DNA from: an uncultured Clostridia bacterium
Lineage (GTDB): Bacteria > Acidobacteriota > Blastocatellia > UBA7656
Length of the DNA stretch: 64,000 nucleotides
Direction of reading: 5' to 3'
Assembly: GCA_964548075.1 (NCBI GenBank)
Contig: CAZJQQ010000005.1
Location: forward strand, 64,252 to 128,251
The notes below the pieces were generated by a model. It did not search any database and was not told where the DNA came from. It was given only the letters and a program-made list of their open reading frames with translations. The translations under genes and the position numbers were made by a program. Positions 1 to 64,000 of this stretch are shown here, one piece after another. Each line of letters starts with the position of its first letter. Within the stretch, counting starts at the first letter, position 1.

Positions 1-1000
1 CGTCGTTGCTAGCTGGGGCCGGGACTGAAGAACCTGAGGAGCCGCGCGCCTCTGAACGACGCGCAAAGGCGAGCCCCGACCGCGCAATCACCCGCGCGAC
101 GTCGTCGAACCTTTCCGGATGTCGCGGCGCCAACAGCAGCCGCGCATCTTCGAGTCCAGTATGTCTGCGCACTTCGCGGAGCGACGCGAGTAGCATCTCT
201 TCTTCACCCGGCGCAGTGCTGCCGGCGACAATCAGATGAGGCGATAGTGATAACGCGAACTGATGATCGATGTCACAAGAGGGGATGCGAGTTGGGTATT
301 GGGGGTTGGAAGCATTTTGCGTTTCTTCCCTAACCCCCGTCCCCCGACCCCCATCCCCCGGCTGATCGTACTTGAGGTTCCCGCAAACGCGTACGCGATC
401 TGCAGGCGCTCCGAGTTGGCGAGCCCGCTCAGCATCCTCCTCCGATTGCATTACCATCAATGAGAAGTCCTCGATTGCGCGTCTGAACGGGCGGCCCAAA
501 AGCTGATATCGACGGAATGAACGTGGCGAGATTCGACCATTAGCTAGAACCGTCACTACCCCGCGCTTCCGGCACTCGCGGAGGAAGTTGGGCCACAGCT
601 CGGTCTCGAGGATTATCACGACCGACGGGTTGACCCAACCCAGCGCGCGGCGCACAGAGAACTTCCAATCGAACGGAAAATAGAGCGCGGCGTCGAACAG
701 GTGTGACTGAGATCGTGCGACCTGCTGGCCGGTGAGCGTCGTCGTTGAGACAACTATTCGAGCGATGGGCAAGTCGCTCTTGAGTCGCGTTATCAACGGC
801 CTTGCCGCCAGAAACTCACCAACCGAGACGGCGTGCACCCAGATTGTCTGGCGGGCGTCGCCTCGCAGCGATGCCGGCAGCCGACCCATCCGCTCCTTGA
901 AGCTGCCGAAATACTTGCCGCGACGCGCGGCTTGATAAACGAAGTAAGGCAGCAGGGCGAGAAACAACAGCGAGAGGACGAAGCTATAAAGGAGGTACAT
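1..1000 (-). CDS. waaA: 3-deoxy-D-manno-octulosonic acid (Kdo) transferase, 3' partial (C-terminus beyond window start)
   Basis: Manual minus-strand translation from ATG at 998-1000 gives a continuous ORF to the window edge: MYLLYSFVLSLLFLALLPYFVYQAARRGKYFGSFKERMGRLPASLRGDARQTIWVHAVSVGEF... The N-terminal TM helix plus the W-x-H-x-x-S-x-G-E motif, and later the NLKYD and AGSTAPGEEE motifs, are typical of KdtA/WaaA. It is absent from the ORF track, presumably because there is no in-window stop. Confidence 0.7.
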   Translation of the reverse strand, partial: MYLLYSFVLSLLFLALLPYFVYQAARRGKYFGSFKERMGRLPASLRGDARQTIWVHAVSVGEFLAARPLITRLKSDLPIARIVVSTTTLTGQQVARSQSHLFDAALYFPFDWKFSVRRALGWVNPSVVIILETELWPNFLRECRKRGVVTVLANGRISPRSFRRYQLLGRPFRRAIEDFSLMVMQSEEDAERARQLGAPADRVRVCGNLKYDQPGDGGRGTGVREETQNASNPQYPTRIPSCDIDHQFALSLSPHLIVAGSTAPGEEEMLLASLREVRRHTGLEDARLLLAPRHPERFDDVARVIARSGLAFARRSEARGSSGSSVPAPASND

Positions 1001-1003
1001 TCA

Positions 1004-1561
1004 CTATTTCACGCGTTCGAGGTAAACGCCCTTCGCGGGATCAACCCGTATGCGGTCGCCTTCCTTGACGAACGGCGGCACCTGCACGGTCACACCGGTC
1101 TCGAGCTTCGCAGGCTTCGGGCTGTTGGAAGCCGTAGCGCCTTTCAACTCGGGCGAAGTCTCAACCACGGTCAGCTCGACTGCGGGCGGCAGCTCGACAC
1201 CGATGGGCGCGCCTTCGAAGAACTGTACCTGAATCTTAGTGCCCTGGGTCAAATAGTTGGTCGCTTCGCCAAGCGATTCGGCGTCCAACGCGATCTGGTC
1301 GTAGGTCTCGGTGTTCATGAAATGATGCATGTCGCCGTCGGAGTACAGGTACTCCATCTGGTGATCTTCAAGCGAGGCGCGCTCTATGTTTTCAGTCGAG
1401 CTGAATCGAACTTCAGTAGACGAGCCGTTCTTAAGGCTTCGCAGCTTTGCTTGAACGAAAGCCCGAAGATTACCGGGCGTCCGGTGCTGGAAATCGAGCA
1501 CGCGAAACGGTGCGCCGTTGTAAATAATTATCATCCCGCGTCGGATATCATTTGCGTTCAT
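1004..1561 (-). CDS. efp: elongation factor P
   Basis: ORF 1004..1657; the internal start [30 protein letters not shown]...[27 protein letters not shown] is a canonical EF-P sequence of about 185 aa. Confidence 0.9.
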
Positions 1562-1744
1562 CTTAGTTTGATTCCCTTCGAGTGTCAGTATGTCACGATC
1601 ATGGCCCTCAGGCCAACTTTGTAAAATACAGCAATGAAATCGTTTGGTGCAAGGCAAGGATTAGCACAAAGGAAGGAAGCCACGAAGTCCCAAAAAGGTG
1701 CCGCGTGCCTTTTGTCCTCGAGGTATCTTCGTGAGTGGCCGGTT

Positions 1745-2113
1745 CTAGATCGCGAACTCGGCTTCCATCGCGAGTTGGGCCTTGCGCAGTTCGAATCGGG
1801 CGCGCCCGACGTTGCCGCCTCGGTTGAGCGCGAGTAGCAGAAAGTATTCAGGAGTGATCGGACGGAGCAGGAAGCTCATCGTGTCGGTTGCGAAGACCAT
1901 CTCACGCATCTCGCCGAGTTCACTATCGGAAGCCGTACGCATGCTGCGCCTGACCAGCGTGGTGAACTCGGTCGCAACCGTTTCGATATCGAGTGCACTG
2001 TCCAGATCGTGGACGTGGCGCTCGATTGGTATTCCGTCGATACCCAGGATGACAACGGCGGCGCATCCTTCGATTCGATTAGCAATGCCGGTGAGTGTGT
2101 CCGTGAAACCCAT
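1745..2113 (-). CDS. roadblock/LC7 domain protein (MglB-like)
   Basis: ORF 1745..2185, with the probable start at the internal M (MGFTDTLTGIANRIEGCAAVVILGIDGIPIE...). It has a roadblock/LC7-like fold signature and lies directly downstream of pilQ. Confidence 0.5.
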   Translation of the reverse strand: MGFTDTLTGIANRIEGCAAVVILGIDGIPIERHVHDLDSALDIETVATEFTTLVRRSMRTASDSELGEMREMVFATDTMSFLLRPITPEYFLLLALNRGGNVGRARFELRKAQLAMEAEFAI

Positions 2114-2117
2114 ATAG

Positions 2118-2186
2118 ATTGCCGATTGCCGATTGCCGATTGCGAAAAACAGATCATTCTGCAATCCGCAATCGGCAATCGCCAAT
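2118..2186. repeat. hairpin formed by (ATTGCCG) heptamer tandem repeats in the pilQ-roadblock intergenic space
   Basis: attgccg x3 plus attgcg at 2118-2144 pairs with cgcaatcggcaatcgccaat at 2167-2186 (about 20-bp stem, 1 mismatch, 22-nt loop). It fills the gap between the pilQ stop (2189) and the roadblock gene start (2113). Confidence 0.6.
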
Positions 2187-2188
2187 TC

Positions 2189-5167
2189 TTAGTGTCCCGC
2201 TTTGCCGCTTGCCGCTGGAATCGCTACTGGCGCTGGCGGCTTGGGATCTTGCTTCTTGTCCTGAACGGCGGGTGCGGGTGTAGCAGCGGCCCGTTGCGGC
2301 GCGTTCGGGTTAGGCATACCTTCTACCGAACTGCGCTGCGGGGCTCTCGGTCCAAGCGTGCCGTCGTTCCTGACAATGCGCGGTGTAAGGAAGAACAGAA
2401 TCTCATCCGAATCGCGGCGCGTGCTTCGTTTCTTGAACAGTTCACCGAGCAGCGGGATGCTCGACAAACCCACTGTCCGATTAATCGAGTGTGACTCGGT
2501 GTCGATGTTGATCCCGCCCATAACCGTCGTCCCGCCGTCGGCAACGAGCACCGTCGATTCAGCCGATTGAGTATTGATACCCGGCGTGCCGTTGTTGAAC
2601 TGTCCTGCCAACGAGAAGTTGACCGTGTTGTTCTCGGCGACGACGTGCATCAGCACCTGTCCGTTCTCTTCGATTATCTGCGGCGTGATCTCGAGCCTCA
2701 GCGCAGCAGTCACGAACGTCGTGGTGATCGTGTTGTTCGAGACGGTCTGCACGGGTATCTGCACGCCGTTGATTATCTCGGCTGTCTTGTTGTCCGTAGT
2801 TGTGACGCGCGGGCTGGCGATGGTTCGAATCTGGCCTTTGGTTTCGGACGCCGATATCGCCATCGAGAGAAGCCCGGTTCCAATCACGCCAGTGGTCAAA
2901 CTCAATACGGTGTTTGCAACTCCCGCTCGAAGCGCGGTGTCAGCAAACGGACCGATAAGGTTCGGTCCCAGCCCCTTTTGCGCTCCCGAATCAGACCCAC
3001 TCCCAGAGCCGCTGCCGGAGCCGCCTCCAGATGAACCTCCGGAGCTGCCACTGCCACCGGGTTGGAGACCTCCGCCAACGACTTGGACTGGCGTTGTTTC
3101 AAACAGGCCGCCGCGACCATTCTTGGCGAAGGCCGTGCCCGCAAGCTCGGTGCCCACGTCGCGAAGGAAGTTTCGGTTCGCGATGACTATTCGGGCTTCG
3201 ATTTCGACCTGAGGCTCGGGACGGTCGAGCTTGGCGATCATGTCCTCAATCACCTGTGTGTACTCAGGCAGGTCGGTGACGATCAAGCTGTTGGTGCGGA
3301 TGTCGACCTCAGTCCGCCCACGCTTGCTCAACCGGCTTTCGACTATCGAACGCAGCGAGCCCTGGCCTGAAGCGCCACCGCCCGCGCCGCTACTCGACCC
3401 GCCGCCCGAGCTTCCGCCGCCCGAGGCGCCGCGCCCCATCGAATTGAGCTGTCCTGAAGCGCGAGCATACTTAAGGTGGATGATCTTGGTAACAAGCGGA
3501 ATCTGGTTGCTCTGTGCCTCTCTTATCGCTAGCTGCTGATCTTCCTCTTCTTTCACTGCGGTCAGCGTGGCTATTCTGATCATGCGACCGTTGCTTTCGC
3601 ACACGGCGCCCAGGCGGTTGGCGCGCAGAACCGATTCCATCACTTGATTCCAGGGTATGTCGGTCACTCGGATATCGACCGGGACAGCGGCGACCGATTT
3701 ATCGATGATAAAGTTGACGCCATATTGTTGCGAGATGAACCGCAGCATGTCGCGGATGTCGACGCCGGCACGCAGGTCGAAGCTTATCATTCCTCCAACA
3801 TAGCCCGAGTCGCAAAACGCGATCTCACTCCGCCTGGGCATCTGCCCGGCAGGGTTCGATTGAGACCGCTGGACATCCGTCGCGCTACGAACGACCGAAG
3901 GCTGCGCCGGCTGGGCCCCGGGCTTACCGGCACTGGGCTGTGACGTTGGCTGGGAAGGCAACGGCAGCGCCCTGTTCGGTTGAGGTGTTACTCGCGGCGG
4001 CGCGCTCTGTCCGTTTGCTTGAGCAAGCAGATTAGCGGTCGCGACTGCGTCCTTGGCAGACTGATCAGCGGGTTTTTTGTTGTCGGTCTTGTTCTCAATG
4101 CGATCGCCGGCAACTCTCACTTCGGGCTTAGCCTGAGGCGTTGCAGCGTCTTTCACCGGGTTAGGGTTCTGCTGCGCTTTCACTTCAACCTTCGGTGCGC
4201 TTTCCTCACGCGAACTGCCGGTGTCTCCTATGGTGATGACGAGCGCTTCGCCTTCGCGAACCACGCGGTATGAGACTTTCGATTTGGTGTCGAGCACTAT
4301 GCGAACTACATTCGGGCTTGGCTGACCTACACGGAAGCGCTCGACCAAACCCGCGCCTACAACGGTAGTCTTGTTGCCGAACGCCGAGCGGACGCCGGTG
4401 ATATCCACGACTATGCGCCACGGGTTTGGCAGCACGAAGTCCTTATACTGCGCCGCGCCGTCGGCATCGACCACGATTCGAACTGCACCGCCGGCTGGTT
4501 CCGAGCGAACCCCACGGATAAGTGTGGCTGGTTTCAAGTCGCTTGGCCTAGGCTTGACTCTCTCGGGCGCGGGCTCCGGGCTTGCTGGCGTTGAACTCTT
4601 CGCAACTGGAGCCGAGTACATCACCACGCCTGGTGCCGCGACGTGCGAATCGCTCTTTGTCTGGCTCGCATGTTTTGCGTCCTTGGCTTCCGTAGGTGCG
4701 TCCTTCTCAATCCTGGCCTTGGCCGGCGTAGGCTTGACGTCTGGGGTTACTTCGAGCACAAGGGTGTTGCCATTAACCGTCGAGCGGTCTCGAGCATCTG
4801 CTCGAACGGTGACTTCGATTCTGGCCACCGCGCGTCCCGCGGTGCCGGCGCCAACGCGCGACTGTCGAACCATGATTGATTCTACGAGCGCGCTCTTGAC
4901 GCTATACGCAGGCGCAAGCCTGGAAGCCTCGCCGCCCGGCAGATCGATGACGATCAGCCGGTCCGTCGGTCTAAACACCGTGTAGAGGGGTGGCGCGCTC
5001 GACTCTATCAGGATGCGCGTGAGCGATCCCTCAGTCTCGTGTTTGAGCGACACCAAAGCGAACGCCTCGGCGCGTGCGCCTGCGTTCAATCCTGCAAACA
5101 CGCTTACATTGCTCACAAGCGCGAGCAGCATCAGTGATACGACAAGCCTCCTAGCGATCATAGCCAT
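2189..5167 (-). CDS. pilQ: type IV pilus secretin PilQ
   Basis: C-terminal secretin domain (…GGINIDTESHSINRTVGLSSIPLLGELFKKRSTRRDSDEILFFLTPRIV), AMIN-like N-terminal region, and signal peptide MAMIARRLVVSLMLLALVSNVSVFA (start chosen at the internal M). It has long Gly/Ser-rich linkers and a Pro/Ala-rich C-terminal tail. Confidence 0.85.
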   Translation of the reverse strand: MAMIARRLVVSLMLLALVSNVSVFAGLNAGARAEAFALVSLKHETEGSLTRILIESSAPPLYTVFRPTDRLIVIDLPGGEASRLAPAYSVKSALVESIMVRQSRVGAGTAGRAVARIEVTVRADARDRSTVNGNTLVLEVTPDVKPTPAKARIEKDAPTEAKDAKHASQTKSDSHVAAPGVVMYSAPVAKSSTPASPEPAPERVKPRPSDLKPATLIRGVRSEPAGGAVRIVVDADGAAQYKDFVLPNPWRIVVDITGVRSAFGNKTTVVGAGLVERFRVGQPSPNVVRIVLDTKSKVSYRVVREGEALVITIGDTGSSREESAPKVEVKAQQNPNPVKDAATPQAKPEVRVAGDRIENKTDNKKPADQSAKDAVATANLLAQANGQSAPPRVTPQPNRALPLPSQPTSQPSAGKPGAQPAQPSVVRSATDVQRSQSNPAGQMPRRSEIAFCDSGYVGGMISFDLRAGVDIRDMLRFISQQYGVNFIIDKSVAAVPVDIRVTDIPWNQVMESVLRANRLGAVCESNGRMIRIATLTAVKEEEDQQLAIREAQSNQIPLVTKIIHLKYARASGQLNSMGRGASGGGSSGGGSSSGAGGGASGQGSLRSIVESRLSKRGRTEVDIRTNSLIVTDLPEYTQVIEDMIAKLDRPEPQVEIEARIVIANRNFLRDVGTELAGTAFAKNGRGGLFETTPVQVVGGGLQPGGSGSSGGSSGGGSGSGSGSGSDSGAQKGLGPNLIGPFADTALRAGVANTVLSLTTGVIGTGLLSMAISASETKGQIRTIASPRVTTTDNKTAEIINGVQIPVQTVSNNTITTTFVTAALRLEITPQIIEENGQVLMHVVAENNTVNFSLAGQFNNGTPGINTQSAESTVLVADGGTTVMGGINIDTESHSINRTVGLSSIPLLGELFKKRSTRRDSDEILFFLTPRIVRNDGTLGPRAPQRSSVEGMPNPNAPQRAAATPAPAVQDKKQDPKPPAPVAIPAASGKAGH

Positions 5168-5356
5168 TGTCTCCCCTCTCATTATCGAAGCTGAAACGGA
5201 CGGGACCTCGACGTTTGTTGTTTGATTCCGACATCCGCTCCACTGCGTTGAATGCATCTTTTCACTCGAATTTTGGACGTGCAGCTCAGCGCCGATTTAT
5301 CGGCCCATGAAACGCTGCAGTGATTATAGTGCGATCCTTTGCTAACACAAGACGAC

Positions 5357-5986
5357 TCACTTCTTCTCCGCGGGCGCCTTTGTCACCATGCGCTCCTGCT
5401 GGGACCGCTGTCCGTTGACTTCCTGATAGGACACCTCGCGAAACATCACCCTCGCGGCCCCCGGATCAGAGGCGTCGCCGCCTATGCGGAGCACCTCGCC
5501 GTTGAAGCAGCGCGCGCCGTTTCGCACGAAGAACATTGTGCCGGTCGGTTGAGCTCGCACGAACGCCCCGGGCCCGCGATCGTCGCGGAACACACCGGTG
5601 ATATCAAGCTCGGCCACCAGATATTGCGAGACCGGATCTGGCTCGGCCCCATCGCGCGCCCGCGCCTGTTCGACCTTCTGTCTGAACTCCGCGCGGCGCA
5701 TGTCTAAAGACGGGAACCCGAGGGCGCGGGTCTGCTGCTGTTTTCCGCGTGGCGTCTTCGGCTTGACAGTTCTCTTAAACGGATCGCGGCCGGATGATCT
5801 GTACGGCCGGATCGAGTCGGCCGTCGGACCGAGATATTCCTTACCCGTACTGACCTGCTGAGGCTGCGGCGCGGCATCCGCTTTGTCCGCTTTTTGTGCG
5901 GGCTTATCCTGCGCTGAAACCATGATCGCCAGAGCCAGGACAAACAGGATCGGTAATGTCATTGTCTTGATCGTTTTTGCTTTCAT
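5357..5986 (-). CDS. pilP: type IV pilus assembly protein PilP
   Basis: Signal/lipoprotein-like N-terminus (MKAKTIKTMTLPILFVLALAIMVSAQ) and a position between pilO and pilQ; C-terminal PilP-like beta domain. Confidence 0.6.
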   Translation of the reverse strand: MKAKTIKTMTLPILFVLALAIMVSAQDKPAQKADKADAAPQPQQVSTGKEYLGPTADSIRPYRSSGRDPFKRTVKPKTPRGKQQQTRALGFPSLDMRRAEFRQKVEQARARDGAEPDPVSQYLVAELDITGVFRDDRGPGAFVRAQPTGTMFFVRNGARCFNGEVLRIGGDASDPGAARVMFREVSYQEVNGQRSQQERMVTKAPAEKK

Positions 5987-5999
5987 AGCATCCACTCCG

Positions 6000-6683
6000 C
6001 TATTTCTTACCCGCTGGAGCGGCCGGCGTAGACGGCGGCGGCGCGGCGGGTTTCTTCATGGTCAGCTTCTCGAGGTTTTCAGGCGCGATGTAATAGGCGG
6101 TCACCACAAACGAGCCGTTTATCGATCGGCCCACCTCCTGGCCGCCCGCCTCCGCTTGCTTGACCTCGACGTCGGTTACGCTCACGATGCGCGAATAGAA
6201 TCCCAACCGGGAAAAGAACTGTCCGAGCGAGTCGTACGACCCGGTCACTTCGATCTGAATCGGCTGGGCGGTGTAGAAGTCAGCGGACGCCGCTTTCATG
6301 TGCACGAACCGCTTCAACTCGAGCTTCTGCTCTCGCAGAAAGTCTTTGATGTTGTCGTAGACGCGCGATATCTCGACCTGATCGGGAAGCAGGTCGCGAA
6401 GCCGGTCAATCTCCTCGCGCTTGTCCTTTAGCGTCTGCTCGACGGCCGGAAGGTTCTGAAGAATGATGCTGCCCTGCGCGTTCTTAGCCTTGAGCTGCTC
6501 AACCTTATCCTTGATCTTATCGGTCTCTGCGCGCTTGTCACTGTAAAGCAGAACATGGACGCCAACAAACAGCAGCCCGGTAAGCAGCAGGAGCACTAGC
6601 ATCTGCAAATACCACGCCATCCGGGTGAAGAAATTGCCGCCCTCTTCGGCGCCCCTCACTACAGTAGTCATCGTCGCTGCCAT
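6000..6683 (-). CDS. pilO: type IV pilus assembly protein PilO
   Basis: Single N-terminal TM, coiled coil, then a ferredoxin-like periplasmic domain; operon position between pilN and pilP. Confidence 0.7.
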   Translation of the reverse strand: MAATMTTVVRGAEEGGNFFTRMAWYLQMLVLLLLTGLLFVGVHVLLYSDKRAETDKIKDKVEQLKAKNAQGSIILQNLPAVEQTLKDKREEIDRLRDLLPDQVEISRVYDNIKDFLREQKLELKRFVHMKAASADFYTAQPIQIEVTGSYDSLGQFFSRLGFYSRIVSVTDVEVKQAEAGGQEVGRSINGSFVVTAYYIAPENLEKLTMKKPAAPPPSTPAAPAGKK

Positions 6684-6695
6684 AACTCGTCTCCT

Positions 6696-7418
6696 TCACT
6701 TGCCCTGTGGCGCTGACGCCGGCTTCTCGCCTTCGGCGCGAGGCTTGTTGTAGTCGCAGTCGATCGTGAACTGGAACACGCGGGCCACATCCGGGGTCTC
6801 GCCCTTCTTATCCGCGTCCTTCGCCGCATCCTTCTTGTCCGTGTCGTTCTTATCGCCTTCTTTCTTCTCGGCCCTGTCGGCCACGTCGTCGAGCTTCACT
6901 TCTTTGCCTTCGATCGAAAGCATCAGATTGCTGAACAGACCGTTTGAGAACTCGAGCTGGCGGGAGAAGTCCGCGATCACTTGCTGGTTGAGCGAGCTGC
7001 CGATGATCTGAAGGTGAGAACCCTTCTGCACGATCGCATCGAGGCGGAAGTCAGCCTGGCCACCGGGCATTCGCTCGTTGATGGCGGAGAGCATGGCGAC
7101 GGGACCTTTCTGCTCGGCTCGAAGCTGCTTGATGACCTTGATGCGTTCGTCGACCTGTTTCAACTCGGCTTCCAACTCGTCCTTGCGCTTGATGTCGGCT
7201 TCAAGCTTCTTGGCTTCTGCTTCTTCGCGCGTGAGCTCGGCCTGCGCGGCCGCGTGCGCGTTGTTGGTCCAAAGGTGATCGACGCCGATGGCGATCAGAA
7301 ACACCACCAGCGCGCTTGCGAGCATGAAGAGCTGCTGTCCACGGCGCGCGGCGACTTTTGTCTTCTGCACCGCAACGCGATGCTCGGCGGTCCCTCCAAG
7401 TAGATTGACTCTGATCAT
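6696..7418 (-). CDS. pilN: type IV pilus assembly protein PilN
   Basis: MIRVNLLG... fimbrial assembly N-terminus, one TM and a coiled coil; overlaps pilM by 4 nt. Carries a Lys/Asp-rich low-complexity insertion near the C-terminus. Confidence 0.7.
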   Translation of the reverse strand: MIRVNLLGGTAEHRVAVQKTKVAARRGQQLFMLASALVVFLIAIGVDHLWTNNAHAAAQAELTREEAEAKKLEADIKRKDELEAELKQVDERIKVIKQLRAEQKGPVAMLSAINERMPGGQADFRLDAIVQKGSHLQIIGSSLNQQVIADFSRQLEFSNGLFSNLMLSIEGKEVKLDDVADRAEKKEGDKNDTDKKDAAKDADKKGETPDVARVFQFTIDCDYNKPRAEGEKPASAPQGK

Positions 7419-8479
7419 TGCGCCACCTCCGCCACTCGGACCGCAAGCCCTACGGCCACGGCCATATTCGGTGAGAGTTCTCTCAGGTACTCGTCGTCGA
7501 ATTTCTTACCGTCGACCTTAATCGAGCGGAATGAGTCGAACCGCTCGACCGGCATCTGGAACTTGTCTGCCAGATACTCGGTCAATTGATAGACCTTCGA
7601 CGAGCCGCCGGCTATCAACATCCGGTCAATCGCCGGCGAGTCAACCGCCGTCGCGCGGAAGAAGTCCAGCGTGCGCTGGATCTCGAGCGCGAGCATTTCA
7701 GACACGCTCTGGATCGCAGGCTGTATCTGCTCCATCGAGACCTGCTGGTCCGGTGTCGCGCCCCGCTTGAGCGCTTCAGCCTGCTCGAATGTGAGATTCA
7801 GTTCCTTTTGAAGAAGATCGGTGTACTGGTTTCCGCCCGCCGAGATGTCGCGCGTGAAGATCGAAGTCGTGCCCCGCACGATGTTAATCGTCATTACCGA
7901 GGCGCCGATGTCCAATAACGCGACCGTCTGATTAAAGGTGGGATTGTAGTTAACCTCGTAAGCGTTCTGGAGCGCGAAGGCGTCCACGTCGACAATCACC
8001 GCCTGCTTGCCGGTCTGCGAGATCACCTGGGTGAACTGTGCGATCTTGTCGCGCTTGCAAGCGACCAGAAGGACGTCCATGTTCTGTCCCGACGCGTCGT
8101 GACCTATGATTTCGTGGTAGAGGTTGACGTCGTTGATGTCAAACGGAATGTACTGCTCGGCCTCCCAATGAATTTGCTCGTCGAGCTCCTCTTCCGGCAT
8201 CGATGGAAGCAATATCTTTTTGACAATGACTGCGTGGCCCGAGAGCGACGTGGCGACCTGATCGGTCTTTATGTTTTGCTCGTTCCAGATTCGACTGATC
8301 GAGTCGCTTACATGATTGAGGTCGATTATGTGTCCGTCAACGATCGTGTCGGATTGAAGGTTCTGATGCGCGATGTGGACCAGCTCGAACCCGCTGCGGG
8401 TGAGCTTTAGCTCGACGGCCTTTAGCGCGCTGGAACCGATGTCGAGTCCAACGACGCTCTTCTTCTTTTTGCCTAGCAT
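7415..8479 (-). CDS. pilM: type IV pilus assembly ATPase-like protein PilM
   Basis: MLGKKKKSVVGLDIGSSALKAVEL... an actin-like (FtsA/MreB fold) PilM signature; first gene of the pilMNOPQ operon. Confidence 0.85.
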   Translation of the reverse strand: MLGKKKKSVVGLDIGSSALKAVELKLTRSGFELVHIAHQNLQSDTIVDGHIIDLNHVSDSISRIWNEQNIKTDQVATSLSGHAVIVKKILLPSMPEEELDEQIHWEAEQYIPFDINDVNLYHEIIGHDASGQNMDVLLVACKRDKIAQFTQVISQTGKQAVIVDVDAFALQNAYEVNYNPTFNQTVALLDIGASVMTINIVRGTTSIFTRDISAGGNQYTDLLQKELNLTFEQAEALKRGATPDQQVSMEQIQPAIQSVSEMLALEIQRTLDFFRATAVDSPAIDRMLIAGGSSKVYQLTEYLADKFQMPVERFDSFRSIKVDGKKFDDEYLRELSPNMAVAVGLAVRVAEVAQ

Positions 8480-9188
8480 GTGTGTCCCCCGGGGAAGGTG
8501 CTCGACTTGTTCGCGACTTCGAACCGGAGATTGAAGCAGCAGAGCGAATCAACCAGCCGTCGAAGATCACATCGAAGGGGCAGCGTAGATTTGGGGACGA
8601 GGAGAAACTTGCGAGACTTTCGAGGGGCGGGGTGCCGAGGGGTCAAACGATCCCGAAGCCGGGATCAAGTCTCTACAATCTCTCAAATATCAGATGGTGC
8701 TTTGCGACGCGCCATTTCTAACACTCACCCATAACCAAGTCAATAATAATTTTCGTCGAGTGTTTTTTCGCAACTTGAAATCACCCGTTCGGGCGGTAAC
8801 GCACTGAGAATGAGTTCTCAGACGCGCTCGCGGATGTTCTCTTCGGCGTCTTCCCGCTTACACCATTCAGCGCTGACGATAATATATCTCACACTGAGGT
8901 GCGCCCGCGGCTGCGGCCCGTCGAGGATTGTTCTTTTGCGTTATCGCACGGTCAAACGGCTAACTATCGGCTCGTTGACTCACCGCATGGCATCACTTAG
9001 AATGAATGTTGGTTTCGCCGCCCGTTGTGAAGGCTGAATGTGAGTACGCGCCCATCCAAACTTTGATGCCGCGCCACGAGCCTGTTGCCCGAAGGCACGC
9101 TAGCCAAAAGACGGCGAGCCTCTGGTCAGCAGGCTATATGATTTTTGGAAGGAACCATGGAAACGGCGCAGGACAGAGCTGAAAAAGT

Positions 9189-12050
<2,862 letters not shown>

Positions 12051-12290
12051 AGGGGCGGGCGAGCCTCCAACTCGCCCCGCTTCTCCTTCCTCACCCCCCA
12101 TCATGCAAGGAAAGAAACGATTGAACACTCCCCAAGCCTGTAGTAGTCTGCCCTTGGCCTACCCAACCATCTGCCCTTGCGTGTAGAGCTCCTGGTAAGC
12201 TGACAGAGAGAAACCATCGCTAACCAAATTGTAGAAGCGATCAGATCGGGCACTGCTCCGGAGGCGATAAAGTCTGCGGCCGCCAAGGGC

Positions 12291-13394
12291 ATGCTTCCGC
12301 TATCGAACGAGGAACTGCTCGAGTCGCTAGTGGTGCTAAACGCTGACCCAAACCAGGCCGTGCGGGCAGCGGCAACGGCAACGCTCGGGACGCTCAAGCC
12401 CGAAGTCTTCTCTCATCTGGCAGCTAACGCCGGAACAGACGCGGACGTGCTGGGGTTTCTTTGCCTGTGGCCCCGCACACCGCGGGAACTGGCCGAAGCC
12501 ATAATCTTTAATCCTTCTACACCCGATGGTGCGCTCGCCCAGCTCGCCGCGCGCAGTCCTGATTCAAAAATCATCGAGGCGATATCGCTCAAGCAGCAAA
12601 GCCTCATCCGATGCCCCGAGATCATCGACGCCATCCTGTCAAACTCCGCGCGCAGCTCTGAGGCGGAACGCCGCGCACACGAGGTGCGGGAAGAGTTCTT
12701 TGAAAAACAATTCGGCGTGCGCATGATCGCCGATGAGCAGCGCGTGCAGGCCGACGCCGTGCGCGCGGCACAGATTGCGGCCGACACCGTGTCGATCACC
12801 GGCATCGAAGACTTGATACGTCTTGGCCTGATCGAGGAAGGAATAGATGACGGGCTGGTCACCGAGTATGAAGAACAACACGGTCCCTTCGCCGCATCGG
12901 CCCCGGGTCCGGATGAACAACTCGACATACAACGCATAGTCGGTGAACTCCTCGCCGAAGAGGAAACGTTTGCAGTTGACCGGATTCCGGTCTTCCAGCG
13001 GGTCGCTTTGATGAGCGTGAAGGACCGTGTGATGCTCGCGATAAAAGGGACGCGCGAGGCTCGAATGATATTGATCCGCGATCCCAACCGGTTAGTAGCC
13101 GCCGCGGTGTTGCGCAACCCCCGGCTGACGGATACGGAGGCCGAAAGCATCGCTTCGGTCAAGACAGTACCGGAAGACGTGCTGCGGCAGATTGGTCAAA
13201 ACCGCGCGTGGACCCGCTCGTATGCTGTTATCCACAACCTGGTGCGAAACTCGCGGACTCCAATCGGTACCAGCCTGGCCTTTATCAATCGCATTCAAAC
13301 GCGTGACCTCCGCGCGCTTTCTCAGAACAAAAACATTCCCGATGTGATCCGGCAGACCTCATACCGCTTGTACTTGAAGCGAAGTGGCAGGTGA
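12291..13394 (+). CDS. LRV/HEAT-like repeat protein, function unknown
   Basis: Repeated motifs of the form NP(R/S)xxD...(V/L)RAA (DPNQAVRAAATATLG, NPSTPDGALAQLAARSPD, DPNRLVAAAVLRNPRLTD) resemble leucine-rich repeat variant / HEAT repeats. Confidence 0.4.
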   Translation: MLPLSNEELLESLVVLNADPNQAVRAAATATLGTLKPEVFSHLAANAGTDADVLGFLCLWPRTPRELAEAIIFNPSTPDGALAQLAARSPDSKIIEAISLKQQSLIRCPEIIDAILSNSARSSEAERRAHEVREEFFEKQFGVRMIADEQRVQADAVRAAQIAADTVSITGIEDLIRLGLIEEGIDDGLVTEYEEQHGPFAASAPGPDEQLDIQRIVGELLAEEETFAVDRIPVFQRVALMSVKDRVMLAIKGTREARMILIRDPNRLVAAAVLRNPRLTDTEAESIASVKTVPEDVLRQIGQNRAWTRSYAVIHNLVRNSRTPIGTSLAFINRIQTRDLRALSQNKNIPDVIRQTSYRLYLKRSGR

Positions 13395-13409
13395 ATTCCA
13401 GAACACCTT

Positions 13410-13886
13410 CTAGAATCGTGAGACGAGAAAGAAGCCACCGCCGATCGCAACAGCATCCTCCAAAAGGGCCACCACCATATCCGGGACCTTAAGAGCCTTG
13501 ACCAGACGCGTCCGCAACTCGTAGCCGGCGAAGCCGCCCGCCACTCCACCCACGCCGCCAACCACTCCTCCCAGCACCGCGGATTGATTTGCGGCCGCGC
13601 AGAGCGCGGCGCCCGACAGCCCACCGAGTGCGAACCGAGCGACGAGACCCAGGAGCTCAGTTCGCCTCGGCGTCTTCGGGAGCTTGTCTACGATGATCTC
13701 GACAACCGCGCCAGCAGTCAGAATGTATACGGCCGCCGTCGAGGCCAAAAAGGCCAGTTGTGAATGTTGAAGGTCGAGCCATTTCCAGTGCGCGGCCCAA
13801 CTGACCACGGCTGGCGCTGTCATAGAACGCAGGCCGGCTACTACGCCGATGGCAAACGCGAGGACGAGAACTGTGGTTGTGTTCAT
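13410..13886 (-). CDS. small integral membrane protein (DUF4126-like)
   Basis: 158 aa, four hydrophobic segments, Gly-rich GGVVGGVGGVAGGFAG segment. Confidence 0.4.
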   Translation of the reverse strand: MNTTTVLVLAFAIGVVAGLRSMTAPAVVSWAAHWKWLDLQHSQLAFLASTAAVYILTAGAVVEIIVDKLPKTPRRTELLGLVARFALGGLSGAALCAAANQSAVLGGVVGGVGGVAGGFAGYELRTRLVKALKVPDMVVALLEDAVAIGGGFFLVSRF

Positions 13887-13960
13887 ACTCTCTCCGGTGT
13901 ACCAAACTTTTCTTTAGCCAGTGACTTGTACCGGGCGTTTCGCTAGCAATCAATTCGGTA

Positions 13961-14075
13961 AGGAATCCGTGCAGATCCGTCGAATCCGTTTCGTCCGCGG
14001 TCTATGCGTTCGGAAGACTCGTTGTCCTAAAGCATAGATCACGGATGACACTGATCCGACTGATTTGTGCGGATT
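13961..14075. repeat. ~110-nt intergenic palindromic element, copy A (second copy at 47857-47965)
   Basis: ggaatccgtgcagatccgtcgaatccgt...ggtctatgcg...gcatagatcacggatgacactgatccgactgatttgtgcggattcc aligns at about 80% identity with 47857-47965. It contains three atccgt direct repeats, an internal ggtctatgc/gcatagacc inverted repeat, and terminal inverted repeats ggaatccg/cggattcc. Confidence 0.6.
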
Positions 14076-14101
14076 CCACACCTTCACTAATCGAATGTCT
14101 G

Positions 14102-15067
14102 TTATACGCCGCTAGCTTCATTCAGAAGCTCGATTGATGACGGATCTAACTCGAGTCTTGTCGCTTCGACCAAATCGTGGAGTTGCTCCAGGTTCGTGGC
14201 GCTCGCTATAGGCGCGGTGATGCTAGGGCGCGCGATCAGCCACGCGAGGGCAACCCTCGCAGGAGTTGAATTGAGTTGACTTGCTGTTTGATCCAGCGCT
14301 TTGAGGATCCGAAACCCGCGCTCATTCAGATACTGTTTGGTTCTGCGGCCACGGGGGCTTTTTGATAGATCGTCTTCCGACCGGTACTTTCCAGTGAGAA
14401 ACCCGCAGGCTAGCGAGAAGTACGTAATCACCCCTAGTCCTTTTTCCATGCAGAGGGGTTCAAGGTTCGTCTCATAGTCCGCACGATCATAGAGATTGTA
14501 TAACGGCTGCAGGCTCTGGTAGCTCGGGTAGCCCCCTTGTTCGCTGACAAGCAACGCCTGCGAGAGCCGCTCCGCGCTGTAGTTTGAAGCGCCAATCGCC
14601 CGAACCTTCCCTTGCTCAATCAATCGCGAGTAGGTCTCAGCAGTCTCGTCCAGCGCCGCCTCCGCATCATCCTTGTGCGACTGGTACAAATCGATGTAGT
14701 CGGTCTGTAAACGTGTCAGTGAATCCTCGACTGAACGAAGGATATGATCTCGCGAGAGTCCCTTCTTATCCGAAGCCATTTCCATTCCGACCTTAGTGGC
14801 AATCACTACCCCTTGACGCTTCCCACTTCGCTTCAGCCACTTGCCAATGATCGTCTCGGATTCGCCGCCGGCGTGGCCGGGAACCCATACCGAATACACA
14901 TCGGCCGTATCGACAAGGCTGAATCCGGACGCCACAAACGCATCAAGCAACGTGAATGACGTCGCCTCATCCGCAGTCCATCCAAAGACGTTTCCTCCAA
15001 GAGCCAGCGGAGCGATCTCCAGCCCGGCGTTTCCTAGCCTACGTTTCTTCATATCTGTCTTCGCCAT
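14102..15067 (-). CDS. aldo/keto reductase
   Basis: AKR family signature LGNAGLEIAPLALGGNVFGW...DTADVY...; 321 aa. Confidence 0.85.
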   Translation of the reverse strand: MAKTDMKKRRLGNAGLEIAPLALGGNVFGWTADEATSFTLLDAFVASGFSLVDTADVYSVWVPGHAGGESETIIGKWLKRSGKRQGVVIATKVGMEMASDKKGLSRDHILRSVEDSLTRLQTDYIDLYQSHKDDAEAALDETAETYSRLIEQGKVRAIGASNYSAERLSQALLVSEQGGYPSYQSLQPLYNLYDRADYETNLEPLCMEKGLGVITYFSLACGFLTGKYRSEDDLSKSPRGRRTKQYLNERGFRILKALDQTASQLNSTPARVALAWLIARPSITAPIASATNLEQLHDLVEATRLELDPSSIELLNEASGV

Positions 15068-15082
15068 TCCACCGCGGCCCGG

Positions 15083-17380
15083 CTATGGCAACGGTTCCAA
15101 ACGCGCGGGCACATGCTTGTGCCAGGGCGTGCCAGCCAAAAAATCCCGGTCTTCGGTGGAAGTCAGCTCGTTGACCGAAGTGCCTACACGCACCGTGACC
15201 CCATCCCCGGTATCGTAGTCGAGCCCAAGGCCATTGGGCAGGGAGATGTGTCCTTGCCGCATCATCTCCGAAACCTCGACCGTTACCTCGGCCTTGCCGC
15301 GCCGCGTATGAAGTTGAGCCCGATCACCGTCTCCCAGACTCAACGCCTCGGCATCGCGGCGGCTGATCCGAAGCGCTCCGTCCTTCCCCTTCTTGCGCCA
15401 GCCGGGATTTCGGATGATCGTGTTGGTGGTTTCCGAACGGCGTTCACCGGCGGAAAGGACAAGCGGGAAATCCGGATCCGCGCGCAGTGGCTCGGCGGTG
15501 AGTTTCGGCAGCTCTGCAAGCAGTTCAGGAATCACCAGGTTGATCTTACCGCCGGTGTGCCGAACGCGCTTCCAACTGTCTTCGTACTCATCAGACGAAA
15601 ACACGACGCCGGACGGGCTGTCGAGAATCGCCTCAAACAACTTCTCGCCTGCAGTGAATGAATCTCCAGTGAAGCCCGCTCGCGCCGCTGATTCCGCATT
15701 CGCCTGCACAAACAGATGACAGGCTCCCCACAGAATCGCCGCCGAAGCGGCACCGTTCGGTAAGGTCGGTCCCAACGTGCGATAAAGCACAACGGGTGCA
15801 AGCTTCGCGATCATCGGGTTGGCTGCCATCGCCATGAAGAACGCCTTTGCGAATGCGCCGCGGCCCTTTTCGGCGGCTGCCTTAAGCGGCGCCAAATCAT
15901 CCGGAGTCAGCGCGCCTAAAGCTTCGACGAGCCGCGCGTGAATTTCCGGCTCGGGCAACGTGTCGCCGAGAGGCTCGAGGATCGGATGGCGCAAATGGAA
16001 GTAGTTGTTCGGAAACTCGAGGTTGAAGTAAGTGGCTTCGTACTTCTCGTATTGCGTCGGCGCAGGCAGAATGTAATGAGCCAGCCGGGCCGTCTCGGTC
16101 ATCGCAATATCAATCACAACCAGCAACTCAAGCGAGCTTAGAGCCTCGCGCATCTTCTGGCTGTCGGCCAGAGAGTGAACCGGATTGCCGCTCTCAACGA
16201 GCATCGCGCGATAGCGTTTGGGATGATCAGTCAGGATTTCTTCGGGGATCACGTTGCACGGGATCAGCCCGGTGATGATTCGCGCGCCCACGACCGGGCT
16301 TCGTTTTTCGATCTTCTCACCAGCCCCCTTGTCGACTACGCTGCCTTTGCTTGAAGCATTCAATCCAATGAGCGGCGACATCGCGTAGTTCGTTCCCTTC
16401 CGGCCAAAGTTGCCGGTGAGAATCCAGATCAGCCGGTTGAGATAGCTGCCGAGCGTCGAGTGCACGGACATCTGCATGCCGAGGTCTTCGATGACTGAAA
16501 CGCTCTTCGCTCCGGCGATGCGCCTCGCGGTCTCGCGCAACTGAGTCTCGGGCACGCCGCAAACTTGCGCGTATTCGGCAACTGGAATCGCTGCGAACGC
16601 AGGCTCGATTGTTTCAAGACCGTTTGCATGCTCGGCCAGCCACTCCCGCGCGATCAGGTTCTCCTGGACCAGAATCGCAACCAGCGAGGCGAGGCACCAC
16701 GCGTCGGTGCCAGGTTTGATCGCCAGATGATAGTCAGCCATCTCCGCCGTCTCGCTGCGCCGCGGATCGATCACCACAATCGAGCGGCCGGGGTCTTTGG
16801 CAATCTGCCGCAAAGTAGCGCGAGCGCGAGCGAAGCCGTGCGACTGCCAGGGGTTCTTGCCGATGAACACAGCCACTTCGCAATGCTCGAAGTCGCCGTG
16901 TACGCCGGTTCCCAGCATCCTGCCATTCACCCAGAACTCGCCGGTCTTTTCCTGCGCGAGCGCGTTTGAGCGAAACTTCGAGCCGAGCGCCTTCAGCGTG
17001 CTGTCGGAATAAGTGCCGCCGAGATGATTTCCCTGGCCGCCGCCGCCGTAGTACAGAATCGTCTCGCCGCCATACTGAGATTTGATATCGAGGAACCGCT
17101 CTGCGATCTCAGTGATCGCCGTGTCCCAGTCGATCGCTTCGAACGAACCGTCGGCCCGCCGCCGCAACGGCGAGGTCAATCGGTCGGCCGCGTTTTGGTA
17201 GGAGTCCAGGCGTTGAGGCTTTTCGCAGGTGTAACCCTGCGAGGCAGGATGTGCCTTGTCGCCGCGGATGCGTTCAATGTGACGCCCATCAGCGCCCCCC
17301 ACTTGCATTTCGATTCCGCAGTTCAGACTGCAGAGGATACAGGCCGTCTGGTGCCATCCATCATTGCGCGCTTGTGTCAT
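15083..17380 (-). CDS. molybdopterin-dependent oxidoreductase (formate dehydrogenase / BisC-like catalytic subunit)
   Basis: N-terminal 4Fe-4S cysteine cluster CILCSLNCGIEMQV and molybdopterin oxidoreductase domains; 765 aa. Confidence 0.8.
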   Translation of the reverse strand: MTQARNDGWHQTACILCSLNCGIEMQVGGADGRHIERIRGDKAHPASQGYTCEKPQRLDSYQNAADRLTSPLRRRADGSFEAIDWDTAITEIAERFLDIKSQYGGETILYYGGGGQGNHLGGTYSDSTLKALGSKFRSNALAQEKTGEFWVNGRMLGTGVHGDFEHCEVAVFIGKNPWQSHGFARARATLRQIAKDPGRSIVVIDPRRSETAEMADYHLAIKPGTDAWCLASLVAILVQENLIAREWLAEHANGLETIEPAFAAIPVAEYAQVCGVPETQLRETARRIAGAKSVSVIEDLGMQMSVHSTLGSYLNRLIWILTGNFGRKGTNYAMSPLIGLNASSKGSVVDKGAGEKIEKRSPVVGARIITGLIPCNVIPEEILTDHPKRYRAMLVESGNPVHSLADSQKMREALSSLELLVVIDIAMTETARLAHYILPAPTQYEKYEATYFNLEFPNNYFHLRHPILEPLGDTLPEPEIHARLVEALGALTPDDLAPLKAAAEKGRGAFAKAFFMAMAANPMIAKLAPVVLYRTLGPTLPNGAASAAILWGACHLFVQANAESAARAGFTGDSFTAGEKLFEAILDSPSGVVFSSDEYEDSWKRVRHTGGKINLVIPELLAELPKLTAEPLRADPDFPLVLSAGERRSETTNTIIRNPGWRKKGKDGALRISRRDAEALSLGDGDRAQLHTRRGKAEVTVEVSEMMRQGHISLPNGLGLDYDTGDGVTVRVGTSVNELTSTEDRDFLAGTPWHKHVPARLEPLP

Positions 17381-17403
17381 CGTCGCACTCCAGGGAAGAA
17401 GGG

Positions 17404-17532
17404 TTCGTAGTTCGGCCTTTAGGCGGAAGTTTGTAGTTCAGAGTTCAAGCTTCAGCTTGCTTTCAGGGCTTAGCTGATCGAATCACGCAAGCTGACGCTT
17501 GAACTCTGAACCCCGGAAGGCCGAACTACGAT
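17404..17532. repeat. compound palindrome (15-bp outer stem plus 25-bp inner stem) in the leader of the molybdoenzyme gene
   Basis: tcgtagttcggcctt (17405-17419) pairs with aaggccgaactacga (17517-17531). gttcagagttcaagcttcagcttgc (17436-17460) pairs with gcaagctgacgcttgaactctgaac (17487-17511) with 1 mismatch. Confidence 0.6.
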
Positions 17533-18062
17533 TGTTCTTGTGACAATCCGCGCGTGACCCACCCGTGATGCTGACGCGCGTGATCGCCGTTGACTGCCAT
17601 CACCCCGCCGATCGTGCCGTCGGCCCACGGCGCGCCCGGCAATCGCTCTACCAATTGTTCATCGGATAGTTCAGCCAACAGGGCGAGTGTCTCGCCTCGG
17701 ATCTTCTGCCCGAGCGCGACAACTTCGCTGAAGCTCTTGTTGCTATGCTTTTGAACCCACGCTTCGTTCATCGCATGCACGCGAGTCATCACCTCTTCGC
17801 GTGAAGGCGTGCTGCCATCCGGGTTCTTCATGATCCCGATCGGATTCGGATCACCGGCGATGTGCCGCCGGATGATGCCGTTGAACGCCGCTTCGATGCC
17901 CGAAAGATGAGCAAGGTGATCCTTGGCGCTCCACGATGCTTCAGGGTCGTGCTTGCTGGTGGTGATGCTGCGAGCCAGATCGTCAGCCGGCATCGCCGCC
18001 CAGGTTTCCAACGTCCACGCTCGTTCCTGGTTGAGTTTGATCTCGATTTCTGTGCGATTCAT
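17526..18062 (-). CDS. DinB/ClbS-like four-helix-bundle protein
   Basis: 178 aa with a DinB_2/DfsB-like pattern (…DHLAHLSGIEAAF…HARQHHGWV). Confidence 0.4.
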   Translation of the reverse strand: MNRTEIEIKLNQERAWTLETWAAMPADDLARSITTSKHDPEASWSAKDHLAHLSGIEAAFNGIIRRHIAGDPNPIGIMKNPDGSTPSREEVMTRVHAMNEAWVQKHSNKSFSEVVALGQKIRGETLALLAELSDEQLVERLPGAPWADGTIGGVMAVNGDHARQHHGWVTRGLSQEQS

Positions 18063-18670
18063 TCTATTGACTCCAGTCTCTTAGTTGACGTCTCGTCCTC
18101 GCAGATCGTCATTGCCGCCAGGCGGCAGGACTTCAGGATCTGATCCGACAGCTTCTCGTTCTTCACAGCACGCGACAGCATCAATCCGCCCACGCACTGG
18201 GATACGATTGCCAGCGCGCGCTCACGCGCCGCCGCCGAGCTTTCTGGCAAAAGGCCTTCAATCTCATTCACGAATCGCAGAAACTGCCGCTCGTAGCTTT
18301 CACGAGTCGCATCGCTCTTTCGCGCGACGTCCGATGTAAGCGCCGGCAGCGGACACCCGTCGGCCACCGTATCGCGATGCGTGCGGCTCAGATAACCCTT
18401 GATCAAAGCGCCTAGCACATCGGCCGCGCCGAGAGCTGTGCTCTTCGTCGCGCGTAACGCTTTACCGGGATCGAGCGCTGTAGCCATCGCTTCGGCGAAC
18501 AACGTTTCCTTGGAAGAGAAGTGCGAATAGAACCCTCCGGCCGTCAGACCGGCTTCATTCATGATGGCGTCGACCCCGACTCCATCGTAGCCGGATTCCC
18601 GGAACAGCTTCGCCGCCGCCGTCAGGATTCTCCCACGAGTCTCGGCCTTTTGGTCTTTCGGGTAACGCAC
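18059..18670 (-). CDS. TetR family transcriptional regulator
   Basis: N-terminal HTH RILTAAAKLFRESGYDGVGVDAIMNEAGLTAGGFYSHFSSKETLF. Confidence 0.85.
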   Translation of the reverse strand: MRYPKDQKAETRGRILTAAAKLFRESGYDGVGVDAIMNEAGLTAGGFYSHFSSKETLFAEAMATALDPGKALRATKSTALGAADVLGALIKGYLSRTHRDTVADGCPLPALTSDVARKSDATRESYERQFLRFVNEIEGLLPESSAAARERALAIVSQCVGGLMLSRAVKNEKLSDQILKSCRLAAMTICEDETSTKRLESIE

Positions 18671-18776
18671 GGGCTTGATAGTATGACGACCGTCATACTA
18701 TAGTCAAGGCGGTTTGATGAGTATGAGTGCCAGCCCGCTGTCTAGTTCTCCATGGCTGCGCTAGAATAGGAATCCG

Positions 18777-19448
18777 TTGGTGACGGTTATGAAACTGGTG
18801 ATGGTGGGCGGACACGCGAGGAACGTCGGCAAGACGTCGGTCGTCGCAGGCATCATCCGTGGGCTACGCGAGTTCAACTGGACTGCCGCAAAAATCACTC
18901 AGTTCGGTCACGGCGTTTGTTCCGTGAATGGTCAAGCTTGCGGCTGCGAGGTGAGCGAGCACCAATTCTCAATCACCGAAGAACGCCATCAGGACACCGG
19001 CGCCGACACGGCCCGGTTTCTTGCGGCAGGCGCCCGCCGGTCGTTGTGGGTTCGCACCAAACAAGGCGAGCTGGCGGCTGCGCTACCGGCGTTCACGGCG
19101 AAGATCGAGGCTGACGAGTTCGTCATCGTCGAGAGCAACAGCTTGCGCCGTTTCATTAAGCCGGCGCTCTATATCCAGGTGCTCGACCCCGCGAATCCGG
19201 ACTTCAAAGTCTCAGCGCGGCAGTTCTTCGATCTGAGCGACGCCTACATACTGGTGCGGAAGATTGGCCAGGCCCATCCGATTCCGGCTGACAATCCGTT
19301 GCTGGCCCGCGAGATCGAGAAGAACAAGCCGTGCTTCACGGTGAACGAAGAAGATCATTTTATCAGTCAGGAGGTCGTCGAGTTTGTCAGATCAAAGCTC
19401 GCAGTTGGAGCCGGCGATGTTGCGAGACGCGTACAACCGGCCAATTAA
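18777..19448 (+). CDS. P-loop NTPase, MobB-like (molybdopterin-guanine dinucleotide biosynthesis adapter)
   Basis: Walker A VMVGGHARNVGKTSVV and a MobB-like DTARFLAAGA segment; lies immediately upstream of and overlapping moaA. Confidence 0.45.
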   Translation: MVTVMKLVMVGGHARNVGKTSVVAGIIRGLREFNWTAAKITQFGHGVCSVNGQACGCEVSEHQFSITEERHQDTGADTARFLAAGARRSLWVRTKQGELAAALPAFTAKIEADEFVIVESNSLRRFIKPALYIQVLDPANPDFKVSARQFFDLSDAYILVRKIGQAHPIPADNPLLAREIEKNKPCFTVNEEDHFISQEVVEFVRSKLAVGAGDVARRVQPAN

Positions 19449-20430
19449 GGACCTGAGGATTTCGGTCACCGACAGGTGCAACTATCGCTGCACATACTGC
19501 ATGCCTCTGGAGGAGTATGTGTGGATCGATCGGAGCGAGATCCTCAGCTTCGAAGAGATCGCCCGCCTGGCGCATCTGTTCGCCGGGCTTGGGGTCGAGA
19601 AGATTCGAATCACCGGCGGCGAGCCTCTGGTGCGCAAAGACCTGCACCGGCTCGTCGGGATGCTGTCTGGCATCGAGGGCGTGCACGACCTCTGCCTCAC
19701 AACAAACGCTTCCCTGTTGGCCGAACAGATCGACGAGCTCGTGGCAGCCGGACTCAAGCGCGTCAACGTGAGCGTCGACACGCTTGTTCCCGAAAAGTTC
19801 AAGCAGATAACCAAGCGCGGTGATCTGGACAGAGTCCTCGAAGGGCTCTTCGCCGCAAAAGCGCTCGGGCTTCACCCGATCAAGATCAACGCCGTGATCG
19901 AGCGAGGCTTGAACGACGACGACATCATCCCGCTGGTCGAGTTCGCCCGCCAGCACGGCTTCTCGATGCGGTTCATCGAGTACATGGACGTGGGCAACGC
20001 GAACAATTGGATCTCAGAGAAGATAGTCTCGAAGAAAGAGATTCTTGAAAGAATTAACGCTCGTTATCCGCTGAGAGAAGTCGGGCGAGACAACGGCACC
20101 GCCCCGGCAGTTGATTACGAATTCACGGACGGCATCGGCGATGTTGGAGTAATCGCATCAGTGACGGAACCCTTCTGCGGAACCTGCACCCGCGCCCGCC
20201 TGACGGCGGATGGAAAACTGGTGACCTGTCTGTTCTCAAATCACGGCCACGACTTGAAGTCGCTGATCCGGACCGGCGCCACCGACGAACAACTCGTTGA
20301 GGTGATAAGTTCGGTCTGGAGCAAGCGGACCGACCGCTACTCCGACGAACGCTTCGCCGCGATGAATTCCCCCGAGGGCTATCAGCCAAAGGCTCATCAC
20401 AAGATCGAGATGATAACGTTAGGAGGATAG
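19417..20430 (+). CDS. moaA: GTP 3',8-cyclase MoaA (radical SAM)
   Basis: CNYRCTYCMP radical-SAM motif, C-terminal MoaA cysteine cluster CGTCTRARLTADGKLVTC, and GG C-terminus; start chosen at MLRDAYNRPIKDLRISVTD. Confidence 0.9.
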   Translation: MLRDAYNRPIKDLRISVTDRCNYRCTYCMPLEEYVWIDRSEILSFEEIARLAHLFAGLGVEKIRITGGEPLVRKDLHRLVGMLSGIEGVHDLCLTTNASLLAEQIDELVAAGLKRVNVSVDTLVPEKFKQITKRGDLDRVLEGLFAAKALGLHPIKINAVIERGLNDDDIIPLVEFARQHGFSMRFIEYMDVGNANNWISEKIVSKKEILERINARYPLREVGRDNGTAPAVDYEFTDGIGDVGVIASVTEPFCGTCTRARLTADGKLVTCLFSNHGHDLKSLIRTGATDEQLVEVISSVWSKRTDRYSDERFAAMNSPEGYQPKAHHKIEMITLGG

Positions 20431-20512
20431 CGAAAGTAATCGCGGTTTGCGATCGCGCGGATATCGGGACGGACACTCAGACGCATCGCTTGAATTGCCC
20501 AGTCCGCTTTGA

Positions 20513-21337
20513 TTACCGCCGGGGGGGCGTTGAGATCACTCGAAAATGGTATTTGCCGGCCTCTTCGAATTGCCCGCCCTGGTCTAACCCGCTGAGCTTG
20601 ATTTGGTAATCGCCCCTGACAAGTAGCCTGGCGCGGAAACTCAAGCCGACCACCCGTTCATTTGCCAGTGATTCGGGTTTCAGCTCATCCGCCGAGAAGA
20701 CTTCGCGCCCTTCATCCGTTTGAACGACTGCCCGGTAGCTCTGATACTCGTCTCGCGACAATTCAAGGTGTAGCCGCACAGTGGATATGTCGGTTGCAAT
20801 TGTTACCCTCTTGATTTCGCCGCTATCCCTCTCCAGGCCGGGCCTCAAAGTAATCGCAAGCGTAGGCCCTTCCGGCAATTGATCGCGCAGCCATACATTC
20901 CTGACGATCAGCCATGAGGCGCCGAAGAAGACAATTACTAATGCTGCCGCAAGGGAAAGGCCAAGCAGCGGCTTTTGAGCGTGGAGCGAAGCGGGTATGA
21001 AGCGCTTCCAGACGAGAGGTCGCTGGCCGTTGACTGTTGCGGGCTTTACGTCTGCGAGCGGCGCACCGTTGACGTATCTGTGTAGGGCTTCGGCAAAGCT
21101 CAGCCGCTGTCTTCGCTCCGAAACCGCCAGAAAATGTTGATTGAATCTCTCTCGCTCAGGAGCGGACAAGTTGCCGTGAACATAGCTGTCTATTAACTCG
21201 TCCTCTGCAGCTGACAATTCCTCAAGGTACTCGTCATCAATCAGCAGTTGCTTTTCCAGGCGCTCCTGTTCCTCCGGCTCAAGCCACCCCAGCAGGTACC
21301 GCCTCAAACGGTCTTCAGTATCATGGCCATATTCCAT
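20513..21337 (-). CDS. single-pass membrane protein with anti-sigma-factor-like topology
   Basis: 274 aa: an about 110-aa cytoplasmic helical acidic N-domain (LRRYLLGWLEPEEQERLEKQLLIDDEYLEEL...), one TM (LLGLSLAAALVIVFFGASWLIV), and an about 135-aa extracytoplasmic domain. Lies downstream of the ECF-peptidase-CHAT genes. Confidence 0.35.
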   Translation of the reverse strand: MEYGHDTEDRLRRYLLGWLEPEEQERLEKQLLIDDEYLEELSAAEDELIDSYVHGNLSAPERERFNQHFLAVSERRQRLSFAEALHRYVNGAPLADVKPATVNGQRPLVWKRFIPASLHAQKPLLGLSLAAALVIVFFGASWLIVRNVWLRDQLPEGPTLAITLRPGLERDSGEIKRVTIATDISTVRLHLELSRDEYQSYRAVVQTDEGREVFSADELKPESLANERVVGLSFRARLLVRGDYQIKLSGLDQGGQFEEAGKYHFRVISTPPRR

Positions 21338-21553
21338 TAGAAGGACTCTTCCCCACTCGCCTTTGCATCCCTATACATGTATTGCATAGTCTTCAGTTCT
21401 ATTTCAGGCAGTCGATATTGGTCAAGGCAATCTCGCGCGGATCGTATGCAGTCAGAGCCGTTCTATTCCCTCTACCTCCGGCATTTTAATGCCTGAAGCT
21501 GTCAGAGTCTCTTAAGCTAAGTTCCAGGTCTCAGCGCTCCGCAGTTTGCCGGG

Positions 21554-24500
21554 TTAAGCCGCGCGTTGCTTCTTGATCAGGACCCGTCTTGCTGCAAAAA
21601 GACTGACTATCAATATGGCGGTGAATGCCGCGGCCAGTATTGCCAGATAATACTCGCCTCTTTGCGGGCTTTGGCCGGCGTCGATTTCTCCCTTGTACTC
21701 ACCCTGCAAAACAAAAGGCGCCCAGAAATAGGGCGATTGCCACCGCTTCTGTCCCCACATGGTTATCTGCGCCTGGCGGAGCGCTTCTGCTGGAGACTTC
21801 TTCTCAGCAAGCATTTCCTGGTAGAAATGTTTTATCAACTCGGCCGTGGCCTCGTCATCAACCTTCCACAGGCTGGCCATTACGCGCGCCGCGCCTGCAT
21901 ACATGAATCCGCGAGTAAGCCCTATCAGACCTTCGCCTTTGATCGGCTTGCCTAGAGCTGAGTTACAAGCACTGAGCACGACCAAATCGGCCGGAAGATC
22001 TAAGTTGTATATGTCGTTCAGCCGCAGGAACCCATCTTGTGGCTGGCCATCCTTGTCGAATAGGGATAGCACCAGACCGGATAGCTCCGGGGTGTCATTG
22101 TCAAGAATTCCATGGGTAGCGAAATGAATGATGCGGTACCGGCTCAATTCGGGGCCGGTAGCAAGGCCCTTATTGGCCTCGAAGCCGATCGCCTTCAGGC
22201 TCAGCTTGCCGGGCGTTACAGCCATGATCGCGTTCGCCTCATCCCGTGAAGCAAACAAGCGCGGAATGCCTCGGCCGTCGCCCGCAACGCCAACATCGCG
22301 CAAGGCCCGGTGTGCGTCCGCACGGTTCTGCTCATCGGAGTCCTTAGCAATCGTCTCCTTTGCCGCACTCAGGCGCGAATCATCCCTTTCAAAGACCGGA
22401 TCAGCAAACACGGCCAACATGTTTGAAGCAGGCTGACGGCTTTCAATCTTGTTGCGCAATGTCGCCAGCGTCGAGGCAGATGGTTGGTAAGTAACCTGAT
22501 GATCGACCATCAGGGGAACCCGACTATCGTCCGTCGATTGGGGATCCGGCAGGGCGCCGAAAGGTATGTATTGCAACGCGCCGTCAGCGACGACTATCAA
22601 CTGCTTATTTTCGAGTTGCGCGGCGGCCGGGCCAAGTAAAATTTTGCTCAGCGAGGATGCGCTTTGCCAGTACTTCGTCTCAGATTCGTTGAGTCGCGTC
22701 TGGCGTTGTTCAAAGGACTCCCCCTCCACGAACCGGGGGGTAGTTAGCCTGTCCCGCACCTGATTGGCTAAAGCTTCTACCTCCGCGCGGCGTGGGAGCT
22801 CATAACTGGCAATCTCCGATTTAGTCACCGCCCAAAGATAGCTTCTCTCTTCACCCAGTGAATACTCCAGAAGGAGCGCGTTGTCATCCAGGGCTTGCTG
22901 TTGAATTTCTTGCAAGCTCAAGGTGTGTAGTTGCGTCAGCGCGGCATATTGCGGGCTCTTTGATTTGATCTGCCTTTCTACCTCATCGCAGTTTGTCGTG
23001 ATCTCCTGAATCTCTCTAGCCAGAGCTGCCGCGTCTTCTTTATTGTATTGACCGGAGAGCAAACGCATCTGACGTTCGGTTTTACCCTGGAGCGTTCGTT
23101 GGAGCGAGCGCTTGCGTTGCAGCAGCGCCGGATCTACTCCTTGAGAAATGTCAGCGTGAGCTTCCTCCAACATATCCAGCAGCGCTCTTGCCCTCGCTCG
23201 CTCGCTTGTGTCAAGAGCGAGGATATCGAATCCATGGCTTGGGCTGTCTTTGTGCAGTCTCATTAACAAATCGATATACAGTTCGTAATACTGGTGCGCG
23301 GTGGCGAAGTATGTGACCCGCAGATCCCGGCTGGCGACTTTCGTGCGCAGAGATTCTGCAATCGTGACAGCCTCCTCGATCCGCGCGCGTGCTTCTTTGA
23401 GATCGCCCAGGTCGCGCTGGACGCGCGCGATGTTGTAAAGCGTTGAGGACTCACCCGACGGATCAGCCGCTACACGGTTAAGCGGTAGCGCCCGTCTATA
23501 GTAATCGAGCGCCCTTTTCTTTTCGCCCGAACCTTCATAGAGCTTGCCCATGTAGTTGAGTGTGTAAGCCTCATAGCGCTGATCCTGTCCGGCGCGCCCG
23601 AGGTTTAGCGATTGCTTGTAGCAGGCAAGTGCTTCGGCATTGTCGCCTAGGGAGGCATAAATCAGCCCCATGTCGCGAAGGGTCTTTGCCTCTTGGCGCG
23701 GCATTCTAAGGGTGCGGAACAAAGAAAGGGCTGATTGACAATGGTTGAGCGCTACCTGACTCTCTCCTAGTGAATAGTGTGTTTCGCCAATGACCCTCTC
23801 CGCCTCTGCTTCTCCCCATCGGTCATTGGTCTCTTTGAAGAGGCTTATTGCCTGATCATAGTATTTGATCGCCGTGCGCTTCTCACCGACACCATCATAG
23901 ATAGAGCCGAGCCCGCCAAGCACAGTCGCTTTCAGTTTACGAGCATCGATCGATTGCAGAATCTCTAACGCCTTAAGGAACAGATCGAGTGCCTGCTGCT
24001 TCTCGCCTAATTTGGTTTGTAGATTTCCAAGAGCCCTAAGTGCAATAGCCTCGCCATGACGATCATGTGCATCACGGCTCATAGCTAGCGCCCGCTCATA
24101 CGAATCGAGTGCTTTAGCAACGTCGCTTAACTCTATGTACGTATAGCCAAAGCTGACCAGCACCCTGATCTCTCCCTGGCGATCATTCGACTTCTGATAA
24201 AGCTGCATCGCTTCTCGCAAATACCAAAGCGCTTTCTGTAAGTCGCCGAACCCGTAGTAGGCCTCGCCGATGGTATGGAGCGCCGGCGCTTCTCCCGCAA
24301 CGTTGTTCGTGAACCGACTTAATTTCAAAGCGAGGGTGGCAGCTCTTAGGGCCTTCTGGCTATCCCCGAAATCGAAATGAAGATACCCGATGTCATTAAG
24401 AACATCTACCTCTCCACGCCTGTCATTCAGTTTTTGGCTGAGTGAAAGAGCTTGGTTGTAAAAGGTGAGGGCTTTCTGATACTCATCTAACGACTGATAG

Positions 24501-25207
24501 ACTCGTCCTAGACCTCTGAGCATGTAAGCTTCTGCGTGGCGGTCTCTCGCAGCCCGGAAGTAGCCTTGTGCCTTTTCATACATCTGGATGGCTTTATAGT
24601 TTGATTCCGTTCTCCATTCGGCCCTCAATCGCTCACCTTCTGCAAAGGCATTTTCACCAAGAATGGTTTCCCGGTCTCGTGTACTCGCCCGCCTGAGGGC
24701 TTCGAGCGTAACTCGGTAGTGTCCTTTAATTGTCCCCTCTTTCCGCGCGCTCACCTCTAACCGATACTCCCCAGAGACATCAGCAATGACGGATACAGGT
24801 ATCAGTCCGCCCGGATAGCAATTGAATTCAACGTGTTTCTGACGGCTCGGATAATAGAGGGCCACGCTGGCCTCTATTCCCCAGCATTCAATGACCGCAC
24901 GCCCGTACTGGCCTGAGGTCAAAGTGATTTGATAAGAGTGAGTCTGACTCGGCGAGATTTCCCGCTCGATAACCTTGTGCAGCCCGATAAAGGGAGCGTT
25001 GCTCGCTGCATCTACCAACCGACTTGACCCTGCCTTCGAAGGGGCAATCCCTCGCGGCACGACTACCCCGAGGCCAGCAGGAGACACAGCCGATATCCGA
25101 CCGAGCACCAATAGAGCCAGGGCGAACAAAGAAAGGTGTCGAGACAGACCCCTAGTAAGCAAGGGCCCCGTCATCATGAAGCCCCAAGATCTAAAGCGTT
25201 TTTTCAC
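21554..25207 (-). CDS. TPR-repeat CHAT-domain (caspase-like clan CD) protease, membrane anchored
   Basis: 1217 aa with a signal peptide, a PPC-like beta-sandwich, about 12 TPR units, a coiled coil, and a CHAT domain (His in RIIHFATHG, Cys in VVLSACNSALG). C-terminal TM YLAILAAAFTAILIVSLFAARRVLIKK. GTG start overlaps the upstream ORF by 4 nt. Confidence 0.85.
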   Translation of the reverse strand: MKKRFRSWGFMMTGPLLTRGLSRHLSLFALALLVLGRISAVSPAGLGVVVPRGIAPSKAGSSRLVDAASNAPFIGLHKVIEREISPSQTHSYQITLTSGQYGRAVIECWGIEASVALYYPSRQKHVEFNCYPGGLIPVSVIADVSGEYRLEVSARKEGTIKGHYRVTLEALRRASTRDRETILGENAFAEGERLRAEWRTESNYKAIQMYEKAQGYFRAARDRHAEAYMLRGLGRVYQSLDEYQKALTFYNQALSLSQKLNDRRGEVDVLNDIGYLHFDFGDSQKALRAATLALKLSRFTNNVAGEAPALHTIGEAYYGFGDLQKALWYLREAMQLYQKSNDRQGEIRVLVSFGYTYIELSDVAKALDSYERALAMSRDAHDRHGEAIALRALGNLQTKLGEKQQALDLFLKALEILQSIDARKLKATVLGGLGSIYDGVGEKRTAIKYYDQAISLFKETNDRWGEAEAERVIGETHYSLGESQVALNHCQSALSLFRTLRMPRQEAKTLRDMGLIYASLGDNAEALACYKQSLNLGRAGQDQRYEAYTLNYMGKLYEGSGEKKRALDYYRRALPLNRVAADPSGESSTLYNIARVQRDLGDLKEARARIEEAVTIAESLRTKVASRDLRVTYFATAHQYYELYIDLLMRLHKDSPSHGFDILALDTSERARARALLDMLEEAHADISQGVDPALLQRKRSLQRTLQGKTERQMRLLSGQYNKEDAAALAREIQEITTNCDEVERQIKSKSPQYAALTQLHTLSLQEIQQQALDDNALLLEYSLGEERSYLWAVTKSEIASYELPRRAEVEALANQVRDRLTTPRFVEGESFEQRQTRLNESETKYWQSASSLSKILLGPAAAQLENKQLIVVADGALQYIPFGALPDPQSTDDSRVPLMVDHQVTYQPSASTLATLRNKIESRQPASNMLAVFADPVFERDDSRLSAAKETIAKDSDEQNRADAHRALRDVGVAGDGRGIPRLFASRDEANAIMAVTPGKLSLKAIGFEANKGLATGPELSRYRIIHFATHGILDNDTPELSGLVLSLFDKDGQPQDGFLRLNDIYNLDLPADLVVLSACNSALGKPIKGEGLIGLTRGFMYAGAARVMASLWKVDDEATAELIKHFYQEMLAEKKSPAEALRQAQITMWGQKRWQSPYFWAPFVLQGEYKGEIDAGQSPQRGEYYLAILAAAFTAILIVSLFAARRVLIKKQRAA

Positions 25208-25386
25208 AACACGCGCTTTGTAGGGCGGCCCTTAACGCCACGGCAATATTGAGCGAGCACCGTCACGTCTTCGGTCGAGCCAACCCGTTTCATCTCTTTG
25301 AGGTCGGTAAAGCCGTTGTAGTCGAGACCGGCATCGCCGACCATGTATACCATCACCGTCCAAGATCTCTTGTCCACGGGATTCAA
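25204..25386 (-). CDS. 60-aa ORF homologous to the N-terminus of the adjacent C11 peptidase (duplicated fragment; possible gene remnant or small regulator)
   Basis: RSWTVMVYMVGDAGLDYNGFTDLKEMKRVGSTEDVTVLAQY aligns with ADWTVMVYLAGDNNLTDECTYSLTEMKKADSGNRVNIFAQF of the upstream gene. It lacks the catalytic His/Cys and overlaps both neighbours by 4 nt. Confidence 0.4.
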   Translation of the reverse strand: MNPVDKRSWTVMVYMVGDAGLDYNGFTDLKEMKRVGSTEDVTVLAQYCRGVKGRPTKRVL

Positions 25387-26936
25387 GCCTTCCTCGCCGG
25401 AGCTGCCTTCAAGAACAATTTCTCCAACCCTCTAATTACATCTTCCTTCCTCTTTATACAATCATCTGGGAACGCCACGATTGGCGGGTTCCTCATGCTC
25501 TGGACAGGGTTCCCCCCCCTGTCATCAACCTTCCTATCATCAACCTTCCTAAATGTTCTTGCGCCGTTCGGGGTGTTGGTCCCATCTGACGCTCTAAATG
25601 ATCCTTTGCCGGGTGACCTTCCAGCTAAGAGTGCGGTGGCTGCAGCGTTGATAGCGCTAAGACGCTTGGATCCTACCGCGTCAACGGTGCGATCTTGTTT
25701 CCCATTTTCAGATTGCCTGCGCGGCAGACGCGGTTCTCGGCGCGTTTCTTTCGTATAGATCTCAAGGAACTTCGCCCACCCTGAGTCTTTAGCAAAATTG
25801 AGGTTCCCGTAACCTGGAGTGACCTCGGCCCACGGAAAATAGATCGAGACGCCATGGGAATACTGAAAAGCCGGACCGCTGTAGCATGACTTTAGAACGA
25901 AATGCGACTCAATAAACTCCATAACCTTACGGCACGCGTAAGGAACGCCCCCGGCGTCGTAGCGTTCTTGCAAACAGTCACAGAAATCGTAGAGATCAAC
26001 GAACATTTCGCCGTTATACGATTGAGCTTCCCAGTGCGCCAGCACGATAGCATCCTTGAACCTGTCCTTTGTCTTAGCGTCGGTTAGTTCTGCGCTAAGC
26101 GCCCCGGCTAGGTTCTTGACGCGGTTCTTCAGTTTCCTAGCGTCGCGCAGGTTCATCGCCGATGAGTCCGCTGACAAACCGCCCAATGAGTAGTCCGAAT
26201 AAAAATTAACGAACTCTTCGACGATAGCAGTCGCCAACCTCGACTGTACGCTCTGTCCCCGTGCGAGACTCTGAACCTGCGGGGTTGCCTTGGAGAGTTC
26301 GCCTAATCTGTCAAAAATCTGGCGGTAAGGCCAGCCAGCGGCGGGACTGTAACTTTCGCAGCCCACGAGGATCTGGACGTAGTCCCCAAGTTCGTAACAT
26401 ATCTCAGCCATGCTCATCAGGCATACGTCCATTCCGACAATGTCGATCACCAACCCATTCCCGTCTTTGCCATTGTGGTCTTTGTGCACTCTCTCAAAAA
26501 CCTCCTTCAATTTAAGAATCGTGAGAGAGCCGCCCGAACTCTCATCTTTCAACAAGAAGTTCCTTTCGATTCCGCCACCGTGTCCCGCTAGAACTACCAT
26601 ATAGTGATCCGCCGGACATTCGCCGATGCAGAACTTGATAAAGTTAATTAGCGTCTCCGGATCGCCCGTGTCGGTATCAGGGGACGAACCGATGATGTCC
26701 ACCGCCAAGCTTCCGGATTCACCATCTTTCGCGATCTTGTAGCGCTGAGTTGGGATAAGGGGGTCCTTAGGATCGAACTGCGCAAAGATGTTGACGCGAT
26801 TGCCAGAGTCAGCCTTCTTCATTTCAGTAAGGGAATAGGTGCATTCATCTGTAAGGTTGTTGTCCCCGGCAAGGTAAACCATTACCGTCCAATCAGCGTT
26901 CGCTGTTGATGCAGTTGAATTCCGAATCTTTGCCAT
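25383..26936 (-). CDS. clostripain-like cysteine peptidase (family C11, clan CD), cytoplasmic
   Basis: WTVMVYLAGDNNL N-terminal strand, catalytic His in VVLAGHGGG and Cys in GMDVCLMS (His-Gly / D-x-C-L-M dyad). No signal peptide; basic, disordered C-terminal tail containing a KVDDRKVDDR tandem repeat. Confidence 0.75.
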   Translation of the reverse strand: MAKIRNSTASTANADWTVMVYLAGDNNLTDECTYSLTEMKKADSGNRVNIFAQFDPKDPLIPTQRYKIAKDGESGSLAVDIIGSSPDTDTGDPETLINFIKFCIGECPADHYMVVLAGHGGGIERNFLLKDESSGGSLTILKLKEVFERVHKDHNGKDGNGLVIDIVGMDVCLMSMAEICYELGDYVQILVGCESYSPAAGWPYRQIFDRLGELSKATPQVQSLARGQSVQSRLATAIVEEFVNFYSDYSLGGLSADSSAMNLRDARKLKNRVKNLAGALSAELTDAKTKDRFKDAIVLAHWEAQSYNGEMFVDLYDFCDCLQERYDAGGVPYACRKVMEFIESHFVLKSCYSGPAFQYSHGVSIYFPWAEVTPGYGNLNFAKDSGWAKFLEIYTKETRREPRLPRRQSENGKQDRTVDAVGSKRLSAINAAATALLAGRSPGKGSFRASDGTNTPNGARTFRKVDDRKVDDRGGNPVQSMRNPPIVAFPDDCIKRKEDVIRGLEKLFLKAAPARKA

Positions 26937-27051
26937 CTTAAGTTCTCCTATCCCTTAGCCAATATCCGCGTGATCCCATCGTGCGAGTACATCTACCCGA
27001 TCCCATATCTATACTTCTCTCAACTGACATGGGAGTTCTCTACAATACGTT

Positions 27052-27609
27052 TCACCCAACAGGTGCCTGATTCAGGCAGCTCTCAACGCACAATTGCAAG
27101 CTCGCTCTTATTCGGTGCATACGTATCCTCAACGCATTCGGCGCTATCCCGAGCCGATCAGCAAGCTCCCTTCTGTGATCTATCTTCACTCGTTTCTCTT
27201 CCTGGTAATACTCCAAAACCAACTGCCGATTCTCAGCCGGGAGCCTGTCCATGCATACCTCCAGGCATTCGTACTCTCGTTCCTTCTGTTGAGGGGTGTC
27301 AGGCGCTGGCGTGGGGAGCGGCGGAGGACCCTTCTTCACGTGCTCGAGGTGAACGTTACGCGCCACGCCGTAAAAATAAAGCGCCGGATCGCCGATGTAT
27401 GAATCCGCCAGCTCTTGCATCTTCCTGATGACCCGGTTGATCGTCTCATCTGCGAGCTCTTCGCTTACAGAGCACCCGCGGCAGGCGAAGATCCTTATGA
27501 GCCTTCGGCGAATATCTTCGTACTTCTTTCCGGCTAGCTCGCGGTCAGGGTCGAGCCACCTGAGAAAATTGTCGAAGGCATCCTGAGTAATGTCCCACGG
27601 TCTCTTCAT
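27052..27609 (-). CDS. ECF-type RNA polymerase sigma factor (sigma-70 regions 2 and 4)
   Basis: Internal start MKRPWDITQDAFDNFLRWL...; region 2 (ADETINRVIRKMQEL...YFYGVARNVHLEH) and region 4 HTH (RQLVLEYYQEEKRVKIDHRRELADRLGIAPNALRIRMHRIR). The N-terminal 139 codons of the track ORF lie in the divergent intergenic region and look non-coding. Confidence 0.75.
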   Translation of the reverse strand: MKRPWDITQDAFDNFLRWLDPDRELAGKKYEDIRRRLIRIFACRGCSVSEELADETINRVIRKMQELADSYIGDPALYFYGVARNVHLEHVKKGPPPLPTPAPDTPQQKEREYECLEVCMDRLPAENRQLVLEYYQEEKRVKIDHRRELADRLGIAPNALRIRMHRIRASLQLCVESCLNQAPVG

Positions 27610-27961
27610 CGAATTGCCAGCCGTTCGAGTTTTTGCTTGGTAAACCGCCTGAATGTGGCAGGGAGTTTGGTCCTGCCTAAGCCCAGCGACTTTCGCCGAG
27701 AGGTCACTCAACACAACCTGGTCGCGGCTGAATGTATCACGACCCACCGGCCACGGCAAAACCTTTTTTGTAGCATATACCCTAGCCCTGAGCTTCGCCC
27801 GAGGAGGGAGAATGTGCAATCCGGTTTGCCACGGTGTATGGCGCTTTACCGACAATCTGCGCAACAGGAATCTGACCGACCAAAGCGAAAGCGCCAGTTT
27901 CCCATCTCGCTTGCTTGGGGTACTCTTCTTGAAACCAACCAAACTCAAGGGGGACCGTTCA

Positions 27962-29134
27962 GTGGCGAAGACTATTGGCATCTTGACTGGAGGCGGCGAT
28001 GTCCCGGGCTTGAATCCCTGTATCAAAGCCGTCGTCTACCGCGCGATCGATGAGGGCTACGAAGTGCTCGGCATTCGCCGCGGTTGGGGCGGCTTGCTGC
28101 ACTTTAACCCTTTGGAGCCCGAGAGCTTCTCGAAGCATTTCATGCCCCTGGACAAGCAAGCGGTTCGCACCATCGATCGCACCGGCGGAACGATCTTGCA
28201 TACCAGCCGCACTAATCCTTCAAGAGTGAAGCTAAAGGACGAGCCCGACTTCCTGCGAGACCCCGCGCACCCCAAGGCCGAAGAAGCAGACCCGCGACCC
28301 CGGGACTTCACACCTCACGTGCTGAAAAACCTCGAAGACCTCGGCATCGAGATACTCGTCCCGATCGGCGGCGACGACACACTCAGCTACGGCGAGCGTC
28401 TCCATCGCGAAGGAGTCGAAGTCATCGCCATACCGAAGACAATGGACAACGACGTGTTCGGCACCGACTATTGCGTCGGCTTCAGCACGGCGGTCACTCG
28501 AAGCGTGCAGTTCATTCATCAGCTTCGAACCAGCAGCGGCTCGCACGAGCGCATCGCAGTCGTCGAGTTGTTCGGACGCAACAGCGGCGAAACCAGCTTG
28601 ATCAGCTCTTACCTGGCGGGAGTCGATCGCGCGCTGATTTCTGAAGTGCCGTTCGATCCTGAACGGCTGGCAGAGCTGGTGATGCAGGATAAGCGAACCA
28701 ACCCGAGCAACTACGCGATGGTGACCATCAGCGAAGGCGCGCACATGGTAGGCGGCAAAGTGATCGAGTACGGCGAGGCTGATGCCTACGGCCATCGCAA
28801 GCTCGGCGGCATCGGCTTGATAGTAGGCGAAGCGCTCAAGAAGCTTACTGGCGAAGACATCGTTTATCAGCAGATCGCTTATTTGATGCGCTCGGGAGCG
28901 CCGGACGCGGTCGATCTGATGGTGTCGGTGAACTACGCGCACATGGCGATGGACCTGATCCTCGAAGGCGTGAGCGGGCGCATGTGTGCGTTGCGAGAAG
29001 GAACCTACACGCACGTTCCTATCAGCACGATCACCAGCGGCTTGAAGCGAGTCGACGTTGACGAGCTCTATGACGCCGAACAGTATCTGCCCAAGGTTCG
29101 AAGGGTGCTGGGCAAGCCGATGTTCCTGTACTGA
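27962..29134 (+). CDS. pfp: pyrophosphate-dependent 6-phosphofructokinase
   Basis: GTG start after RBS aagggggac; motifs [24 protein letters not shown] (Asp in the GGDG position) and PKTMDNDV (Lys) favour PPi-dependence. Confidence 0.8.
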
Positions 29135-29239
29135 CAAAAGGGATAAGTGATATTCTGCGCCCTTGTTGGATTGAGCAGTCCATTCTCGAAATTCAAAAAC
29201 GAACACTGATTCCCAGAGTGATTCCCAGAGGCTGAGAAC

Positions 29240-30943
29240 ATGACCCTTACAGCTATCGACTGGATCATCATGCTCGTCTACTTCGTGTTCGTGCTCGGCA
29301 TAGGCTTCGCGCTGAAGCGCTATATGAAAACGAGCACCGACTTCTTCCTCTCGGGGCGGTCGATTCCCGCGTGGATCACCGGGCTCGCCTTCATCTCGGC
29401 CAATCTCGGCGCGCAAGAAGTCATCGGCATGGGAGCGTCCGGCGCGAAGTACGGAATCGCCACAAGCCACTTCTACTGGGTCGGGGCGATTCCGGCGATG
29501 GTGTTCGTCGGCGTTTTCATGATGCCGTTCTACTACGGCTCGCGCGCGCGGTCGGTGCCTGAGTACCTGAAGCTCCGCTTCGACGAGAAGACTCGCGGGT
29601 TGAACGCGGTTTCGTTTGCGGCGATGACGATCTTCTCGTCAGGCATCTCGATGTATGCGATGGGGCTGCTCCTTCAAACGCTGTTGGGCTGGAATTTCAC
29701 CTTCAGCGTGTTGATGTCCGCGGTGATCGTGCTCCTTTACATCTTCCTCGGCGGTCTCACATCGGCGATTTACAACGAGGTGCTTCAGTTCTTTCTGATC
29801 GTGCTTGGATTTCTGCCGTTGGTTTTTCTTGGACTCAAGGACGCAGGCGGATGGACGGGTCTGCAATCAAGGCTAGGAGTCGTCGCGACCGAGCACGGCT
29901 TCGCATCCGGCGCGTGGAGCCACTCGTGGAAATTCATGGACAATCCGTCGTCCAACCCGATGGGCGTCGAATGGTTCGGGATGGCGATGGGTTTGGGGTT
30001 TGTGCTGTCGTTTGGTTATTGGTGCACGGACTTCCTGGTCGTACAACGGGCCATGGCGGCCAATTCCATGTCAGCGGCTCGCCGGACGCCACTGATCGCG
30101 GCGATACCAAAGATGTTCTTTCCATTCCTGGTGATCCTGCCGGGAATGATCGCCATTGCGCTGACCTATCAAACGGGTGAAAGCGGTTTCGCGCTGCCCA
30201 AGAAACCCGACGGCGCATTCAACTACGATATGGCGATACCGATGATGCTGGCGCATTACTTTCCTTCGGGCATGCTTGGCGTCGGGCTCACCGCCTTGAT
30301 GGCGAGTTTCATGTCGGGGATGGCCGGCAACGTCACTGCGTTCAACACTGTGTGGACGTATGACATCTATCAGTCCTACATCAAGCGGGGCGCGAGCGAT
30401 CAGCACTATCTGTGGATGGGAAGAATGGCGACCGTGTTCGGCATCGCGGTCTCGGTGGCGGCGGCGTACGTGGCGACGCGCTTCAACAACATTATGGATA
30501 TGCTTCAGTTGGTGTTCGCCTTCGTCAACGCGCCGCTATTCGCGACGTTCTTGCTTGGCATGTTCTGGAAGCGGGCTACCGGGCACGGAGCGTTCCTTGG
30601 TTTGTTATCCGGCACTCTGGCCGCGTCCATTCATCATGGGTTGACGTTGCCGCTGCACGCGGTTGCCGGGGTAAAGGGCGGCTGGTTCGGAGCAAGGCAT
30701 ATCTACCCTAGCGAGATGGCGCAGAACTTTTGGACGGCGATCTTCGCGTGGAGCGCTTGCTTCGTCGTCACTATTCTCGTGAGCCTGATGACCAGAGCGC
30801 GCGACGAAAAAGAGTTGGCGGGGCTGGTTTACTCGCTGACCGAACGGCCGAAGGAAGGTCATCTGGCCTGGTATCAGCGGCCGGCCGTGTTGGGCGTAAT
30901 CGTGTTATTGATGACCTTGGTGCTGAACATCATTTTCTGGTAA
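29240..30943 (+). CDS. sodium:solute symporter family transporter (SGLT-like sugar transporter)
   Basis: 567 aa with about 13-14 TM segments and SSS family motifs; immediately upstream of galK. Confidence 0.85.
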   Translation: MTLTAIDWIIMLVYFVFVLGIGFALKRYMKTSTDFFLSGRSIPAWITGLAFISANLGAQEVIGMGASGAKYGIATSHFYWVGAIPAMVFVGVFMMPFYYGSRARSVPEYLKLRFDEKTRGLNAVSFAAMTIFSSGISMYAMGLLLQTLLGWNFTFSVLMSAVIVLLYIFLGGLTSAIYNEVLQFFLIVLGFLPLVFLGLKDAGGWTGLQSRLGVVATEHGFASGAWSHSWKFMDNPSSNPMGVEWFGMAMGLGFVLSFGYWCTDFLVVQRAMAANSMSAARRTPLIAAIPKMFFPFLVILPGMIAIALTYQTGESGFALPKKPDGAFNYDMAIPMMLAHYFPSGMLGVGLTALMASFMSGMAGNVTAFNTVWTYDIYQSYIKRGASDQHYLWMGRMATVFGIAVSVAAAYVATRFNNIMDMLQLVFAFVNAPLFATFLLGMFWKRATGHGAFLGLLSGTLAASIHHGLTLPLHAVAGVKGGWFGARHIYPSEMAQNFWTAIFAWSACFVVTILVSLMTRARDEKELAGLVYSLTERPKEGHLAWYQRPAVLGVIVLLMTLVLNIIFW

Positions 30944-30958
30944 GCGGGGAGGAGTGAG

Positions 30959-31201
30959 ATGGGACTGGACATTCGATTGCCGATCGGCTTGATGTTCACG
31001 CTGTTTGGCTTGTTGCTGGTTGTGTATGGGTTTGTTAGCGACAAAGCGATCTATCAACGCTCGCTTGGAATGAATGTCAATCTCTGGTGGGGCGTCGTGT
31101 TGTTGATCTTTGGGGTTGTGATGCTGGCGCTCGGACGCCGCGCGGCCGCGACTCCCAACCGCGATGAGTCTGAACACGAAAGCGGTAAGACCGAACACTG
31201 A
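30959..31201 (+). CDS. small two-TM membrane protein (possible transporter accessory subunit)
   Basis: 80 aa, two hydrophobic helices, positioned between the SSS transporter and galK. Confidence 0.4.
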   Translation: MGLDIRLPIGLMFTLFGLLLVVYGFVSDKAIYQRSLGMNVNLWWGVVLLIFGVVMLALGRRAAATPNRDESEHESGKTEH

Positions 31202-31205
31202 ACCG

Positions 31206-32335
<1,130 letters not shown>

Positions 32336-32336
<1 letters not shown>

Positions 32337-32845
32337 TGACCTCGAAGAACGACTCTGAAAAGCAGGTGGAAACGAGTAACCCAACAAGCAGACTATTTGG
32401 ACTGAGGTTGTTGATACTGGTATACGCTGCGTTTGATCTCGTCCGGACCTTCGTCAAAGTACAAGTGTCCGCCCGAGAAGCTTTCGACGAGGGAGTGCTT
32501 CTCTCGTGGACTCCTATGTACATACACAGGTGGGCAGATTCTCTACTCTTGTTATTGGCTACTGTTGGACTATGGCTAACCAGGCCATGGGGTTATCTCT
32601 TGTCATTCGTGGCAGGGGGCTGGCTGCTTCTTCGGGGGTTCGATAAATGGAGGCTAGTATCCGATGCTTCGTTTCCTGAAATCCCGAGGTGGTCCTGGAC
32701 GAGTTTGAGAGCATGGTGGGTATACCACAATGGAGAGTGGGATCTCCCGCGGCTTGTCTTAGGCGCGATAATTACGGTAAGTGGAGCGATTCTACTGCTT
32801 CGTCGGACGGGCCGCAAAGGTACGTCGGAGGGGAAAGCCGCTTGA
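32336..32845 (+). CDS. hypothetical membrane protein
   Basis: 169 aa with several hydrophobic segments; slightly lower GC than its surroundings. Confidence 0.35.
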
Positions 32846-32951
32846 GAGCGCATTCACACGTGCGGCCGTGTTTCGATCAAGTGGGACCTGCCAGCGTGAA
32901 CGGGATGGTCCGACACCATTCTATTTCTCTTGGATTGGTACGGAGGTTCTG

Positions 32952-33908
32952 ATGAGAAGAACGTCAATGCTGCTCTTGGTTTTGTCCGCTTTGTTGTCGG
33001 TTCAGGCGAGCACCGGTATGAGGCTGCCCAATACCGCGCCGCTCGCGGAACGATTAGGATTCAAATCAACCGACAAGATTCTGATCATCAATGTCGACGA
33101 CGTCGGCAACAGCCACGCCGCGAACGCAGCCGTGATCGACGCGATGGAGAACGGGCTTGCCACGTCCTCTACCATCATCGTTCCGGGTCCGTGGTTCCCT
33201 GAGATCGCCGCTTATGCCAAGGCGCATCCGACCTCCGACTTCGGCGTTCATCTCGCGCACACGAGCGAATGGAAGACGCTCAAGTGGGGCCCGGTTGCAA
33301 ACAAGAGCGACGTGCCTGGACTGGTCGATCCGCAAGGCTATCTGTGGCCCGACATAATGAGCGTCTACAAGAACTCGACACCTGAGCAGGCCTACGTCGA
33401 GGCTCGCGCGCAGATCAAGAAGGCGCTCGACGCGGGCATTGACGTGACGCACGTGGATTCGCACATGGGCACGCTTCAATACAACGAGGCGTACTTTCAG
33501 GTTTATCGGCGGCTCGCGAGAGAATTCAATCTACCGTTGAGGATGGGCTCTCAAGAGCTGCTCGCGGCGCAGGGAGGCGGCCAGCAGCGCGGGCAGTTGG
33601 ACGCAGATGGAGTCGTCTATCCGGATTATTTGATTCACGGCGATCGCAAACCGGGCGAGCCGATCCGCGACTACTGGAAGCGCTCGATCAGCTCTTTGAA
33701 GCCGGGGGTGACCGAGCTATACATTCACGCGTCGGTCGCTGGTGATGAGATCAAGCACATCACTAACTCGTGGGAAGATCGAGCTGCCGAATACGAGTTG
33801 TTCACAAAGGACCCGGAGGTTCGCCGCATACTCGAGGCGCAAGGCGTGAAGCGAATCGGCTATCGTGCGCTGCGCGACTTGCAGCGGAAGGCGCGCACAA
33901 ACAAGTAG
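32952..33908 (+). CDS. secreted ChbG/YdjC-family carbohydrate deacetylase
   Basis: Signal peptide MRRTSMLLLVLSALLSVQA followed by the ILIINVDDVGNSHAANAAVIDAMENGLATSSTIIVPGPW YdjC-like motif. Confidence 0.65.
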   Translation: MRRTSMLLLVLSALLSVQASTGMRLPNTAPLAERLGFKSTDKILIINVDDVGNSHAANAAVIDAMENGLATSSTIIVPGPWFPEIAAYAKAHPTSDFGVHLAHTSEWKTLKWGPVANKSDVPGLVDPQGYLWPDIMSVYKNSTPEQAYVEARAQIKKALDAGIDVTHVDSHMGTLQYNEAYFQVYRRLAREFNLPLRMGSQELLAAQGGGQQRGQLDADGVVYPDYLIHGDRKPGEPIRDYWKRSISSLKPGVTELYIHASVAGDEIKHITNSWEDRAAEYELFTKDPEVRRILEAQGVKRIGYRALRDLQRKARTNK

Positions 33909-33965
33909 TTGACCGCTCCACGGAGTGGGCCAGTCAGCCAATACAATTGATAGACGAGGAGAATC

Positions 33966-35837
33966 ATGATGAGCCCGAAGAAGTCGTTGGCGCTTATGAG
34001 TACCGCCGGTCTGCTGTGCCTTGCGTTGATCACCGTTCCGCCGCCGCTGCAAGCTCAACAAACCTTCGACCTCAAAGCCGCCTACACGAAGTCCGAACAC
34101 ATGATTGCGATGCGCGACGGCGTGAAGCTCTTTACCGCCGTCTACTCGCCCAAGGATGGCTCGCAGAAGTATCCGATACTTCTTTGCCGCACGCCCTATA
34201 GCTGCGCGCCGTACGGACCCGACAAATACAAAGAGACCATCGGTCCATCGCCGCTGTTCGCCAAAGAAGGCTACATCGTCGTCTATCAGGATGTGCGAGG
34301 CGCCTGGATGTCCGAGGGGATCTACGTGAATATGCGGCCGCAGAACGACAAGAAGGGACCGAAAGACATCGACGAAAGCAGCGACACCTATGACACAATC
34401 GACTGGCTGGTGAAAAACGTTCCGAACAACAACGGGCGAGTCGGTATGTGGGGAATCTCATATCCGGGTTTCTATGCCGCGGTCGGAACGATTGACGCGC
34501 ACCCGGCGTTGAAAGCCGCGTCGCCACAAGCTCCGATCGCCGACTGGTTCATCGGTGACGACTTCCATCACAACGGCGCGCTCTTTTTGCCGCACGCATT
34601 CAACTTCTTCTCGAGCTTCGGCAGACCACGGCCCAAACCGACGGCGTTCGCGGATGATTCACGATTCAATCACGGGACAACAGACGGCTATAAGTTTTTC
34701 CTCGAGATGGGTCCGCTCGCGAACGGCGACAAGAAGTACTTTCATGGAAACATTGCCTACTGGAATGAGATGATGGAGCACCCGAACTACGACTCGTGGT
34801 GGCAGGCTCGCAACACGCTGCCGCATCTGAAGAACATCAAGCCTGCGGTGATGACCGTGGGCGGATGGTTCGACGCCGAAGACCTGTTCGGCGCGCTTAA
34901 CACCTACAAGTCAGTCGAGAAGCAAAGCCCCGGCGCTTACAACATCCTTGTGATGGGTCCGTGGTTTCACGGCGGATGGGCGCGAGGCGACGGCGAGGGA
35001 CTCGGCGACGTTCGCTTCGGCGCAAAGACGTCAGTCTTTTATCGTGAGAACATCGAGTTGCCGTTTTTCAATTACTATCTAAAAGACAAGGGTGCGCTGA
35101 AACTCCCGGAAGCTTACGTGTTCGAAACGGGATCGAACAAGTGGAAGACCTATGATCAGTGGCCCCCGGCCAACGCGCGCACTCAGAACTTGTACTTCAA
35201 TGCAAACGGTAAGCTGTCGTTCACCGAGCCTTCTGATTCCAACTCGTTCGATGAGTACGTAAGCGACCCGGCCAGGCCCGTGCCTTTCATCAACAACATC
35301 GCGATCGGGATGACTCGCGAGTATATGGTCGACGATCAGCGCTTCGCGGCGAGGCGGCCGGACGTGCTCGTTTATCAGACCGATGTGTTGACTGAAGACA
35401 TAACCGTAGCGGGTCCGCTCACCGCGAGTCTGCTTGTTTCTACAAGCGGGACCGATTCCGATTTCGTTGTGAAGCTGATCGACGTTTATCCCGACAACGC
35501 ACCGGACAATCAGCCTAATCTCGGCATGAAGATGGGCGGCTACCAGATGCTGATCCGCGGCGAACCTATGCGAGCCAAATTCAGGAACAGCTTCGAGAAA
35601 CCGGAAGCGATGACGCCTAACAAGGCCGAGAGGATCGGATACGCGATGCCCGATGTGAATCACACCTTCATGAAAGGCCACCGCGTCATGGTGCAGATTC
35701 AAAGCAGTTGGTTCCCGCTCGTGGACCGCAATCCGCAAAAGTTCGTCAACATCTACACCGCCAAAGAGTCAGACTTTCAGAAAGCGACGCAGCGAGTCTA
35801 TCGCTCATCTCGCGTTGTCTTGAATGTTGTGAAGTAG
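33966..35837 (+). CDS. CocE/NonD family hydrolase (S15 X-Pro dipeptidyl-peptidase-like), secreted
   Basis: Signal peptide; MRDGVKLFTAVYSPK...YPILLCRTPY...GRVGMWGISYPGFY (Ser nucleophile); C-terminal beta-sandwich. Confidence 0.75.
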   Translation: MMSPKKSLALMSTAGLLCLALITVPPPLQAQQTFDLKAAYTKSEHMIAMRDGVKLFTAVYSPKDGSQKYPILLCRTPYSCAPYGPDKYKETIGPSPLFAKEGYIVVYQDVRGAWMSEGIYVNMRPQNDKKGPKDIDESSDTYDTIDWLVKNVPNNNGRVGMWGISYPGFYAAVGTIDAHPALKAASPQAPIADWFIGDDFHHNGALFLPHAFNFFSSFGRPRPKPTAFADDSRFNHGTTDGYKFFLEMGPLANGDKKYFHGNIAYWNEMMEHPNYDSWWQARNTLPHLKNIKPAVMTVGGWFDAEDLFGALNTYKSVEKQSPGAYNILVMGPWFHGGWARGDGEGLGDVRFGAKTSVFYRENIELPFFNYYLKDKGALKLPEAYVFETGSNKWKTYDQWPPANARTQNLYFNANGKLSFTEPSDSNSFDEYVSDPARPVPFINNIAIGMTREYMVDDQRFAARRPDVLVYQTDVLTEDITVAGPLTASLLVSTSGTDSDFVVKLIDVYPDNAPDNQPNLGMKMGGYQMLIRGEPMRAKFRNSFEKPEAMTPNKAERIGYAMPDVNHTFMKGHRVMVQIQSSWFPLVDRNPQKFVNIYTAKESDFQKATQRVYRSSRVVLNVVK

Positions 35838-35840
35838 AGA

Positions 35841-37796
35841 ATGACAATGACTGAAAAGATTGTGGCGCCTTACGGCTCGTGGAAGTCGCCGATCACTTCG
35901 GATCTCATAGTTGCCGGAACGATCGGGCTCGGCGAGATCGCGCTTGATGGCGAAGACACGTACTGGATCGAGAGCCGTCCTTCGGAAGGCGGGCGAAGCG
36001 TCATAGTGCGTCGAACCCCCGATGGAGCTATCGCAGACGTCACTCCACAAGGATTCAATGCTCGCACCACGGTACACGAGTACGGAGGTGGAGCCTATTT
36101 CGTCGGCGCCGGCACGGTGTACTTTTCCAACTTCGCCGATCAGCGGCTCTATCGCCACGTTCCGGGTGAAGCGCCGCAGCCAATCACTTCAATAGAGAAG
36201 ATGCGCTACGCCGACGGCGTGATCGATCACCGCCGCAATCTTGTTTACTGCGTTCGTGAGGATCACACCGAAGGGGGACGCGACGCGATCAACTCTCTAG
36301 TGAAAATTAACCTCGGCGGCGATGCCTCGGGCGAAGTCATCGCTTCAGGCAACGACTTCTATTCCTCGCCGCGGCTGAGCCCGGATGGAAGTCGTTTGGC
36401 ATGGCTCACCTGGAATCATCCGAACATGCCGTGGGATGGGACCGAGTTATGGGTCGGTGAAGTGGGCGAAGCCGGACGAATCTCTGGAGCCAAAATCATA
36501 GCCGGCGGAAAGGCCGAGTCGATCATTCAGCCCGAGTGGTCGCCCGGCGGTGTTCTCCATTTTGTTTCTGACCGAACCGGCTGGTGGAACCTCTATCGTC
36601 TGAGCGATGGCGGCATCGAGTCGCTGTGCGAGAAGCAAAGCGAGTTCGCCGGGCCTCAGTGGGTCTTCAGAATGTCGACCTACGCGTTCGAATCGGAACA
36701 CCGCATCATTTGTACATACTGCGATCGAGGCAACTGGCAACTGGCGAGTCTCGACACTGCGACTCGCAACCTGGAGCCGATTGAGGTTCCATACACAGAG
36801 ATAACCAGCTTGCGAACCGCGCCCGGCCGCGCGGTGTTCAGCGGCGGCTCTCCGACCGAGTCAACGTCGATCGTATGCGTCGATCTCGGAACGCGCGAGA
36901 TCAAAGTGCTTCGGAAGTCGAGTTCGGTTGGGGTTGACGAAGGCTATCTATCAATCCCGCGCCAGGTCCAGTTTCCCACCGAGCATGGTTTGAACGCGCA
37001 CGCCTTTTTCTATCCGCCGGCGAATCGCGATTATGAAGCTCCAGAGGATGAACGCCCGCCATTGATCGCGATCAGTCACGGCGGACCGACTTCCGCGAGC
37101 ACCACGACCCTTAAGCTAAACATCCAGTATTGGACGAGCCGAGGGTTCGGCGTGTTGGACGTGAATTACGGCGGGAGCGCCGGCTACGGCACCGAGTATC
37201 GGCGCCGTCTCAACGGTCAATGGGGAGTCGTCGACGTCGATGATTGCGCGAACGGCGCGCACTATTTGGTCGAGCGAGGCGAGGCTGACGGCGACCGGTT
37301 GATCATTCGCGGCGGAAGCGCCGGCGGTTACACGACGCTTGCGGCGCTCACGTTTCGCGAGGTGTTCAAAGCAGGCGCGAGCTACTACGGCATCAGCGAC
37401 CTCGAGCTTCTTGAACAGGACTGTCATAAGTTCGAATCGCGTTATAATGACAGCCTGGTCGGGCCGTATCCGGGGCGAAAGGACCTGTACTGGGAGCGCT
37501 CGCCGATTCATTTCACGGATCGATTGTCCTGCCCCATCATTTTGTTTCAAGGGCTCGAAGACAAAGTCGTCCCGCCCAATCAAGCTGAGATGATGTACGA
37601 AGCGGCGCTCAAGAAGGGCTTGCCGGTCGCGTACGTGGCGTTCGAAGGCGAACAGCACGGCTTCAGGAAAGCGGAAAACATTAAGCGCTCGCTCGATGCG
37701 GAGCTGTATTTCTATTCGAAGGTGTTCGGGTTTGAATTGGCGGAGCCGGTCGAGCCAGTGGATATTGCTAACCTAAGGACAATGTCTCATCTATGA
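35841..37796 (+). CDS. S9 family peptidase (prolyl oligopeptidase/acylaminoacyl-peptidase-like)
   Basis: N-terminal beta-propeller, C-terminal alpha/beta hydrolase with [10 protein letters not shown] (Ser) and an Asp/His triad. Confidence 0.8.
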
Positions 37797-38950
37797 AAAC
37801 TTTCAAACGCATCGAAACGAAACTAATTCACGCGGGCGAGCCTGAGCCGCGGGTGATGGGCGCGGTGAGTCTCCCGATTTTTCAAACCGCTATGTTTGAA
37901 TACGGCGGCGAGGAGAGCTACCACGACATCCGCTACATCCGCTTGAACAACAGCCCTAATCATCTGGCGCTTCATCAGAAGCTGGCGGCGCTCGAGAACG
38001 CCGAAGCCGCGCTGGTGGCCGCGAGCGGTATGGCCGCGATCACGACGACTCTGTTGACCGTCTTAACGGCCGGAGATCATCTGCTCGCTCAGGACTGCTT
38101 GTACGGCGGCACTCATGACTTTCTGACAAAAGACTTCGCGGGCTTCGGGCTCGAGTTCGATTTCATCGACGGCGACGATCCCGATTCCTGGAAGAGCAAG
38201 CTGAGGCCGAACACGAAAGCGATCTATGTCGAAGCGATGTCCAACCCGACGCTTCAAGTGAGCGATCTCAAAGCAGCCGCCGCGTTCGCGCAAGAACACG
38301 GGCTGGTCTCGATCATCGACAACACTTTCGCGAGCCCGATCAACTTCAGACCGGCCGAGTGGGGCTTCGACGTTTCGCTTCACAGTTGCACGAAGTACTT
38401 GAACGGGCATTCGGACATCGTTGGCGGGGCGTGCATTGGAAGAGCCGATCTGATCGAGAAGATCACGCATAAGCTCAACCACCTTGGCGGATCGATGGAC
38501 CCGCACGCGGCGTTTCTTCTTCATCGCGGGATGAAGACGCTCGCGTTGAGGGTGAGATGTCAAAACGAAAGCGCGATGAAGATCGCGAGATTTTTGGAAG
38601 CCCACGCTGCAATTGAAAAAGTGAACTATCCCGGCCTCGAGAGCCATCCGCGTCATCGGCGTGCTCGCGATTTGTTCGACGGCTTTAGCGGGATGTTGAG
38701 TTTCGAGATAAAGGGCGACGTCGACGCGGCCGAGAAATTCATGCACAAAGCGAAATTGCCGATCATCGCTCCGAGTCTCGGCGGAGTGGAATCGCTGATG
38801 ACTCGGCCGTCAACGACTTCGCATTCCGGTATGTCACGCGAGGACCGAGCGCGGATGGGCATCACAGACAGTTTGATTCGCGTGTCGGTCGGGATCGAAG
38901 CGACCGAAGACCTCATCGAGGACTTCGATCAAGCGCTGAGAGGCGCTTAA
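37793..38950 (+). CDS. Cys/Met-metabolism PLP-dependent enzyme (methionine gamma-lyase / cystathionine gamma-synthase family)
   Basis: PLP-lysine motif [11 protein letters not shown]; family-typical N-terminus [29 protein letters not shown]. Confidence 0.8.
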
Positions 38951-38959
38951 ATAACTGAC

Positions 38960-39319
38960 GTGAAAGGAGTCGGGAGTATTAAACACCAAAGGAGTAGGAT
39001 CTATGCGATCCTCTCGATTGCCTGCCCGGTTGTAACCGTCGCAAGCGTTTACGTCCTTCAGACCAGCGCGCACTCCAGTTTTTGGGAATCAGTGAAGCAG
39101 TCGGACGATGGAGTTCAACACGTTGCCGGCGCCCTTATGTTTTTGGCAGAACTTGGCGATCTCTTGCTGTACACCGCGCTAGCGTGCGTAGTAGGCCTGT
39201 TGCTCGCCCTGAGAAGCATTCGGTTGCGGCAGAAGTTGACGACTTTGGGCTACTTTTCTTTGAGCCTTAACGGCGCGCCGCTTTTGATCGGCGCCTTCCT
39301 TTGGATAACGGCGCGATAA
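38960..39319 (+). CDS. hypothetical small membrane protein
   Basis: 119 aa, three or four hydrophobic helices. Confidence 0.3.
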   Translation: MKGVGSIKHQRSRIYAILSIACPVVTVASVYVLQTSAHSSFWESVKQSDDGVQHVAGALMFLAELGDLLLYTALACVVGLLLALRSIRLRQKLTTLGYFSLSLNGAPLLIGAFLWITAR

Positions 39320-39336
39320 AAGGCTGGTGATTCCGA

Positions 39337-40191
39337 ATGTCTTCGAGTAGCAAGCAGCTCAGTGGAAAGATATGCATTGTCACCGGCGCGAACACGGGCA
39401 TCGGTAAGGAAACCGCGCTCGGTCTCGCGAAGCTCGGAGCGACGGTGGTGATTGTGTGCCGAGACCGTGAGCGCGGCGAAGCAGCCCAACGCGAGATCAA
39501 ACAGAAGAGCCGCAATGATCGCGTGGAGCTGATGATCTGTGACTTCGCGTCGCAGAATTCGATTCGCCAATTCGCAGAAGAGTTCAAGCAGCGGCACGAC
39601 CGGCTCGACGTGCTCGTGAACAACGCAGGAGTCGTGTTGCGCGAGCGCTCGATGACCGAAGACTCACTCGAAAGCACCTTCGCGATCAACCACATTGGCT
39701 ATTTCCTTCTCACCAATCTACTGCTGGACTTGCTGAAGAAAAGCGCGCCTTCGCGAATCGTGAACGTCGCTTCCACGGCTCACAAGTACGGCAAGCTTGA
39801 CGTCAATGCGTGGCCGACTGGAAGAGAGTTCAGCGCGTTTGGCGCGTACGCGAATTCAAAACTCGCCAACGTGTTGTTCACCTACGAACTCGCGCGACGG
39901 CTGGAAGGAACGGGCGTCACTGCAAACTGTTTGCATCCTGGCGGAGTCGGAACTAACCTCTTTCGCGGGCTGCCGAAGTTTCTGCAAGCCTTGATCAAAC
40001 TGGTGACGATAACCCCTGAGCGCGGTGCTCGCACGTCAATCTACCTGGCGAGTTCCCCTGAGGTGGAAGGCGTCACCGGAAAGTATTTCGCGAGACGCCG
40101 GCAACAGAAATCGTCCGACGCGTCTCATAATGAAGAAGCTCGGCTACGGCTATGGGCGGTAAGCGCTGAACTCACGGGCCTGAATGCTTGA
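39337..40191 (+). CDS. SDR family oxidoreductase
   Basis: TGANTGIG Rossmann motif, NNAG, and a catalytic YxxxK-like region; 284 aa. Confidence 0.85.
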   Translation: MSSSSKQLSGKICIVTGANTGIGKETALGLAKLGATVVIVCRDRERGEAAQREIKQKSRNDRVELMICDFASQNSIRQFAEEFKQRHDRLDVLVNNAGVVLRERSMTEDSLESTFAINHIGYFLLTNLLLDLLKKSAPSRIVNVASTAHKYGKLDVNAWPTGREFSAFGAYANSKLANVLFTYELARRLEGTGVTANCLHPGGVGTNLFRGLPKFLQALIKLVTITPERGARTSIYLASSPEVEGVTGKYFARRRQQKSSDASHNEEARLRLWAVSAELTGLNA

Positions 40192-40265
40192 GAGGCACTT
40201 GACGCGCGGCAGCCGGGAAGAGCTTAGCGGCGTCGCGCCTTTGCGTTAGATCGAGAGATCACCAA

Positions 40266-42398
40266 ATGAAAAAACATCTTCTGCTCGTCATCATCCTGCT
40301 CCTGGTTCCCTTCTCTGCGCGCGCGCAAAAGCGCGCGTTCACCATCGAAGATCTCTACCGGGTCAAATCAATCTCTGACGTTCACGTCTCACCCGACGGG
40401 CGCTCGGTGATCTACGCCGTGACCACCTCCGACCTGCCGCGCGCGAAACGCGTCGCTCACATCTGGATGATGGGCATCGATGGCGGCAACCCGCGCCAAC
40501 TCACGAGCGGCGAGAAGGGAGAAAGCTCGCCGGTGTTCTCGCCCGACGGCAAATGGATTTCTTACATCAGCTCGAAGGATGGCGGCCCGCAGCTTTACCT
40601 GATGCCGACGGGTGGCGGCGAAGCGAAGAAGCTCACCAACATCTCGACAGGGGTGTCCGATCCGCTCTGGTCTCCCGACGGGAAATGGATCGCGTTCTCG
40701 TCTGACGTTTATCCCGAATGCGGCGGCGATGACGCCTGCAACCAGAAGATCGCCGACACCTGGGAAAAGGGGCCGCTCAAGGCGCACTCGGCCGATTCCC
40801 TTCTCTATCGCCATTGGACCCAGTGGAAAGACGGGACTCGAACGCACATCTTCCTGGCCAGCGCGGCAACCGGCGAAGCGAAGGACATCACACCCGGCGA
40901 TTATGATTCGCCCGGGTTCCAACTTGGCGGGCCTCTGCAATATGCCTTCTCGCCGGATGGAAATGAGTTTGTCTTCGTGTCTAATCACGACAAGGAGTCG
41001 GCCTCTTCGACCAACAATGATCTGTGGCTGATCTCGTTCGCCGACCCGAAAGCACAGCCTCGCAACATCACGGCTTCGAATCCCGCTTACGACGGCAGCC
41101 CGAAGTATTCACCCGATGGCAAGTACATTGCCTATCGAATGCAGAAGCAGCCCGGCTACGAGTCTGATCTGTTTCGGCTCGCGATCTATGATCGAGCGAG
41201 CGGCGCGCCAACCGTGCTGACCGAATCATTCCGCAACTGGGTGGATGAATTCCAATGGTCCGACGATTCGAAGTCGATCTACTTTGCGGCGCCGGTCGAA
41301 GGTCAAACGCCACTCTATCGCGTGGAGCTCGCGTCGAAAGCGATTACCCAGGTGCTTGCCGACAAGATGATCCTTGGCTGGGAGCTCGCGCGCAAGCGGT
41401 TGGTCTACACGCGCAGCTCGGTGGGGGAACCGGTCGAGCTCTTCAGCACGGACATCAGCAGTGGAAAGGCAACGCCGGCGGCGCGCCTCACTCATATCAA
41501 CGACGCCGTCGCCGCTGAAGTAGACATCCGCTCCGCTGAAACCATGTGGGTCGAGGGCGCAGACGGCGCGAAGGTCCAGGTGTTCATCGTCAAGCCCCAC
41601 GACTTCGATCCGAACAAGAAGTATCCGCTGATACTCAACGTTCACGGCGGGCCGCAGTCGCAATGGTCCGACGCGTTCCGAGGAGACTGGCAAGTCTACC
41701 CGGGCGCGGGTTACGTCGTTGCGTTCTCTAATCCGCACGGCTCGATCGGCCACGGGCAGGAGTTCACCGCCGCCATCTCGCGCGACTGGGCAGGCAAGGT
41801 CTATGAAGACCTGATGAAGATCACCGACGCGGTCGAAAAGCTGCCATATGTCGATCGCAACCGAATGGGGGCGATGGGCTGGTCGTACGGCGGATACATG
41901 ATGATGTGGTTCGAAGGTCACACAGAACGCTTCAAAGCTATCGCTTCCATGATGGGACTCTACGACTTGCGCTCGTTTTATGGAGGAACCGAAGAGCTAT
42001 GGTTTCCCGAATGGGACCTGAAGGGTCAGCCGTGGAACTCCCAGCTTTATGAAAAGTTGTCGCCATCGAATTCGGTTAAGAATTTCAAGACGCCCGCGCT
42101 GGTCATCAGCGGCGAGCGCGACTACCGCGTCCCGTACACGCAATCGCTTCAGTTCTTCACCGCGCTTCAGAAGATGAACGTGCCGTCGAAGCTGATCATC
42201 TATTCGAACGCCGGTCACTGGCCGAGCTGGTACGAGATGGCGCTGTACTACACGGCGCACCTCGAATGGTTTCACAAACACCTTGGCGGCGGCGCGCCTC
42301 CCTGGAGCACCGAGCAGTTTTTGCGGAACTCGGTGTTCGATCGCGAGAACGGCAAGCGGCTGGCAGGCGAGCCGGGCGCAGCGTCGACAAATAGATGA
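40266..42398 (+). CDS. secreted S9 family peptidase with TolB-like beta-propeller
   Basis: Signal peptide; repeated SPDG(K/R)W(I) propeller blades; GWSYGGYMMMW Ser nucleophile. Confidence 0.8.
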   Translation: MKKHLLLVIILLLVPFSARAQKRAFTIEDLYRVKSISDVHVSPDGRSVIYAVTTSDLPRAKRVAHIWMMGIDGGNPRQLTSGEKGESSPVFSPDGKWISYISSKDGGPQLYLMPTGGGEAKKLTNISTGVSDPLWSPDGKWIAFSSDVYPECGGDDACNQKIADTWEKGPLKAHSADSLLYRHWTQWKDGTRTHIFLASAATGEAKDITPGDYDSPGFQLGGPLQYAFSPDGNEFVFVSNHDKESASSTNNDLWLISFADPKAQPRNITASNPAYDGSPKYSPDGKYIAYRMQKQPGYESDLFRLAIYDRASGAPTVLTESFRNWVDEFQWSDDSKSIYFAAPVEGQTPLYRVELASKAITQVLADKMILGWELARKRLVYTRSSVGEPVELFSTDISSGKATPAARLTHINDAVAAEVDIRSAETMWVEGADGAKVQVFIVKPHDFDPNKKYPLILNVHGGPQSQWSDAFRGDWQVYPGAGYVVAFSNPHGSIGHGQEFTAAISRDWAGKVYEDLMKITDAVEKLPYVDRNRMGAMGWSYGGYMMMWFEGHTERFKAIASMMGLYDLRSFYGGTEELWFPEWDLKGQPWNSQLYEKLSPSNSVKNFKTPALVISGERDYRVPYTQSLQFFTALQKMNVPSKLIIYSNAGHWPSWYEMALYYTAHLEWFHKHLGGGAPPWSTEQFLRNSVFDRENGKRLAGEPGAASTNR

Positions 42399-42772
42399 GC
42401 AACGAAAAGATAAGCCAGTTCGCCGGCCAGAAGTATTTGAACATGGAGACCTATCGCAAGAACGGCGCTGCGGTCGCAACGCCGGTGTGGTTCGCCGAAG
42501 CCGCGGGCGTGTTGTACATCTACTCGCTTGCGAACGCAGGGAAGGTGAAACGCATCCGCAACAACCCGCAAGTGCGCGTGATGCCGTGCGACGTGCGCGG
42601 GAAACCTAAGGGCGAATGGGTTGAAGGGCGTGCCCAAATACTCGACGCCGCCGGAGCCGAGCGCGCGCACAGGCTTCTCGATAAGAAGTACGGGTGGATG
42701 AAGAAGCTTGGAGGTCTTTACAGCAAGCTCATGAAACGAGAACGCGCAGCGATTGTGATTGAACTCGATTAG
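42395..42772 (+). CDS. PPOX-class (pyridoxamine 5'-phosphate oxidase-like) F420/FMN-binding protein
   Basis: 125 aa split-barrel family pattern (TYRKNGAAVATPVWF...GKVKRIRNNPQVRV). Confidence 0.55.
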   Translation: MSNEKISQFAGQKYLNMETYRKNGAAVATPVWFAEAAGVLYIYSLANAGKVKRIRNNPQVRVMPCDVRGKPKGEWVEGRAQILDAAGAERAHRLLDKKYGWMKKLGGLYSKLMKRERAAIVIELD

Positions 42773-42774
42773 TT

Positions 42775-42888
42775 ATGGATTTCGAAATATATTGGCGTCC
42801 GGCTCCGATCTGGCTAAACCTGTTGGTCGGGTTTTCTGTCGCCGTTCTTCTTTTGGCTTACTGGTGGCGACGTCGCAACCGAAAATAA
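42775..42888 (+). CDS. candidate 37-aa single-TM small protein
   Basis: ATG 3 nt after the PPOX stop: MDFEIYWRPAPIWLNLLVGFSVAVLLLAYWWRRRNRK. Too short for the ORF track; speculative. Confidence 0.2.
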   Translation: MDFEIYWRPAPIWLNLLVGFSVAVLLLAYWWRRRNRK

Positions 42889-43059
42889 TTGACGACGAAA
42901 ACTCAAACTAGGACTCTACCGGCCGAAGAATTCTGTTGAGTCAAAGAGCAAATCTGCATATACTTGCCGCCATACTGATCGGGTCGGCTTCAATGAATCT
43001 GGAAAGGAACATCTCTCCTGTGCCCTTTGTCTCTTCCAAACTGAAGGAGCTTTTTCCGT

Positions 43060-43539
43060 ATGTCTGCCTTCTGTGACCGATGCAACGAACACACAAATCA
43101 GATACTTAAGATCGCTAATCTCCCGGAGGTGGCTGCCGTTGCGCACCTTGGGTATCGGCAAGTGTGCCCTCCGTGTTATGACGATCTGGTGGCGGAGTCC
43201 ATTGAAGTCAAGGGGCAGGATGAGGACCGCCGGGCTGAAACGCGCGTGAAGGTTTCGCTGACGGCGCGCGTCGAGGGGAACACTTCTCACCTTGATGCTT
43301 TCTTGGAGGAGATGAACGTCGTAGAAATCAGTCCGTCCGGGCTCAGGCTGCAAACCGTTCGCGAGATTGAACCGGGCGCGCTGCTCAAGGTGTCCGTCCC
43401 GTCATATGACTTCGAGGCCGCCGCGCTGGTCGAGTGGGTGTTGCCGGAAGAAGGTCAGCGGATCGTTGGCTTGAAGCTGGTGGAACCCGGCGAGGGATGG
43501 GAAAAGCTCTGGCAAGATCACGCCCCTCAAGAAGCGTGA
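43060..43539 (+). CDS. PilZ-domain protein with N-terminal zinc-ribbon
   Basis: CDRC...CPPC zinc ribbon, then PilZ motifs RRAETR and DISPSGLRL (RxxxR / DxSxxG). Confidence 0.6.
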   Translation: MSAFCDRCNEHTNQILKIANLPEVAAVAHLGYRQVCPPCYDDLVAESIEVKGQDEDRRAETRVKVSLTARVEGNTSHLDAFLEEMNVVEISPSGLRLQTVREIEPGALLKVSVPSYDFEAAALVEWVLPEEGQRIVGLKLVEPGEGWEKLWQDHAPQEA

Positions 43540-43680
43540 TGCCCAGTCCGTGCGGGCGCGCCTCGGTGCGCGCCCCTCGATCATATTCAGACACTCCCTG
43601 TCAAAACCGAGGGACAATTCACTCCCACATCGCTAACCGTCGTTGATTTGGGGTCAAGGGTCAACTAACCTACTACCGCA

Positions 43681-45015
43681 ATGACAGCACACGATACAAA
43701 GGCCTTCCTTCGTTGCATCGAAGCAAACTGCGCAGACCGCTATGCCATCGACGAACGCCGATACACCTGCCGCCGGTGTGGCGGTCTGCTCGATGTTCAA
43801 TATGCCTTCAATCTGACAAACGCGGCGGGCGAGATGAAAGCTATCTTCGAAGGCCGCCGTACCGCTAACATCGCACTCGAACGCAGCGGCGTCTGGAGAT
43901 TCCGCGAGCTGCTGCCGTTCTGCAACGACCTTTCGCAAGTGGTCACGCTCGCTGAAGGCAACACTCCGATCTATGAAGCGCGGCAGTCAGCCGAATACGC
44001 TGGACTCGATCAACTTCGGTTCAAGCATCAAGGCATGAACCCTACCGGCTCATTCAAAGACAACGGCATGACTACTGGCGTCACGCAGGCGGTCGCGCTC
44101 GGCGCGCAAGCGGTGGCATGCGCATCGACCGGCAACACGTCTGCTTCGATGGCGGCTTACGCGGCGCGAGCCGGGATGCGCGCGTTTGTTTTCATACCTG
44201 CCGATCAGATCGCTTACGGCAAGCTCTCGCAGTCGCTCGAGTATGGAGCGAAGGTCGTCGAGATCGAAGGCAACTTCGACGACGCCATGCGCCTCGTCCG
44301 AGAGCTGGCTGACGAGACCGATCTTTACCTTTTGAATTCAATCAATCCGTTTCGACTCGAAGGACAGAAGGCGATCATCATCGAGATGATGGAGCAATGC
44401 GCGTGGCAAGCTCCCGACTGGATCGTTCTGCCCGGAGGCAACCTCGGCAACACATCGGCGTTCGGCAAAGCGCTTCACGAGATGAAGAAGCTCGGATTCA
44501 TCGATCGAATGCCGCGGCTGGCAGTCATCCAGGCCGAAGGCGCCGCGCCGTTTTATGACTTGTTCACTTCAACCGACAAGTCTGCCCTCCGTCCCGTTGC
44601 GCTCCCTTCGACGCTCGCAACGGCGATTCGCATCGGCAACCCCGTCTCGTGGAAGAAGGCTCTTCGCTCGCTCAATTGCACCGACGGAATCGTCGAAAGA
44701 GTCACAGAACGGGAGATCGCTGACGCGAAGGCAATCATCGGGCGAGATGGAATAGGCTGTGAGCCCGCGTCTGCCGCAACCCTCGCGGGGACCAAGCGGC
44801 TGGTCACGTCAGGTGTTGTTGAGTCATCTGCAAATGTGATCGCGGTGCTTACAGGGAGCTTACTAAAAGATCCGAGCTATACGATCTGCTATCACACTGA
44901 CAATCTCGCGATTGAGGAAGGCGGAGCGCGTACGGAGATCAAAGGACAATTCGCGAACCGGCCGATTCGCGCCCTCGCGAACAAGGACGCGATCAAACGC
45001 GCGCTCGCGCTTTGA
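43681..45015 (+). CDS. thrC: threonine synthase
   Basis: PLP-lysine region PTGSFKDNG, N-terminal Cys ribbon, length 444 aa. Confidence 0.9.
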   Translation: MTAHDTKAFLRCIEANCADRYAIDERRYTCRRCGGLLDVQYAFNLTNAAGEMKAIFEGRRTANIALERSGVWRFRELLPFCNDLSQVVTLAEGNTPIYEARQSAEYAGLDQLRFKHQGMNPTGSFKDNGMTTGVTQAVALGAQAVACASTGNTSASMAAYAARAGMRAFVFIPADQIAYGKLSQSLEYGAKVVEIEGNFDDAMRLVRELADETDLYLLNSINPFRLEGQKAIIIEMMEQCAWQAPDWIVLPGGNLGNTSAFGKALHEMKKLGFIDRMPRLAVIQAEGAAPFYDLFTSTDKSALRPVALPSTLATAIRIGNPVSWKKALRSLNCTDGIVERVTEREIADAKAIIGRDGIGCEPASAATLAGTKRLVTSGVVESSANVIAVLTGSLLKDPSYTICYHTDNLAIEEGGARTEIKGQFANRPIRALANKDAIKRALAL

Positions 45016-45044
45016 TGTGGCTCGTGGTACTCACGCCGGTTTGT

Positions 45045-45824
45045 TCATCCCTTCCGGAACCTCACCGGGGTCAGCATCGAGACCTGCTTGCGATAGTTCT
45101 GATATTGTTCGCCGTAGGCGTGTATCAGATCACGCTCCTCGAACTGAATCGCGACGATGATGTATGCGGTGGTCATCACGGCAAAGAACAAATGTCCGAT
45201 CGACATCCGAGGCGTGGCCCAAAAGGCGATGATGAATCCCAGGTAAATTGGGTGACGTACTGCCTTATACAATGCTGGAGTCCTGAAGGGGAGTGGCGGG
45301 CACTCCGTTCCCTTCAGATAGCAAACAACCTGTTTCAGACCGAAAAGGTTGAAGTGATCTACCAGGAATGTTGAGATCAAAACGGTCAACCAGCCCAGCC
45401 AGAAAAGGCCTTCCAGCACAAGCCGGCCGGTTGAGTTCTGCAAGTCCCATGCAACACGCGCCGTGCCGATCGGGCGCCATTGCCAGAACAAGAGCAACAG
45501 AGTCAGGCTTGCGATCAACACATACGTGCTGCGTTCAAGCAGCGGCGCAACGACCCGGGTCCACCTTCGCTTGAACCACTCGCGCGCCATCACGCTGTGC
45601 TGAATGGCGAACAGGCTGAGTAACAACGCGTCGATGATCAACCTCAGCGCGAGCGACTCGCCGTGTCCCATTGGGGTAAGGTCAATCGACCGCGGCACAA
45701 TCAACGGCTTCCCCGCGCCATAGAGGTTTCCCCCTCCAACGAACCCGATGGCGTAAAGGAAAGTGCCGAAGAAGACGAAGTAACACACCACTCCGTAGAC
45801 GAAACCCAGGAATCGAGTGACCAT
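45045..45824 (-). CDS. isoprenylcysteine carboxyl methyltransferase (ICMT/MddA-like) family membrane methyltransferase
   Basis: Multi-TM protein with RHPIYLGFIIAFWATP and a C-terminal E..L...YGEQY motif typical of the ICMT/PEMT/MddA family. Confidence 0.55.
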   Translation of the reverse strand: MVTRFLGFVYGVVCYFVFFGTFLYAIGFVGGGNLYGAGKPLIVPRSIDLTPMGHGESLALRLIIDALLLSLFAIQHSVMAREWFKRRWTRVVAPLLERSTYVLIASLTLLLLFWQWRPIGTARVAWDLQNSTGRLVLEGLFWLGWLTVLISTFLVDHFNLFGLKQVVCYLKGTECPPLPFRTPALYKAVRHPIYLGFIIAFWATPRMSIGHLFFAVMTTAYIIVAIQFEERDLIHAYGEQYQNYRKQVSMLTPVRFRKG

Positions 45825-45981
45825 CAGTTCCCTCCTTCCCCGTATTAGTGTCCATCAATTGCGAGCTTCAAATTGGCGCGATTATATACCTCAGTGAATG
45901 CTTGTCAATTCCAGACCGCGTGCATTCGCACACAGCTCTTCGCTTGAGCCGCAGTAGAAGCTGGTTGCTGCGGCTTGTTGG

Positions 45982-47850
45982 CTAGGGCGCCAGGACCGGA
46001 ATCGCTACGTGCGAGGCGAAACGCTTCGATCGAAACACACGTTGCGTAGCGGGTTGGTAGTCCGACTCCTTCGCCCTGAAGATGTTCTCAACAAATTTCT
46101 GCGGATTGCGGTCGATCACCGGAAACCACGTGCTCTGCACCTGGACCATTATCTTGTGGCCCTTCAGAAATCGGTGCGTGTTGCCGTGCAAGTCGACAAC
46201 GTACTCGTTCACCTGACCGGGCGTGATCGCTTCGGGCTTGTCGAAGTTCTTGCGGAACCGTCCTCGCAACACGTCGTTGGCGATCATCAACTGATAGCCG
46301 CCCATTTTCGGGTCCTTCGGGTATTGCTCGGGATAGACATCAATCAGCTTCGCTATCCAATCGCTGTCCGAGCCGGAAGTCGAAGCCCATAGATGAGCCG
46401 TGATGTCGCCGCTGACGACGAGGTCTTCAGTAAGCGGCTCGGTCTCCCAACTCAACACATCGGGCCGCATGTGAGCGAAGCGCTGGTCCTCCAACAGCCA
46501 CGTATGCCATCCCGAGCCGCCAGGAAAATAAGTCGGCTCGATCGGACGAGGCCGGTAAGGAACCGGCCGCGCGGGATCGGAAACGTAGCTATCGAGTTCG
46601 CGCTCGCCATCACTCGCCGGCGCTTCGAAGCCGAGCCTCCCGCCGCTGTGAAAGTATAGATTGCGCTCCTTAGCCTGGCGAGGCGGCCACTGATCGTAAG
46701 ACATCCATTTGTTCGAGCCAGTCTCGAACGTCAAAGCCTCGGGTTGCTCGAGCCTGCCTTTATCTTTCAAGTAATGGGCGAAGAACGGAGCTTGAATCTT
46801 TTCGCGAAAGTACTGGCCGGTCGCGCTCTCGAAATCAACCCGGCCGAGCTTCCTGCCTTCGCCACCGCCCCAGCCTCCGTGGTTCCACGGTCCAGCGACA
46901 AGGTAATTCAGATGGCGGGGGTCGTTCTTCTCGAGAGTCTTATAGATTCGAAGCGGTCCGTAGAAGTCTTCCTGGTCCCACCAGCCCGCGACGTTCAACG
47001 TCGGGACTTTCACCTCGCCGGTTTGTCGCGGGAACGCCTGACGCCGCCAGAACTCGTCATAGTTCGGATGCTCGACAAAATCGTTCCAGGTCGGAATCTT
47101 TCCGTGGAGGTATTTCTCGTTGACGTTCGAAAGCGCGCCGAGTTTCAAGTACCACTCGTAGGTGTCGTAGAGATCGAACTTGAATTGGTCGCTGACCTTT
47201 GACGTCTCCATCATCGCCGCGTATTCGAATCCGTAGCTCAACCGGAACGCACCGTTGTGATGAAAGTCATCGCCGAGATACATATCGGCCGGCGAGGCTT
47301 GAGGCGAGGCGGCCTTTAACGCGGGATGAGGGTCAAGCATCGCCATAACCGTCAGCCAGCCGTCATAAGAAACGCCCAGCATTCCAACTCGCCCGTTGTT
47401 GTTCGGCACGTTCTTGAGCAACCAGTCGATCGTGTCGTAAGCGTCGGTGCTCTCGTCGATTGATTTCTGGTCGCGCTTATCGCGAAGCGCGCGCTGCATA
47501 ACGAACTGGCCTTCTGATTTGAAACGTCCGCGATCATCCTGGAAAACGAAGATGTAGCCTTCGGCAGCCAGATCCTTGAAGTAGTTGTTAAACGCGCCGG
47601 CCGCTCTGCCGTCTATGCCGTAGGGAGTTCGAAGCATGATGAACGGCAGCGGCTCGCTCGAACCTTTGGGCGCGTAGATCAACGTGTGCAGGCGGACCCC
47701 ATCGCGCGTGGGAATCATCGTCTCGGTCTTCTCAAACCGACTGAGGATCTCAGAACCGGTCTGCGCGCGAGTTGCCTCCAGTAGGACGCATAGCGCGACC
47801 GACACGAGTAGTAAGAAAGGAGCCTTGTTACGCATGTATGATTGACTCAT
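45982..47850 (-). CDS. CocE/NonD family hydrolase (paralog of 33966-35837)
   Basis: Signal peptide; about 45% identical to the other CocE/NonD protein (…MLRTPYG…GRVGMLGVSYDGW…). Confidence 0.75.
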   Translation of the reverse strand: MSQSYMRNKAPFLLLVSVALCVLLEATRAQTGSEILSRFEKTETMIPTRDGVRLHTLIYAPKGSSEPLPFIMLRTPYGIDGRAAGAFNNYFKDLAAEGYIFVFQDDRGRFKSEGQFVMQRALRDKRDQKSIDESTDAYDTIDWLLKNVPNNNGRVGMLGVSYDGWLTVMAMLDPHPALKAASPQASPADMYLGDDFHHNGAFRLSYGFEYAAMMETSKVSDQFKFDLYDTYEWYLKLGALSNVNEKYLHGKIPTWNDFVEHPNYDEFWRRQAFPRQTGEVKVPTLNVAGWWDQEDFYGPLRIYKTLEKNDPRHLNYLVAGPWNHGGWGGGEGRKLGRVDFESATGQYFREKIQAPFFAHYLKDKGRLEQPEALTFETGSNKWMSYDQWPPRQAKERNLYFHSGGRLGFEAPASDGERELDSYVSDPARPVPYRPRPIEPTYFPGGSGWHTWLLEDQRFAHMRPDVLSWETEPLTEDLVVSGDITAHLWASTSGSDSDWIAKLIDVYPEQYPKDPKMGGYQLMIANDVLRGRFRKNFDKPEAITPGQVNEYVVDLHGNTHRFLKGHKIMVQVQSTWFPVIDRNPQKFVENIFRAKESDYQPATQRVFRSKRFASHVAIPVLAP

Positions 47851-47856
47851 GCCGCC

Positions 47857-47965
47857 TCGATCCGTGGCAATCCGTCAAATCCGTGTCATCGGTGGTCTAT
47901 CGGTTCGTATTGAGTCGCATAGACCATCACGGATGACACTGATTCGGCGGATTTGCGCGGATACG
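47857..47965. repeat. ~110-nt intergenic palindromic element, copy B (copy A at 13961-14075)
   Basis: tcgatccgtggcaatccgtcaaatccgt...ggtctatcg...gcatagaccatcacggatgacactgattcggcggatttgcgcggatacg. Same architecture and orientation context (between two minus-strand genes) as copy A. Confidence 0.6.
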
Positions 47966-47998
47966 CTCCATCAGTAATAACGCCGATGTCCCCGCTAG

Positions 47999-49023
<1,025 letters not shown>

Positions 49024-49024
<1 letters not shown>

Positions 49025-50271
49025 TATGCCTCCTCCATCGCGGGCCGGCCGTCAGCCGCAACGTCAGTCGTTGATTTTGAATCCTTGAACGTCAAGACAA
49101 ACAACAAAGCAACGAGCGCGGCGAACCCAGCGGGGATGTACCAGATCATTCGCCAATCCTTCACCCCATTCACCGTGAACAGCTCGACAATGTTGCCGCT
49201 AAGCGCCGACCCAATGCCAAGACCCACACCGTATGTGATCAACGCGATGAGCCCCTGCGCGCTTGCTCTAGTCTCCTTCGGCGATTTTCTGTCGGTATAG
49301 ATTTGGCCCGTCACGAAGAAGAAGTCGTAGCAGATGCCGTGCAGGAGAATGCCCGCATAGAGCATCCACGCTCCGCTTCCGAGGTTGCCGTTTGCAAAGA
49401 GCGCGTACCGAACCACCCACGCAAGCATCCCGATCAGCAAAGTCTTTTTCACACCTAACCGCACGAGAAACCACGGCATCAATACCATGAACGCAACTTC
49501 GGACATCTGACCCATTGTCTGTTTTCCGGCAGCGCCTTCCATATGAAGATCGTTGAGAAAAGGGTTCGCGAAGCTGTAGTAGAATGCCAGCGGTATCGAG
49601 ATCAATAGTGAGCAAACCACGAAGATCAAAAATGATCGCTCTCTCATCAATCGCAGAGCTTTCACACCGACGACCTCGCCGAACGTGACTTGCTTGCCGA
49701 CATTCTGCGGCGGCGTGTTGGGCAGGGTGAACGAATACAACCCCAGCAACACCGAAGCTATGCCGGCCATCTTCATCGGCAGCTCGCTCTTTTCAACGTC
49801 CGCGAGAAAATGGAACTGAATCAAGGTGATCGTCAGCCCCGCTACGATCCAACCGATGGTTCCCCAAACACGGACTCGTGGGAACTCTCTATCAGGACTC
49901 TTCATTTGATGAAACGACACTGCGTTGACCAGCGCGAGCGTCGGCATGTACGTCAGGTTGTAGAGCAGCAACAGCAGAATGAGAGGTCCCGTAGCCGTGC
50001 TGTTGGCGGCGAAGTGCATGATCACACCACCCAGCAAATACAAAACGCCCATGACCTTCTGCGACGCAAAATAGCGGTCCGCTATCATCCCAACGAAGAA
50101 CGGCGAGATGATCGCCGCAATGTTGTTCATCAGATATGCGTTTCCGATTTGCCTGCCGCTGAATCCGATGTTGCCCAGGTGCGTTCCAAGTGTCACAAAC
50201 CACGCGCCCCAGACAAAGAACTGCAGGAACATCATCAGACTGAGTCGAGCGTAGGTCTTCGCATCCATCAA
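49024..50271 (-). CDS. MFS transporter, nucleoside:H+ symporter (NHS) family-like
   Basis: 12 TM segments; N-terminal [26 protein letters not shown] typical of NupG/XapB-like permeases. Confidence 0.7.
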
Positions 50272-50300
50272 GCGTTCTCCTCAGTGCAAAGATTCCCAAA

Positions 50301-50351
50301 CACAAAGGCACAAAGCCACGAAGGTTCGCTTTGTGGCTTTGTGCCTTTGTG
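50301..50351. terminator. 19-bp perfect stem hairpin followed by T-rich tracts on both strands (intrinsic terminator after the DUF1080 gene)
   Basis: cacaaaggcacaaagccac (50301-50319) pairs with gtggctttgtgcctttgtg (50333-50351), loop 13 nt. TTTATTT follows on the plus strand and TTTGGGAATCTTT on the minus strand. Confidence 0.55.
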
Positions 50352-50352
50352 T

Positions 50353-50970
50353 TTATTTGATCTCTTTCACTCGCACGCTTCTGAACGACACCCGCGAAGT
50401 CGGATCGTGGTTCTGCAAACCAATGTAGCCCTCGATGCCGCGTGTGCCGTCAAACTCGTTCACCTTCTCGCCGTTCAGCACCACGGTGTAGTGCTGGCCC
50501 ACGATGGTGATCTGATACTTGTTCCACTCGCCGGCCGGCTTTGACGCAAGCCTTGTCGCTGCAAACTGGTCGTAAGCAGATCCAGTCTGAAACTTCAGCC
50601 CGTTCTTGTCGCAGTCATCAATCTGGATCTCGTAGCCCTTGGTGACCGCGTGCCACGGGTCATCGCTCTTCTCAGGAAAGCGAACAAAGATGCCCGAGTT
50701 ATTGCACTTGTTGTTCACCTTCCATTCGACCTCGAGCGTGTAATCCCGAAACGATCGCGTCTCGTAGAAGAGCAGTCCCATCCCGGCCTGAGTCACGAGT
50801 GCTCCGTCTTCGACCGCGAAACTTCCCTTTCCGATATGCTTCCACCCCGTCTGGTCTTTGCCGTTGAACAGCTCGATCCATTTGCCCGAGGGCTTTGTCT
50901 GCGGCATCGCAAACGCAGCAAGCGCTAAACTCAAGGCCAGCCCTGTTACTAACAATGTTTGTCTTCTCAA
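50353..50970 (-). CDS. DUF1080 (3-keto-disaccharide hydrolase-like) secreted protein
   Basis: Conserved DUF1080 core (WIELFNGKDQTGWKHIG...GYIGLQNHD). Proposed TTG start after RBS gggagg gives a Tat-like signal LRRQTLLVTGLALSLALAAFA. Upstream track codons lie in an AT-rich repeat region and are unlikely to be coding. Confidence 0.65.
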   Translation of the reverse strand: MRRQTLLVTGLALSLALAAFAMPQTKPSGKWIELFNGKDQTGWKHIGKGSFAVEDGALVTQAGMGLLFYETRSFRDYTLEVEWKVNNKCNNSGIFVRFPEKSDDPWHAVTKGYEIQIDDCDKNGLKFQTGSAYDQFAATRLASKPAGEWNKYQITIVGQHYTVVLNGEKVNEFDGTRGIEGYIGLQNHDPTSRVSFRSVRVKEIK

Positions 50971-51037
50971 CGTCGTCCTCCCGGCAATCCAAAATCGACA
51001 ATCACACAAATCGCAAATCGCAAATGTAAATCCAAAA

Positions 51038-52726
51038 TCACAGATTTCCCTTCTTGTGCTCTTCAACGATGTACTCACATGCTCGAACCGTCAGCGCCAT
51101 CATCGTCAGCGTAGGATTCTGACAACCGATCGACACGAAACACGCCCCGTCGGTCACGAACAGGTTCTTCACATCCCAGCTCTGATTGAACCGGTTCAAC
51201 ACCGACGTCTTCCGGTCGGCGCCCATGCGCGCGGTGCCGACTTCGTGAATGCACAAGCCCGGCGGCGCCAGGGTTTCACTCGCACGTGCCACCTCGAACC
51301 CCGCTTCGAGAACCATCTCCTTTATGCTTTCGAGCGCGTCGGCCGCCATTGCGCGTTCGTTGTCGCCGTGCGAGCAGTCGATGTGCGCCGCCGGAATTCC
51401 CCACTTGTCTTTGACGTTCTTGTTGATCGTCACGCGATTCTCTTTTCGCGCGAGCATCTCGCCCCACATCCCGATCGAAAACGGCGCGGCGTCCTTGACC
51501 TCGCGCACCATCTTCTTGAACTCGGAGCCGAAACCGGGAATCTGTTTCAAATTGGTCGGCAGCATCCCGCGTTGAGAGCTGCCTTGCATGCCGTACCCGC
51601 GAATGAATTTCGGATGCCGCTCGTTGACGTTTCGGAATTTCGGAATGTATATGCCGTTCGCACGTCCGTCGTCGTAGTTGTAAGGATACTTCGAAACCGC
51701 CGGCACGAGCCCGCTGACTCCGATCTGGAAGATATGATCCATCAGGTATTGACCCAGGACGCCCGACGAGTTTCCGAGCCCCGCTGGGTGCTGCCGCGTA
51801 GCGCTGTTCAGCAGCAAACGAGTCGATTCAATCGTCGAAGCGCAGAGCACGACGACTTTGCCGAAAACCTCGAACGCCTTCTTTGTCACCTGATCGATGC
51901 AGGCGATGCCTGTTGCTTTGCCGGTCTTGGCATCGACAATGACGTGACTCGCCACGGCGTTTGTACGCATTGTGAGCCTGCCGGTCTTGGCCGCGGCGGG
52001 AAGCGTCGAACCGGGACTGCTGAAATAAGAATAGGTCGAGCACCCCCGATCGCAATGCCCGCAGTAGTGACACGCCGCTCGGCCGTTGTGTCTTTGGGTC
52101 AGGATTGCTGTGCGGCCGATGGTGACTTTGCGATCTTTCCAGCGACGTTCGACTGCTCTCTTCAAGAGCTGCTCACCGCAGGTCATCTTCATCGCGGGAA
52201 GAAACTTTCCATCGGGAAGATTGGGAACGTTCTCGTAGGCGCCGCTGATGCCAACGAATTCTTCGACCTTGTCGTAGTAGGGCGCGAGTTCGGCGTAGGA
52301 AATCGGCCAGTCGACGTCGTAGCCGTCGCGGCTCGCGGCTTTGAATTCGTAATCCGACAAGCGATAGCTCTGGCGGCCCCAGGTGATCGTGCGCCCGCCT
52401 ACCTGCCGCCCACGAATCCAATCGAACGGCTTTCGATCAGCCGTGGTGTAAGGGTTATCGACATCGTCGACGAAGAACTGGTTTCCGTAGGCGTTACACG
52501 CGTAGCACTTTGATTGGACTTTTTGGCGCGCGCGGCTGGCGGCGGTGTATCGATCTCTGGCTTCGTAGGGAAACAGATGTTCTGTGAAATCCTTCTCCGG
52601 ATCGAGATTGCGCCCGGCTTCGAGCACGATCACGCGCATGCCTTTTTCGGTGAGCTCTTTCGCAGCCCACCCGCCAGTCGCGCCCGAGCCGACAACTATC
52701 GCGTCGTAGATTTCTTGTTTTGCCAT
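51038..52726 (-). CDS. GMC family FAD-dependent oxidoreductase
   Basis: [19 protein letters not shown]ossmann motif and a GMC C-terminal region (HEVGTARMG); 562 aa. Confidence 0.85.
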
Positions 52727-52761
52727 TCGGCGTCTCGCTATTCACGCTGACCGCAATACGA

Positions 52762-53025
52762 CTACCTGCGATAGACTTCGCTTCGATGCGCCACCTTAAC
52801 GATCGTTATGGCTACACCCTTGGCGTCGACTTCATAGATGACTCGGTAAGAACCCTCTCGAATCCGGTAAGTGTGTTCGGAGCCCTCCAGCTTGCGCGTG
52901 CCGACCGGATGTGGGTCGACTGCAAGAGCGTCAACCGCGGCAATGATTCGGGGAATCATGTCTTTAGGAAGATTCCTGAGTTCTTTGGCCGCAGAGCGCT
53001 TCCACTCGATCTCAAATGAGGCCAT
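52762..53025 (-). CDS. type II toxin, RelE/ParE family
   Basis: 87 aa: MASFEIEWKRSAAKELRNLPKDMIPRIIAAVDALAVDPHPVGTRKLEGSEHTYRIREGSYRVIYEVD, a typical plasmid-stabilisation toxin fold signature. Confidence 0.75.
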   Translation of the reverse strand: MASFEIEWKRSAAKELRNLPKDMIPRIIAAVDALAVDPHPVGTRKLEGSEHTYRIREGSYRVIYEVDAKGVAITIVKVAHRSEVYRR

Positions 53026-53212
53026 CCCGTTTCAACTCGGCAACCAGATCCCTGTGGGAGACAGTCGGTTCGTCACGCCGTTCGGCCGCAGACGCGAGGT
53101 CCTCAATGTCCTCGATCAGCTCTTGGAATCGATCGATCGGCAGTATGACCGCAGTCTTCTCCCCGGCTTCGTTTGTTACGTACTGCAGCTCAAGGTGCTT
53201 TATGTCCAACAT
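53012..53212 (-). CDS. type II antitoxin (Phd/YefM-like)
   Basis: Start chosen at MLDIKHLELQYVTNEAGEKTAVILPIDRFQELIEDIEDL; overlaps the toxin start by 14 nt. Confidence 0.6.
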   Translation of the reverse strand: MLDIKHLELQYVTNEAGEKTAVILPIDRFQELIEDIEDLASAAERRDEPTVSHRDLVAELKRDGLI

Positions 53213-53256
53213 GCTACTGCTCCAATACCATCTCCGCGCCGTGGTTGGGCGACGCT

Positions 53257-53976
53257 TCAATTCTTACCACTGGCCGCCAGCACCTGAAGCTGGATCAACA
53301 TCAGCCAAGTGCTGAGCCAGTTCATGAAGCCGGGCGTAGCCACGAGAACTCCGTGGTCGTCTCGGAAGGCGATACCGGCGATGCATGACGAAAATGATCC
53401 GTGAGAGAGCGCGTTCCTAATGCGTCTCACGTAGTCGGAGTTTAGTAGTTTCCGAATCTGTCCACAACATGGATTGCCATCTCGGGCACCTTCCCCAATA
53501 AGGTCGGTGAGTGTCCCTTCGCGCATATAAACTAGGGCCACATAAAGTCGAAGGACGAGAGACCCTTGGACTGTCATCCTGACTTTTACTGGGAGAGGTA
53601 GATCGAGTTGTTTGTCGAAAGGTGTTTTCGGAATCCCACCGTCACGACGATCGAGCGAGCTGGCGAGCGCAAACCAGAACACGCCACTTGATAGTTCCTC
53701 GAACTGCCGATCAGAAGTCAATGAGAAAGCAGAGATCTCACGCAGCAACTCCTCGCCAGTGAGGCGATTCGCGAGGTCATCAAGAATCCTACGACAAGCC
53801 TGAAATTGTCGTCGCAGTAGCGGATCGCTGAGCGCAGTGCTGAGAAGATTGGATTCTTGCGAAGAAACGGAATCGTCCCCAATTAATGCACTGACGTTAA
53901 GTCCAGCAGGAGGCCCTTCGTCGGTCATGCCATTTGCTGCATAGAAGTCGCGGAGAAGATTCCCAATATCATCCAT
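53257..53976 (-). CDS. hypothetical protein with HEPN-like R-N-x-x-x-H-G motif (possible Abi-like RNase)
   Basis: C-terminal VRRIRNALSHGSF matches the Rx4-6H HEPN motif flanked by N and G. Local GC about 52%, lower than the neighbours; adjacent to the RelE/antitoxin pair. Confidence 0.3.
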   Translation of the reverse strand: MDDIGNLLRDFYAANGMTDEGPPAGLNVSALIGDDSVSSQESNLLSTALSDPLLRRQFQACRRILDDLANRLTGEELLREISAFSLTSDRQFEELSSGVFWFALASSLDRRDGGIPKTPFDKQLDLPLPVKVRMTVQGSLVLRLYVALVYMREGTLTDLIGEGARDGNPCCGQIRKLLNSDYVRRIRNALSHGSFSSCIAGIAFRDDHGVLVATPGFMNWLSTWLMLIQLQVLAASGKN

Positions 53977-54007
53977 GGCGATTCCCACGTGTGTCGCCCA
54001 ACATACG

Positions 54008-54874
54008 CTAGCCAAGACCGAGCTTCAAAACTCCCCTCAGTGTTTCCTCGGCGTCTTTTGACGGCTTGAACTCCAACCCTACGAAGCCCTGATAACCAGT
54101 CGCAGCGATCGCGCGAAACACGTTCGCGTAATTCATCTCGCCTGTTCCAGGCTCGTGACGCCCCGGCACGTCGGCGACGTGAAAGTGAGCGATCTTCGAG
54201 ATGTTCTTGGTGATGTCCGCGATCACGTTCCCTTCCATGATCTGGTGATGATAGATGTCAAATAGCATCTTCACCGCCGGGCTGCCGACCTCATCGAGTA
54301 TCTCGAAACCTTCCTTCGCCGTCTCCAAGTAATAGCCCGCATGATCGACCTTGGTGTTAAGCGGTTCGAGCACGAGCGGGATCTGCGCGAATTCAGCCAG
54401 CGGCGCGACAGCCTTTAGCGCCGCTACGTAACCCGCGTGCTGCTCCGCTCGAGAAAGCTGCTTGTCCTCATTGCCGGTCGTTACGATCAGCGTTTTCGCG
54501 CCCAGACGTTTGGCCGCCGCGAGCGAGGCTTGAATATTCGACATAAAAGTCTTGCGAGCCTCGTCGGTGAACAACGGCTTCCAGCCCGAGCCCATGATCG
54601 TAGCTATCTCGAGCCCAAGCTCGTTCTTCTTGCGAATGATCGCGTCCACGTCTTTGTTCCGCCACTCCCAAAACTCGAAGGCGGGATAGCCGAGCCGCTT
54701 TACTCGCTCCATCCGTTCGAGGAATGGAAGATCGGTCATGATCATGTCGATGCAGACCGAGAGCCTTACGGGGCTCGACTTGGTCTGTGGAAATGATCGG
54801 GCGATCATTGGCGCCGCCGCGAATAACGCCGACGCGCCTGCTGCCTGCTTGAGAAAATGCCTACGATTGAGCAT
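54008..54874 (-). CDS. Tat-exported sugar phosphate isomerase/epimerase (xylose isomerase-like TIM barrel)
   Basis: Tat signal MLNRRHFLKQAAGASALFAAAP; TIM-barrel family metal-site pattern (…FEFWEW…, HFHVADV). Confidence 0.8.
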   Translation of the reverse strand: MLNRRHFLKQAAGASALFAAAPMIARSFPQTKSSPVRLSVCIDMIMTDLPFLERMERVKRLGYPAFEFWEWRNKDVDAIIRKKNELGLEIATIMGSGWKPLFTDEARKTFMSNIQASLAAAKRLGAKTLIVTTGNEDKQLSRAEQHAGYVAALKAVAPLAEFAQIPLVLEPLNTKVDHAGYYLETAKEGFEILDEVGSPAVKMLFDIYHHQIMEGNVIADITKNISKIAHFHVADVPGRHEPGTGEMNYANVFRAIAATGYQGFVGLEFKPSKDAEETLRGVLKLGLG

Positions 54875-54886
54875 ACCAACAACTCC

Positions 54887-55771
54887 TTACGATAGAGTGC
54901 GCTTCAGATACTCAAAGGCCGTTCGCGTTCCCTCGATTGGGTTTGCCGATTCCGGCTCGTATTCAATGTTTGCAGCGTACTTGAATTTGATCTGCTTTAG
55001 CAGCTTCATTGTCTCGGCTATCGGCGTCGCCGCTTCGCCGAATCTTCGCTGTGTGTGATCCGCGTCTTTGTCTCTGTCCTTGATGTGAAGACTCACAATG
55101 CGTTTGTGATGCTCGCGAATGTACGACACCGGATCAAACCCCGCCGCATAAAAGTGCCCGACATCAAGATTGATGCTCAGATACTCGGACGCGCCCTTCA
55201 ACGCGCTCGCGAAATCATCCGGCGTTTCAAACTCCTGACTCCTGTTCCCCTTGAATCCTGCGTAGCCAAACCAGTGATTGTGCAGCCCGAGTTTGATTCT
55301 GTATTTCTGGCACCACTGATCGAGCTTTGGCACGATCGGTTTCTTCACCGACGCGGTCATCACGTTGGTTCCGAGCAGCAGCGCGCCGTTGAATCCGCGA
55401 TCCAGATAATCGTCCTTTGAGTCGACGGGAAAGTTCACGCAATAAGCGCCGACACGAATCCCGGCGTCGTCGAACTTCTTCTTGATCACCTTGAAATCGG
55501 CCTCAGAGGCCTTTCCTGGGTTCAGGTGTCCGTCCCACAGCTCGATGTTGCTCAAGCCGATGGCGACCATCGCTTCAATCATCTTATCGACGCTGAAAGC
55601 GCGGAACGTGTAGCTCTGCACTCCGACTTGAATGCCGCCGAATATCGAAGGTTTTACTTTGTCGCTTGGTGATCTGAACCCAAACCCGGTGACTGCTCCG
55701 GCCAATCCCAAACCGAATTGTCTTCGTGTGATTTGTTCCACAGTGGTCCCCTTTCTATTCCAGTGCTTCAT
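54887..55771 (-). CDS. Tat-exported sugar phosphate isomerase/epimerase (xylose isomerase-like TIM barrel)
   Basis: Internal start MKHWNRKGTTVEQITRRQFGLGLAGAVTGFGF (Tat motif), then the TIM-barrel family pattern (…NIELWDGH…, LGLHNHW…). Confidence 0.75.
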   Translation of the reverse strand: MKHWNRKGTTVEQITRRQFGLGLAGAVTGFGFRSPSDKVKPSIFGGIQVGVQSYTFRAFSVDKMIEAMVAIGLSNIELWDGHLNPGKASEADFKVIKKKFDDAGIRVGAYCVNFPVDSKDDYLDRGFNGALLLGTNVMTASVKKPIVPKLDQWCQKYRIKLGLHNHWFGYAGFKGNRSQEFETPDDFASALKGASEYLSINLDVGHFYAAGFDPVSYIREHHKRIVSLHIKDRDKDADHTQRRFGEAATPIAETMKLLKQIKFKYAANIEYEPESANPIEGTRTAFEYLKRTLS

Positions 55772-55847
55772 AAAGCGGGCGCGAATGCGTGGCATCATAG
55801 TGGAAGACTCTGCAAAGCGCAAAGGCCAGAAAAGCAAGGGCAGAAGA

Positions 55848-55923
55848 GCATGGAGTTCAGGCTTTAGCCTGGTCTTGGCTCGGCCAATCAGAACGAACAC
55901 AGGCTAAAGCCTGAACTCCATGC
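55848..55923. promoter_or_regulatory. 23-bp perfect inverted repeat in divergent promoter region (candidate operator or palindromic element)
   Basis: catggagttcaggctttagcctg (55849-55871) pairs with caggctaaagcctgaactccatg (55900-55922), 28-nt spacer. Located between the divergently transcribed isomerase (start 55771) and GMC oxidoreductase (start 56023). Confidence 0.5.
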
Positions 55924-56022
55924 ATCTTCTATCTCGGCGCTTTGCCCTTTGCTCTCTTCTGCTTCTCTGTGATAGCTTCTCGCGCGTCAACCATCTAGTA
56001 CACGCTCACGCCGGAGGCCGCA

Positions 56023-57732
56023 GTGGCACAGCAGAAGACCTACGACGCAATAATCATCGGCTCGGGCGCCACCGGCGGGATGGCCGCAAAAGAACTCACC
56101 GAGCGCGGCATGCAAGTGCTCGTGCTCGAAGCCGGCCCGCCCGTGAATCCCGCACGCGACCTCAGCTCCCACCGCTGGCCTTTCCAGTCCATGTATCGCG
56201 GCTTTGGCGCGCCCGGTTGGAAAGACCAGGATCAATGGATGCAAGCGACCGCCGGCGAGTTTAGCCGCCAGTTCTACGTCAAAGACACCGAGCATCCTTA
56301 CACCACCGATCCGGGCAAACCCTTCCTCTGGGTGCGGGCGCGAATCGTCGGCGGGAAGACGCTTCACTGGGGACGCATGTCCTATCGGCACTCGGACCTT
56401 GATTTCAAAGCCGCCAGCAACGACGGCTTCGGCGACGACTGGCCAATTAGCTACCAGGAACTTGCCCCGTACTACGACAAAGCCGAAGAGTTCATAGGCG
56501 TGAGCGGAAACCGCGACGGCTTGCCGCACCTGCCCGACGGAAACTTCATGCCGCCCATGAAGCTCAACTGCGGCGAGCACCTCCTGCGCAAAGGCGCGGA
56601 GAAAGTTGGACGGCGCGGAATCCCAATGCGGCTGGCGATGCTCACCGGACAGCCCAAGGCCCATATGAAAGGGCGCCTGAAGTGTCACTACTGCGGCAAC
56701 TGCGGCGACGGCTGTGATGTTGGAGCGATGTTCAACTCGCTCAGTTCGACGCTGCCGGTGGCTGAAGCGACCGGCCGGATGACGCTCCGGCCCAATTCGA
56801 TTGTCCGGCACATAATCGTCGACACAAATACGAGCAAGGCCAAAGGCGTCGCCTTTGTAGATCGAGTCACTCATCAGGAGTATGAGGCAGTTGGCAAAAT
56901 AATCGTGCTCGGCGCGTCGACTCTCGAATCGACTCGCATTTTGCTCAACTCGAAGTCGCGGCAGCATCCGAATGGACTTGGCAATTCCTCGGGCAAGCTG
57001 GGTCATTACTTGATGGACCACTTCGGCGGAATCGGCGCGAGCGGCTACTTCAACGTGCTCGCCAGCCGCGATCCGGTGAATGAAGACGGCAAGACTTCCG
57101 GCTTGCTGATACCCCGGTTCCGCAACGTGAGCAAAGAAACAAAGCAGCAGCGTTTTGTTCGCGGCTACGGGTTCGAGTGTGGTTCGGGCGCGCGCATGTT
57201 TCCCGCGTTCGTCAAGAACCCGGCGGTGACGCCCGGCTTCGGCTCGGAATTCAAACAGCGAGTGCGGCGCTACTACACGACTCCGGTGAGCCTGACGACT
57301 CGCGCAGAGATGCTCGCGCGGATTGAGAACTACGCGGAGATCGACCCGGCTGGCGTCGTCGACGCGTGGGGCATACCGGTGTTGAAGATCCACATCCAGT
57401 ACTCGGACAACGAGCGCGAGATGGCTCGCGACGCCGCGCAAACCAGCGAAGAGATACTTCGCGCAGCGGGCGCAGAGGTTGTCTCGACTGGAGGCCGTAT
57501 GACCGCGCCGGGGCGGATCATTCACGAGCTGGGCACTGCGCGCATGGGCAATGACCCGAAGACGTCGGTGCTGAACAAGTTCAATCAGAGTTGGGACGTG
57601 AAGAACTTGTTTGTAATTGACGGCGCATGCTTCGTTACGAGCGCGAACCAGAACCCGACGCTTACGATGCTGGCGCTGACGATGCGCGCGTGTGATCGAC
57701 TCGCGGATGAGTACAAGAGAGGGAATCTTTAA
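56023..57732 (+). CDS. GMC family FAD-dependent oxidoreductase (paralog of 51038-52726)
   Basis: YDAIIIGSGATGGMAAKEL and a GMC C-terminal region (HELGTARMG); 569 aa. Confidence 0.85.
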   Translation: MAQQKTYDAIIIGSGATGGMAAKELTERGMQVLVLEAGPPVNPARDLSSHRWPFQSMYRGFGAPGWKDQDQWMQATAGEFSRQFYVKDTEHPYTTDPGKPFLWVRARIVGGKTLHWGRMSYRHSDLDFKAASNDGFGDDWPISYQELAPYYDKAEEFIGVSGNRDGLPHLPDGNFMPPMKLNCGEHLLRKGAEKVGRRGIPMRLAMLTGQPKAHMKGRLKCHYCGNCGDGCDVGAMFNSLSSTLPVAEATGRMTLRPNSIVRHIIVDTNTSKAKGVAFVDRVTHQEYEAVGKIIVLGASTLESTRILLNSKSRQHPNGLGNSSGKLGHYLMDHFGGIGASGYFNVLASRDPVNEDGKTSGLLIPRFRNVSKETKQQRFVRGYGFECGSGARMFPAFVKNPAVTPGFGSEFKQRVRRYYTTPVSLTTRAEMLARIENYAEIDPAGVVDAWGIPVLKIHIQYSDNEREMARDAAQTSEEILRAAGAEVVSTGGRMTAPGRIIHELGTARMGNDPKTSVLNKFNQSWDVKNLFVIDGACFVTSANQNPTLTMLALTMRACDRLADEYKRGNL

Positions 57733-57740
57733 ACTTTTTT

Positions 57741-57832
57741 GGACTGCGGCGGGAAGGTACTCCGCGACGCCGCTTTTTCTCTGCGAATCGGAAACAAAAG
57801 CGGCGTCGCGGAGTACCTTGCCGCCGCAGTCC
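57741..57832. repeat. 36-bp-stem palindrome 8 nt after the GMC stop (REP/MITE-like or protein-binding site)
   Basis: ggactgcggcgggaaggtactccgcgacgccgctttt pairs with aaaagcggcgtcgcggagtaccttgccgccgcagtcc (1 mismatch), loop about 18 nt. It generates identical N-termini in two artefactual track ORFs (MDCGGKVLRDAAF). Confidence 0.55.
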
Positions 57833-57850
57833 AAATCCGCCGCAGCCTAA

Positions 57851-58477
57851 ATGAAGGTCGAGGGAGCGATGTTCGGACGAGCACAGAAACGAGCGAAGCT
57901 GGGAGCCGTTGCGAAACCCGCTAAGTTGCATTCGATCGCGGCGAAGATGCGCGAGCGCAGTTTCGCCGGCCGCTTCGATGTCGCCGGTGTCAGCTACAGT
58001 TTCACTTACTCTCCTGCGAAGGCGGCAGTGGAGGGTGTCAAACTCCAGCTAACCGGAAACTTGACCGTAATTGACGGACGCCCCAACGCTCGCGTTCCTC
58101 CGCGCGATCTTCGCAACGTTCGAGCCACGCTGGTTGCAACTCAAGGCGGGATTGGAACTGCGCCGCCGCGCAAGAAGCTACCAGCTGACATTACCACGCC
58201 TCGCGCCGATTTGCCTGTTGTCGAAAGCACCGGCTCGCTTTCGTTTTGCGGCGTGCTCTACTTTAAATTCGCGCCGTTGGAAGGCCGGGCTTTGGGCGTG
58301 CCTGCGGATATGAGGCAGTTACAATTGAACGTGCGGTTAGCGCCAGTCAACGAAGTTGAGCGGGGACTTCAGGGCGCGTTCAGTTCAATAGTCGACGCTC
58401 TTTACGGGAAACAGGTTGATGGGTCTTCGGCTGAGGCGGCGGTCAGCGAGCTTAACAAACTACTCGGCGGTAATTGA
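57851..58477 (+). CDS. hypothetical protein
   Basis: 208-aa ORF with no recognisable motif; an alternative start MFGRAQ lies at 57869. Confidence 0.3.
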   Translation: MKVEGAMFGRAQKRAKLGAVAKPAKLHSIAAKMRERSFAGRFDVAGVSYSFTYSPAKAAVEGVKLQLTGNLTVIDGRPNARVPPRDLRNVRATLVATQGGIGTAPPRKKLPADITTPRADLPVVESTGSLSFCGVLYFKFAPLEGRALGVPADMRQLQLNVRLAPVNEVERGLQGAFSSIVDALYGKQVDGSSAEAAVSELNKLLGGN

Positions 58478-58613
58478 TCCGCGCTCGAATCCTGGGGGCT
58501 CTGAAATCCTTCGAGACAAGCGTTGTCTTGCGAGGCAAAAAAAACGGATGCTAGAATGCTTGCGGTCCAAGAAACGCGTTTGGGCCTGAAGCAAAGCATG
58601 TTGAGTCAGATCT

Positions 58614-58655
58614 GGCGGCGTAGCTCAGGTGGTTAGAGCGTGGGATTCATAACCC
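58614..58655 (+). pseudogene. tRNA-Met(CAT) 5' half (acceptor 5' strand, D-arm, anticodon stem 5' strand and loop); truncated tRNA gene
   Basis: ggcggcg ta gctc aggtggtta gagc g tggga ttCATaa then ccctac. There is no complementary 3' anticodon stem, T-arm or 3' acceptor strand downstream. Confidence 0.55.
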
Positions 58656-59144
58656 TACTCAATGCTCGTCCTTCCTTTTCTATCTAAGTCTAAAACGTTC
58701 TATCTACTGCGATTTGTAGCCAGCCGGATTGCAATCAATTTCGATGGACTACCACCCTTTTCTACAAAGTCCTGCCACATATATGCCACAATGTGGCAAG
58801 GTGTAGGTGAGCGAAATCGTGTCGCTCAATACAAGTCCCGAGTTGTTTTCATAAGCGCCGCGAAGATGAATTGTTCCGAACAGGTCCTTAGCTTGGTGAT
58901 CCTTAGGTTGTTGTGTGAAGGAAGGCAAGCTCGACGAGGCCAAGAAATGCCGAAGTCGTCGATCAGGTTAGGTGATCACAGGCTGCCGGAGAACTGTTGA
59001 AACGGTCGTTCAGGTCCTCGGCGCGAGCGTAGTACCATCCTGACCGTGCGAGACTGGCGCTGTGCGAACGGTGCTCCTCCGTGATTGGGTCCGATGTGAG
59101 CATCAGGCGACAAGCAATACCTACCCGAGGCCTGTCCCTCGCGA

Positions 59145-62100
59145 TCATGTCAGTTTGTAATGCACGATGAGATAGAGGTCCTCCACTTCAGGTGGGTTCT
59201 TAGTGAGCCTTCCGTAAGCCGGTGACGGGCCTGCTGACGGTGGGAGGCTTGGCGTCGGATTCTGTTTTAGTTTCACAGTCATTGGCTTGGCGATATCCAG
59301 ATCTACCAGGTTGGTGCCAGCAGTGGTCGTGTCAGACACGTCTATCGTTGCGATTTTCAGTTTGTCGTAAGAATCCTTAGTCAGCATGTTGATGTCTGAA
59401 GATGTGATGGCGACCTCAGGGTTAGTATTACGTCTCACGTAGGAAATCATCGTCTGGTAAGCCCCCGGCTGCGTACACCTCGCAAGGACTTCGATCTTCA
59501 TCACGACGACATTCCAGTCTTGCGCGAAGAACGGAAACCGCTCCTTCCCCAGGGTGAAGGACAGGATTTGTTCAGCGCCTTCGGCGGTGGGGTGCAAGAA
59601 CCTGTACCACTCGGTCGAGAACTCGTGCTTCATGCTAAACATCTGCATCAATGGCGATTCAGTCAGTGCGGCGGTGTTCCTCAGGAACTCCTTCGTGTCG
59701 GTCGTAGCTTTGTCCTTGAAGGGGCCGCCGTTTTCTCTTGCCGTGTAGTCGAGATGCAGAATTACGTCGGAGATAGTCGCATAGTCGAATTGCCGCAGCT
59801 CTTTTTCCGTCGACAGCTCGATTTGCCACTCGCTGATTGCGCCCGCCCGTTCGAACGGCAAATAGCGCTCGTCGCGGAAATTGAATTCAAACATACCGGA
59901 GTCGTTCTGGGCCGTGCTGGTGGCGATGGCGGTTACCGGCGTGTGATTCGTGCGGAAACGGACATCGTCAATCGGCAGTCCCTGATCGCTTTCGTGCTCG
60001 TAGTTGCCTGCGCCGTTCATCGTCGTGTTGATGCGAACTGAATTATTCAACAACCGCAATGAACAGCTCACGGAGGAGTAAGGCCCAACGACACAGGGGA
60101 TGGAGAGTCGCACTGCCTTGATACGCCTGAAGTAATGGCCGCGGAAGTCGAGATCGAACAACTCTTCGGGCAGAGACACGTGGCAGGTGCCGGTCTCGCG
60201 CAACTCGATAAGCGCAAGAGGATTGAGCCTTGCGAGTGAAACGCTCTTGGCCAGTTCAAGCTCGCGGCGATTTTCTTCGAGGTAGGATTTCTCTAACTGC
60301 CGTAGCGCCAATTGCAGCTTGTCGCCGGAAATCAAACCCTGTGTCGAGTTATCCCAATAGCCGTACTGGATGAAGCTCGCCGTTTCCGTTCCCATTTCGT
60401 ACTGGTAGGCCTTCTCCACTTTCTTGGCCATGTCGTAAGCGAGGTTGTAGCTCTGCTTGTACACAGCGAAGAGCTGTTCCTTCATCCACTGGTACAACTC
60501 CTGGTTCGTGAACTTGTCCTTGAGGAACAGCTCCACTTCTTTCGCGTTTTTGATCTGTTGCTTGTGGTTCTCCAACTCCTTTTGCGTCACCTGGACTCTA
60601 ATGTCTGCCGAGGTGATTTGCTTATCGAGTTGAATAATCTCTCTCGCCGCCAGATTGGCCTGCAGTGTCCAGTCCTGCTCACGGCGGATGTAGCCGGCCA
60701 TTTTCGCAGCCAGAACAGCTTGATGAGAGCTGAATCCTCCGATGAATTCGAATACCTTTCCCGCAGAACTCAGCGCATTGCCTAGTTGAGTGCCCCCCCA
60801 GAGCAAGCCTGCTCCAAGACCAATGGGTTTGAAATCTGGGGTTATCGTGGGAAAGAGATGCGCCAGCCCCGACAGCTGCTCCATTGCCTGGGCAGCTATC
60901 TGCCAATCACGAGCAGTATTGATGCTATCTATTTCGTCTTTTTCCCTTCGAATCAGCTTCACACCATTCTCGTCGCTATTGACCAACGACACATCCACAT
61001 CCGCTCTTATAGTCGCGATAGTTGTGTCGGCCGGCAGTTGGCCGTCAGCGGTCAACGTGGCGCTTATCGTCGGCACGGCGGGAACGGTGACGGAAACGTT
61101 GCCGAGCAGGTCCTTTAGGTAATGTTGCAAACGGAAAGATGCGGTCTCTCTCACCTTCAGCAGATTCTCCTTACCCGCCTTCGCCTCAAGCACCTGGCGT
61201 TCCTTGATGGCAGTCATCAGCTCGAGCATCTGCGTTTCGTGCGAGGCACGCAAACGGCCGAGCTCCTCGCCGTCCTTTTTCTCGAGCGCCGATAGCAGCG
61301 CGTTCCCCAGCGCTTTCACGTCTGAACAAAACTCGTTGGCCTTCTGAATGAGAAACGAGAACCGGTAGATCGGCGCTGGGCTGCTGAGGTCGGCGAGGAT
61401 GCTGCCGAGGCTCAAGCCCTGCGAGGCGGCCAGAATGAGCGCGGCCGGATCGATGGGCGGCGCAAAGAGCGCCAGCTTGCGCTCGACGCCGTCGAGGTTT
61501 TGGCAATGGCGGATCTTGAATAACCGGTCCGCCACCGTATCCCAATACTCGAGCAACTTTTCGTTAGGAGGAATGCAGAAGTACAACGCCGATCCAACGC
61601 CAAGCAAATTTGTGCCGGTAGAAGAATCGCTGACGCTCGCTTCGCTGCTGTAGGGAAAAAGATTTTCAAGCTGGACCAGAGCGTTCGAGAAATCGTCCCA
61701 CTTGTCTTTGAGGCTCTCGTACGACTCGGCTTTGATCTCCCCGCGCTTCGGGACAAACTCGGGACGCGGTCCCAAAATGTGGTTGGCAATCACGTAAATC
61801 TGAAGCGCTTCGTTCACGCTTTCCATCGTGTCTTGCCGGAACAAGGAATCGCCCCAGGCCACCAGGTTCTCTACATACTTCATGACCACGTGTTTCATGT
61901 AGGCCAGCGGGCGGTTGGCGGCGACCAGGTGCGGGTCAAACGGATTTTTTCGCCACTCGGCAATGACGGGGTCTTCGGTATTCGTACTGGGTGACAAGCT
62001 CCGGAACCAGTCCTCGAGGTTTCGCGCGGGCGTCGTTTTGAACGGAAGCACTTTCCAGTAGCGGGAGGTTTCCGATTCCCCGGCGCCTGGCATTGCATCG

Positions 62101-64000: not shown

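Follow-up and report, generated by a model that had tools for sequence, protein, structure and literature searches.

Of the small repeats described in bacteria, REP sequences and REPINs with their RAYT enzymes (Y1 HUH) and MITEs such as Correia/NEMIS, ERIC, RUP and Nezha come closest to the element analysed here, which occurs twice in a 64 kb stretch of DNA from an uncultured acidobacterium (the window, meaning the whole stretch analysed). REPs and REPINs are non-coding intergenic palindromes without target-site duplication. REPIN hairpins measure about 100 nt, copies often lie just downstream of stop codons, and the presumed mobilising gene is flanked by inverted repeat copies. These traits recur here, the last of them in genes of the GxxExxY family at other loci. 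While the REP unit is a short imperfect palindrome of 20-40 nt with a 5' GTAG head, the arms of the present element are direct arrays of heptamers that are not self-complementary, and neither copy, A or B, contains such a GTAG-headed unit. The enzymes differ as well, as RAYTs are HUH Y1 proteins and the protein associated with the arrays has a predicted PD-(D/E)XK fold; GxxExxY genes are also probably multi-copy per genome, RAYTs usually single-copy. MITEs are likewise small and non-coding, with inverted-repeat ends that allow folding into a long hairpin, and they are dispersed, polymorphic for presence or absence in close relatives and often co-transcribed with their neighbours, as is seen or expected here. 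In contrast to MITEs, the inverted repeat of the present element spans nearly its whole length, its arms pairing almost throughout, and is internally periodic. No target-site duplication, no insertion sequence with matching ends and no related transposase were found, the sole recurring neighbour among the array loci listed being GxxExxY. An earlier note on this DNA had proposed a MITE- or REP-like element, and strict membership of either family is not supported.

Foldback (FB) transposons of eukaryotes offer an analogy of architecture only: their long inverted arms consist of tandem sub-repeats of about 10 bp upwards, many copies lack coding sequence, and the whole element may snap into a hairpin much as the present one would. 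They are much larger, generate target-site duplications and depend on an unrelated transposase. For the GxxExxY cassettes, ORF-bearing intervening sequences of 23S rRNA genes (S23p, a four-helix-bundle protein) could serve as a comparison, as in both a tiny ORF would lie within inverted repeats that pair into a long stem once transcribed. In 23S rRNA this stem is cut by RNase III, and the insertions are thought to be remnants of mobile DNA. Unlike the cassettes, they encode another protein family and are located in rRNA helices; we know of no phased heptamers described for them. Integron attC sites are imperfect palindromes of 60-140 nt downstream of genes, are recognised as a folded single strand and also occur in archaea. 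While the element is similar in general form, A and B have neither RYYYAAC/GTTRRRY boxes nor a cassette array or integrase, and relatives that lack the element keep the flanking genes in synteny, so that these genes are not integron cassettes. Intergenic tandem heptamers are also known as STRR arrays in heterocystous cyanobacteria, and another hairpin of the window, at 2118-2186, contains (ATTGCCG)3. STRR units differ in that they abut without spacers and are cyanobacterial. By analogy, its mode of action would be closest to that of REPINs and MITEs, GxxExxY taking the part of the RAYT or transposase. It is probably a non-autonomous palindromic repeat, and it falls outside the definitions of MITE, REP, attC, intrinsic terminator and every Rfam family.

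Both copies were present where the earlier note had reported a repeat (13961-14075 and 47857-47965), they represent one element, and each lies between co-directional minus-strand genes as described there. The limits of the copies and the adjoining features are as follows.

Copy A, 13961-14077, unstranded: a single imperfect hairpin of about 117 nt.
Copy B, 47856-47965, unstranded: one imperfect hairpin, about 110 nt long and oriented like A.
DUF4126 gene, 13410-13886, minus strand: its start faces copy A.
Aldo_ket_red gene (AKR), 14102-15067, minus strand: its stop adjoins copy A.
Peptidase_S15/PepX_C gene, 45982-47850, minus strand: its start faces copy B.
Bac_luciferase/LLM gene, 47999-49024, minus strand: its stop adjoins copy B.
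Flank of copy A, 14078-14097, unstranded: apparently B-like, though only weakly, when set against 47966-47990.

The genes around A and B have no function in common. The copies have in common an exact 18-mer (ATCACGGATGACACTGAT; 0.01 matches expected by chance) and the exact array ATCCGTn4ATCCGTn3ATCCGT (0.04 expected). A covariance model (R1) matched A and B and no third site in the 64 kb window, with 111 bits on the plus and 82 on the minus strand for A and 90 and 67 bits, respectively, for B; as the model also scores unrelated long palindromes such as that of L017, its matches are not family-specific. In a global alignment, 86 of the 121 columns are identical, which corresponds to 71% identity with gaps counted and about 83% without them, and a padded alignment gave 78%. 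An identity of about 80%, as estimated previously, is thus a fair description. The likeness extends beyond the hairpin on the side of the upstream gene, to about 14097 in A and about 47990 in B, and this flank reads, in gene orientation, ACATTCG..TTAGTGAAGGTGT in A and ACATCGG..TTACTGATGGAGCGT in B. The 33.9 kb from A to B were also considered as a composite transposon, an idea that was rejected, as relatives show synteny in the region next to B.

The ATCCGT array pattern matches the opposite strand within the 45-nt stretch that the earlier note had called the core of each copy, with 3 mismatches, so that the upstream repeats form one arm of a single hairpin and the core forms the other. The earlier description had recognised both parts and missed this relationship. 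The whole element is one long imperfect hairpin with a stem of about 50 bp, in which each arm comprises four units of the ATCCGT(G) type at a spacing of 10, 9 and 9 nt (approximately one helical turn) and a GGTCTAT tail at the loop, and 16-24 nt of loop separate the arms.

Copy A, arm 1, 13961-14008, plus strand: GGA-ATCCGT-gcag-ATCCGT-cga-ATCCGT-ttc-GTCCGC-GGTCTATGC, with the GGTCTAT tail.
Copy A, apical loop, 14009-14032, unstranded: gttcggaagactcgttgtcctaaa, homologous to the loops of L154 and L191.
Copy A, arm 2, 14033-14077, plus strand: GCATAGAT-CACGGAT-gac-ACTGAT-ccg-ACTGAT-ttgt-GCGGAT-TCC, the inverted array that corresponds to the former core.
Copy B, arm 1, 47857-47901, plus strand: cG-ATCCGT-ggca-ATCCGT-caa-ATCCGT-gtc-ATCGGT-GGTCTAT.
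Copy B, arm 2, 47918-47965, plus strand: GCATAGACCAT-CACGGAT-gac-ACTGAT-tcg-GCGGAT-ttgc-GCGGAT-ac.

Three upstream ATCCGT direct repeats had been reported and are exact in both copies; a fourth, degenerate unit is added here. Other details required correction. The core is present in both copies, with a 3-nt indel that distinguishes A (gcatagaTCACGG) from B (gcatagaCCATCACGG). The inner 9-bp inverted repeat exists in imperfect form, with 8 of 9 positions paired in A and 7 of 9 in B, and the terminal repeat ggaatccg...cggattcc is found in A and not in B, which has gatccg...cggata. Arm 1 and the reverse complement of arm 2 are identical in 33 of 49 columns in A and in 35 of 50 in B. With RNA parameters, the minimum free energies of A and B range from -57 to -69 kcal/mol (z -4.4 to -8.8), and with DNA parameters from -28 to -31 kcal/mol (z -3.5 to -5.5). 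Under RNA parameters, G:U pairs favour the plus strand, which is antisense to the flanking genes, by 5-6 kcal/mol, whereas under DNA parameters the strands do not differ. This asymmetry is not evidence of selection because it was inherited by descent in A, B and L191.

No terminator-like site and no U-tract were found on the minus strand of either copy in a search for intrinsic terminators, and a promoter scan at both copies returned no sigma-70 promoter. At gathering thresholds, no Rfam family matched in the window, and in 18 other loci none covered the arrays. When copy A was scanned permissively, generic long-hairpin miRNA models alone came up, at no more than 30.7 bits compared with gathering thresholds of at least 83. 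The Rfam family Acido-Lenti-1 occurs in L021 and L043, where it lies elsewhere in the locus and not on the arrays.

An exact 18-mer scan of metagenomes returned 58 loci, including 2 true relatives and about 27 members of another family (ACCACGGATATCACGGATGACACTGAT...). Homologous elements stand beside unrelated genes in L163 and L154, and tblastx found nothing else that these loci have in common with the window. L163 is a near-perfect palindrome, in which GGAATCCGYGCGAATCCGCCAAATCAGTGTCATCCGTG(ATG)GTCTAT is followed by a loop and then by the inverse, and its DNA fold reaches -60 kcal/mol (z about -15). It reads as a young copy, with A and B of the window as decayed, older copies in an age series. 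As A and B have the same arm-specific departures from the L163 consensus, they descend from a copy that was already asymmetric. L154 starts directly after a stop codon, has a loop homologous to that of A and is oriented relative to its neighbour's transcription in the opposite way to copy A; its neighbouring gene is presumably MurB-like, to judge by the C-terminal sequence. RNAalifold predicted 43 pairs when A and B were aligned with L191 and L163, and at three stem positions the A and L163 types differ on both arms.

Homologues of the flanking proteins bear the names Blastocatellia and Acidobacteriota, which places the host in this group. Three short metagenome contigs belong to essentially the same strain and are uninformative. 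The junction of the AKR and DUF4126 genes could be compared in several relatives, for which amino acid identities refer to DUF4126 and its counterpart in the window.

Insertion segment, 13918-14098, unstranded: 181 nt, present in the window, diverged in L191 and missing from the empty site of L193.
L191, 91% identity: a diverged copy of the element in the same place.
L193, 92% identity: empty, ..gcggcgtgTAAcag|ctaaagaaagg..ATG, with a 35-nt spacer.
L192, 92% identity: like L193, with 20 nt added exactly there, making an 11-nt direct repeat.
L182/L183 and L186, 88-89% identity: an unrelated hairpin, the 5' arm of which extends into the AKR stop codon.
L187, 78% identity: a spacer of 26 nt.
L184/L185, 87% identity: a spacer of 22 nt, with the AKR gene absent.

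Besides the hairpin, the 181-nt segment includes 21 nt towards AKR and about 43 nt towards DUF4126. The earlier note had suggested a check for target-site duplications, and none was seen at A: the filled site compared with the empty site of L193 showed no clear direct repeat, and the direct similarity between the flanks of A is not significant, its score being reached in 361 of 2000 shuffles. What looked like a long duplication of the 3' end of AKR (GCTAGCG...) around A was rejected on the same shuffles and is absent in L191. The best explanation of these sites is that the element was gained and lost as a unit among closely related Blastocatellia (Acidobacteriota). Alternatively, the difference between the window and the empty site could reflect precise loss rather than gain. 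Around copy B, gene order differs in relatives, and L188 retains only a 3' remnant of the peptidase gene.

Beyond these close relatives, ATCCGTn4ATCCGTn3ATCCGT occurs in at least 120 loci of GTDB species genomes, compared with approximately 17 matches expected by chance according to our own estimate from the size of the collection. Among the matches listed are Verrucomicrobiota (the most frequent), Planctomycetota, Acidobacteriota, Bacteroidota, Chloroflexota and Gemmatimonadota, several Proteobacteria and archaea of the Methanoperedens/Methanosarcinales, with Hymenobacter polaris and Larkinella terrae as isolates. The arms follow the design (ATCCGTG n2-3) x3-4, then G(T/G)(T/C)CTAT or GG(T/C)(T/C)AAAA, in which bases that the search pattern did not demand are also conserved, namely a G following every hexamer and GG(T/C) behind the final one. 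Copies A and B show this design with at least three units, a spacing of 9-10 nt, a tail and a paired inverted arm, and arm 1 of A is about 81% identical, counted by eye, to an arm in L115 (Caldilinea). According to crude gene calls, 87 arrays among the matches listed are intergenic and 25 lie inside ORFs. The same calls place 11, 20 and 56 of the intergenic arrays in divergent, convergent and tandem regions, compared with 118, 122 and 377 in the background, a slight and not decisive depletion in divergent regions. ORF clustering across the array loci listed revealed no transposase family, Y1 enzymes included, that recurs nearby.

Most commonly the arrays are arranged as (CACGGAT)n - interior - (ATCCGTG)n, with the tail outside. 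The copies in the window are inside-out, (ATCCGTG)n-CTAT-loop-ATAG-(CACGGAT)n, as are those in L071, L015, L138 and L165, and a simple transposon-end model does not explain both topologies. Spacers match at 1.77 of 5 positions between the two arms of one element and at 1.67 of 5 between unrelated elements. Conservation of the phased heptamer rather than of spacers or pairing in this broad class points to recognition by a protein, which agrees with the earlier proposal that sequence, and not just structure, is recognised. Neighbouring arrays have related units (TTCGTG, TCTGTG, TTTGTG and TCTGCG), and across the proposed class the unit varies by lineage, from ATCCGTG, CACAAAG and ATCAGCG to AT-rich 11-mers in phages. 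A full-text search of the literature found no account of the heptamer arrays or of their association with GxxExxY.

One small gene family was found directly beside the arrays by ORF clustering of the loci listed: GxxExxY (TIGR04256 / PF13366), of the PD-(D/E)XK superfamily. HMM searches placed it next to or between arrays in eight of the loci listed, including L020, L066, L068, L076, L084, L093 and L096, and L069 has a GxxExxY pseudogene at its array. Among array pairs 250-1500 nt apart in the loci listed, it is the only recurring ORF in between. The gene usually sits tightly between (CACGGAT)3 and (ATCCGTG)3, on either strand, and both topologies occur: (CACGGAT)n-gene-(ATCCGTG)n in L020, L084, L096 and L199, and the opposite in L068 and L076, where the gene lies between ..GTGGTTAAAA and TTTTAACCAC... 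Loci chosen by the GxxExxY protein alone (five viral contigs and one Acidobacteriota locus) gave a similar picture. Significant flanking inverted repeats of short tandem units were present in 4 of the 5 viral contigs (L196, L197, L198 and L194), the units being AT-rich 11-mers in L196 and L198 and CACAAAG/CACGAAG in L197, and in L199 (Candidatus Acidoferrum, Acidobacteriota) the gene is framed by CCACGGATGACACGGATGGCACAGAT and ATCCGTGAAATCCGTGCTATCCGTGGTAAAAA. GxxExxY genes are thus repeatedly framed by phased arms. HMM searches found no GxxExxY gene in the window or in the contigs that have window-type copies, and the link to the window element therefore relies on the similarity of the arms.

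GxxExxY proteins are 120-130 aa long, with at least 8000 database matches. PF13366 is listed as a family of unknown function that occurs in both prokaryotes and viruses and has been transferred repeatedly between Bacteria, Archaea and viruses (PMC3424549). The literature search found neither a known function nor a dedicated account of the family, and no sequence homologue was found among solved structures. The predicted structure (pLDDT 93.7) is a minimal PD-(D/E)XK nuclease core, and a fold search returned only generic PD-(D/E)XK relatives (lambda-exo, Cas4, MGME1 and Hjc; TM 0.45-0.58), so that no specific activity can be assigned to it.

Taken together, homology down to the loop at unrelated sites, occurrence in both orientations, young and decayed copies and a polymorphic site indicate mobile-like behaviour. 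The mobile, dispersed palindrome of the earlier note is thus supported by the filled and empty orthologous sites, by the homologues at unrelated loci and by the contrast of L163 with decayed copies, and the element is probably a dispersed, non-autonomous, mobile-like palindromic DNA element and not a regulatory site of the flanking genes. That the element in the window depends on a GxxExxY system is a tentative suggestion from the resemblance of arm sequences. The combined statement, a mobile-like foldback repeat that is a gene-less member or dependant of a GxxExxY-linked class, has in our judgement slightly more in its favour than against it. The relation of the copies in the window to the GxxExxY system might then resemble that of REPINs to RAYTs, or of MITEs to insertion sequences. 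In this reading the phased heptamers may serve as recognition modules for a protein acting in trans, for which the GxxExxY nuclease is a candidate, and the hairpin or cruciform could be the form that is cut or copied. As a secondary effect, read-through mRNA would carry a stem of about 50 bp, a possible substrate of RNase III or barrier to 3' exonucleases. A wider proposal, about which we are rather doubtful, is that of minimal selfish elements across domains, each a GxxExxY gene of about 125 aa in inverted arms of phased units, with the element in the window as a gene-less member. In such a class the nuclease or a partner would recognise the phased units and spread full cassettes together with abundant empty hairpins.

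Other readings have to be set against this one. The hairpins could be REP-like, with their own mobilising enzyme or hairpin-templated repair, and the GxxExxY genes separate cassettes that land on them, much as IS1397 and ISKpn1 favour REP palindromes as insertion sites. The occurrence of the genes in both topologies relative to the arrays would fit such landing, as would the many array loci (most of those listed) without a GxxExxY gene within 8 kb and the differing hairpin families in the same intergenic region of relatives. It is nevertheless unlikely, since divergent units (AT-rich in L196 and L198, CACAAAG in L197) still flank the ORF tightly, and arms that co-vary with the gene lineage are more easily explained by joint travel. 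Still more improbable is the local duplication or chance resemblance suggested by just two copies in the 64 kb window, a reading we regard as practically dismissed: the exact 18-mer and the array, at the chance expectations given above, exclude chance, and matches outside the window, which the earlier note had treated as informative, were found both at the orthologous site (L191) and at unrelated metagenome loci (L163 and L154).

A host-kept RNA element, whether an RNase III site, an mRNA-stabilising 3' hairpin or a terminator independent of a U-tract, would account for the position of both copies right after a stop codon, for the location of these and at least four other long hairpins of the window between co-directional genes, for the very stable stems and for the three compensatory changes between the A and L163 types. 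Relatives with the same gene pair, on the other hand, have no element or an unrelated hairpin, L154 is oriented oppositely relative to transcription, and under RNA parameters it is the antisense strand that folds better, by the 5-6 kcal/mol noted above. In addition, sequence including the loop is conserved at unrelated loci, and U-tract, promoter and Rfam family are all lacking. The cis-regulatory RNA family offered by the earlier note as an alternative is thus not supported, the element being absent from orthologous spacers and present in both orientations, and we consider an RNA role of this kind distinctly improbable. The direct repeats with a period of 9-10 bp upstream of two gene starts, and the conservation of heptamers but not spacers in the broad class, would also suit a double-stranded DNA operator of the DUF4126 and peptidase genes, bound by a regulator of the OmpR/PhoB, MraZ or RHH type. 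Flanking genes without a common function, orthologous promoters without arrays and the failure to find any promoter-like site make this very improbable, as does the spread of the arrays listed over convergent (20), tandem (56) and divergent (11) regions beside unrelated genes in many phyla.

Taken alone, the mobile-like foldback repeat is a minor palindrome of an uncultured acidobacterium, of a kind that is common and mostly neutral. Its value lies in leading to an exact, phased heptamer arm design that recurs in hundreds of intergenic hairpins of distant phyla and frames GxxExxY genes. The broader reading, a previously undescribed selfish system of nuclease and phased repeats in bacteria, archaea and phages, is credible but unproven. 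If the link were causal, an orphan nuclease family would gain a function, namely mobility or self-propagation, and much of the unexplained structured intergenic DNA of environmental bacteria would have a source. There would also be a compact protein-plus-repeat system testable in cultured carriers of the arrays, which include Hymenobacter polaris RP-2-7, Larkinella terrae KCTC 52001 and Akkermansia. If the cross-domain class were true, many long tandem-arm hairpins would be explained in Verrucomicrobiota, Planctomycetota, Acidobacteriota, Bacteroidota, Chloroflexota and some archaea, and, more speculatively, perhaps arrays of the STRR type too. In annotation work, one should mask such stems ahead of any search for terminators, small RNAs or CRISPR-like repeats.

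The window contains at least four further long hairpins likewise located between co-directional genes. Two hairpins of the window besides A and B have recognisable units.

Hairpin, 2118-2186: the heptamer array (ATTGCCG)3.
Hairpin, 50298-50354: a CACAAAG/CACGAAG unit, as flanks the GxxExxY gene in the viral contig L197.

The hairpins at the AKR-DUF4126 site differ between relatives. In the spacer of two of them, an unrelated hairpin (GCCCTGGGAGCGCAGGCATCCCTGCC...) is present (L182 2378-2500 and L186 2366-2500), and the AKR gene takes its final codons, including the stop, from the 5' arm of this hairpin. Hairpins thus turn over at this site, and they can rewrite the 3' end of a gene. Two further relatives, L192 (1363-1417) and L193 (1363-1397), encode an identical DUF4126 protein (P0003) and differ by 20 nt (caaattctagcgtgtaacag) precisely where copy A is inserted in the window; the extra 20 nt create a perfect 11-nt direct repeat. 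This difference could be an excision footprint or, alternatively, the result of unrelated slippage.

Other hairpins and repeats are found in the window as follows.

2118-2186, tandem-heptamer hairpin with (ATTGCCG)3.5 and its inverse as arms, directly after the stop of a minus-strand gene of 1022 aa
17436-17511 and 55848-55923, a pair of long hairpins related to each other (GAGTTCAAGCTTCAGCTTGC; GAGTTCAGGCTTTAGCCTG), between co-directional genes
33966-35837 (plus strand) and 45982-47850 (minus strand), Peptidase_S15/PepX_C paralogues in inverted orientation, 71-75% nucleotide identity
50298-50354, hairpin with 27-nt arms of 8-nt units, between two co-directional minus-strand genes
51042-51264/57506-57728 and 52614-52725/56024-56135, inverted repeats of 112-223 nt, 76-79% identity
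57738-57835, palindrome with 40-nt arms, 98% perfect (TTTGGACTGCGGCGGGAAGGTACTCCGCGACGCCGCTTTT), located either between divergent genes or at a gene start

The arms at 50298-50354 consist of the units CACAAAGG CACAAAGC CACGAAGG / CTTTGTGG CTTTGTGC CTTTGTG, preceded by an A-tract and followed by a T-tract, and units of this same hairpin flank the GxxExxY gene (small PF13366 protein) of a viral contig, L197. The heptamer hairpin is similar in style to cyanobacterial STRR arrays. The pair of related long hairpins seems to belong to a second family, one whose loops are CTTCAG/CTAAAG; in a relative, L187 (1219-1523), some six CCGACAAACTTCAGTTTGTCGG hairpins stand in tandem in the intergenic stretch that precedes the AKR gene. 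The palindrome looks like a young member of one more separate family.

Hairpins of the ATCCGTG class also occur in tandem, with up to seven consecutive copies at a period of ~130-270 nt (L016 1014-1767, L033 4655-5203, L093 3313-4100 and L119), and could be misread by repeat finders as CRISPR-like arrays. Two array-bearing contigs additionally contain matches to Acido-Lenti-1 RNA (RF01687) above the gathering score (L021 5924-5969, L043 64-109), at positions unrelated to the arrays.

A different, dispersed family was found in ~27 metagenome contigs among L125-L181 (e.g. L127, L133, L144, L170) from samples Ga0247841 and Ga0247842, with the layout ..AAAGACATTTTTACCACGGATATCACGGATGACACTGAT, ~70 variable nt, ATCCGTGnnATCAGTGTAATCCGTGGT. 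As flanks differ from copy to copy, this suggests a high-copy element, with the topology typical of the wider class, in a single uncultured organism.

The inverted repeats of 112-223 nt probably mark paralogous GMC-oxidoreductase genes, as the GMC gene of the relative L188 matches both regions. In L188 (3556-3813), the second Peptidase_S15/PepX_C paralogue is reduced to its last ~60 codons, adjoining the LLM gene.

Follow-up and report, generated by a model that had tools for sequence, protein, structure and literature searches.

In DdvA of M. xanthus, the sole studied CHAT-containing anti-sigma factor, a periplasmic TPR-CHAT protease and the anti-sigma factor form one fusion protein (PMC11506125). 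CHAT self-cleavage followed by RseP action has been proposed for DdvA, with RseP dependence shown for a truncated protein; the CHAT step is hypothetical, and mutants of the dyad had no phenotype under the conditions tested (PMC11506125). The DdvA authors found such fusions only in Myxococcota and one Comamonas (PMC11506125). CHAT proteases also occur together with sigma factors in CRISPR systems. In type III-E Craspase, Cas7-11 with the TPR-CHAT protein Csx29 cleaves Csx30, the protein holding an RpoE-like sigma factor (PMC10028731). In the Haliangium ochraceum type III-B SAVED-CHAT to PCaspase (PCc-sigma, PCi) system, both proteases are cytoplasmic; CHAT activates the C14 caspase by direct cleavage (bioRxiv 10.1101/2023.06.23.546230). 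The gene context of the actinobacterial ECF54 group includes carboxypeptidase, subtilase, and CHAT proteins (PMC8999054). A literature search found no paper describing a module of C11 peptidase, TPR-CHAT protease, and ECF/anti-sigma pair. An earlier sequence-only reading was not aware of a described pairing of this kind. DdvA is a precedent for an ECF/anti-sigma pair with a periplasmic TPR-CHAT (PMC11506125), and ECF54 is a precedent in gene context (PMC8999054).

The locus analyzed here lies in a window of 64,000 nucleotides and represents a four-gene module that is conserved in soil Acidobacteria. The module encodes an ECF sigma factor, a membrane anti-sigma factor, a predicted periplasmic TPR-CHAT protease, and a predicted cytoplasmic C11 peptidase. 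Domain identities, intact catalytic residues, conserved linkage, and co-diversification were established by the analysis; the topology is predicted from sequence features using hydropathy and charge rules. The locus comprises five minus-strand ORFs, and all coordinates below refer to that strand. They are the ECF sigma gene (27052-27609; 185 aa, with an ATG at 27609 that matches the family alignment start), the C11 gene (25383-26936; 517 aa), a 60-aa ORF (25204-25386; TTG start), the TPR-CHAT gene (21554-25207; 1217 aa, GTG start), and the anti-sigma gene (20513-21337; 274 aa). The sequence-only reading had these positions right, along with the 115-bp spacer between ECF and C11 (26937-27051) and the 216-bp gap between TPR-CHAT and anti-sigma. 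It also gave the correct 4-nt overlap (GTGA) between the 60-aa ORF and TPR-CHAT, but the overlap between C11 and the 60-aa ORF is TTGA and not ATGA. Its assignments of the four proteins, the two His/Cys dyads, the single-pass anti-sigma topology, and the cytoplasmic C11 all agree with the searches described below.

The 27052-27609 protein is a divergent ECF (group 4) sigma factor, a call that is weak for the single sequence and solid at the family level. Alone, the protein matched Pfam Sigma70_r4_2 (3e-5) and TIGR02937 (3e-9), both below curated cut-offs. The family profile A3 matched R. sphaeroides RpoE (2q1z) over residues 10-166 with an E of 1e-6, and r4_2 and r2 matches were found in 24/36 and 6/36 family members, respectively. 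Four conserved Cys are arranged as CLExC near residue 119 and CVxxC near residue 174. The ECF gene is located directly upstream of the anti-sigma gene in ~30 loci.

The 274-aa protein is a single-pass anti-sigma factor, and again the family makes solid a call that is weak for the single sequence. It is predicted to consist of a cytoplasmic helical domain that lacks a zinc motif (aa 1-90; 21068-21337), a disordered linker (aa 95-122), a TM helix (aa 123-151; 20885-20971), and a periplasmic Ig-like beta-sandwich (aa 159-269; 20531-20863). The single protein, which has zero Cys, gave a Pfam zf-HC2 match at 0.005, sub-threshold matches to NCBIfam anti-sigma models (1e-4), and a weak motif match to the anti-sigma factor RslA (3hug_B). 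At the family level, zf-HC2 was matched by 27/37 members, the best at 3e-7. An AF2 model had a pLDDT of 81. Structure searches matched the C-domain only to generic Ig/FN3/CopC folds and did not match the N-domain to a solved anti-sigma domain because the beta-sandwich dominated the matches. JGI names some of the homologs RsiW.

The 21554-25207 protein is predicted to be a periplasmic, C-tail-anchored TPR-CHAT protease, and it matched Pfam CHAT (E 2e-69) and TPR_12 (E 5e-55). A signal-like segment (aa 25-43) precedes an N-terminal conserved domain that is common across the family (~aa 60-195), a TPR array (~aa 196-640; 23288-24622), and the CHAT domain (aa 849-1170; 21698-22663). The dyad of H1032 (22112-22114) and C1081 (21965-21967) is present in 40/42 homologs. 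The protein ends with a TM helix (aa 1188-1206; 21590-21646) followed by RRVLIKKQR. Most of the 44 TPR-CHAT homologs have the signal-like N-terminus, and most have the C-terminal TM helix followed by basic residues; 8 lack this helix. These two features are the reason that the bulk of the protein is predicted to be periplasmic.

As predicted here, the module resembles DdvA in that a single-pass anti-sigma factor holds the ECF sigma factor, the TPR-CHAT carries an intact His/Cys dyad and faces the periplasm, and site-1 cleavage is expected to precede intramembrane proteolysis. They differ in that the anti-sigma factor and TPR-CHAT of the module are separate polypeptides, the latter with its own signal peptide and C-terminal anchor. 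The anti-sigma factor of the module also lacks the CHCC zinc site in its cytoplasmic domain and has a small Ig-like domain as its periplasmic part. The module has no CBASS or CRISPR context and adds a cytoplasmic C11 peptidase. A profile of the module CHAT domain searched against PDB sequences retrieved neither DdvA nor any CHAT structure at E <= 1. In classical regulated intramembrane proteolysis (RseA with DegS/RseP/ClpXP; cell-surface signaling anti-sigma factors with Prc/RseP), the anti-sigma factor is likewise single-pass and is cut by a site-1 protease in the periplasm before membrane and cytoplasmic proteolysis. The site-1 candidate of the module, however, is a clan-CD cysteine protease that has a TPR sensor and comes from the same operon, not a serine protease encoded elsewhere, and a dedicated cytoplasmic cysteine peptidase is co-encoded. 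In the ECF54 group, too, gene context predicts that an ECF sigma factor and a CHAT protease are connected, but the group is actinobacterial and lacks an anti-sigma factor, whereas the module is from Acidobacteriota and has a cognate one.

The 25383-26936 protein is a clan-CD C11 (clostripain-family) peptidase and an intact enzyme of the clostripain fold, predicted from its sequence to be cytoplasmic. The Pfam Peptidase_C11 match has an E of 2e-34, and H119 (26580-26582), D170 (26427-26429), and C172 (26421-26423) are invariant in an alignment of 33 homologs. The dyad aligns with that of clostripain (9cip). The AF2 model has a confident core whose top Foldseek matches are clostripain and PmC11-like structures (E 1e-16). 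No signal peptide or TM segment was found in any of 44 C11 module homologs, and only 6 in-frame codons lie upstream of the C11 start in the window, which leaves no room for a signal peptide. The lack of an export signal places the enzyme in the cytoplasm by prediction. An Asp is retained at the S1 Asp position of clostripain and PmC11 (D170), so cleavage after Arg or Lys is predicted. Clostripain, PmC11, fragipain, thetapain, and iotapain resemble the module enzyme in fold, in the His/Cys dyad, and in the D-x-C S1 motif, with its Asp two positions ahead of the catalytic Cys. To our knowledge, characterized C11 peptidases are secreted or lipoproteins. The module clade differs in having no export signal, a disordered Arg/Asp-rich repeat tail (KVDDR tandem repeats at 25518-25551), a conserved C-terminal [RK]NPP motif (SMRNPP at 25482-25499), and, in the genome survey, an almost constant linkage to a TPR-CHAT gene.

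The 60-aa ORF is a pseudogene, the truncated remnant of a further, short C11 paralog. It had been read as a C11 N-terminal fragment, and it is 40% identical to the C11 N-terminus and lacks the catalytic residues. In locus L031, an intact 407-aa C11 lies where the ORF does, flanked by the long C11 and TPR-CHAT, and the ORF is 68% identical to the N-terminus of that C11 over 53 aa. The closest relative recovered (L043) has no fragment there, only a gap of ~15 nt. It is not a functional small protein.

The sequence-only reading also suggested a protease cascade, with activation of one enzyme by the other as one option. The CHAT and C11 catalytic domains are predicted to be on opposite sides of the membrane, and direct activation of one by the other is therefore topologically unlikely. 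The SAVED-CHAT/PCaspase system resembles the module in that two clan-CD proteases, one of them CHAT, are encoded alongside a sigma factor and a small partner protein (bioRxiv 10.1101/2023.06.23.546230). The second protease of the module is instead a C11 in a compartment predicted to differ from that of CHAT, and there is no SAVED sensor, cyclic-oligoadenylate signaling, or CRISPR.

The same four genes occur in ~40 independent Acidobacteriota genome loci in at least four arrangements: C11-CHAT-ECF-anti-sigma, ECF-anti-sigma-C11-CHAT, C11-CHAT followed by an inverted anti-sigma-ECF, and the ECF-C11-CHAT-anti-sigma order of the window. L043 agrees with the window order, with its ECF gene falling off the contig. 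Identity matrices of the four proteins correlate (r 0.70-0.89; 0/999 permutations reached the observed value), with an r of 0.81 between CHAT and the anti-sigma factor. In an anti-sigma-anchored search, 4/4 long contigs had a short sigma-like gene and TPR-CHAT adjoining the anti-sigma gene. A chance juxtaposition of unrelated genes could appeal only to the 115-bp and 216-bp gaps and the unusual ECF gene position in the window. Recurrence in several rearranged orders, in these genomes and in many metagenome loci, together with co-diversification of all four proteins, led us to reject this explanation as practically negligible. The synteny check set beforehand thus came out strongly in favor of a genuine functional module and refuted random juxtaposition.

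TPR-CHAT is the hub of the module, and C11 is not core, contrary to the first reading. In a CHAT-anchored metagenome survey, ECF and anti-sigma genes were directly downstream in 26 of the 51 CHAT genes with enough downstream sequence. Among the 35 CHAT genes with both flanks available, triads of CHAT, ECF, and anti-sigma without C11 (12) were more common than those with C11 (8). Overall, ECF and anti-sigma genes were present in about half of the CHAT-anchored loci and C11 in ~30%. The 12/35 CHAT genes with ECF and anti-sigma in the absence of C11 indicate that C11 is dispensable for the switch; it is an accessory of particular lineages, and its co-evolution is tightest with TPR-CHAT. Five C11-less triads have a small, signal-less CHAT-domain protein upstream of TPR-CHAT in the place of C11, and cytoplasmic clan-CD proteases may thus recur as partners of TPR-CHAT. 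C11, a small CHAT, or the unannotated proteins X659 and X544 fill this variable slot; such variation is expected of an output or effector no less than of a component of the pathway.

The variable slot is also consistent with both proteases being the regulated output, with the ECF/anti-sigma pair sensing another envelope or nutrient cue and driving C11 and TPR-CHAT for a task such as processing or turning over cytoplasmic and periplasmic proteins. Target genes are commonly adjacent within ECF operons. About a third of the CHAT genes (13/35) have neither ECF nor anti-sigma nearby, which means that TPR-CHAT must also have sigma-independent roles, and C11-CHAT pairs without them occur in 2/35. Casas-Pastor et al. 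caution that regulators and targets are hard to separate in ECF gene contexts (PMC7826278). We nevertheless consider an output role rather unlikely. Long-TPR CHAT proteins are regulated, substrate-specific proteases in every studied case, namely separase, Craspase, and DdvA (PMC11506125), and the co-diversification of CHAT with the anti-sigma factor is strong. The anti-sigma Ig-like sandwich is bare of recognizable ligand-binding or enzymatic features, making the TPR protein the more plausible sensor. An ECF-type promoter, which the first reading had proposed to look for upstream of C11, was not found there or upstream of the other operons by motif search; for one subgroup of operons, the sole recurrent motif is sigma-70-like. 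The 115-bp spacer of the window has no recognizable promoter or terminator and lacks the leader present in Pyrinomonadaceae relatives.

An anti-phage or abortive-infection function, also raised by the sequence-only reading, would have a phage-derived periplasmic protein trigger TPR-CHAT, the sigma factor turn on defense genes, and C11 act as a broad-specificity cytoplasmic executioner like PCaspase. A CBASS-CRISPR island is under DdvA/DdvS control (PMC11506125), and Craspase and SAVED-CHAT to PCaspase tie CHAT proteases and sigma factors to cell death or dormancy (PMC10028731; bioRxiv 10.1101/2023.06.23.546230). A variable gene beside a conserved core is typical of defense systems. This function is improbable, and the locus gave no evidence for it. 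PADLOC had no match for ECF, C11, or anti-sigma, and its TPR-CHAT matches were non-specific (two generic TPR models and one marginal, E 0.008). The window neighbors are housekeeping genes (MoaA, PFK, solute symporter, TetR, DinB), and no CRISPR array or cas-like context was found at the locus. In Pyrinomonadaceae, the module occupies a stable syntenic site beside uvrC and sugar kinase genes, so it is vertically inherited and does not lie in a mobile island. Two modules can occupy one contig, as is usual for ECF signaling paralogs.

We give about an even chance to the module being a transmembrane ECF/anti-sigma signaling system that follows a split DdvA design, with the separately encoded periplasmic TPR-CHAT as its dedicated protease and C11 as a cytoplasmic accessory or effector. 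In this scheme, all cleavage steps, the signal, and the regulon are inferred. At rest, the anti-sigma factor would use its cytoplasmic helical domain to hold the ECF sigma factor at the membrane. TPR-CHAT would be exported and tethered by its C-terminal helix, and its TPR array, with the N-terminal domain where present, would sense an extracytoplasmic cue, probably a protein. By analogy with the mechanism proposed for DdvA, the activated CHAT dyad would make the site-1 cleavage in the periplasmic part of the anti-sigma factor, either the juxtamembrane linker or the Ig-like domain. Intramembrane and cytoplasmic proteolysis would then free the sigma factor and redirect transcription. C11 may finish the cytoplasmic anti-sigma fragment by cutting its disordered basic linker, or it may be a proteolytic output of the pathway. 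As proposed, TPR-CHAT would free a sigma factor by cutting the binding partner of that factor, as in Craspase, which differs in being cytoplasmic, RNA-guided, and CRISPR-associated. Matches of module proteins to the NCBIfam Csx29 (0.0025) and type III-E sigma (2e-4) models are far below cut-offs. The DdvA authors found DdvA-like fusions in Myxococcota and one Comamonas only; for the module anti-sigma family, 4865 representatives (clusters at 50% identity) were counted at E <= 1e-30. The module looks like a split and much more widespread version of DdvA.

The sequence-only reading described five co-oriented minus-strand reading frames, and all five were recovered with exactly matching ends. They encode an ECF sigma factor (27052–27609; 185 aa, ATG start), a C11 peptidase (25383–26936; 517 aa), a 60-aa frame (25204–25386; TTG start), a TPR-CHAT protein (21554–25207; 1217 aa, GTG start), and a putative anti-sigma factor (AS; 20513–21337; 274 aa). 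The reported 115-bp and 216-bp gaps and both 4-nt overlaps are real, but the first overlap is TTGA and not ATGA. The ECF start is the ATG at 27609, where the family alignment also begins, and one gene caller lengthens this gene to 231 aa. The gene order is ECF-C11-CHAT-AS, with the ECF/AS pair split by C11-CHAT; the ECF gene sits upstream of C11, displaced relative to most relatives. Across window positions 20001–28000, the G+C content of the module region is 0.53–0.55 compared to 0.58–0.59 in the flanks. A mechanical phosphofructokinase (PFK) frame of 493 aa on the plus strand (27653–29134) reaches into the divergent upstream region of the ECF gene. A sub-frame starting at 27959 contains the Pfam PFK match in full, so the true PFK start is probably near that position, which would leave ~350 bp of intergenic space for divergent promoters.

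The C11 protein scores 119.9 bits against Peptidase_C11 (PF03415), with a gathering cut-off of 25.8. His119, Cys172, and Asp170, two residues before the Cys, are invariant across 33 homologs, and in alignment all three coincide with the clostripain motifs HGGG and D-A-C. The AlphaFold2 model has a confident core (residues 14–400), and its best Foldseek matches in the PDB are clostripain and Bacteroidales C11 enzymes (9cip, 6mzo, and 6n9j; E ~1e-16). The modeled fold, the aligned His-Cys dyad, and the putative S1 Asp of the D-x-C motif place the protein in peptidase family C11 (clan CD). We take the position of Asp170 to be that of the S1 Asp in clostripain and PmC11, and its retention predicts cleavage after Arg or Lys. 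There is room for only six in-frame codons upstream of the ATG, and neither a signal peptide nor a TM segment is present in the window C11 or any of the 44 module-linked homologs. To our knowledge, the characterised C11 enzymes are secreted or lipoproteins; this locus defines a C11 clade that is predicted to be cytoplasmic and is tied to a signaling module. The C11 tail contains 2.3 copies of a 15-nt tandem repeat (25518–25551, minus strand) encoding KVDDR pentapeptides in a disordered region. Homologs have variable counts of RMxxD repeats followed by a conserved [SK][MV][RK]NPP..F..C motif, and several are named 'pentapeptide MXKDX repeat protein' by JGI. The idea that the tail is a pseudo-substrate in the enzyme's own active site found no support either way, and AlphaFold2 residues 406–486 are disordered. 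Over 53 residues, the 60-aa frame shares 68% identity with the N terminus of an intact 407-aa second C11 paralog at locus L031. That paralog lies between the long C11 and TPR-CHAT genes, in the same slot as the window frame. The match and the shared slot indicate that the 60-aa frame is a truncated relic of a second C11 paralog.

The TPR-CHAT protein carries a CHAT domain (PF12770, 234 bits) preceded by a long TPR_12 array (184 bits). The CHAT dyad of His1032 and Cys1081 is retained in 40 of the 42 homologs. These features assign the protein, at the sequence level, to the TPR-CHAT proteases. A single-sequence PDB search with the CHAT domain gave no significant match. A CHAT-domain profile (A7) compared with PDB sequences at E ≤ 1 recovered no CHAT structure and no relationship to DdvA, an anti-sigma factor of M. 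xanthus fused to a periplasmic TPR-CHAT; TPR matches dominated the search with the full-length profile. The N terminus consists of a basic stretch and then a hydrophobic segment, and the C terminus of a hydrophobic helix and then RRVLIKKQR. The same end pattern is found in most of 44 TPR-CHAT homologs, typically ending in RRRR, and eight homologs have a signal-like start and no C-terminal helix. The positive-inside rule predicts that the TPR and CHAT domains lie outside the cytoplasmic membrane. This exported pattern, combined with a C11 devoid of an export signal, predicts that the two proteases act in different compartments. Only the AS, plus the CHAT tail where present, is predicted to cross the membrane. 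A general mechanism in which C11 couples to the basic, cytoplasmic TPR-CHAT tail was considered and rejected because eight CHAT homologs with an adjacent C11 have no C-terminal TM helix.

The ECF family profile (36 members) matches R. sphaeroides RpoE (2q1z) over residues 10–166, nearly the full length, with an E value of 1e-6. The family profile was needed for this match, as a single-sequence PDB search gave nothing significant. Sigma70_r4_2 is detected in 24/36 family members and r2 in 6/36. The window protein alone matches Sigma70_r4_2 (3e-5) and TIGR02937 (3e-9), both under the Pfam/TIGR cut-offs, and its best NCBIfam match is TIGR02989 (48.8 bits versus a cut-off of 124.6). A cognate AS gene is co-encoded, following the ECF gene in 28 modules with a median gap of 56 nt based on estimated start codons. 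The protein is thus assigned to the ECF (group 4) sigma-70 family on the level of the family profile. Four Cys are conserved in the ECF family, in CLExC and CVxxC motifs that flank region 4 (window residues ~116–119 and 170–174). These residues could form a redox or metal site, an unusual feature for an ECF sigma factor paired with an anti-sigma factor.

The window AS on its own matches only zf-HC2, at 0.005, and the zf-HC2 anti-sigma signature is found in 27 of 37 family members (best 3e-7). The family alignment has no zinc-binding Cys/His motif, Cys is absent from its consensus and conserved columns, and the window protein contains zero cysteines. The AlphaFold2 model (pLDDT 81) predicts a confident five-helix N-domain (residues 3–89; a candidate class I anti-sigma domain), a disordered linker, a TM helix (123–151), and a C-terminal beta-sandwich (159–269). 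Structure searches gave matches to the C-terminal domain and none to the N-terminal helical domain, and these matches liken the beta-sandwich to generic folds only (Ig, FN3, and CopC). Homology between the AS periplasmic domain and the N-terminal domain of TPR-CHAT was considered and rejected, as only the TM helices align. At E ≤ 1e-30, the AS family numbers 4865 representatives (50%-identity clusters).

Scanning one genome per species with C11 as the anchor yielded 80 loci, whose six-frame ORFs were searched with the proteins of the module. Nearly all acidobacterial C11 genes of the clade have a TPR-CHAT gene directly after them and, where the contig is long enough, ECF and AS genes alongside. 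The commonest order is C11-CHAT-ECF-AS on one strand, with median gaps of 58, 64, and 56 nt calculated from estimated start codons. The order is ECF-AS-C11-CHAT in L037, and C11-CHAT is followed by an inverted AS-ECF pair in seven loci. The closest relative recovered, a Blastocatellia MAG (L043), likewise lacks an ECF gene between CHAT and AS in its C11-CHAT-AS array, and its ECF is off the contig. Distant C11 genes of Chloroflexota, Nitrospirota, and Proteobacteria are without these partners. Several loci carry two modules on one contig (L009, L011, L016, L024, and L025), and the two L024 modules share only 27–42% identity in every component. The identity matrices of the four proteins over 34 complete modules correlate with r values of 0.70–0.89, highest for C11 versus CHAT, and 0/999 permutations reached the observed correlation. 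The sequence-only reading had proposed a linked module rather than a random juxtaposition, and syntenic recurrence and co-diversification bear this out. The probability that the genes are together by chance is negligible given the recurrent loci and the matrix correlations, and chance juxtaposition is excluded.

Clustering of the flanking genes revealed lineage synteny only (uvrC, kinases, and lipoprotein) and no fifth universal module gene. The Pyrinomonadaceae module occupies a stable syntenic site adjoining uvrC. Directly upstream of the module promoter at 17 syntenic loci (L001:7765–8445, L021:5616–6317, and 15 others) is a ~210-aa lipoprotein-like gene with a Ser-rich linker after the lipobox; the clustering recovered no window ORF of this family. 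This gene may be mere synteny or an extra envelope component. On one metagenome contig, the Pyrinomonadaceae site of conserved synteny (uvrC, two conserved genes, and the lipoprotein gene) leads directly into ECF-AS (L165:7382–8831) with no C11-CHAT ahead, and there is a second CHAT module 4 kb farther downstream. In this arrangement the protease pair seems to have been naturally lost or relocated.

A CHAT-anchored metagenome scan identified at least 589 confirmed relatives. Partners were tallied for the 35 CHAT genes with both flanks among the matches listed. In this set CHAT was alone in 13, with ECF and AS only in 12, with C11, ECF, and AS in 8, and with C11 only in 2. Anchoring on the AS gave an adjoining TPR-CHAT and sigma-like gene in 4/4 long contigs and C11 in 1/4. 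Five C11-less triads encode a small, signal-less CHAT protein next to TPR-CHAT that scores above the Pfam CHAT gathering threshold (L146:1314–2120, L155:8618–9328, L133:8516–9211, L115:233–1507, and L108:2791–3510 on the minus strand). These proteins are ~230–270 aa in four loci, and the L115 reading frame is 425 aa. Four of these genes lie upstream of TPR-CHAT and share its strand, whereas the L108 gene is divergent. These triads therefore have a second clan-CD protease in place of C11. At other loci the gene upstream of TPR-CHAT encodes one of two large proteins unmatched in Pfam and NCBIfam, X659 (L165:10446–12425 and L004:12164–14170) or X544 (L164:1554–3188 and L150:7694–9412), sometimes beside small ORFs of ~140 aa (L165:12456–12863 and L164:3201–3629). 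The slot upstream of TPR-CHAT behaves like a variable cassette. The partner counts and this variable slot identify TPR-CHAT as the hub, ECF/AS as its commonest partner, and C11 as one of several upstream-slot alternatives; the C11 clade itself depends on CHAT.

A rival reading makes the proteases the regulated output of the sigma switch, and we consider it rather unlikely. The regions upstream of 56 operons were searched for a shared ECF-type promoter (5-mer, 15–18 nt, 4-mer) and compared with shuffles, and none was found. Closely related loci gave the sole above-shuffle signal, a sigma-70-like TTGACA-N17-TAAC. A consensus promoter scan of the window gave nothing above expectation. In Pyrinomonadaceae relatives, a sigma-70-like TTGACA-N17-TAAST promoter and a ~165-nt conserved leader lie ahead of C11 (L001:8530–8750, L004:3565–3785, L006:9804–10024, L013:9804–10024, L017:9768–9988, L040:9804–10024, and about seven more loci); both elements are absent from window positions 26937–27051. 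The leader has an invariant TCCTTAC..CC box and, directly before the ATG, GACCCCAGGTTCTGA..TCAGTTCCRCTCCCAWTGGAGG; a CUCC in its last element is able to pair with the GGAG of the ribosome-binding site. The leader has no Rfam match and little covariation, and Rfam gave no match in the window or six related loci. The leader may be cis-regulatory, and its presence would also mean that ECF autoregulation is not the whole story for the operon in those genomes.

The idea that the module is a defence or abortive-infection system was evaluated with PADLOC 2.0. Its system-specific models did not match ECF, C11, or AS, and TPR-CHAT matched two generic TPR models and, marginally, C3a156 (E 0.008). The window neighbors are housekeeping-like (MoaA, molybdopterin oxidoreductase, TetR, DinB, phosphofructokinase, and a sodium:solute symporter), the window contains no CRISPR or other tandem array, and the uvrC-adjacent site of Pyrinomonadaceae is stable. 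A defence function is improbable given these data, and the context is that of a chromosomal signaling paralog and not a defence island. The association characteristic of the type III-E Craspase (Cas7-11/gRAMP, Csx30, Csx31, and a CRISPR array) was not found here. The Csx29 model gave 16.7 bits with TPR-CHAT (cut-off 300), and the type III-E sigma model gave 21 bits (cut-off 100). The SAVED-CHAT to PCaspase cascade is similar in having two clan-CD proteases adjoining a sigma factor. However, that cascade has SAVED, a C14 caspase, and CRISPR, whereas Pfam found no SAVED or Peptidase_C14 match in the module proteins and the second protease is a C11. Unlike that cascade, the module is predicted to have its two proteases in separate compartments.

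Among studied systems, DdvS/DdvA of M. xanthus, a sigma factor and its anti-sigma factor, comes nearest; the periplasmic part of DdvA is a TPR-CHAT protease (PMC11506125). Its authors proposed that a signal-induced CHAT cut of the juxtamembrane linker is followed by RseP, and RseP-dependent degradation was shown for DdvA without the TPR-CHAT part (PMC11506125). DdvA is described as the sole characterised anti-sigma factor to carry a TPR-CHAT domain, and fusions of this type were found in Myxococcota and one Comamonas only (PMC11506125). The module is DdvA-like in its proposed working logic. A periplasmic location of its TPR-CHAT is predicted from the signal-like N terminus and the TM helix followed by basic residues. 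DdvA is one polypeptide (anti-sigma domain, TM, and TPR-CHAT), whereas here the functions are on two genes, 216 bp apart in the window and separate in all loci examined. DdvA has a CHCC zinc anti-sigma domain and the cysteine-free window AS has none, and the CHAT of the module shows no detectable sequence relationship to solved CHAT structures at E ≤ 1. The searched literature held no description of a C11, TPR-CHAT, and ECF/anti-sigma module. The module is a widespread split form of a DdvA-like mechanism, still unproven for its prototype, plus an unexplained, predicted cytoplasmic partner of the caspase superfamily.

The best explanation, to which we give even chances by analogy, is that the periplasmic TPR-CHAT is the site-1 protease of the 274-aa AS and that its action frees the ECF sigma factor. 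TPR-CHAT would sense an extracytoplasmic cue, probably a protein, and make the site-1 cut in the AS; membrane and cytoplasmic proteolysis would then free the sigma factor. C11 may make a cytoplasmic-side cut, such as one in the AS linker, which is basic and disordered (residues 95–122), or may be a proteolytic output. Every cleavage step in this scheme is one that we infer. The usual anti-sigma proteolysis chain is DegS/RseP/ClpXP. A bolder and unlikely version is a relay in which TPR-CHAT and C11 act on the same AS from opposite membrane faces, so that on an extracytoplasmic protein cue the clan-CD pair would do some or all of the DegS/RseP/ClpXP work. The small cytoplasmic CHAT might stand in for C11 in the relay of sister systems, and C11 perhaps has wider cytoplasmic substrates. 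A mechanism other than those considered here is unlikely.

The same logic as in DdvA is present as separate genes in Acidobacteriota on a far larger scale, and the AS family alone comprises thousands of sequence clusters in soil metagenomes. With the genes split, protease and presumed substrate can each be produced and mutated separately and then combined, so that the still unproven idea of CHAT as the site-1 protease of an anti-sigma factor becomes directly testable. If the relay is true, caspase-superfamily proteases would carry a signal across the membrane in a widespread bacterial pathway outside CRISPR. The recurring pairing of predicted cytoplasmic and periplasmic clan-CD proteases raises the question of caspase-like proteolysis in free-living soil bacteria beyond CRISPR/CBASS.

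Follow-up and report, generated by a model that had tools for sequence, protein, structure and literature searches.

The locus studied here raises a question of compartments. The window, by which we mean the whole 64,000-nucleotide stretch of DNA analysed, encodes a TPR-CHAT protein with a secretory signal next to a C11 peptidase without one, and the original prediction noted that two proteases in different compartments would be unusual for a presumed cascade. It offered two ways out: either the predicted topology is wrong, or a signal crosses the membrane via a neighboring anti-sigma-like protein. We ask which of these two alternatives is better supported.

Domain architecture of the TPR-CHAT protein

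The gene lies exactly where it was first placed, and its parts follow the predicted order from an N-terminal signal peptide to a C-terminal membrane helix and basic tail:

21554-25207, minus strand: TPR-CHAT gene, 1217 codons from a GTG start (ORF list and translation)
25076-25207, minus strand: signal peptide, residues 1-44 (hydropathy and charge; signal peptide-like N-termini in homologues)
24683-24982, minus strand: PPC-like beta-sandwich, residues ~76-175 (AF2, Foldseek, Pfam on orthologues)
23345-24682, minus strand: TPR array, residues 176-621 (Pfam TPR_12 and related families; AF2 secondary structure)
22892-23329, minus strand: helical linker, residues 627-772 (AF2 secondary structure)
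21698-22879, minus strand: CHAT caspase-like fold, residues 777-1170 (Pfam PF12770; Foldseek)
21590-21652, minus strand: C-terminal transmembrane helix, residues 1186-1206 (hydropathy, AF2, homologues)
21557-21589, minus strand: basic tail RRVLIKKQRAA, residues 1207-1217, net charge +5, predicted to be cytoplasmic

Gene callers use an alternative start, the ATG at 25177 that encodes M11 (P0001, 1207 aa), and the signal peptide is complete from either start. A homologue search returned 550 matches at E<=1e-20. The full-length AF2 model (pLDDT 86.3, pTM 0.80) divides the TPR array into 22 helices, giving about 11 pairs where roughly 12 repeats had been claimed. The helical segment expected after the TPRs, earlier described as a coiled coil, is modeled by AF2 as four long helices within residues 627-750.

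The CHAT domain is matched by PF12770 over residues 849-1170 (234.4 bits, cut-off 24; E 2.4e-69), and its putative catalytic dyad, His1032 in ATHG (nt 22112-22114) and Cys1081 in SACNS (nt 21965-21967), is invariant across an alignment of 73 sequences. The best Foldseek matches of the full-length model are separase, DdvA (8rw5, E 2e-15; 8rot, E 1e-14) and the craspase component Csx29 (8eey_B, E 1.4e-14); as modeled, the architecture is the TPR-CHAT of the separase and craspase type. The NCBIfam Csx29 equivalog model NF041237 scores the protein at 16.7 bits, far below its cut-off of 300, and HMM searches found no anti-sigma domain within it. We describe the product as a predicted exported TPR-CHAT cysteine protease of the caspase-like clan CD, with its activity assigned by prediction.

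For the N-terminal beta-sandwich, the PPC-like assignment stands at the level of fold. Its isolated AF2 model (pLDDT 94.9) contains eight strands, the sandwich lying at about residues 79-173, and has a PPC beta-sandwich fold, with Foldseek matches to 5sv5 (TM 0.61/0.67, rmsd 3.2 A), to 3afg and 9ues (TM ~0.62) and to 1nqj (0.57-0.61), although PliG and GOLD-domain structures fit about equally well. Pfam PPC (PF04151) matches 23 of 51 orthologous domains (best E 1.2e-7), whereas the window's own copy lies below detection, with no PF04151 match at E<=1. Secreted bacterial proteases such as collagenase (5sv5, 1nqj) and Tk-SP (3afg) have PPC domains with this fold; the sandwich here lies N-terminally, not C-terminally, in the mature protein. 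Seven C11-linked loci (L005, L008, L009, L010, L015, L017 and L018) encode a CHAT protein that lacks this putative sensor domain, and the module therefore does not require it.

Topogenic signals and predicted membrane topology

Hydropathy finds only two hydrophobic segments in the TPR-CHAT protein, one at each end. The N-terminus reads as a predicted Sec-type cleavable signal peptide: a basic n-region with six K/R residues precedes an uncharged 12-residue h-region (LSLFALALLVLG; residues 25-36, nt 25100-25135), within the usual 7-15 residues, and small residues occupy the -3 and -1 positions of two candidate cleavage sites, ISA|V (after A40) and SPA|G (after A44). With a core of 12 residues, the segment is too short for a stable transmembrane helix. 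By a heuristic score, signal peptide-like N-termini occur in 87-90 of 119 homologues against none of 18 C11 controls; the remaining 29 are mostly truncated gene calls. Classical AXA sites are present in homologues, and a lipobox replaces the plain signal peptide in a Myxococcota orthologue (L018).

The C-terminal segment is a 21-residue helix with a Kyte-Doolittle average of 2.61 over 19 residues, which AF2 models within an isolated 35-residue helix. This anchor is clade-specific: 27 homologues have the same helix and tail, with net tail charges of +3 to +9, and a linker of ~14 residues separates it from the CHAT domain.

From hydropathy, charge and conservation, the bulk of the protein is very probably extracytoplasmic and C-terminally tethered to the membrane: the two topogenic signals are independent of each other, and both agree with the positive-inside rule. 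Family-wide conservation of the signal and the structural precedent of DdvA, a periplasmic TPR-CHAT, further support this topology.

Sigma, anti-sigma and C11 partners

Four further features surround the TPR-CHAT gene:

20513-21337, minus strand: single-pass anti-sigma-like protein, 274 aa (zf-HC2 in orthologues; hydropathy; alignment)
25204-25377, minus strand: relic of an additional C11 gene, 57 codons long, between C11 and CHAT (sequence reading)
25383-26936, minus strand: C11 (clostripain-family) peptidase (Pfam PF03415; PDB clostripain match)
27052-27636, minus strand: divergent ECF-like sigma factor, 194 aa from the ATG at 27636 (TIGR02937, Sigma70_r4_2)

The sigma factor scores just under the model cut-offs (TIGR02937, 36.3 versus 42.9 bits; Sigma70_r4_2, 23.7 versus 25.7 bits), and no PDB sequence match was found for it. 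Its orthologues (42-59% identity) adjoin CHAT genes in more than 12 loci. The anti-sigma-like protein consists of an N-terminal zf-HC2-type domain, a transmembrane segment at residues 124-145 (nt 20903-20968; hydropathy) and a conserved beta-rich C-terminal domain of ~125 residues. We identify it as an anti-sigma because PF13490 (zf-HC2) matches 10 of 10 orthologues, with a best E of 5.1e-10; the window's own copy reaches 17.4 bits versus a cut-off of 22.2. JGI labels some family members 'anti-sigma factor RsiW'. Of the H-x3-C-x2-C zinc ligands, the His (H68) is invariant, whereas the Cys positions hold S/P/A and E/R in all 10 sequences. Among 83 anti-sigma homologues of 220-373 aa, none is fused to a CHAT domain, and there is therefore no Rosetta-stone support for the pairing. 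A shared ECF-type promoter upstream of the modules was looked for and not found.

The clostripain family (C11) is Arg-specific. The window's C11 matches PF03415 with 119.9 bits (cut-off 25.8) and the PDB clostripain 9cip with E 3e-11, and retains the AGHGG (His119) and MDVCL (Cys172) motifs. Its C-terminus has two RKVDD repeats and an SMRNPP motif (nt 25482-25550), and a C-terminal S[MILV][RK]N motif is found in 120 of 120 C11 homologues. The absence of a signal peptide, part of the original prediction, holds for this C11 and for 18 of 18 locus orthologues, and across 112 database homologues a median of only 7 residues precedes the first conserved strand. The TGA of the C11 relic overlaps the CHAT GTG start; by blastp, the relic is 54% identical to the N-terminus of the L020 C11, 53% to that of L019 and 40% to the window's C11.

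Conservation of the module

An ECF-like sigma factor, a single-pass zf-HC2 anti-sigma, a predicted exported TPR-CHAT and a signal-less C11 make up a four-gene module. We found it in roughly twelve loci from Pyrinomonadaceae, Blastocatellia and Acidobacteriaceae, with three different gene orders. Nine loci (L001, L003, L007-L010, L013, L016 and L017) have the full order C11, CHAT, sigma, anti-sigma, and in L005 and L014 a contig end truncates it; in four loci, L005, L008, L009 and L017, the stop codon of CHAT and the start codon of sigma overlap. The window has the order sigma, C11, CHAT, anti-sigma, and L021 has sigma, anti-sigma, C11, CHAT. Several loci lack C11: blastp confirms CHAT, sigma and anti-sigma together in L023 and L024, a confirmed sigma gene adjoins a zf-HC2 gene in L004, and in L025 a zf-HC2 gene lies by CHAT with a sigma candidate only. 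Adjacency of C11 and CHAT is itself strong and recurrent, and extends to the second, divergent pairs of L008 and L010 (26% C11 identity).

Of the two original alternatives, we favor signal transmission via the anti-sigma, since the grouping of CHAT with sigma and anti-sigma is kept across several gene orders, whether C11 is present or not. The direct cascade from CHAT to C11 was an assumption for which we found no supporting evidence. In the window, the module is flanked by genes for PFK, a MoaA-like radical SAM protein, a TetR regulator and a molybdopterin oxidoreductase; no defense genes lie beside it and PADLOC returns nothing specific. Neither cas genes near the module nor secretion-system genes within it were found.

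Comparison with known CHAT and sigma systems

The closest precedent is DdvA of M. xanthus, in which a transmembrane anti-sigma is fused to a TPR-CHAT in the periplasm; DdvA is proposed to make the site-1 cut in itself before RseP acts (PMC11506125). The module looks like an unfused relative. In both, a TPR-CHAT with a His-Cys dyad is linked genetically to an ECF-type sigma and to an anti-sigma domain of the zf-HC2 type, and the predicted periplasmic position and membrane attachment of the protein here would match those of DdvA. In DdvA, anti-sigma domain, transmembrane helix and TPR-CHAT form one N-terminally anchored polypeptide, whereas in the window a gene of its own encodes the 274-residue anti-sigma, and the TPR-CHAT carries a predicted signal peptide together with a C-terminal anchor. 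Beyond the parts of DdvA, the module includes a PPC-like domain and a gene for a C11 peptidase, and its anti-sigma, unlike the DdvA system, is without CxxC zinc ligands. The DdvA locus controls an adjacent defense island, but no CBASS or CRISPR genes are near this module. In structural alignment, DdvA and the window's TPR-CHAT share ~14-15% identity.

Craspase (type III-E Cas7-11, TPR-CHAT Csx29, Csx30 and CASP-sigma) similarly ties a TPR-CHAT to an ECF-like sigma, and its protease cleaves a sigma-sequestering partner, to which we liken the anti-sigma by proposal; craspase is cytoplasmic and RNA-guided, in contrast to the cas-free module here. The SAVED-CHAT/PCaspase/PCc-sigma system of Haliangium ochraceum (10.1101/2023.06.23.546230) also combines a sigma factor with a pair of clan-CD-type cysteine proteases that includes a CHAT. 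That system is cytoplasmic throughout, uses a cA3-binding SAVED domain as its sensor and has a family C14 enzyme as second protease, whereas the two proteases here are predicted to occupy different compartments and the second is a C11.

Proposed mechanism and alternatives

Our best reading, which we infer from these comparisons and from synteny, is that the exported CHAT both senses the cue and makes the site-1 cut in the anti-sigma. The cleavable signal peptide would take the TPR-CHAT across the cytoplasmic membrane, so that the PPC-like sandwich, 11 TPRs and CHAT domain would be periplasmic; the C-terminal stop-transfer helix would retain the protein in the membrane with its Arg/Lys tail in the cytoplasm, and the ~14-residue linker would set the CHAT domain against the outer face of that membrane. 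The TPR and PPC part would read a periplasmic cue, the CHAT domain would turn active and make a site-1 cut in the anti-sigma's external domain, and the anti-sigma, opened to intramembrane proteolysis, would free the sigma factor. The signal-less C11 would work in the cytoplasm, either downstream of sigma as one of its outputs or on cytoplasmic parts of the system, and would not be a direct CHAT substrate. We give slightly less than an even chance to the proposal that the tethered CHAT works with sigma and anti-sigma as an unfused DdvA-like system with a cytoplasmic C11; that it is specifically the site-1 protease is a somewhat more tentative claim. Synteny cannot separate a regulator of sigma from its target, and site-1 cleavage leaves the repeated C11-CHAT adjacency unexplained.

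The first of these two points is where the main competitor enters. CHAT and C11 may instead both be outputs: the anti-sigma would sense through its own beta-rich domain and sigma would induce the operon, the exported TPR-CHAT being an envelope protease for turnover, competition or defense and C11 a separate cytoplasmic effector. The anti-sigma does own a conserved external domain of ~125 residues, ECF sigma genes often lie beside their targets, the ECF reclassification paper points out that genomic context alone does not distinguish regulators from targets (PMC7826278), and paralogues with a signal peptide and TPR-CHAT are many (550 matches), including cyanobacterial ones without a nearby sigma, such as L026. 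Yet the trio of CHAT, sigma and anti-sigma survives several rearrangements, CHAT and sigma show translational coupling, and the protease is upstream of sigma in every characterized CHAT and sigma system; we consider the output role unlikely, though it deserves serious weight. In a further reading, a two-compartment relay, the exported TPR-CHAT would cut the separate anti-sigma from outside while its clade-specific transmembrane helix and Arg/Lys tail couple it physically to cytoplasmic C11. Such coupling is hinted at because anchor and C11 linkage co-occur: the anchor is present in 11 of 13 C11-linked CHAT proteins versus 0 of 7 without C11 (Fisher p = 5e-4, uncorrected for phylogeny). We regard this two-compartment relay as improbable.

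Less probable again is a cascade within one compartment, in which CHAT would cleave the C11 C-terminal tail (S-M-R-N-P-P) and activate C11, as SAVED-CHAT activates PCaspase. This precedent of a CHAT activating a second caspase-like protease, the highly conserved C11-CHAT adjacency with its divergent second pairs, and the invariable C-terminal motif of the C11 homologues all fit. It would require non-classical export of C11 or retention of CHAT in the cytoplasm, but no C11 homologue has a signal peptide, the module brings no secretion system, and the CHAT partners consistently have signal peptides, to which this clade adds a positive-inside anchor; we judge it very unlikely. We are at least as skeptical that the C-terminal helix and Arg tail are a cleavable exosortase or sortase signal by which the protease is released or attached to the surface. 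A helix and basic tail at the extreme C-terminus have the general shape, and C-termini of orthologues weakly match LPXTG_anchor, PVV-CTERM and PEP_CTERM (E 0.003-0.1), but these matches span the helix and basic tail only and not the signature motif. The window's C-terminus matches none of the NCBIfam sorting-signal models (PEP-CTERM, LPXTG, MYXO-CTERM and similar), and the pre-helix linker has no conserved motif among the 27 homologues.

Implications

No current model explains why an exported protease is paired with a cytoplasmic C11 that bears an unusual repeat tail. If the two-compartment relay is true, one envelope cue would drive both a transcriptional arm, through sigma release, and a cytoplasmic proteolytic arm. 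Craspase and DdvA have recently revealed TPR-CHAT proteases as switches for the release of ECF-type sigma factors. A related partnership of a predicted exported TPR-CHAT with an ECF-like sigma and an anti-sigma, each a separate protein, is widespread in soil Acidobacteriota, and with the parts separate the proposed site-1 cut could be tested directly in trans.

The TPR-CHAT protein and its fold

The TPR-CHAT protease is encoded by the third of four minus-strand genes, which follow the order sigma, C11 (clostripain-family) peptidase, CHAT and anti-sigma-like protein:

27052-27636, minus strand, ECF-like sigma factor
25383-26936, minus strand, C11 peptidase
21554-25207, minus strand, TPR-CHAT ORF (1217 codons)
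20513-21337, minus strand, single-pass anti-sigma-like protein

The flanking genes, encoding PFK and a MoaA-like radical SAM protein, are unrelated to this module, and the window holds no paralogues except a putative C11 relic. A database search with the CHAT protein returned 550 homologues (E<=1e-20), chiefly from Pyrinomonadaceae, Blastocatellia and other Acidobacteriota, with cyanobacteria also represented; their sole annotation is 'CHAT domain-containing tetratricopeptide repeat protein'. The database version of the window's protein (P0001) has 1207 residues and starts at M11, and an exact-sequence look-up with the window's protein found no record.

Pfam places CHAT at residues 849-1170 of the window's protein (E 2.4e-69). 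Numerous TPR families match residues ~190-760, and residues 1-190 have no match. An AlphaFold2 model of residues 46-1217, based on a 73-sequence alignment (pLDDT 86.3, pTM 0.80), contains the following segments:

before the beta-sandwich, disordered linker of ~30 residues
residues 79-173, beta-sandwich of eight strands
residues 176-621, 22 regular helices forming 11 TPR pairs
residues 627-750, four long helices
residues 777-1169, caspase-like CHAT fold
C-terminus, isolated helix of 35 residues

Every sequence in the 73-sequence alignment keeps His1032 and Cys1081. A PDB sequence search with the full protein returned TPR proteins only, and CHAT relatives surfaced only by fold comparison, where the top Foldseek matches were separase, the Myxococcus xanthus protein DdvA (8rw5, 8rot) and Csx29 (E 2e-17 to 1e-14). 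The ORF listing, Pfam and the model together confirm the ORF and the anatomy described in the original prediction; the segment called a coiled coil is present, but it consists of the four long helices.

An isolated model of the N-terminal domain, built from an alignment of 51 orthologous domains, has a pLDDT of 94.9 and aligns with the PPC domain of a Bacillus anthracis collagenase (5sv5; TM 0.61/0.67, rmsd 3.2 A). Further structural matches are the Tk-SP C-terminal jelly roll (3afg, 9ues) and the ColG collagen-binding domain, and PliG and GOLD domains match about equally well. The window's domain has no Pfam PPC match at the sequence level; 23/51 orthologous domains do (best E 1.2e-7). Because of these structural and orthologous PPC matches, the predicted label of a PPC-like beta-sandwich is fair. 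Homology between this domain and the external domain of the anti-sigma was considered and rejected (hhalign probability 4%; the similarity is confined to the last two strands). The domain contains two cysteines:

24818-24820, minus strand, Cys130
24884-24886, minus strand, Cys108

Among the 51 orthologous domains, 10 have both cysteines, eight the second only, none the first only and 33 neither. A Cys108-Cys130 disulfide is possible and would fit an oxidising compartment.

Predicted topology

The window's CHAT protein has only two hydrophobic segments. The N-terminal core, LSLFALALLVLG (residues 25-36), is 12 residues long and uncharged, with six K/R before it and ISA|V and SPA|G after it; as read from the sequence, it fits a cleavable signal peptide and would be too short for a membrane-spanning anchor. 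After the C-terminal segment, YYLAILAAAFTAILIVSLFAA (residues 1186-1206, KD 2.61), comes RRVLIKKQRAA (+5). Under the positive-inside rule, both segments put the bulk of the protein outside, and the cytoplasmic-bulk alternative would require translocating two strongly basic ends. The topology, with the bulk outside and a C-terminal anchor, is a well-supported prediction.

By a simple heuristic, 90/119 CHAT homologues have a signal-peptide-like N-terminus, 87 of them also with a -3/-1 site, and for most of the remaining 29 the called start falls inside the first domain or on the hydrophobic core. Many homologues carry textbook cleavage sites (VTA|QE, VAA|QN, AIA|QE), and a Myxococcota orthologue has a lipobox, LLIGIAVAC. 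In several close orthologues (P0005, P0008 and P0009; L001/L003 8001-8120), a twin-arginine-like motif (RRFRPF/L, RRRFLPF) precedes the hydrophobic core, and Tat export of a folded protein is possible for some family members; the N-terminus of the window's protein lacks an RR pair.

The C-terminal anchor is clade-specific. It is found in 27 homologues as a variable linker of ~14 residues, a helix of ~21 and a K/R tail of ~12 (net +3 to +9), with no signature motif before the helix. A C-terminal sorting signal was rejected, as HMMs gave nothing for the window's protein and only weak matches in orthologues, over the helix and tail. Most other family members end in ...YYWAAFVLQGEWK and are expected to be soluble in the periplasm.

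Conservation of the module

A scan for the C11 protein, covering one genome per species, yielded 18 loci, in which a signal-bearing TPR-CHAT gene lies downstream of C11 wherever the contig goes on. The complete order C11, CHAT, sigma, anti-sigma occurs at L001, L003, L007-L010, L013, L016 and L017; at L005 and L014 it is interrupted by the contig end. The CHAT stop and sigma start overlap at four loci, and an Acidobacteriaceae contig has the order sigma, anti-sigma, C11, CHAT. At seven C11-linked loci the CHAT partner is without the PPC-like domain.

Among more distant CHAT homologues without C11, partners of this kind persist. At L023 and L024, a distant CHAT homologue adjoins the same sigma and anti-sigma families (blastp-confirmed); L004 has a confirmed sigma beside a zf-HC2 gene, and L025 has an adjoining zf-HC2 gene and a candidate sigma. 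Neither partner adjoins CHAT at the cyanobacterial locus L026. Because several C11-less loci retain these neighbours, the conserved core is the exported TPR-CHAT protein with sigma and anti-sigma, and C11 is an addition to the module in one large clade.

At a distance of ~3-4 kb downstream from the first module, two Pyrinomonadaceae contigs (L008 18363-20711, L010 19447-21548) carry a further C11 gene, divergent at 26% identity, and after it another TPR-CHAT gene with a signal sequence, so the C11-CHAT pair is itself a recurring unit.

The C11 peptidase and a probable C11 relic

C11 partners have a distinctive C-terminal tail of tandem pentapeptide repeats, in which every copy contains R or K, usually together with M (DRMTS, DRMAT, DRIVN, DKMGS; up to ~10 copies in P0121-P0240), and the motif S-[MILV]-[RK]-N-x-P follows the repeats in 120/120 homologues. 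The window's tail (25482-25550, minus strand) has RKVDD twice only. JGI names some C11 partners 'pentapeptide MXKDX repeat protein', a family to which ECF-controlled, Met-rich, HOCl-scavenging peptides of the periplasm belong (PMC8315932). The repeat tail may provide autoprocessing sites, act in docking or form an oxidation-sensitive module.

The 175-bp gap between C11 and CHAT contains a further ORF:

25204-25377, minus strand, 57-codon ORF whose TGA overlaps the CHAT GTG start (GTGA)

It corresponds to the first ~55 residues of a second C11, with 54% identity to the C11 of L020, 53% to that of L019 and 40% to the window's own. A C11 paralogue that was replaced probably left it as a relic, in keeping with the window's rearranged gene order.

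Sigma, anti-sigma and upstream regions

The anti-sigma assignment is based on zf-HC2, which 10/10 orthologues match with a best E of 5.1e-10, and on JGI 'RsiW' names. The family lacks CxxC zinc ligands, and a PDB profile search gave only a weak match to a Mycobacterium tuberculosis anti-sigma chain (3hug_B, E 0.2). ECF54, the only ECF group linked with CHAT neighbours in reviews, is actinobacterial and without an anti-sigma, so we did not adopt it as the identity of the module's sigma family.

The PFK ORF, divergent to the sigma gene, has its listed start at 27653, which leaves only 16 bp to the start codon of the sigma gene, and its first ~107 residues fall outside the PFK domain. Translation of PFK probably begins further downstream, and 27637-27975 probably contains the sigma promoter. 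Upstream of 13 modules, no bipartite ECF promoter is common to all; a generic scan found sigma-70 promoters and terminators no commoner than in shuffled sequence. Rfam gave no match for the module or for one relative's leader.

A leader of ~45 nt, GACYCCAGG..CTGAA-loop-TTCAG..CTCCCAWTGGAGGT, is common to the subclade with PPC-less CHAT proteins and lies just 5' of the C11 start (L005 ~9900-9975; L006, L008, L009, L010, L011, L012; L017 ~9945-10025). Its 5' arm is able to pair with the Shine-Dalgarno GGAGG, and its sequence is nearly invariant and consequently shows no covariation. The window is without this leader.

Proposed mechanism and comparison with known systems

In DdvA, a single-pass anti-sigma, TPR-CHAT makes up the periplasmic part of ~900 residues, and the authors who described it propose that CHAT is the site-1 protease ahead of RseP (PMC11506125). 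In craspase (type III-E CRISPR Cas7-11), the TPR-CHAT protein Csx29 cleaves Csx30, and CASP-sigma is released; SAVED-CHAT activates a second caspase-like protease beside a sigma factor (10.1101/2023.06.23.546230). The module follows the logic of a TPR-CHAT protease matched with an ECF-type sigma and the partner that sequesters it, and the predicted compartment of its TPR-CHAT protein is that of DdvA. Unlike DdvA, a single fused polypeptide, anti-sigma and TPR-CHAT are separate here, with no Rosetta stone fusion among 83 anti-sigma homologues (0/83). Set against the DdvA theme, no defence genes adjoin the module, and PADLOC defence models gave generic TPR matches only.

The most likely mechanism is an unfused DdvA-like relay, in which we infer all steps after export. 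A periplasmic cue would be read by the TPR and PPC part of the exported CHAT protein, the membrane-proximal CHAT would then cut the anti-sigma ectodomain, with the conserved L-T-P-G-L-x-R segment as the expected neighbourhood of the cut, and intramembrane proteolysis of the anti-sigma would follow, leading to sigma release. The main rival explanation is that CHAT and C11 are simply targets of the sigma factor. A direct CHAT-to-C11 cascade, as presumed in the original prediction, would need the two proteins to share a compartment, and the sequence evidence contradicts this. The C11 partner lacks a signal peptide, as had been predicted: 0/18 C11 proteins are signal-peptide-like by the same heuristic, and a WTVMVY-type first-strand motif, found in 112/120 homologues, begins after a median of 7 residues. 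The interpretation in the original prediction is partly supported.

The proposed relay does not account for the tight C11-CHAT pairing. The C-terminal anchor and poly-Arg/Lys tail occur in 11/13 C11-linked CHAT genes versus 0/7 without C11 (Fisher p = 5e-4, phylogeny-uncorrected), and clostripain-type C11 enzymes favour Arg at P1. Because the anchor and tail track C11 and its type prefers Arg, we speculate that the cytoplasmic tail is a contact point with C11 across the membrane. The unfused four-gene module, for which we found no published description in the literature searched, is a new variant of the periplasmic TPR-CHAT/anti-sigma/ECF sigma theme.

Follow-up and report, generated by a model that had tools for sequence, protein, structure and literature searches.

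A short ORF within a C11 peptidase/TPR-CHAT/ECF-sigma module of Acidobacteriota is probably a young 5' remnant of a second, distinct C11 gene

Results

Genes of the module

The window analyzed here, a 64-kb stretch of genomic DNA, carries an operon-like row of genes on its minus strand. It begins with an ECF-type sigma factor gene (27052-27747, minus strand; 231 aa as called on contig L001), recognized by matches to TIGR02937 and Sigma70_r4_2 that all fall under the curated cut-offs. Next comes the gene of an intact 517-aa clostripain-family peptidase (25383-26936, minus strand; Pfam PF03415, E 2e-34), which we call C11-A, and then a mini ORF of 60 codons with a TTG start and a TGA stop (25204-25386, minus strand), referred to below as the stub. 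The TPR-CHAT gene follows (21554-25207, minus strand). Its product combines TPR repeats with a CHAT domain (Pfam, E 2e-69) and a signal-peptide-like segment at the N-terminus; it has 1217 aa when read from GTG 25207 but more likely 1207 aa, read from ATG 25177. The row ends with a putative anti-sigma factor of 274 aa (20513-21337, minus strand), which has a zf-HC2-like N-terminus and weak zf-HC2 and anti-sigma matches. The anti-sigma gene adjoins the sigma factor gene in about 40 related loci.

C11-A contains both residues of the catalytic dyad, His119 (in GHGGG) and Cys172 (in MDVCLMS), and these are invariant in alignment A2, which represents the C11-A subfamily. Its predicted structure (mean pLDDT 66 for the whole model) has an alpha/beta core of moderate confidence, and the part homologous to the stub comprises beta1 (residues 14-23), alpha1 (29-41), beta2 (48-55) and the loop before beta3. 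The C-terminal tail of this family is predicted with low confidence (25400-25700 in the window, minus strand). Many C11-A homologues carry MXKDX-like pentapeptide repeats in this tail, and one of them, P0008, matches TIGR02953 at 33 bits, under the cut-off of 41. The tail encoded in the window reads RKVDD-RKVDD and includes a 15-nt direct repeat (25522-25549); a C8 run at 25512-25519, which is a G8 homopolymer on the C11-A coding strand, could slip.

In the module, PADLOC detected a generic TPR protein and otherwise no defense-system match. An Rfam scan of the whole 64-kb window returned no RNA family, and a promoter and terminator scan near the stub found nothing on the minus strand that exceeded shuffle expectation. 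Opposite the stub and the final part of C11-A runs an antisense ORF of 169 codons (25249-25758, plus strand), which matched no family and is probably spurious.

The stub and its overlaps with neighboring genes

The initial annotation of this DNA had pointed to a small ORF with similarity to the N-terminus of the upstream C11 enzyme and with 4-nt overlaps on both sides, and such an ORF does exist. BLASTP aligned stub residues 9-58 with C11-A residues 16-65 without gaps (20 of 50 residues identical, 40%; E 1e-8), and tblastn across the whole window found the stub to be the only other C11-like stretch (E 1e-4). Its TTG (25386-25384) overlaps the C11-A stop TGA (25385-25383) in TTGA, and its own TGA (25206-25204) overlaps the GTG (25207-25205) that opens the TPR-CHAT frame in GTGA. 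Gene callers assigned it different lengths: 60 aa by NCBI (P0272), 57 aa (P0001), and 49 and 46 aa on other contigs. An assembly artifact can be dismissed, because four independent metagenome contigs (L001-L003 and L169) are 99.96-100% identical across the region.

A Shine-Dalgarno-like sequence, GAGGAAGG (25387-25398, minus strand), can be read 4 nt upstream of the TTG, within the extended tail of C11-A. Its counterpart, GGTGAGGA, is kept at locus L004, where it lies in the spacer past the C11-A stop. In both L004 and L005 the C11-A gene ends in LFLK followed by TAA. The window has GCA in place of this TAA, and the frame runs for eight more codons to TGA. The TTGA overlap is thus a recent by-product of the C11-A stop codon having been lost in this lineage.

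The GTGA overlap depends on where TPR-CHAT translation begins. ATG 25177 is more likely the true start than GTG 25207, because L005 has no in-frame start upstream of the residues matching MMT/VMT, because the CHAT gene of L004 is called at the ATG equivalent to 25177, and because the JGI call for CHAT on L169 (99.96% identical) is shorter still, with 1154 aa. A start at ATG 25177 would leave 27 nt between the stub stop and CHAT. Translational coupling of the stub to its neighbors, which the initial annotation had considered, is accordingly doubtful: the TTGA is a by-product of stop-codon loss and GTG 25207 is probably not the CHAT start. L005 conserves the nucleotides that would encode KRFxxWGF ahead of ATG 25177, even though they cannot be translated at that locus; this points to a conserved leader or ribosome-binding element upstream of this ATG.

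The stub is assigned to a C11 subfamily different from that of its neighbor

Exhaustive phmmer search of 1.84 billion proteins (representatives) with the stub gave 312 matches at E <= 1e-3. The best non-self match was P0122 (E 5e-17), an intact 411-aa Peptidase_C11 with 83% identity over stub residues 12-58, and after it came hundreds of N-termini of 400-450-aa C11 proteins at 50-60%. A word-index protein search with the 60-aa query recovered only the stub itself. We use the name C11-B for a distinct C11 subfamily of about 410 aa, defined by alignment A3 (about 400-450 aa). C11-B proteins match PF03415 at E 4e-35 to 1e-43 and the structure 6MZO at E 9e-11, and share only about 35% identity with C11-A over the full length.

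The similarity of the stub to the N-terminal beta1-alpha1-beta2 of these enzymes is significant, and it is thus C11 by descent. Its profile score is 87.4 bits against C11-B and 36.4 bits against C11-A. Over a 47-aa core, the stub shares 79-83% identity with 16 intact C11-B proteins, compared to 36% with C11-A, and at the nucleotide level positions 25213-25362 are 79-83% identical to the intact C11-B genes of L008 and L088-L091. By sequence similarity, then, the stub is assigned to C11-B and is not a copy of its neighbor C11-A. This revises the proposal of a tandem C11 duplication with a truncated second copy. The ORF is indeed the front end of a second C11-family gene, but that gene was not a duplicate of the upstream one, and because the stub is 83% identical to C11-B and 40% to C11-A, the tandem pair would have consisted of two old paralogues, as found intact at L052.

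A recent tandem duplicate of C11-A, cut by the arrival of TPR-CHAT, would fit the adjacency of the two frames and the 40% identity to the N-terminus of the neighbor. It is nevertheless hardly credible: the stub is twice as similar to C11-B (83% identity, with a profile advantage of 51 bits), so that the subfamily assignment refutes such a duplicate, and the succession of C11-A and TPR-CHAT is ancestral in about 50 loci. For the same reason, the suggestion that acquisition of TPR-CHAT severed the second copy does not hold, since C11-A followed by TPR-CHAT is the ancestral and near-universal order in these related loci. CHAT did not arrive here by insertion; what took place was probably a deletion.

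Breakpoint and missing parts

The segment derived from C11-B, delimited by nucleotide and profile matches, spans 25213-25386 (minus strand) and consists of the native start codon and codons 2-58, which encode beta1-alpha1-beta2 and the next loop. The start codon of the stub lies eight codons ahead of the conserved Trp, just as it does in intact C11-B genes, and the eight N-terminal codons are weakly similar to those of the intact genes. The match to C11-B stops exactly at 25213, past the codons for RPTKR. Intact C11-B genes continue there with TAC TAT CTG, encoding YYL(T/R)KD..., and the window instead reads GTG TTG TGA (25204-25212, minus strand), a junction tail not from C11-B, to which the stub owes its last two codons and its stop. 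From GTGAAA onward the window is again collinear with the CHAT leader of L005, and the deletion breakpoint is between 25213 and 25207. Hence the C11 similarity, which had been described as running right up to the stop, does so as far as R58 (25213), but the last two codons and the stop are not C11. A rearrangement junction inside the module, as anticipated, is present, and it lies at the 3' end of the stub (25207-25213).

In P0122 the C11-B dyad is formed by His101 (in WGHG) and Cys185 (in MDSCVMS). Aligned with this protein, the stub reaches as far as residue 47, and both catalytic residues are encoded downstream of the breakpoint. It therefore lacks the His-Cys dyad expected of a Peptidase C11 enzyme. 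It is also without about 85% of the fold, holding about 14% of the domain, and intact genes have about 350 further codons. With only beta1-alpha1-beta2 of a nine-stranded fold and neither His nor Cys, the stub cannot be a peptidase. Pfam (E <= 0.1) and NCBIfam searches with the 60-aa product reported no family, the product scoring under the Pfam gathering score. Partial coverage of intact homologues together with an identifiable breakpoint is what characterizes a gene remnant, and the stub shows both.

Two other readings of the 3' end were discarded. The stub is not a frameshifted full-length gene, as C11 homology is found in no frame beyond its stop. A programmed frameshift into CHAT is also rejected: the A-run lies past the stop, no slippery site precedes it, and the resulting fusion would bury the CHAT signal peptide.

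Gene order in related loci

About 60 related loci from Acidobacteriota, chiefly MAGs of Pyrinomonadaceae, usually show the order C11-A, TPR-CHAT, sigma, anti-sigma. The closest C11-A orthologues are at L004 (87% identical) and L005/L006 (69%). In all three, C11-A leads directly to TPR-CHAT across spacers of about 120-380 nt, and the stub is absent. L004 and the window remain collinear up to and including the C11-A end, a short spacer containing GGTGAGGA, and the 12 nt CTTGAATCCCGT with which the stub begins; beyond these the two sequences part. Neither profile search nor local alignment revealed any further C11-B relic in the spacers of L004 and L005 (shuffle p 0.35), and a seeming relic of a C11-B C-terminus in L005, KFVLANYL, is unsupported. 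The stub is thus not conserved at the same position, as expected of a gene remnant, with 12 nt in L004 and nothing in L005 or L006.

The intact tandem of C11 paralogues that the initial annotation advised looking for in relatives was found once, at L052. This locus has a C11-A-like gene (611 aa), 38 nt, a C11-B gene (410 aa, TTG start) whose product is 68% identical to the stub, TPR-CHAT, sigma and anti-sigma. It is the only one of the approximately 60 related genome loci with the intact tandem, and C11-B is absent at that position in about 50 others. C11-B also appears elsewhere around the module. At L109 a C11-B-type gene stands immediately before CHAT and replaces C11-A, and at L032 one lies past the anti-sigma gene. 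L051 carries a frameshifted C11-B pseudogene (approximately 5000-5336, minus strand) 1.6 kb upstream of C11-A, with the N-terminal 30 residues in one frame, residues 71-93 in another and the remainder missing; it is an independent loss of C11-B near the module. P0159 is a C11-B with an internal deletion. P0133, a 147-aa C11-B-like protein with an unrelated tail, comes from a 911-nt contig without usable context.

The closest intact relatives of the stub (L008, L088-L092 and L170) stand alone in unrelated contexts instead of forming a tandem with C11-A. A TTGACA-like element of their own precedes them, and small ORFs trail them: behind each stand-alone C11-B gene closely related to the stub come one or two such ORFs in tandem, of 63-73 aa, which overlap or abut it. 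Their positions include L089:7302-7520 and 7489-7686, L008:1520-1582 and L170:4789-4980, with others at L088, L090, L091 and L092, and they share the pattern MSIKK(L/I)xRKR..SNLT(V/I)R...MGxDKMS..RGPGxIG. Neither Pfam nor NCBIfam gives a match for these small ORFs, and the window lacks them; they are possible C11-B substrates or precursor peptides.

Gene order also varies in other respects. The window (20513-28026), L005 and L007 have sigma, C11-A and CHAT in this order, with the anti-sigma gene past CHAT seen in the window (the L005 and L007 contigs end earlier), whereas about 40 other loci (compared among L009-L070) have C11-A, CHAT, sigma and anti-sigma. From this difference it follows that the sigma gene moved within the module in the clade of the window. 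At L031, L041 and L042 two C11/TPR-CHAT units lie in succession on the same strand, indicating that the module duplicates as a unit; the upstream C11 of L042 has weak, fragmented matches, and at L031 a divergent sigma/anti-sigma pair separates the two units.

Age of the truncation

Against the C11-B profile, the 50-aa core of the stub scores 82.0 bits, compared to 82.2-82.4 bits for its intact relatives and a family range of 76.7-96.8. All nine family-invariant positions before the breakpoint are retained. The frame is open, and none of the signs of relaxed constraint (stops, frameshifts, random replacements) is seen in the stub. In neutral simulations, 0.05 substitutions per site lowered the score to about 70 bits and gave a stop in 23% of copies, and 0.1 substitutions per site lowered it to about 58 bits, with a stop in 37%. 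The neutral time available to the stub is about 0.05 substitutions per site or less, far under the dS between the window and L004, which ranges from 0.23 (C11-A) to 0.62 (CHAT). The truncation therefore looks recent. It had been foreseen that lack of conservation in relatives combined with accumulated stops or frameshifts would mark a decaying pseudogene; the stub is missing in the nearest relatives, but it shows no such decay.

The stub differs from its nearest intact relatives by eight residues. With eight random replacements placed on the closest intact sequence, the score was 63 +/- 4.7 bits, and not one of 1000 simulations got to 82. The observed differences thus accumulated while C11-type constraint was acting, and the simplest setting for this is a full-length gene. 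Conservative replacements (BLOSUM62 >= 0) account for six of the eight, compared to an expected fraction of 0.53, which is not significant. An accelerated branch leading to the stub was seen against the stand-alone clade alone, and was dismissed because with wider outgroups most of the "unique" residues proved to be family-typical. An undrifted stub would also fit purifying selection on a mini-protein. All copies are at least 99.96% identical (L001-L003 100%, L169 99.957%), making within-population polymorphism uninformative about selection.

The age of the stub bears on whether a full-length C11-B gene ever stood at this position. It could be that illegitimate recombination copied the 5' piece of a stand-alone C11-B gene into the spacer between C11-A and CHAT, giving a functionless fragment from the outset. 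The closest intact relatives (79-84% identical) are indeed stand-alone genes in unrelated contexts, and the tandem arrangement is rare. However, L004 has the first 12 nt at the same position, placing the 5' junction before the split of the window and L004 lineages, and a piece that old should have drifted, which the stub has not. It also starts exactly at the native start codon, an unlikely outcome for a random breakpoint. In addition, full-length proteins in a set of 5.8 billion reach at most 83% identity to the stub, and the close clade has no member from an NCBI genome source, which is where the window's own assembly comes from. Such a copying event is thus unlikely. A complete ancestral C11-B between C11-A and TPR-CHAT is favored instead, because L004 shares the 12 nt and yet a fragment of that age should be visibly degraded.

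Discussion

The observations are best accounted for by a deletion inside the C11/TPR-CHAT/ECF-sigma module that spared, as a young remnant, the 5' end of a C11-B gene, and we regard this as probable. The ancestor would have had a full-length C11-B between C11-A and TPR-CHAT, in an operon with the ECF sigma and anti-sigma genes. A deletion would then have taken C11-B from codon 59 onward, plus the spacer ahead of CHAT, so that PTKR now runs into the CHAT leader and the frame ends two codons later at a TGA. The L004 lineage would have lost nearly all of C11-B, and the lineage of the window would have lost codons 59 to the end recently. Some observations sit less comfortably with a deletion remnant. 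The closest intact relatives of the stub are stand-alone genes, the tandem copy at L052 is only 68% identical to it, the tandem occurs in only one of about 60 loci, the stretch shared with L004 is short (12 nt), and the first eight codons resemble those of intact C11-B genes only weakly. Moreover, an intact and undrifted ORF would also fit selection on a mini-protein.

Given its native ribosome-binding region and start codon, the stub may be translated. One could imagine a retained mini-protein, acting as a decoy or as a beta-strand competitor for C11-A or CHAT, or an ORF that relays ribosomes through the two 4-nt overlaps. The intact frame with its native start codon and Shine-Dalgarno-like GAGGAAGG, the TTGA and GTGA overlaps, and the retention of all family-invariant residues with no sign of drift speak for this possibility. 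Nevertheless, the nearest relatives manage without the stub, with spacers of 120-380 nt, the TTGA derives from a lineage-specific C11-A stop loss, and the CHAT start is probably ATG 25177, 27 nt past the stub stop. Neither the word-index search nor the exhaustive phmmer search of 1.84 billion proteins found a conserved family of similar mini-proteins. The 90% cluster of the stub holds only P0001 (57 aa) and P0272 (60 aa), both from the same locus, and other short matches are contig-end pieces, frameshifts, internal deletions and adapter chimeras with unrelated tails. The stub is thus not a short ORF conserved across diverged lineages with dN/dS below 1. The earlier idea of a decoy or pro-segment-like regulator finds no support here either, as the 58 residues are core beta1-alpha1-beta2 and not a pro-segment. 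We consider a retained mini-protein or relay ORF quite improbable. That the stub is retained for the sake of its translation, as a relay from C11-A to TPR-CHAT or as a beta-alpha-beta peptide that inserts into or titrates C11-A or a C11-B from another locus, is a long shot; if true, the peptide would tune protease activation in a module controlled by a sigma/anti-sigma pair. Most likely the stub is without function.

The stub is homologous to the first 58 or so residues of the clostripain family (MEROPS C11, PF03415), for which structures of PmC11 (3UWS, 4YEC) and of a zymogen C11 protease (6MZO, 6N9J) have been solved. It keeps the features of this fold up to its end: the motif WTVMVYMxGD, a helix and the strand xxAQF. 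Unlike MEROPS C11 enzymes, it stops before the catalytic His (WGHG) and Cys (MDxCxMS), and is a fragment rather than a member enzyme. It is similar to unitary pseudogene fragments produced by intra-operon deletions in having homology only at the 5' side, a breakpoint followed by a fortuitous stop, and a distribution confined to one lineage, with neighboring lineages showing a bigger deletion (L004) or a frameshifted copy (L051). It differs from typical remnants in showing no detectable decay and in having kept its start codon and ribosome-binding region.

Known systems close to the surrounding module include Csx29, a TPR-CHAT protease of type III-E CRISPR (PMC10028731), and the CHAT-containing anti-sigma DdvA with DdvS of Myxococcus (PMC11506125). 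The module of the window resembles such TPR-CHAT/ECF systems in pairing a TPR-CHAT caspase-like protein with an ECF-type sigma and an anti-sigma factor. It is different in that no CRISPR or CBASS genes are nearby, and in that its CHAT protein stands on its own, is apparently secreted and has a C11 peptidase as partner. No described system includes the stub.

The stub is a feature of an ordinary kind, and its importance is mostly local. In annotations, the 60-aa "hypothetical protein" would be better flagged as a C11 (clostripain-family) gene fragment than listed among genes of unknown function. The module around it, made up of a C11 peptidase, a secreted TPR-CHAT protein, an ECF sigma factor and an anti-sigma factor, is widespread and uncharacterized in Acidobacteriota (Pyrinomonadaceae/Blastocatellia). 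C11-B enters and leaves this module repeatedly: it is intact at L052, replaces C11-A at L109, lies downstream at L032, is decayed at L051 and is reduced to the stub in the window. The small ORFs of about 65-73 aa behind every stand-alone C11-B, as possible substrates of these peptidases, may be a more interesting lead than the stub.

Follow-up and report, generated by a model that had tools for sequence, protein, structure and literature searches.

We propose, as a reading that we hold to be somewhat better than an even bet, that three minus-strand genes lying within a sugar-oxidation operon of an uncultured soil bacterium are two selfish or accessory modules acquired separately in one permissive gap, namely a type II toxin-antitoxin (TA) operon and a stranded single-gene integron cassette for a HEPN-like RNase. 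The TA operon and the cassette would have landed separately in the same intergenic gap, with the cassette stranded outside any integron and directly upstream of the TA pair, and if so this DNA offers a clean natural example of a cassette leaving integrons and becoming trapped in an Acidobacteriota metabolic operon. The window, as we call the whole stretch analysed, comprises 64,000 nt of contig CAZJQQ010000005.1 (GCA_964548075.1), positions 64,252-128,251 of the forward strand; the source is entered in GenBank as an uncultured Clostridia bacterium and is placed by GTDB in Acidobacteriota, Blastocatellia, UBA7656. The probable cassette nature of the HEPN-like gene went unnoticed in the initial annotation, which had called three co-directional minus-strand genes of 87, ~66 and ~240 aa. 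All three are present as open reading frames and are listed here together with the boundary elements.

52762-53025, minus strand: RelE/ParE-superfamily toxin gene, 87 aa (Pfam PF05016 ParE_toxin)
53012-53212, minus strand: RelB-like antitoxin gene, 66 aa from ATG 53212 (Pfam PF18506)
53257-53988, minus strand: gene for the HEPN-like protein, probably cassette-borne, 243 aa (from GTG 53988) or 239 aa (from ATG 53976)
53993-54002, minus strand: putative cassette 5' boundary GTTGGGCGAC with core site G|TTGGGC (GTTRRRY)
53244-53253, minus strand: putative attC remnant GTCGCCCAAC with inverse core R'' GCCCAAC (RYYYAAC)
53232-54002, minus strand: segment of ~770 bp present in the window and in relative L016, missing from relative L012, which has the TA pair only (junction comparison)

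Insertion into the sugar-oxidation operon

The trio is flanked by a xylose-isomerase-like TIM-barrel gene (TIM1) on one side and a GMC oxidoreductase gene (GMC1) on the other. Within it, the toxin start overlaps the antitoxin stop by 14 nt, and 44 nt separate the HEPN-like gene from relB, with which it is co-directional. That these genes interrupt a sugar-oxidation cluster, as first suggested, was borne out by orthologous clusters in relatives, which confirmed an insertion with respect to at least eight Blastocatellia genomes and did not show the genes to be ancestral. In L011, L014, L015, L018 and L022-L025 the TIM-barrel gene and GMC1 directly adjoin, 7-140 nt apart. At the same site L012 carries the TA pair and no HEPN-like gene, L016 carries all three genes, and in L013, L017 and L019 unrelated genes fill the same TIM-barrel/GMC1 gap. 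The RelB-like antitoxin at this site is 95% identical to that of L012 and 89% identical to that of L016. We are highly confident that the three genes are an insertion in the operon.

The lower GC content reported at the outset exists as a small dip, and not as the ~52% versus ~60% originally given: the interval carrying the three genes has 54.0% and the window as a whole averages 56.9%, which places the interval at the 11th percentile among stretches of equal size. The clear signal comes from third codon positions, where the HEPN-like gene has 52.5% GC, the lowest of 35 genes, the others averaging 69.9 ± 5.2; the values for ParE and RelB are 60.2% and 67.2%. Synonymous divergence (dS) between the window and L016 is 0.065 for the HEPN-like gene, 0.24 for ParE and 0.32 for RelB, and in the flanks it is 1.17 for TIM1 and 0.94 for GMC1. 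Relative to L012 it is 0.165 for RelB and 0.98 for TIM1, GMC1 having been left out of this comparison owing to an indel. Because synonymous divergence is graded in this way (0.065, then 0.2-0.3, then ~1), we take the TA pair and the HEPN-like gene to have arrived at different times, and the gradation orders the events, the TA insertion being older than the cassette.

The opposite history would make the three genes ancestral to the operon and repeatedly lost in relatives. It draws on the presence of the TA pair at the identical site in three genomes, and on the flanking genes, which are about equally distant from the window in occupied and empty genomes. However, the insert genes have a dS 4 to 18 times below that of the flanks, third-position GC is atypical, cassette boundary motifs are present, unrelated genes sit in the same gap of other relatives, and the HEPN-like family occurs in only 2 Blastocatellia genomes among 185,579 species, so that we rate ancestry with repeated loss as the least probable of the histories considered here, with the chances heavily against it.

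Searches of the region found no tRNA genes, no Rfam families and no sigma-70-like promoters, and the two terminator-like matches lie outside the three genes and are fewer than shuffling would lead one to expect. Since no promoter-like site was found, expression of the cassette gene would presumably rely on operon read-through. No cassette signatures were seen near the TA pair or near the gap occupants of L013, L017, L019 and L020.

Evidence for an integron cassette origin

The HEPN-like gene is very probably an integron cassette by origin, to judge from its boundaries and those of its homologues. Similarity between homologous loci of different phyla starts exactly at a core site, G|TTRGGC, which in the window reads GTTGGGC at 53996-54002 on the minus strand. 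The 5' arm, GTTGGGCGAC, lies 4 nt upstream of GTG 53988 and 16 nt upstream of ATG 53976, and the 3' arm, GTCGCCCAAC, begins 3-4 nt past the stop codon; the two form a perfect 10-bp inverted repeat flanking the gene, a length reached in 6 of 1000 shuffles. This repeat was recognised by comparing flanks, and it is shorter than the default 12-nt minimum of the repeat finder. The arms covary elsewhere (GTTAGGCGAC/GTCGCCTAAC in L056 and TGTTAGGCAC/GTGCCTAACA in L068), and the repeat of L016 already has a mismatch. A core site is found within 50 nt upstream in 5 of 27 loci, with 0.03 expected per locus.

On the other side of the gene, a full attC hairpin follows the stop in L041 (84 bits with a covariance model), L056 (80.5 bits), L064 (38.5 bits) and L044 (28.2 bits), with fold z values of -5.2 in L041 and -3.1 in L056, and the R'' box of the window is homologous to the R'' opening the full attC in these four loci, all from other lineages. 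The attC structure is 90.7% paired and has 12 pairs with compensatory change, reached by 0 of 500 shuffles, and a 29-nt core of this attC type was found in more than 120 genomes. When ~120 8-kb stretches with the attC core were searched by tblastn, 18 matched IntI1, about 9 of them near full length at 45-72% identity and the rest partially. The same kind of search detected no integrase in the 64-kb window, nor at any of the loci of the HEPN-like family, and a Pfam scan of 10 window ORFs likewise detected none. A full attC was not found in the window (covariance model 4.5 bits, E 2.5; fold z -0.16), where R'' and ~15 nt are kept, and because the 3' end retains only R'' and a few attC bases the cassette would probably no longer be excisable by an integron integrase. 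Recognisable cassette signatures are confined to about a quarter of the homologous loci. An attC-like site after the closest outside homologue, L005, scored 24 bits with default filters and 4.6 with filters off and was discarded. A regex-plus-fold attC finder, whose criteria were too strict, returned three sites and no arrays.

Comparison of the junctions gives GTATG|ATGGCCGTAATCGGAGCATTGACATG for L012 and GTATG|TTGGGCGAC...GCGCGGAG|ATGGTATTGGAGCAGTAGCATG for the window. The left junction has the form host-G|TT-cassette; in L012, with its TA pair only, the corresponding target is G|AT. As neither a full attC nor an integrase was detected in the window, integrase-mediated insertion is inferred from the left junction only; the right end is not an intact attC/target junction, so a later deletion or an illegitimate event must be assumed.

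The inverted repeat might instead act at the level of RNA, the 3' arm pairing with the 5' arm over the ribosome-binding region and silencing the mRNA, as a hok-like fold-back that would replace a protein antitoxin. The arms do adjoin the probable GTG start and the stop, they covary between loci, when joined they fold at -12.8 kcal/mol (z -3.3), and no protein partner was found. Yet both boxes are the canonical integron R' and R'', the 3' box in other loci pairs locally inside the full attC and not with the 5' box, the arms are ~740 nt apart, and the repeat carries a mismatch in so close a relative as L016. We consider such silencing very improbable, and keep to the interpretation of the arms as cassette ends.

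The HEPN-like protein and its family

Searches of the protein against Pfam, NCBIfam, PADLOC and PHROG models gave no match, and a XopG match at E 0.27 was dismissed as meaningless. Homologues (n = 213) have 59-89% identity and extend across phyla. Among 185,579 species genomes, just 34 contain a member, with ~60-66% identity and in a scatter that takes in at least 10 phyla. Translation probably starts at GTG 53988 (243 aa) rather than at ATG 53976, since in alignment the ATG of homologues falls at the former codon, and the latter is replaced by ATT in the closest relative.

A putative HEPN motif, VRRIRNALSHGSF, had been described as ending the protein. It is indeed in the protein, at residues 183-195 of 239, but ahead of a three-stranded sheet and a helix of 23 residues. 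The motif core is R187-N188-A-L-S-H192-G193 (ATG numbering), with R-N-x3-H invariant in 30 close and 37 diverse members and also present in every representative covering that region. In the 37-sequence alignment, which reaches down to 20% identity, R187, N188, H192 and D206 never vary. E153 (in YMRE) is constant among close members only, and R/K152 is near-invariant. The acidic residue of HEPN helix 2 (Ex3[KR]) is not invariant in the family, whose invariant acidic residue, D206, falls after the motif.

The AF2 model (pLDDT 91.5) has a helix at 181-191 with H192 as the first residue past it, then a beta-meander at 194-213 and a long helix at 215-237. HEPN proteins are recognised by Rx4-6H with a polar N, D or H right after the R, a motif that sits at the C-terminal end of helix 3 (PMC3710099); R187-N188...H192 has this form, and the model puts it at the C-terminal end of helix 181-191, the place described for HEPN helix 3. 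We envisage a 243-aa, all-alpha protein with a small beta-meander, which by analogy with characterised HEPN enzymes would be a metal-independent RNase. Its active site would comprise R187, N188, H192 and perhaps D206, probably completed by a presumed dimerisation, and the N-terminal helical extension, ~85 residues before the putative HEPN core, may serve as a regulatory or sensing part.

Homology to HEPN domains

We judge HEPN homology of the protein fairly likely, its C-terminal half most probably representing a diverged HEPN domain akin to the pEK499_p136 family (PF18736). In hhalign, comparison with the PF18736-family alignment gave a probability of 76% and a P of 2.3e-5 over 75 columns, a P that fails correction for choosing PF18736 among ~25,000 Pfam families. 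In the first survey of HEPN proteins, HHpred probabilities of 75-98% were taken as sufficient (PMC3710099). The score of 39.1 compares with a maximum of 26.0 in 100 column shuffles, and in the alignment, whose matched stretch starts at residue 142, RN..H pairs with RN..H and FxD with FxD. Sub-threshold PF18736 matches occur in 8 of 37 members (best E 0.009), any other family appearing in at most 2 members. PF18736 is thus the sole recurrent, if faint, Pfam signal, and the kinship to Abi_2, DUF4145, Swt1 or RiboL-PSP anticipated at first did not appear. The window protein itself matches nothing in Pfam even at E<=1, and its best relative reaches 16.2 bits against a PF18736 gathering threshold of 26.6, pEK499_p136 itself scoring 168 bits. 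An independent AF2 model of a PF18736 member has the same order of elements, namely helix, motif, three strands and long helix.

Comparison of folds added little. Foldseek against the PDB gave a best E of 1.6, the sole HEPN match among the best 50 of 96 being HepT 6m6u_G at rank 11 (E 3.1), and against BFVD nothing significant was found (best E 0.85). Because a Pfam-curated HEPN control, the model of the PF18736 member, also had no significant match (its best E was 2.3, and HepT and AF_0298 stood at 5.5-6.1), we regard this test as uninformative. Sequence-profile searches of the PDB returned only low-complexity designed helical repeats, and an intermediate-sequence bridge from short-form relatives to PF18736 proteins yielded 14 matches, none with a Pfam domain. 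The HEPN assignment made in the initial annotation is supported in so far as the family has an invariant R-N-x3-H-G and a remote but better-than-shuffle match to a curated HEPN family, whereas Foldseek recovered no HEPN fold for it, nor for the true HEPN control.

It is conceivable, though in our view unlikely, that the protein is not a nuclease, with R-N-x3-H-G serving ligand or nucleic-acid binding or structure and the similarity to PF18736 being convergent or too weak. No HEPN structure was matched by fold, all Pfam matches fall below cut-off and the hhalign probability is just 76%; an identity of 60-70% across phyla is unusual for fast-evolving toxins, no partner antitoxin is present, and some HEPN families are non-catalytic (PMC3710099). 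Against this, invariance down to 20% identity is limited to R, N, H and D along with R184 and G193, a catalytic-site rather than a structural pattern. In addition, the position of the motif agrees with HEPN helix 3, and the curated HEPN control is equally invisible to Foldseek.

With the putative HEPN RNase as our working model, the closest described relative is the pEK499_p136 family (PF18736, Anantharaman et al. 2013, PMC3710099), which shares R-N-x-x-x-H at a helix end, a three-stranded beta-meander with F-x-D and a long C-terminal helix, and likewise consists of small stand-alone proteins on mobile DNA. The HEPN-like protein differs in being ~80 residues longer at the N-terminus and in the absence from its family of the invariant N-terminal F11, R14, T15, Y22 and NCLLG of PF18736. 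Moreover, the pEK499 gene is followed by a gene for a 257-aa partner, whereas the HEPN-like family is partner-free, and we found no kinship to that partner.

The toxin-antitoxin pair

The pair is a type II TA of the RelE/ParE superfamily. The RelE/ParE toxin and upstream antitoxin recognised at the outset both exceed the Pfam cut-offs, the toxin matching PF05016 ParE_toxin (E 1.3e-12, 48.6 bits, cut-off 23) and the antitoxin the RelB-like PF18506 (E 2.8e-7, 30.7 bits, cut-off 27); with NCBIfam TIGR02385 RelE_StbE the toxin scores 27.3 bits, slightly below the 27.9 cut-off. As in RelBE and ParDE systems, a ParE_toxin toxin goes with an upstream, overlapping RelB-like antitoxin, and the sizes of 87 and 66 aa are typical. 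The target may be mRNA, as for RelE-like toxins, or gyrase, as for ParE-like ones. The toxin C-terminus reads ...HRSEVYRR, an ending that we take to resemble the C-terminal R/Y catalytic region of E. coli RelE, and, judged by its family, it most likely acts as an mRNA interferase that depends on the ribosome. A search for further toxin relatives returned the two known loci and one distant match.

Neighbours and possible role

It had been suggested that the HEPN protein and the TA pair make up one defence islet, the HEPN-like protein working with or being controlled by RelBE. The genes do lie side by side on one strand, with one junction of 44 nt and one overlap, and 3 of ~10 well-sampled contexts of the family adjoin a type II TA (RelBE here, HigBA-like in L005 and L006). 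ORF clustering over 32 loci, however, found no recurring neighbour gene apart from the orthologous L016, and since no neighbour recurs we regard the link between the HEPN-like gene and the TA pair as positional and not functional. The neighbouring TA pairs are also of different families, those of L005 and L006 being encoded on the opposite strand; at this very site L012 has the TA pair without the HEPN-like gene, and the dS values differ and imply different arrival times. TA modules and orphan genes are both common integron cargo, so their co-occurrence needs no functional link. The single islet did not survive these comparisons well and we now find it improbable, preferring two modules acquired separately.

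In PADLOC-DB 2.0 there was no match for the three window proteins at E<=1, and none at E<=0.1 for the distant relatives or for pEK499_p136. By analogy with other single-gene HEPN cassettes of chromosomal integrons, for which this has been shown, the protein may be a stand-alone effector of stress- or phage-triggered growth arrest, of abortive-infection type, the likeliest role in our view but one that we put forward tentatively. More speculative still, and to our minds rather doubtful as a whole, is a new stand-alone defence or growth-arrest family of self-regulated HEPN-like RNases, which would couple an N-terminal helical sensor to a pEK499_p136-like core, act partner-free, be spread by cassettes over at least 10 phyla at 60-70% identity and be fixable outside integrons by attC loss.

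Most environmental integron cassettes encode proteins of unknown function, and many have recently been shown to be compact anti-phage systems. The HEPN-like family is new, but the principle is not: cassettes, their off-site insertion, TA pairs and HEPN nucleases have all been described before. The family is of interest as it is unannotated in all libraries tested, is unusually conserved across phyla, has a clear candidate catalytic site and is small enough for direct testing.

Sedentary chromosomal integrons are known to carry TA modules as well as single-gene HEPN-like anti-phage cassettes (bioRxiv 10.1101/2024.07.02.601686). Two of the latter from the Vibrio cholerae superintegron, Esos and Taranis (same source), likened here by description, and the 'integron cassette HEPN' family (PDB 3jrt, PMC3710099) resemble the present case in having one promoterless cassette ORF, in which nothing but a HEPN-like domain can be recognised, alongside TA cassettes. 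They differ in that the copy in the window stands free of any integron and no longer has its attC, and for 3jrt no sequence or fold similarity was detected, that structure being absent among the best 50 of 96 Foldseek matches. Cassettes are likewise known to enter attG, or secondary, sites away from integrons (work of Loot et al. in 2024, cited by PMC11023631). As far as that citing account describes them, such insertions differ from the window, whose right end has no intact attC/target junction, and share with it a lone chromosomal cassette with no IntI or attI nearby. Several homologues of the HEPN-like gene are located amid housekeeping genes.

Gene content and composition

Between a xylose-isomerase-like gene and a GMC oxidoreductase gene lie three co-directional minus-strand open reading frames, as the initial annotation had described:

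51038-52726: GMC oxidoreductase gene (GMC1), one flank of the insert
52762-53025, minus strand: toxin gene, 87 aa
53012-53212, minus strand: antitoxin gene, 66 aa, sharing 14 nt with the toxin start
ending at 53257, with start GTG 53988 or ATG 53976, minus strand: hypothetical gene, roughly 240 aa
54008-54874: xylose-isomerase-like TIM-barrel gene with Tat signal (TIM1), the other flank

The hypothetical gene probably starts at GTG 53988, since its homologues' ATG aligns with this GTG and the closest relative has ATT at the window's ATG. A lower-GC insert had been claimed, and a dip does exist, but the GC content of the interval is 54.0%, where the window averages 56.9%, and among equal-sized windows it ranks at the 11th percentile. 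The real anomaly of composition is not interval GC; it is the GC3 of the hypothetical gene, at 52.5% the lowest of 35 genes (the remaining genes average 69.9 +/- 5.2).

The sugar cluster (50353-57732) is internally duplicated, with two GMC oxidoreductases (51038-52726 and 56023-57732, mutually about 52% identical on related loci) and a pair of TIM-barrel genes (54008-54874 and 54887-55900). Its further members are a gene resembling 3-keto-disaccharide hydrolases (DUF1080) and an MFS gene of the nucleoside/H+ symporter type.

Insertion and its timing

The window proteins, from a Blastocatellia (Acidobacteriota) genome, were mapped by tblastn onto 16 related loci. GMC1 directly follows TIM1 in at least eight relatives, with a gap of 7-140 nt, which bears out the proposal that the genes were inserted, orthologous clusters having been the suggested check. 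At the same site one relative (L012) has antitoxin and frameshifted toxin only, and in another (L016, Chersky_418) the full set of three is present, at amino-acid identities of 96%, 89% and 92%. Junction comparison with L012 sets off a segment of roughly 770 bp (about 53232-54002) holding the hypothetical gene alone. The three genes almost certainly represent an insertion, built up in two steps.

Synonymous divergence (dS) between the window and two relatives
L016, hypothetical gene: 0.065
L016, ParE: 0.24
L016, RelB: 0.32
L016, TIM1: 1.17
L016, GMC1: 0.94
L012, RelB: 0.165
L012, TIM1: 0.98

From these values the inserted genes are much younger than the surrounding host genes and, judged by synonymous divergence, the hypothetical gene is a later arrival than the toxin-antitoxin pair.

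In L012 the ParE/RelE toxin gene (7084-7345) is broken into two reading frames, with a frameshift near 7232, which suggests decay; its antitoxin is still 95% identical to that of the window. Unrelated ORFs fill the same gap elsewhere: 164-190 aa and of unknown family in L013 (6917-7411) and L019 (6887-7459), and 359 aa in L017 (6922-8001). On this comparison the gap is a repeatedly used landing site of unrelated genes. Long perfect palindromes and no genes occupy it in L020 (2100-2480; CTCTCAGGCCGGGAAGGGCGGCTTGCCCCCGC...GCGGGGGCAAGCCGCCCTTCCCGGCCTGAGAG) and L018 (6860-6950; an 18-bp hairpin), and may be REP-like or terminator-like elements.

The toxin-antitoxin pair

The toxin scores 48.6 bits against Pfam ParE_toxin (cut-off 23) and 27.3 bits against NCBIfam RelE_StbE, just short of the 27.9 cut-off; the antitoxin reaches 30.7 bits against the RelB-like Pfam family (cut-off 27). 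Both proteins thus exceed Pfam cut-offs, in agreement with the RelE/ParE pair first recognised. By these profile scores the pair is an ordinary type II module, its toxin placed only to RelE/ParE level and neither to RelE-like nor to ParE-like.

The HEPN-like gene and the pair had been read as one islet. No cassette signatures were found around the pair, and a flank comparison that sought a conserved partner found no neighbour ORF family common to 32 loci of the hypothetical-gene family. The single-islet reading did not hold up: the locus appears better explained by two separate arrivals at a permissive gap.

Evidence for an integron cassette

A perfect 10-bp inverted repeat, a length reached by 6 of 1000 shuffles, brackets the hypothetical gene:

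53993-54002: 5' arm GTTGGGCGAC, just upstream of the start
53244-53253: 3' arm GTCGCCCAAC, three bases past the stop

The arms contain an integron core site, GTTRRRY, and inverse core, RYYYAAC, of attC architecture. Core and inverse core boxes stand in the expected places at 4 of 27 loci (0.02 expected), and similarity between loci begins exactly between the G and TT. Such arms recur in other phyla and covary there: a deltaproteobacterium has GTTAGGCGAC/GTCGCCTAAC, and an Aquimarina homologue with no more than 38% identity has TGTTAGGCAC/GTGCCTAACA. R'' contains the stop codon in L041 and L056, and next comes an imperfect hairpin of 60 nt that has bulged bases and ends in GTTRRNY (fold z-scores -5.2 and -3.1). 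The 29-nt core of this hairpin, GCAGCGGACGGCGCTGCGCGCCGCCGCTG, has exact copies in at least 120 species genomes of many phyla, and among the 8-kb stretches holding it 18 match IntI1 by tblastn, roughly nine of them over nearly the full length (45-72% identity) and the others in part. An alignment of 66 sites backs R''/L''/L'/R' pairing, which stands at 90.7% with compensatory changes at 12 pairs, and no shuffled or slid control is as high. The covariance model built from it detects same-strand sites directly behind the gene in L041 (84 bits), L056 (80.5), L064 (38.5) and L044 (28.2). It is thus very likely that the hypothetical gene is an integron cassette, and this would explain its patchy inter-phylum spread at high identity, the lack of a partner gene and the frequent toxin-antitoxin, restriction-modification or small-ORF neighbours.

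The window copy keeps an intact 5' core site, with the attC at its 3' end cut down to R'' and a few bases. Because the covariance model has no significant site in the window (4.5 bits, E 2.5) and tblastn found no integrase in the 64 kb, this copy is very likely a stranded cassette. Its left junction, a host G followed by cassette TT, could have arisen when an integrase inserted the cassette off-site; the right one is unclean and would therefore require a later deletion or illegitimate event.

The attC type with this 29-nt core (L074-L193) is extremely widespread among the matches listed, in Acidobacteriota, Planctomycetota, Gemmatimonadota, Chloroflexota, Nitrospirota, Proteobacteria and others, and also in a Hadarchaeum archaeon (L139) that has an IntI1-like gene too. 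The L''/L' arms beside it covary (AGCAT/ATGCT, CGGTT/AACCG, CGCTT/AACCGC). Upstream of the L056 cassette (3925-3960) an inverse core site directly abuts a core site (GCGCCTAAC followed by GTTAGGCGAC), L''/loop/L' being absent between them, and this looks like a collapsed attC.

The hypothetical protein and its probable relation to HEPN

The protein has no match in Pfam, NCBIfam, PADLOC or PHROGs. Its family comprises 213 hits of about 245 aa, at identities of 59-89%, in Acidobacteriota, Verrucomicrobiota, Planctomycetota, Proteobacteria, Chloroflexota and others, and forms 86 clusters at 50% identity in a search of 1.8 billion representatives; only 34 of 185,579 species genomes carry it, two of them Blastocatellia. 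Judged by these searches the family is compact and strongly conserved. Only R187, N188, H192 and D206 are invariant in an alignment down to 20% identity, R184 and G193 nearly so, and RN-x3-H is kept in every representative covering the region. The initial annotation placed the VRRIRNALSHGSF motif at the protein's end; the motif is present but internal (residues 183-195 of 239).

The confident AlphaFold model (pLDDT 91.5, pTM 0.88) shows a helical protein: helix 181-191 bears the motif at its C-terminal end, and then come a three-stranded meander (194-213) and a long helix (215-237). According to a HEPN survey, helix 3 ends with the Rx4-6H motif, where the connector to helix 4 starts, and N, D or H stands right after the motif R (PMC3710099); the protein agrees with the HEPN superfamily in motif placement and in the N after R. 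A fold search of PDB and BFVD gave no significant match. This null is uninformative, because the control model, of a protein from the Pfam HEPN family pEK499_p136 (PF18736), likewise had no significant PDB neighbour, known HEPN structures appearing at E 5.5-6.1 only. Sub-threshold PF18736 matches occur in 8 of 37 family members, and any other family is matched by at most two. Against a 30-sequence PF18736 alignment built starting from the pEK499 gene (168 bits), hhalign gave 76% probability over 75 columns with P 2.3e-5, a single-comparison value without database-wide correction, since PF18736 was picked after the faint Pfam hits. The RN..H motifs of the two alignments fall in register there, and so does the F-x-D on the strand that follows; the score of 39.1 compares with a maximum of 26.0 in 100 column-shuffled controls and 13 for the reversed alignment. 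Locally, the independent PF18736 control model shows the identical succession of helix, motif, three strands and long helix. Of the HEPN-motif claim, then, the invariant motif and profile match stand, and the fold search counts neither for nor against; homology to HEPN is probable, not proven. Membership of PF18736 proper was rejected, the score falling short of the family cut-off.

Proposed function and related loci

Our comparisons demonstrate the two-step insertion, the toxin-antitoxin family, the cassette origin and a candidate catalytic tetrad. The protein may be a metal-independent HEPN-type RNase, probably active as a dimer. About 85 residues precede the putative HEPN core, the hhalign-matched stretch beginning at residue 142, and this N-terminal helical extension could gate RNase activity. 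Because no promoter-like or terminator-like sites were found within or between the three genes, expression would come from sugar-operon read-through. No known defence-system model matched. Since single-gene HEPN-like cassettes, which shield Vibrio cholerae against phages (bioRxiv 10.1101/2024.07.02.601686), offer an analogy, our tentative best guess is a stand-alone growth-arrest effector, triggered by stress or phage.

The ingredients are all of known kinds (type II toxin-antitoxin, HEPN nuclease, integron cassette, off-site cassette insertion). The novelty lies in a well-conserved cassette family that lacks annotation and offers a clear candidate active site, and in a tidy case of a cassette fixed inside a metabolic operon in Acidobacteriota.

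On a Planctomycetota contig (L004:7082-7942) a homologue stands immediately downstream of a fused nucleotidyltransferase-HEPN (MNT-HEPN) gene, as part of an array-like series of small ORFs on one strand. On plasmid pEK499, an ORF of 257 aa (L037:42240-43013) that matches nothing in Pfam or PADLOC begins 12 nt downstream of pEK499_p136, the founding HEPN gene, and could be its partner, so far unrecognised; two VapBC pairs flank that locus.
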